Positions 1 to 34,613 of a stretch of DNA of 34,613 nucleotides are shown in pieces; position 1 is the first letter of the stretch; every line of letters begins with the position of its first letter. The notes beneath the pieces were generated by a model, which saw only the letters and a list, made by a program, of their open reading frames with translations, was not told the DNA's origin and made no database searches. The DNA is from a virus. The stretch lies in the IMG/VR virus record IMGVR_UViG_3300045988_126502, positions 1 through 34,613 of that record; one strand, given 5' to 3'. Position numbers and translations under genes: made by a program.

Positions 1-119
1 GCGATGTTATTCCAATGAGACTAAAAGATAATAACAATATGGCTATAAAAATAAGAATAGCAAGTACTAGTAGAAAGATTGGAAAATCAGGTGCGTATAG
101 ACTTATATGTTATGCAGAA
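1..119. repeat. Terminal direct repeat, copy 1 (identical to 34495-34613); circular-closure overlap
   Basis: Bases 1-119 match bases 34495-34613 base for base. The window starts and ends exactly on the repeat. Confidence 0.95.
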
Positions 120-170
120 CAGGAAAATGTAAAAGTTGATATACAAATAGAAAGAAGGAAAAACGAATGA
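1..170 (+). CDS. RelE/ParE-family toxin, C-terminal part (the ORF starts at 34368 and continues across the circular junction; first full codon at 3)
   Basis: The frame is continuous with 34368-34613 and the TGA stop is at 168-170. The joined 98-aa protein carries '...KFERDLKKL...' and '...GKSGAYRLICY...', which resemble the RelE/HigB/Gp49-type 'GKSGGYRxIY' signature. Confidence 0.7.
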   Translation, partial: DVIPMRLKDNNNMAIKIRIASTSRKIGKSGAYRLICYAEQENVKVDIQIERRKNE

Positions 171-271
171 AAAAGAAAGTAAATAAAAAAACAAAGCAGA
201 AGATTAAAGAATATATTTATTGTGCAATATTTGGATTGTTTTGGGCAGCATTTATAGCAATAGGATTTTAG
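167..271 (+). CDS. Tiny membrane peptide (34 aa), hypothetical
   Basis: ATGA start/stop overlap with the toxin gene. The peptide is MKKKVNKKTKQKIKEYIYCAIFGLFWAAFIAIGF: a basic N-terminus followed by one hydrophobic helix. It is below the ORF-track size cutoff. Confidence 0.35.
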   Translation: MKKKVNKKTKQKIKEYIYCAIFGLFWAAFIAIGF

Positions 272-280
272 GAGGGAAAA

Positions 281-457
281 ATGGAAACAACAAGACCGAG
301 AGGAACAGATAAAGCAGAAGTTATGAAAGTTATAAAGACAACATCATTATTGGGACGAGGAACGGAAAAAGACCCAGTAAGATATATTTATCAATACTGG
401 GATTTTGAAGGAAATTTGTTGGCTAGTCATGATACTTTAGACGAGACTACTGATTAG
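281..457 (+). CDS. Hypothetical small protein (58 aa)
   Basis: GGAGGG RBS 5 nt upstream of the ATG at 281. The protein is METTRPRGTDKAEVMKVIKTTSLLGRGTEKDPVRYIYQYWDFEGNLLASHDTLDETTD. Its 3' end overlaps the convergent gene 447-1127 by 11 nt. Confidence 0.5.
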   Translation: METTRPRGTDKAEVMKVIKTTSLLGRGTEKDPVRYIYQYWDFEGNLLASHDTLDETTD

Positions 458-1127
458 ATTTAATTTGTTTTTGAGATTTTTTATCATCGGCAATAGCGGT
501 AATATCATATAAAAGTTGTTCTTCATCATGACGAGATATATACCATTTATCAACTAAAAGCTCTATCAACTTTAACAATTTTTGAGCTTCGTCAGGGTCA
601 ACATCAATAATTACATTAACATCACTTTCCATGTGCGCACCAATGTTGCCAACAGAACGAAGAGAATCTATAGCCTTCCATTGCGTAGGAGGAACTAAAC
701 TTTGGAGAACAGTAATTTCATCAACTAAACGAGGTTTCACAATTCCAAAAAAATCTCGAATCATTCCTTGTAAGCAACGACGAGCAAGAGTAGCAGAAGC
801 CTTAGGACTTAAATTGATTATAGAATATGCTTCTTCATAATCTTCTCGAATAGATTGAGGAATATAATCAGGAAATTGTTTAGCTAAAGAATTAGGATAA
901 AGAGGAATAGAAATATTTTCTAGAAGTTCTTTACCGTTAGCAACAAAACTAACTTTATTACATTCAGGACAACTAAACATATCTATTTGAAAAATTGCAG
1001 AATTTTCACAATTATCATCGTCTGAAAAATGTGGAGTTCCTTTATTAAAGAAACAAGATATGTTTCGGTATGTTGTTGAAATAATAGGAACTGAAGAATT
1101 ACAGAATGGACACATAAAACTAGACAT
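447..1127 (-). CDS. Zinc-ribbon + DUF4145-like (HEPN-related?) protein; candidate defence/exclusion gene
   Basis: This is the only convincing minus-strand gene. It has a GAGGTG RBS. The N-terminus has CPFC...CPEC (a four-Cys ribbon). The C-terminal half has '...SPKASATLARRCLQGMIRD...ITVLQSL...IDSLRSVGNIGAHME...DEAQKLLKLIELLV', which matches my memory of the DUF4145 pattern (R..GN.gAH). Confidence 0.65.
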   Translation of the reverse strand: MSSFMCPFCNSSVPIISTTYRNISCFFNKGTPHFSDDDNCENSAIFQIDMFSCPECNKVSFVANGKELLENISIPLYPNSLAKQFPDYIPQSIREDYEEAYSIINLSPKASATLARRCLQGMIRDFFGIVKPRLVDEITVLQSLVPPTQWKAIDSLRSVGNIGAHMESDVNVIIDVDPDEAQKLLKLIELLVDKWYISRHDEEQLLYDITAIADDKKSQKQIKSNQ

Positions 1128-1167
1128 AATAACACCTCACTTTCTAAAATATTTTTAGTATGAGGTA

Positions 1168-1196
1168 ATTATACATAATTTTACAAAATTTTACAA
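1168..1196 (-). promoter_or_regulatory. Sigma-A type promoter for the antisense gene (TTGTAA-17-TATAAT on the minus strand)
   Basis: The reverse complement of 1168-1196 reads TTGTAA, then a 17-nt spacer, then TATAAT. It sits about 40 nt upstream of the ATG at 1127. Confidence 0.6.
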
Positions 1197-1213
1197 GAAA
1201 GGAGGACAAGAAT

Positions 1214-1459
1214 ATGGTAGATACAATATTAACAATACTACTTTTTATAGTCTTAATTGAAGTAATAATTAATACATACTTATGGAACAGACAAAAAGAG
1301 ATAGTTGAAGATTTGGCAGAAGATTGCAACAATTTTATAGACACAGAATTAGAACTAGAAAGCATTATATTAAGTGCTAAAGCAAACAAAGAATTACCAT
1401 TTGTTACAGTAGAAAAAATAGAAAAAGTACTATTTCCAGACAACAAACAAGTGAAATAG
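1214..1459 (+). CDS. Hypothetical early protein with N-terminal TM helix
   Basis: AAAGGAGG RBS. The N-terminus 'VDTILTILLFIVLIEVIINTYLW' is hydrophobic. Confidence 0.55.
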   Translation: MVDTILTILLFIVLIEVIINTYLWNRQKEIVEDLAEDCNNFIDTELELESIILSAKANKELPFVTVEKIEKVLFPDNKQVK

Positions 1460-1537
1460 TACCCAAACTTATTAGTAAATATTTTTACTTTTTATATTTT
1501 ACTACATAAGAAATAAAAAGTCAAGGAGGAACGCAGA

Positions 1538-1753
1538 ATGGAACTACAAGACAGATACGACGAACTAGACAATTTAATAAGCTCACTTAATTCGTTAATG
1601 GACGAATTAACAGATAAGAATTATATTGAACAGCTAGAGCTTATTAAATATGAAGCACAAAACGAATTTGAAGACGTGTCAGAACAATTAAGTGCAGAAC
1701 AAGAAAGAGAATATGCAGAAATAAATTATCAATACGAGAGGAGTGTAATTTAA
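1538..1753 (+). CDS. Hypothetical acidic coiled-coil protein
   Basis: AAGGAGG RBS. 71-aa acidic ORF with a TAATG overlap onto the next gene. Confidence 0.55.
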   Translation: MELQDRYDELDNLISSLNSLMDELTDKNYIEQLELIKYEAQNEFEDVSEQLSAEQEREYAEINYQYERSVI

Positions 1754-2400
1754 TGTTAAAAAGTTATGAAGAATTAAGAAAAGTTGATGTAAGTAAATGG
1801 GTAGAACAAAGAGATGGAGCAGACTATTTGAATTGGGCAAAAGTTGTTGATTTATTACACGAAAACGGAGCTGAAAAAGTTTATTTTGAACCCGTTGTAA
1901 ATGAATTGACAGGAAGTAGCTTATATATGACAGATAAAGAATTTGAAGACAGCAAAGGAAATATAAACAGAGTGTACGAAACTGCAGTAAAAATTGTAAT
2001 AGATGATTTAGAGTTTATTCAAAGAGGACCTGTTACAAACGGTTCAAATCCAGTAAAAGACAACTCTATGAGCCAACAAAGGTTATGGAATTGTCAAACT
2101 AGATTATTCGTTAAAGGAGTTGCTATAAGAACTGGTTTAGGATTTGATTTATGGTTAAAAGAAGAATTAAAAGACTCTAAAAATAACTGGGAAGATGATT
2201 TATCAAGACATGACATATTTAAGATAAAAGAAAGATGTCAACAAATTTATACTCAAAAACTAAAAGAAGGATTATCAGTAAAAGAAATTGCTGAAAAATT
2301 ACACAAAACAGAAGACGAAGTAAAAGCATTATTTAGTTATTTTGATACTTTAAGTAATTTTGAGAGAGATTTAGCTAACATTGATACAAAATCAAGATAG
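1753..2400 (+). CDS. Rad52/Sak-like single-strand annealing protein (DUF1071-like)
   Basis: '...ADYLNWAKVVDLLHENGAEKVYFEPV...' resembles the Sak/Rad52 N-terminal signature. It lies directly upstream of an exonuclease-like gene, the usual recombination-pair arrangement. Confidence 0.55.
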   Translation: MLKSYEELRKVDVSKWVEQRDGADYLNWAKVVDLLHENGAEKVYFEPVVNELTGSSLYMTDKEFEDSKGNINRVYETAVKIVIDDLEFIQRGPVTNGSNPVKDNSMSQQRLWNCQTRLFVKGVAIRTGLGFDLWLKEELKDSKNNWEDDLSRHDIFKIKERCQQIYTQKLKEGLSVKEIAEKLHKTEDEVKALFSYFDTLSNFERDLANIDTKSR

Positions 2401-2944
2401 AAGTGGTTACATAGGTGCATCAGATACAAGTATGGCTGTTGGAAATTGGAATACAAAAACATTTGAAAACTGGTGGTTAATTAAACTAGGACTTAGTAGA
2501 AACAATTTTTCAACAGAAGCTACTAAAGCAGGTAATAATTATGAACACAAAATATTACAAGCACTAAATATTCCAAATTTAGAGATGGACAAGCAAATAA
2601 TAATAGATAGATTAAGGGTGAATTTGGACGGGAACACAGCTGATTGCATTTATGAGGTTAAAACTCACAACATTGACAAAGAATTTAAAGTATCAAAGCA
2701 ATATTGGAGACAGGCACAGGTTGAAATGTATGCTTTTAATACAAGAAATTTATATATAGTTTCTTATGCATTAGAAGAAAAAGACTATAAGAATTATTTT
2801 AACGAAATAGATATTGATAGAGTGAAGTTTCACAAAGTAGATTATGATGAAGACTTTATAAGCAAAGAGTATTTACCAAGACTACAAATATTAAGTAAAT
2901 GTTTGAAAAAAGGAGCTTTTCCATGCAAACTACAGGAATTATAA
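2381..2944 (+). CDS. YqaJ/lambda-Exo-like PD-(D/E)XK recombination exonuclease
   Basis: TTG start. Motifs 'YIGASDTSMAVG', 'NLDG', 'IYEVKT' and 'QAQVEMYAF' fit the YqaJ viral recombinase pattern (D...EVK). Confidence 0.55.
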   Translation: MIQNQDRSGYIGASDTSMAVGNWNTKTFENWWLIKLGLSRNNFSTEATKAGNNYEHKILQALNIPNLEMDKQIIIDRLRVNLDGNTADCIYEVKTHNIDKEFKVSKQYWRQAQVEMYAFNTRNLYIVSYALEEKDYKNYFNEIDIDRVKFHKVDYDEDFISKEYLPRLQILSKCLKKGAFPCKLQEL

Positions 2945-3474
2945 ATGATATTAGTATAGATTTTGACACACGAAAACCAAAAATAAGCATAGTTTTAGAT
3001 ACGAATGAGATAAGTGCTGTCGAACAACTTAAAAACGAAAATAAGCTAAATATTGAGCTAAAGAAATGGTATAAAAAGAGGTCCTTAGATGCTAATTCAT
3101 ATTGTTGGGTTCTATGTGATTTAATTGCAAAAAAATTAACAACAAATGATGCAGTAATAACAAAAGAAGATATATACAAAGATGCAATTTCAAATATAGG
3201 CACATTTCAAGCCATAATAATAGAAGAGAAAGCATTTGAAGATTTTAAAAGAATTTGGCAGAATCAAGGATTAGGTTTTTTAGTAAGAGAGATTTCGAGA
3301 AAAGACAAGTGCGTAAAAGTACAAGCTTACTATGGCTCTAGTACATACAACACAAAAGAAATGAGTTTATTGATTGAATTACTAATACAAGAATGTAAGC
3401 AATTAGAAATAGAAACTAAGACACCAGCTGAAATAAAGAGTTTGTTAGACAGTTGGAGTGGCACTAATAGATGA
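2923..3474 (+). CDS. NinB-like/HNHc_6-like recombination-associated protein (tentative)
   Basis: AAAGGAG RBS before the ATG at 2923. 'KKRSLDANSYCWVLCDLIAKKL' resembles the RSLxQN motif of NinB-type proteins. The assignment is weak. Confidence 0.35.
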   Translation: MQTTGIINDISIDFDTRKPKISIVLDTNEISAVEQLKNENKLNIELKKWYKKRSLDANSYCWVLCDLIAKKLTTNDAVITKEDIYKDAISNIGTFQAIIIEEKAFEDFKRIWQNQGLGFLVREISRKDKCVKVQAYYGSSTYNTKEMSLLIELLIQECKQLEIETKTPAEIKSLLDSWSGTNR

Positions 3475-3535
3475 ACAAAACCCCACCTTTTATTGTTATT
3501 GTTAGTGCCACGCGCCCTTTAAATAAGGAGGCAAT

Positions 3536-3820
3536 ATGAAATCGATATTACAAGAAGAAAAAAGATGTTATATATGTGGACTATATAGTCCAGTAGAAGA
3601 ACATCATATATATTTTGGAAATCCAAACAGAAGAATATCAGAAGAAAATGGATTTAAAGTTTGGTTATGTGCTGAACATCATAGAGGAACTATTGGAGTA
3701 CATGGCAAACTAGGACATAGTTTAGATTTAAAGTTAAAAGAAACTTGCGAGAAAAAGTACATAAATTTGGGACATACAAAAGAAGAATTTATAAGATTAA
3801 TAGGTAAAAATTATTTATAG
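3536..3820 (+). CDS. HNH-type zinc-finger nuclease-like protein
   Basis: The layout 'CYICG...EEHHIYFG..NRRISEENG...LCAEHHRG..GVH' fits a CxxC / HH / N / CxxHH beta-beta-alpha-metal fold. Confidence 0.45.
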   Translation: MKSILQEEKRCYICGLYSPVEEHHIYFGNPNRRISEENGFKVWLCAEHHRGTIGVHGKLGHSLDLKLKETCEKKYINLGHTKEEFIRLIGKNYL

Positions 3821-3831
3821 GAGGATTTAAA

Positions 3832-4431
3832 ATGAAATTTAAAATTGGAGATAAGGTAAAGGTAGTTAAATGTGAAATTTTAGGAGAATGTTGCGGAAAT
3901 ATTAACAAAATTTCTACAATAACACAAGTAGAAAAGGATGTGCCTTATCCATATATGTTAAAAGATTTAGATGAAGTTTTTAGAGAAGATGAACTAGAAC
4001 TAGTACAAGAAAAACAATTTACAAAAGCTGATTTAAAAGACGGAGATAAATGTACATTAAAAAATGGACAAGTTATATTTGTTGACAAGACTTCAAATTA
4101 TGGTTTTAGCAACATTAATGAACAATTAAAATATTTTAATGATGATGTAAGTATCGTCAAGGTAGAAAGACCAGTAAAATATGAAACAATGTTTGAAAGA
4201 AAAGAAGAGATATTAGACGAGGTAGAGAAGAAGTATTTAGTAGATGTTGTTAGACCTTTTAGGAGTAAAGTTAGATCTGTTTATAAGATGGCTCCTATTT
4301 GTAGCAATAAAGAATTTATAAATATACAACTGAGAGATGAGAATTTTACTTTACCATACTTTAAAAAAGGAACAATGTACAAAGAAATGCAAACAGGTAA
4401 ACGATACACATTAGAAAAATTAGGAATATAA
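3832..4431 (+). CDS. Hypothetical protein
   Basis: GGAGG RBS. 199-aa ORF with no motif I recognise. Confidence 0.55.
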   Translation: MKFKIGDKVKVVKCEILGECCGNINKISTITQVEKDVPYPYMLKDLDEVFREDELELVQEKQFTKADLKDGDKCTLKNGQVIFVDKTSNYGFSNINEQLKYFNDDVSIVKVERPVKYETMFERKEEILDEVEKKYLVDVVRPFRSKVRSVYKMAPICSNKEFINIQLRDENFTLPYFKKGTMYKEMQTGKRYTLEKLGI

Positions 4432-4435
4432 CAAC

Positions 4436-4470
4436 AAGGGCTAGACAACAAAAACTAGCCCTTTATTTTA
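4436..4470 (+). terminator. Intrinsic terminator-like hairpin
   Basis: AAGGGCTAG (4436-4444) pairs with CTAGCCCTT (4455-4463): a 9-bp stem with a 10-nt loop, followed by TATTTTA. Confidence 0.55.
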
Positions 4471-4485
4471 CGAAAGGAGAAAACA

Positions 4486-5217
4486 ATGAAAGACCCAGCA
4501 TTTCTATTTTATAGTAGCGATTTTCTTTCTGGAACGATGTTAATGACAGATGAAGAAATAGGGCAATATATAAAATTAATATGTTTACAACATCAAAAAG
4601 GTCATTTGAAAGAGAAAGATATATTAAACATATGTAAAACACATAATGAAGAAATTTTCTCCAAATTTAAAATTGATGAAGAAGGCAATTACTATAATGA
4701 AAGACTAGAAACAGAAATTAATAAACGCAAAGCATATTCAGAAAGTAGAAGAAATAACAGAAAGAAAAAAGAAGAGAAAACAACATATGAAGAAGATATG
4801 AAAAACATATGTAATTCATATGAAGAACATATGGAAAATGAAAATATAAATATAAATAAAAATATAATTAAAAATAAAGATAGAGATAAAGGGGTTATAG
4901 GGGAAGAAGAGGAAGAGACAAAAATCTTAGACATGTGGGAGACACAATTTAATGACTTTTATAGCCTATATCCTAAAAAGGTAAAAAAGCAAGATGTGAA
5001 GAAATGGTTTCAAAAAAATAAACCATCGAATGAATTGTTTAGTTCTATGTTATATAGTTTGGAACAATTTAGGGCCAGTAAAGAATGGCAAAAAGATGGT
5101 GGACAATTTATTCCATATCCTTCTACCTGGTTAAATCAAAAAAGGTGGGAAGACGAAGGTATAGAACAAATGAGACCAATGTCAGCACTACAGAGAGCTT
5201 TCGAAGAAGGGAGATAA
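4486..5217 (+). CDS. Replisome organizer / replication initiation protein (N-terminal DUF1376-like)
   Basis: 'DPAFLFYSSDFLSGTMLMTDEEIGQYIKLICLQH' is a typical DUF1376 N-terminus. The C-terminal 'GQFIPYPSTWLNQKRWEDE' is typical of phage replication proteins. Confidence 0.6.
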   Translation: MKDPAFLFYSSDFLSGTMLMTDEEIGQYIKLICLQHQKGHLKEKDILNICKTHNEEIFSKFKIDEEGNYYNERLETEINKRKAYSESRRNNRKKKEEKTTYEEDMKNICNSYEEHMENENININKNIIKNKDRDKGVIGEEEEETKILDMWETQFNDFYSLYPKKVKKQDVKKWFQKNKPSNELFSSMLYSLEQFRASKEWQKDGGQFIPYPSTWLNQKRWEDEGIEQMRPMSALQRAFEEGR

Positions 5218-5218
5218 A

Positions 5219-5767
5219 ATGACAAGACAAGAAACAGTAGTAATATTAACTCTACTTGCTGGAAACTATGAGAGTTTTGCTAAAAGAACCGAAACAGATG
5301 AACAAGTAAAAATAATGGTAGATACATGGCAAGAGTGTTTAGGGGATTTAGATTATAACTTAGTTTTACAAGCAGTAAAGAAAACGATAATTGAAAGCCC
5401 ATATCCTCCTACAATTCATGAAATTAGAAAAAATGCAGTAGAAATGATAAATCCAAGCACATCAAGAACAGCTATTGAAGCATGGAACGAAGCATATAAA
5501 ATGATTTGTTCTGGCTCATATATGACACAAGAGCAGTTTGATATGGCAAGTCCAGAGGTCAAAAGATTTTTCGGAGATGTTAGACAAGTAAAAGAACTAG
5601 CGCAAACAGATATAGCAACAGTAAATAGTGTAACAAAGGGGCAATTCTTAAAACAATATGAGGTTATAGTAAATAGAGAAAAAGAGCAAAAACTATTACC
5701 ACAACAAATGCAAAATTTTATAGAACAAATTGCGGATAAAATGAGTGTAAAACAGATAGGAGTGTGA
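5219..5767 (+). CDS. G39P-like helicase loader/inhibitor
   Basis: 'VDTWQECLGDLDYNLVLQAVKKTIIESPYPPTIHEIRKNA' resembles the G39P N-terminal domain. It sits directly after the replisome organizer. Confidence 0.5.
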   Translation: MTRQETVVILTLLAGNYESFAKRTETDEQVKIMVDTWQECLGDLDYNLVLQAVKKTIIESPYPPTIHEIRKNAVEMINPSTSRTAIEAWNEAYKMICSGSYMTQEQFDMASPEVKRFFGDVRQVKELAQTDIATVNSVTKGQFLKQYEVIVNREKEQKLLPQQMQNFIEQIADKMSVKQIGV

Positions 5768-5774
5768 TTAACAA

Positions 5775-6095
5775 ATGATTACAGCAGAAACAAAACAAAT
5801 GAGTTTTAATGACATACAAGATAAAGCAAAAATAAGATATATACAAATTTTAAATAGATTGGAGAAACCTAAAACAGCAAAGGAATTAGCAGTAGAACTA
5901 TTTGATTTAGGTTTTACAAATACAACAGAGAGGAATTATACAGCACCAAGATTAACAGAATTAGAGAAAATGGGATATGTAAAAACAATAGGTAAAAAGA
6001 AATGCGATTATACAGGTAAGACAGTAGCAGTATATGAGAGAACACAGTCAGGATTTGAGGCATTGAATTACGAACATATTCCAAGAATAGATTAG
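5775..6095 (+). CDS. Winged-helix DNA-binding protein (MarR-like fold, tentative)
   Basis: 'PKTAKELAVEL...APRLTELEKMGYVKTIGKKK...GKTVAVYE' looks like an HTH followed by a wing. Confidence 0.4.
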   Translation: MITAETKQMSFNDIQDKAKIRYIQILNRLEKPKTAKELAVELFDLGFTNTTERNYTAPRLTELEKMGYVKTIGKKKCDYTGKTVAVYERTQSGFEALNYEHIPRID

Positions 6096-6104
6096 GAGGT
6101 AGTT

Positions 6105-6350
6105 ATGATAATAGTAAGTCAAGATAAATGTACAATAGTAAACTTTAATAATATACAAAATATAAGAATTGAGCCTTATGGCACGCACATAAAAAGTAAA
6201 AAGATATATAAAATATTTGCAGGAAATTTTGAGGGCTATGCGACAGAATTAGGTACTTACGATACAGAAGAAAGAGCAGAAGAAATATTAAGAGATATTG
6301 TACATTGGTATGAGATAGATGCTAAAGTGTACAATATGCCAGAGGACTAG
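6105..6350 (+). CDS. Hypothetical protein
   Basis: GGAGG RBS. 81-aa ORF. Confidence 0.5.
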   Translation: MIIVSQDKCTIVNFNNIQNIRIEPYGTHIKSKKIYKIFAGNFEGYATELGTYDTEERAEEILRDIVHWYEIDAKVYNMPED

Positions 6351-6353
6351 CCT

Positions 6354-6542
6354 ATGAAACAATTAAAAGATATGAAAGGTATATGTAAGTACTGTACAGG
6401 TTGTTTAAGATTGGAAGATGAAAATTTCCAAAGTAGATACAGATGCAAGGATTTTGAGGCTAATCAAATAAATTGGAAGGATCTCATAGAAAAGGAGTTA
6501 TTAAATGAACAAGTACAGAAACAGAAAAATAGTAGTAGATAA
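6354..6542 (+). CDS. Hypothetical Cys-containing small protein
   Basis: 62-aa ORF containing CKYCTGC...C. Confidence 0.4.
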   Translation: MKQLKDMKGICKYCTGCLRLEDENFQSRYRCKDFEANQINWKDLIEKELLNEQVQKQKNSSR

Positions 6543-6834
6543 CATAAAGTTTGACAGTGTTTTAGAGGCAAACAGATATAGAGAACTAATGCTATTACAA
6601 AGAGCAAAAGAAATAAGCAACTTAAGACTGCAAGTGCCGTTTATATTGCAAGAAGGATTTAAGAAGAACGGTAAGACGCACAGAGAGATAAAGTATATAG
6701 CAGACTTTGTTTATGAAGAAAGAGGACAAACTGTTGTAGAAGATACAAAGGGCATATGTACTGAGGTTTTTAGAATTAAGCAAAAATTATTTGAGTATAA
6801 ATATCCAGATTTAGAGTTAAAGATTATTAAGTAG
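6505..6834 (+). CDS. DUF1064-like protein (PD-(D/E)XK, putative Holliday-junction resolvase-like)
   Basis: 'KYRNRKIVVDNIKFDSVLEANRYRELMLLQ...YIADFVY...VEDTKG' matches the DUF1064 pattern as I remember it. Confidence 0.6.
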   Translation: MNKYRNRKIVVDNIKFDSVLEANRYRELMLLQRAKEISNLRLQVPFILQEGFKKNGKTHREIKYIADFVYEERGQTVVEDTKGICTEVFRIKQKLFEYKYPDLELKIIK

Positions 6835-6843
6835 GAGGAGAAG

Positions 6844-7266
6844 ATGAATAGAGAAATAAAGTTTAGAATTTGGGATAAATATGAAAAACAAATGTATCCG
6901 ATAAGTAGTATAGATTATGATATTTTTTCACAAGAAATAAGGATAATAGCAATTGGACATAAAAATGGTATGTGTACATCTTATAACAAAAATCACAATT
7001 CAGAAAAATGCGATATAACAGCATTAGAACTAATGCAATATACAGGACTACATGATAAAAACGGAAAAGAAATATATGAGGGGGATATCGTTGGTGATAA
7101 TAAAATAAAGTGGATTGTAAAATGGAATAAACATAGAATGGGTTTTAGTTTATATCCTACAACTGAACAATTATATGATGAAATGCCTATAAATGTAGAA
7201 AACAAATTAGGTTTTAAAATATTAGGAAATATATATGATAATCCAGAGTTATTAGGAGGAGAATAG
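6844..7266 (+). CDS. YopX family protein
   Basis: 'REIKFRIWDK...QYTGLHDKNGKEIYEGDIV...GNIYDNPELL' is the hallmark YopX pattern. Confidence 0.7.
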   Translation: MNREIKFRIWDKYEKQMYPISSIDYDIFSQEIRIIAIGHKNGMCTSYNKNHNSEKCDITALELMQYTGLHDKNGKEIYEGDIVGDNKIKWIVKWNKHRMGFSLYPTTEQLYDEMPINVENKLGFKILGNIYDNPELLGGE

Positions 7267-7268
7267 AT

Positions 7269-7655
7269 ATGCTAAATTATAAAGAAAATGATAAAAAATT
7301 AATTGAAAGTGGAAGATACAAATATTATGACTTTACAGAAGAAATAGTACAAAATATAGTAAGTAAACAGATAAATGATGTAGAAAATACAGAGTGGAGA
7401 ATATTACTACAAATGTTATATCCAAGAAATATGATTGGAAGCGGATTATTTCAACCGATATTGATATTTAAAATAAGTAAAAATGGAAAGAGAGTAGATC
7501 CACCATTAGAGGCTTATAATTCTATAGATGATTTGAAAGAAAATACATGCTTACTATTCAAAATAATAGAACATACCAAAAAAAATAGTACATTTGAAAT
7601 AAATGATAGCTGGTACAATGCGAAAGAAAGAATACTAAAAGAGAGGAAAAATTAG
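7269..7655 (+). CDS. Hypothetical protein
   Basis: GGAGGAG RBS. 128-aa ORF. Confidence 0.5.
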   Translation: MLNYKENDKKLIESGRYKYYDFTEEIVQNIVSKQINDVENTEWRILLQMLYPRNMIGSGLFQPILIFKISKNGKRVDPPLEAYNSIDDLKENTCLLFKIIEHTKKNSTFEINDSWYNAKERILKERKN

Positions 7656-7657
7656 AT

Positions 7658-7916
7658 ATGCTTAAAATTCGTGATGATGTAGATTTAAAAGAACTTGAAA
7701 AATATCGGATACGAATTATTAGAATATGATAATTATTACAGAAAATATGAAAAAGATTATCGAGTTCAGATAAACATTTTTGATAGAAAAATTTTAGTAT
7801 TTAAGAAAAGAAAAAATAGCAACTGGGGAGATTATATAGGGTATAGTGGAGAAGAAGAAAAAATAAAAGAATATATACAAGATTTAATCAAAGCAAATTT
7901 AGTAGGAGAGGAGTAA
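7658..7916 (+). CDS. Hypothetical early protein; needs a +1 frame change at CGG 7706-7708 to be read as one product
   Basis: The ATG at 7658 has a GAGAGG RBS and gives MLKIRDDVDLKELEKY, then CGG, with a stop at 7727-7729. The +1 frame continues GYELLEYDNYYRKYEKDY...IQDLIKANLVGEE to 7916. The track's TTG start at 7695 has no RBS. The joined 'ELEKYGYE' parallels 'FEELGYKK' in the neighbouring paralog-like gene at 8075. Confidence 0.5.
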
Positions 7917-7923
7917 ATAAGAT

Positions 7924-8091
7924 ATGAGTAATGAAGAAATAGCATTAAAACTAACTATTGCAATGATAAAAGGAATGGGGCAAGCAGGAGATACACCCAA
8001 TAATCCTTACGAAGTTGTAAGTGATTATAAAACAATATTAAATGAAATAAGAAAAAAGAGAGGAGTGATACATAGTGAAAACAGCAGATGA
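7924..8091 (+). CDS. Hypothetical small protein (55 aa)
   Basis: GGAGAGGAG RBS. The product is MSNEEIALKLTIAMIKGMGQAGDTPNNPYEVVSDYKTILNEIRKKRGVIHSENSR. It is below the track cutoff. Confidence 0.45.
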   Translation: MSNEEIALKLTIAMIKGMGQAGDTPNNPYEVVSDYKTILNEIRKKRGVIHSENSR

Positions 8092-8305
8092 GATGTTTGA
8101 AGAGTTAGGGTATAAAAAGAAAAATTTAGATATTATATTTTCAAGATTTTGGGAAGAATGGGAAAATGAAGATTTAGCGAAAACATTTTCATTTAATACA
8201 AAATATGAAACAATAGATATTACAGATGAAAATAGATATGGAATAACAAAGCAAGAACTACAAGCAATAAATAAGAAAGAAGAGGAATGGGGGTGGGTAA
8301 AATGA
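8075..8305 (+). CDS. Hypothetical protein (MFEELGY-type small phage protein)
   Basis: GTG start after an AGAGGAG RBS. 76 aa. Confidence 0.5.
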   Translation: MKTADEMFEELGYKKKNLDIIFSRFWEEWENEDLAKTFSFNTKYETIDITDENRYGITKQELQAINKKEEEWGWVK

Positions 8306-33954: not shown

Positions 33955-33983
33955 TTGACAAAAATAGAATTAAATGTTACAAT
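33955..33983 (+). promoter_or_regulatory. Near-consensus promoter TTGACA-17-(TGt)TACAAT upstream of the TA module
   Basis: TTGACA at 33955-33960, a 17-nt spacer ending in TGT, TACAAT at 33978-33983. Confidence 0.6.
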
Positions 33984-34157
33984 TATATTACAAATATTAC
34001 AGAAATAAGTTGTTTTTGTTAATATTTTGTTACAATTATTTATTTTTTAAAATACTTTGTTATAATCTTAGTGGAAATATTTTGCTATTATCGCAGAATA
34101 TGACACTTTTTTTCTTATTTGATGTATTATAATATATCAAAAGAAAGGAGTGTACTT

Positions 34158-34361
34158 ATGAGAAAGATTGGAGGAGTAAATATGGATGCAATAGCTCATT
34201 TAACAGGTAGACTTACAAAAGAAAAAGAAAACAAGAGATATTGTACAGTATATGAATCTCTTGAACAAAGTTTAAAGGAAGTAAAATTAATTAAAGATGG
34301 TAAAATTAAGCCAAAGACATGGAGAGAACTTCTTAAAGAATTGAAAGAGGATGGAGAGTAG
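34158..34361 (+). CDS. Putative antitoxin of the RelE/ParE-type module
   Basis: AAAGGAG RBS before the ATG at 34158 (an alternative ATG is at 34182). It is small and charged, and ends 6 nt before the toxin start. The C-terminus 'SLEQSLKEVKLIKDGKIKPKTWRELLKEL' resembles small antitoxin-like proteins. Confidence 0.5.
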   Translation: MRKIGGVNMDAIAHLTGRLTKEKENKRYCTVYESLEQSLKEVKLIKDGKIKPKTWRELLKELKEDGE

Positions 34362-34367
34362 ATAAAA

Positions 34368-34613
34368 ATGCAATATGAAGTCATACCAACACCAAAATTT
34401 GAAAGAGATTTGAAAAAACTAGGAAGAAAAGATAAAGGTATAGGAAATGATATTGAACCAGTTTTAGAAAAATTGGAAGAAGGAGATTTTCAAGGCGATG
34501 TTATTCCAATGAGACTAAAAGATAATAACAATATGGCTATAAAAATAAGAATAGCAAGTACTAGTAGAAAGATTGGAAAATCAGGTGCGTATAGACTTAT
34601 ATGTTATGCAGAA
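34368..34613 (+). CDS. RelE/ParE-family toxin, N-terminal part (continues at 1-170 across the circular junction)
   Basis: The ATG at 34368 begins MQYEVIPTPKFERDLKKLGRKDKGIGNDIEPVLEKLEEGDFQGDVIPMRLKD.... There is no stop before the window end, and the frame continues into 3-170. Confidence 0.7.
   Translation, partial: MQYEVIPTPKFERDLKKLGRKDKGIGNDIEPVLEKLEEGDFQGDVIPMRLKDNNNMAIKIRIASTSRKIGKSGAYRLICYAE
34495..34613. repeat. Terminal direct repeat, copy 2 (identical to 1-119)
   Basis: Same 119-nt string as the window start. It lies inside the toxin ORF, which reads through the junction in frame. Confidence 0.95.

What the first reader, a model, noticed from the sequence alone, without database searches (positions are those of the whole stretch)
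447..1196. Lone antisense gene: zinc-ribbon + DUF4145-like protein with its own strong promoter, a candidate defence/exclusion effector
This is the only gene on the minus strand. It is driven by TTGTAA-17-TATAAT (1168-1196 reverse complement) and a GAGGTG RBS. It converges on, and overlaps by 11 nt, the accessory operon on the + strand. The protein combines a four-Cys ribbon (CPFC...CPEC) with a C-terminal helical domain carrying 'LRSVGNIGAHME'. I recognise this as the DUF4145 signature. From memory, that domain is often linked to restriction/abortive-infection loci and has been proposed to be HEPN-related. This architecture in this position suggests a phage-carried immunity or exclusion function.
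Basis: partly seen in the sequence, partly recalled or inferred. Interest (0 to 1): 0.6.

Follow-up and report, generated by a model that had tools for sequence, protein, structure and literature searches.

The report
Phage RAZR-like suicide RNase with partner
The lone opposite-strand gene of this gut-Clostridia phage is a new member of the known RAZR (PD-T7-4) family of anti-phage suicide RNases, and it always travels tail-to-tail with a small uncharacterised phage gene that may keep it from firing on the phage that carries it.

Summary
ORF 447-1127(-) encodes 226 aa with an invariant Cys4 ribbon (C6/C9/C53/C56) and a DUF4145 domain carrying R157-x7-H165.

Pfam DUF4145 matches at E=4e-11 and PADLOC PD-T7-4 matches full length at E=4e-18. 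The solved RAZR structure (PDB 9y9c) matches at E=1e-12, with R157/H165 on catalytic R146/H154. The gene is therefore a member of the RAZR family (Zhang et al., Nature 2026).

Three things go beyond the finding:
1. The gene plus the convergent 58-aa gene 281-457 form a 0.95-kb cassette, 93-99% identical to cassettes in integrated Clostridia prophages.
2. A homologue of the small gene abuts the 3' end, on the opposite strand, in 79 of 79 related viral loci that have DNA there. In 401 Streptococcaceae genomes each gene occurs in 14; 13 have both, always adjacent. I found no paper describing this partner.
3. Unlike its relatives, this complete circular genome has no integrase, repressor or cro.

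Best reading: a ring-activated abortive-infection RNase. The partner as a lytic-cycle antidote is inferred only.

This scan has reported the same cassette on other DNA (e1-1964147, e1-2001131).

The parts
447..1127 (-). RAZR-like gene, 226 aa: zinc-finger domain, linker and DUF4145/HEPN RNase domain
   Evidence: ORF. Pfam DUF4145 E=4e-11. PADLOC PD-T7-4 E=4e-18. PDB 9y9c RAZR E=1e-12. dN/dS 0.08-0.30. AF2 model pLDDT 89.
927..1127 (-). N-terminal Cys4 zinc-ribbon domain, residues 1-67 (C6, C9, C53, C56); the presumed sensor
   Evidence: The four Cys are invariant in 70 homologues. The model is all-beta here. It is the most variable region, 21% mean pairwise identity against 56% for HEPN. Replacements among near relatives cluster at residues 26-42.
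447..857 (-). C-terminal DUF4145/HEPN helical domain, residues 91-226, with the stop codon
   Evidence: Pfam match to residues 98-188. Helices 91-225 in the model. The highest-probability Foldseek hits are HEPN proteins 1wol and 2hsb, but none is significant.
633..659 (-). Codons R157 (657-659) to H165 (633-635): the R-x7-H catalytic dyad
   Evidence: Aligns with RAZR R146...H154. R157, G160, N161 and H165 are each conserved in at least 90% of sequences.
1133..1138 (-). RBS GAGGTG, 5 nt before the ATG
   Evidence: Read from the sequence.
1168..1196 (-). Own promoter TTGTAA-17-TATAAT
   Evidence: Scan, 10 of 12 matches. Conserved in L005/7/8, L009 and the Streptococcus phages. Activity was not tested.
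281..457 (+). Conserved small partner gene, 58 aa, phrog_14088. It converges on the RAZR-like gene and overlaps it by 11 nt.
   Evidence: PHROG E=5e-16. 40% identical to SM1/PH15/IPP16 gp6 in the same arrangement. Present in 79 of 79 viral loci with DNA there. 13 of 14 co-occurrence in both directions in Streptococcaceae. dN/dS of 0.13 or less. AF2 gives a three-stranded sheet, pLDDT 87.
269..1217 (.). Minimal mobile cassette: partner gene, RAZR-like gene and promoter
   Evidence: The block shared at 93-99% identity with prophage loci whose flanks differ.
33955..33983 (+). Near-consensus early promoter TTGACA-17-TACAAT with TG. It is presumed to drive the partner gene and then antisense transcription across the RAZR-like gene.
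   Evidence: 11 of 12 matches, just after the terminator at 33917-33935. No terminator in 1-2000 and no stable hairpin at the gene junction. Read-through is inferred.

Best explanation
Gene 447-1127(-) encodes a RAZR-family protein.

Shown:
- It has an N-terminal Cys4 zinc-ribbon domain and a C-terminal DUF4145/HEPN RNase domain.
- The RAZR catalytic Arg and His are in place as R157 and H165.
- With the 58-aa gene 281-457 it forms a 0.95-kb cassette with its own promoter. The cassette moves as a unit among gut-Clostridia and Streptococcus temperate phages.
- In those phages it sits in the early region but points the way of integrase and repressor.

Inferred from RAZR:
- In a lysogen the protein is made from its own promoter and idles as inactive oligomers.
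- When another phage infects, the zinc-finger domains bind a large ring-shaped phage protein such as a portal or a ring-forming recombinase.
- The HEPN domains are then positioned into active sites, RNA is cut non-specifically, translation stops and the infection aborts.

Inferred from gene arrangement only:
- The small partner is transcribed with the lytic early operon, which then runs antisense through the RNase gene.
- It would therefore switch the RNase off, as an inhibitor protein and/or by transcriptional interference, when the carrier phage itself multiplies and builds its own portal ring.

In this window the lysogeny module has been replaced. The cassette is then either a carried-over relic or works against co-infecting phages.
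For: Family membership:
- Pfam DUF4145, PADLOC PD-T7-4 over the full length and PDB 9y9c RAZR, with R/H aligned.
- C6/C9/C53/C56 are invariant and R157/H165 are conserved in at least 90% of sequences.
- The zinc-finger domain is the most variable part, as reported for RAZR.
- The mechanism of the family comes from PMC13017515.

Prophage context and orientation.

Cassette boundaries.

Partner linkage:
- 78 of 80 viral loci by HMM. One miss was recovered by eye and the other has no DNA downstream.
- All 23 clusters at 60% identity have the partner.
- In Streptococcaceae 13 genomes have both genes adjacent, 1 has only the small gene and 1 has only the RNase gene, out of 401.
- In Clostridia 2 of 399 genomes have the small gene, and both have the RNase gene next to it (adjacency from L100 and L176).
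- Thomasclavelia prophages show the same arrangement.

Both genes are under purifying selection. There is no terminator between the convergent genes. The phage has its own portal and a Sak-type annealing protein.
Against: - No activity, expression or phenotype data exist for this protein or any close relative.
- Identity to RAZR-Ec is low. The zinc-finger domains do not align reliably: the profile puts the second knuckle on RAZR's first. Ring sensing is therefore an extrapolation.
- Foldseek gave no significant PDB hit for the whole model.
- The partner's role is pure inference. It has no recognisable fold or family.
- About half of the RAZR-like genes in bacterial genomes lack the partner. 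One prophage copy, G566, lacks it. The small gene occurs alone in G471 and P0365.
- This phage has no integrase, repressor or cro, so the lysogen-protection logic cannot apply to it as it stands.
Confidence: 0.72

Rival explanations
1. Same family, different trigger. The protein is a DUF4145/HEPN abortive-infection RNase, but its divergent zinc-finger domain senses something other than large phage rings. Alternatively the small partner is the regulated element, as in a toxin-antitoxin pair.
For: The zinc-finger domain is only about 21% conserved and does not align with that of RAZR-Ec. A tightly linked small gene is present, unlike the single-gene E. coli system. DUF4145 is combined with many different N-terminal domains.
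Against: The PADLOC PD-T7-4 profile matches across the zinc-finger domain as well: residues 3-208 on profile positions 13-193 of 211. The linker and the Cys4 ribbon layout are the same as in RAZR. The partner is convergent and sits in the lytic operon, so it would not be co-expressed with the RNase in a lysogen as a classical antitoxin would be.
Confidence: 0.15
2. In this particular phage the cassette is a functionless passenger, inherited when a temperate ancestor lost its integrase, repressor and cro region.
For: L012 is 99.6% identical to window 110-4655 and then carries an S24 repressor and a serine recombinase where the window has two other small genes. The complete circular genome has no integrase, resolvase or HTH_3 domain. 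Early transcription would run antisense across the gene.
Against: The gene, its RBS and its promoter are all intact and 100% identical in protein to copies in other contigs. There is no sign of decay. A defence gene can also serve a lytic or carrier-state phage against co-infecting phages.
Confidence: 0.1
3. It is a DNA-binding regulator, as PHROG 1305 and the RefSeq annotation of SM1/PH15 gp7 say. As the lone leftward gene it might be this phage's repressor.
For: PHROG 1305 is labelled 'DNA binding protein'. RefSeq uses the same name. The gene is transcribed divergently from the downstream part of the + strand early genes.
Against: No HTH or other DNA-binding family matches it. Relatives have their own separate cI and cro genes next to it. 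The conserved residues are the HEPN R-x7-H dyad. RAZR cleaves single-stranded RNA. The main early promoter lies 1.6 kb away around the circular map, at 33955.
Confidence: 0.03

Closest known systems
RAZR (ring-activated zinc-finger RNase, formerly PD-T7-4) of E. coli UMB1727 and Klebsiella variicola; PDB 9y9c; Vassallo et al. 2022 (PMC9519451); Zhang et al. 2026 (PMC13017515)
   Same: Both are about 220 aa. Both have an N-terminal Cys4 zinc ribbon, a conserved proline-rich linker and a C-terminal DUF4145/HEPN domain with an R-x7-H dyad. In both the zinc-finger domain is the most variable part. Both are carried on mobile elements. The sequence match is significant.
   Different: Identity is low and the zinc-finger domains do not align. 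The host is Gram-positive gut Clostridia. The gene is embedded antisense in a phage early operon rather than overlapping an integrase gene. It is paired tail-to-tail with a small conserved gene, whereas the E. coli gene was shown to defend on its own. Nothing has been tested experimentally.
gp7 of Streptococcus phages SM1 and PH15, and IPP16_00008; uncharacterised, annotated 'DNA binding protein' or hypothetical
   Same: 51-53% identical over the full length. Same antisense position in the early region. Same convergent overlap with a homologous small gene, gp6, of 70 aa.
   Different: Those phages are temperate, with integrase, repressor and cro. The overlap is 25 nt rather than 11. SM1 also carries a second paralogue of the same PHROG family (phrog_1305), gp14, which lacks the Arg.
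HEPN toxins of HepT/MntA toxin-antitoxin systems, the minimal HEPN proteins 1wol and 2hsb, and Csm6
   Same: They share the helical HEPN core. They are the highest-probability Foldseek matches: probability 0.94-0.96, TM-score 0.54-0.60 normalised to the target.
   Different: No Foldseek match reaches significance. These proteins have no zinc-finger domain. They have R-x4-6-H rather than R-x7-H. They are controlled by an MNT antitoxin or by cyclic oligoadenylate, not by a sensor domain.
BxaP, a BREX-associated DUF4145 protein (PMC10799925)
   Same: It has a DUF4145 domain in an abortive-infection-type defence protein.
   Different: In BxaP the DUF4145 domain is N-terminal and is fused to a HEAT-like domain. 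It has no zinc ribbon and is not phage-borne.

Membership tests
RAZR / PD-T7-4 | Significant full-length sequence similarity to the family profile and to the solved RAZR protein | tested here: met
   PADLOC PDLC04109 matches at E=3.8e-18, residues 3-208 on profile positions 13-193 of 211. 9y9c_OA matches at E=9.8e-13 with the single sequence and 1.2e-14 with the profile.
RAZR / PD-T7-4 | N-terminal Cys4 zinc-ribbon domain | tested here: met
   CxxC at 6-9 and 53-56, invariant in 70 homologues. The model is a beta-ribbon with pLDDT above 85 outside the 31-40 loop. Residue-level homology to the RAZR-Ec zinc-finger domain was not resolved.
RAZR / PD-T7-4 | C-terminal DUF4145/HEPN domain with catalytic Arg and His eight residues apart (R146/H154) | tested here: met
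   R157 and H165 align on R146 and H154. Both are conserved in at least 90% of sequences.
RAZR / PD-T7-4 | The zinc-finger domain is the most variable region and sets specificity | tested here: met
   Mean pairwise identity is 21% for the zinc-finger domain against 56% for HEPN. 15 of 67 zinc-finger positions vary among near relatives against 7 of 110 in HEPN.
RAZR / PD-T7-4 | Residues for higher-order oligomerisation (D179, D180, R184 in RAZR-Ec) | tested here: inconclusive
   In the alignment, 'VDD..R' of RAZR faces 'VDK...R' of the window protein. One Asp and the Arg are kept and one Asp is Lys. No multimer model could be made.
RAZR / PD-T7-4 | Activation by assembly around phage protein rings about 170 A across; non-specific cleavage of single-stranded RNA; abortive-infection phenotype | not testable with these tools
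   This needs expression, phage challenge and biochemistry. The features themselves are taken from PMC13017515.
RAZR / PD-T7-4 | Single-gene system | tested here: not met
   In this phage-borne branch the gene is tightly linked to a small convergent gene. Whether that gene is needed for function is unknown. RAZR-Ec defends alone.
Pfam DUF4145 (PF13643; HEPN superfamily, clan CL0291) | Score above the Pfam gathering threshold | tested here: met
   43.2 bits against a cut-off of 23.1, covering profile positions 1-87 of 88. The assignment of DUF4145 to the HEPN superfamily is from PMC3710099.
HEPN fold | Helical core structurally similar to solved HEPN domains | tested here: inconclusive
Type II toxin-antitoxin pair (RNase plus small protein) | Co-directional, co-transcribed toxin and antitoxin genes | tested here: not met
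   The two genes are convergent with overlapping 3' ends in every locus examined.

The most novel reading that the evidence does not exclude
The 55-80-aa protein encoded tail-to-tail with the RNase gene (phrog_14088) would be the first dedicated inhibitor of a RAZR-type RNase. It would be made only from the lytic early operon and would protect the carrier phage's own portal-building lytic cycle from the RNase that the same phage stockpiles in the lysogen. Orphan copies, as in G471, would then be free-standing anti-RAZR counter-defence genes.
Probability: 0.3. Interest if true: 0.75.

Novelty: new variant of a known kind. Interest (0 to 1): 0.5.

Why it matters
RAZR is triggered by portal rings, and every tailed phage has a portal ring. 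A prophage that carries RAZR must therefore solve a self-recognition problem when it is induced. I found nothing on this in the RAZR literature I searched.

The phage-borne branch offers a concrete handle on it. It is a two-gene convergent cassette whose small gene is found almost nowhere else. This window adds a natural variant in which the cassette sits in a phage without a lysogeny module.

If the partner is an inhibitor, it would be the first anti-RAZR protein. It would also give a general model for how prophages carry suicide defences safely. If it is not, the gene is still a well-supported Gram-positive phage member of a mechanistically solved defence family that RefSeq records currently mislabel as a 'DNA binding protein'.

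Tried and rejected
Searches that gave nothing useful:
- Megablast of window 1-8000 against phage records found no match.
- Foldseek of the whole two-domain model against the PDB gave no significant hit, and 9y9c itself did not appear.
- Foldseek of the small partner gave nothing at E<=0.001; the top hit was BamE at E=0.77.
- Pfam and NCBIfam have no family for the partner.
- The search for homologous proteins with the partner alignment returned only 300 hits, limited by the word index for such short proteins.
- The phage's Sak-type annealing protein shows no detectable relation to the RAZR trigger Gp77. Its only PDB hit is a weak one to DUF1071, 8qe9, at E=0.43.
- The 98-aa upstream protein matches RelE/StbE only below threshold (E=0.009) and has no PDB match.

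Tools that could not be used as planned:
- The search for related loci with the partner alignment failed because no stretch was conserved enough.

Ideas rejected:
- That the small gene merely marks an insertion hotspot. It is almost never found without the RNase gene.
- That the gene is a repressor. It has no HTH, and its relatives have their own cI and cro.

One weak measure: the crude ORF-strand count is only rough support. The upstream neighbour is divergent in 31 of 36 loci with the partner and in 8 of 29 without it.

Full report
WHAT IS THERE

The window is a complete IMG/VR virus record of 34,613 bp whose first and last 119 bp are identical. I read that as the overlap of a circular assembly, which gives a unit length of 34,494 bp. 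G+C is 29%.

All credible genes lie on the + strand except ORF 447-1127, which has an ATG start and encodes 226 aa. The only other minus-strand ORF that fills a + strand gap is 12481-12801. It overlaps a tRNA-Ser(UGA) gene at 12497-12584 and matches no family.

- The RBS GAGGTG sits 5 nt before the ATG.
- TTGTAA-17-TATAAT lies at 1196-1168.
- The 3' end overlaps gene 281-457 by 11 nt.
- CPFC and CPEC are at residues 6-9 and 53-56.
- LRSVGNIGAHME is at residues 156-167.

The promoter match alone is no better than chance in this AT-rich DNA: 12 sites were found against 11.0 +/- 3.5 in shuffles. It is, however, conserved. The prophage copies L005/7/8 keep it. L009, at 77% identity, has TTTACA-17-TATAAT. 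Streptococcus phages with otherwise unalignable upstream DNA have TGGTATAAT at a similar distance.

WHAT THE PROTEIN IS

Sequence matches place it in a known defence family:
- Pfam DUF4145 matches above threshold (E=4.1e-11).
- The PADLOC model for the defence system PD-T7-4 matches over nearly the full length (E=3.8e-18, residues 3-208).
- PHROG 1305 matches at E=3e-36, but its label 'DNA binding protein' has no support.

PD-T7-4 was found in a functional screen (PMC9519451). It was renamed RAZR when its mechanism was solved (PMC13017515). According to that work:
- It idles as oligomers.
- It polymerises around phage protein rings about 170 A across, either the 24-mer of SECphi27 Gp77 or the portal dodecamers of T3, T7 and SECphi18.
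- It then cuts single-stranded RNA non-specifically and aborts the infection.

The solved chain 9y9c_OA matches the window protein at E=9.8e-13, and R157/H165 fall exactly on R146/H154. A 70-sequence profile gives E=1.2e-14.

In that alignment C6, C9, C53 and C56 are invariant. R157, G160, N161 and H165 are each conserved in at least 90% of sequences.

An AlphaFold2 model has mean pLDDT 89. It shows a beta-ribbon N-domain and a helical C-domain. Foldseek against the PDB gave no significant hit. The highest-probability matches were HEPN proteins 1wol and 2hsb, HepT and Csm6'. This agrees with the RAZR authors' own description of a distant fold similarity.

[quoted passage not shown] Mean pairwise identity is 21% for the ZFD against 56% for HEPN. 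Among near-identical relatives the amino-acid replacements cluster in ZFD residues 26-42. dN/dS is 0.08-0.30.

The family is very large. More than 7,900 homologues scored E<=0.001 among the 8,000 candidates that were scored. There are 3,016 clusters at 50% identity with E<=0.001, and many share only the C-terminal domain.

CONTEXT

The nearest characterised records are Streptococcus temperate phages SM1, PH15 and IPP16, at 51-53% identity. There the homologue (gp7) lies antisense in the early region, a few genes beyond the repressor/cro switch.

Proteins 95% and 70% identical sit in integrated prophages of gut Clostridia MAGs. The order there is always the same:
- integrase or serine recombinase;
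- cI-type repressor;
- cro, transcribed divergently from the repressor;
- two or three small genes;
- a 56-58-aa gene;
- the RNase gene, pointing the same way as integrase and repressor;
- the rest of the early genes.

Window 110-1217 is 93-96% identical to those prophages while the flanks are mosaic. The smallest shared block is 269-1217, which is the 58-aa gene, the RNase gene and its promoter.

THE PARTNER GENE

The 58-aa product of 281-457 (phrog_14088) is 40% identical (E about 1e-9) to gp6 of SM1, PH15 and IPP16. Those gp6 genes converge on and overlap their gp7 in the same way. The neighbours on the other side are unrelated.

I tested this linkage in several sets.

Viral contigs. Of 80 IMG/VR loci encoding relatives at 46-100% identity, 78 have an HMM-detectable homologue of the small protein. 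It is always on the opposite strand and nearly always abuts the 3' end, between a 14-nt gap and a 47-nt overlap, with one 67-nt gap in L089, whose copy looks truncated. One of the two misses ends at the RNase gene. The other has a divergent copy visible by eye. All 23 clusters at 60% identity carry the partner.

Streptococcaceae. In 401 species genomes the small protein is found in 14 and the RNase in 14. Thirteen have both, and in all 13 the two genes are adjacent and convergent. These include a divergent subgroup whose RNase matches only at E about 1e-15. The exceptions are G471, with the small gene alone in a phage early operon, and G566, with the RNase gene antisense in a prophage early region and no partner.

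Clostridia. In 399 genomes the small protein is found in two, and in both it lies next to the RNase gene.

Other cases. A 43%-identical partner in Thomasclavelia prophages has the same arrangement. One homologue, fused or read through from an HTH, lies beside an IS110 with no RNase gene.

Bacterial genomes in general. Among RAZR-like genes the partner is present in 41 of 80 loci. It is absent from the non-Firmicute loci and from loci that are not embedded antisense in an operon.

The small gene is under purifying selection, with dN/dS of 0.13 or less. It is predicted to form a three-stranded sheet plus a short helix, at pLDDT 87. It has no recognisable family or fold. I found no paper that mentions such a partner.

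Earlier agents of this scan reported the same tail-to-tail pairing on other genomes (e1-1964147, e1-2001131). My counts were made independently and agree with theirs.

WHAT IS SPECIAL ABOUT THIS WINDOW

This genome has no lysogeny module:
- There is no tyrosine integrase, serine recombinase or HTH_3 domain in six-frame searches.
- There is no homologue of its relatives' integrase, cI or cro.

Nearly all close relatives have these genes right beside the cassette. L012 is 99.6% identical to window 110-4655 and then continues into an S24 repressor and a serine recombinase.

In the window the endolysin gene (32935-33912) is followed by these features:
- a terminator at 33917-33935;
- a near-consensus promoter at 33955-33983;
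- an 80-aa gene;
- a 98-aa gene with a sub-threshold RelE/StbE match, running across the record junction;
- a 34-aa ORF with a hydrophobic stretch;
- the partner gene.

No terminator or stable hairpin separates the convergent genes. Early transcription is therefore expected to run antisense across the RNase gene. This is an inference.

HOW IT MOST LIKELY WORKS

Shown: the family membership, the catalytic dyad, the Cys4 ribbon, the cassette structure, the orientation and the partner linkage.

Inferred from RAZR: the protein is made from its own promoter in a lysogen and stays inactive until the ZFDs assemble around a ring-shaped protein of an incoming phage. HEPN RNase activity then shuts down translation.

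Inferred from arrangement only: the partner is expressed with the lytic early operon, and the antisense transcription that follows it adds to the effect. Together they would silence the RNase when the carrier phage itself goes lytic and builds its own portal (15104-16738) and Sak-type annealing protein (1753-2400).

For this lysogeny-less phage the cassette may be a relic, or it may act against co-infecting phages.

Rivals, with my odds, are given in the Rival explanations section:
- same family but a different trigger, or toxin-antitoxin-like control;
- a functionless passenger in this phage;
- a DNA-binding regulator.

VERDICT

The gene is a new member of a known, mechanistically solved defence family. 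The tightly linked convergent partner makes the phage-borne form a variant of it.

Noticed in passing
window 34119-34613 continuing into 120-170 across the record junction: The integrase, repressor and cro region of the close relatives is replaced here by an 80-aa gene and a 98-aa gene (MQYEV...GKSGAYRLICY...). The 98-aa protein has only a sub-threshold RelE/StbE match (E=0.009) and a phrog_5869 match. This may be a toxin-antitoxin-like pair in a phage without a lysogeny module.
   Followed up: partly
window 33955-34110: The early promoter region holds a near-consensus TTGACA-17-TACAAT and several repeats of a GTTACAAT/GTTATAAT-like motif. These look like operators, yet the genome encodes no recognisable repressor.
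   Followed up: no
window 12497-12584 (+): A phage-encoded tRNA-Ser(UGA) sits between the two-gene insert 10963-12448 and the packaging genes. It explains away the minus-strand ORF 12481-12801.
   Followed up: partly
window 13801-14355 and 14411-15091: The large terminase is split into two ORFs. Earlier notes of this scan attribute this and six other breaks to +1 frameshifting at CGG codons. The RAZR-like gene has no CGG codon.
   Followed up: no
L001 (Streptococcus phage SM1) 2174-2942 and 3251-4016: SM1 has two further antisense genes in its early region. Each is overlapped at its 3' end by a small convergent gene, gp13 or gp10, and these two are homologous to each other. gp14 is a second phrog_1305 protein (E=8e-73) with a zinc ribbon and 'YIGNDETH', so the Arg is missing. 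gp11 belongs to phrog_3634. This looks like a row of antisense cargo cassettes.
   Followed up: partly
P0269 and P0365 (homologues of the small partner): P0269 (102 aa) is a tandem duplication of the partner domain. P0365 (134 aa) joins a cro-like HTH to the partner domain and lies beside an IS110 transposase with no RNase gene nearby.
   Followed up: partly
L094, L095, L097 (uncultured Bacilli/Firmicutes MAGs): RAZR-like genes 56-60% identical to the window's lack the small partner. In L094 and L095 a co-directional XRE-type HTH gene lies directly upstream, in a chromosomal rather than a prophage setting. An earlier first-reader note, e1-3595820, describes a similar XRE-plus-DUF4145 pair on another genome.
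   Followed up: partly
window 10963-11907: A 314-aa DUF6731 protein (Pfam E=3e-52) and a following 172-aa protein form an insert between the late regulator and the terminase genes. Their function is unknown.
   Followed up: no
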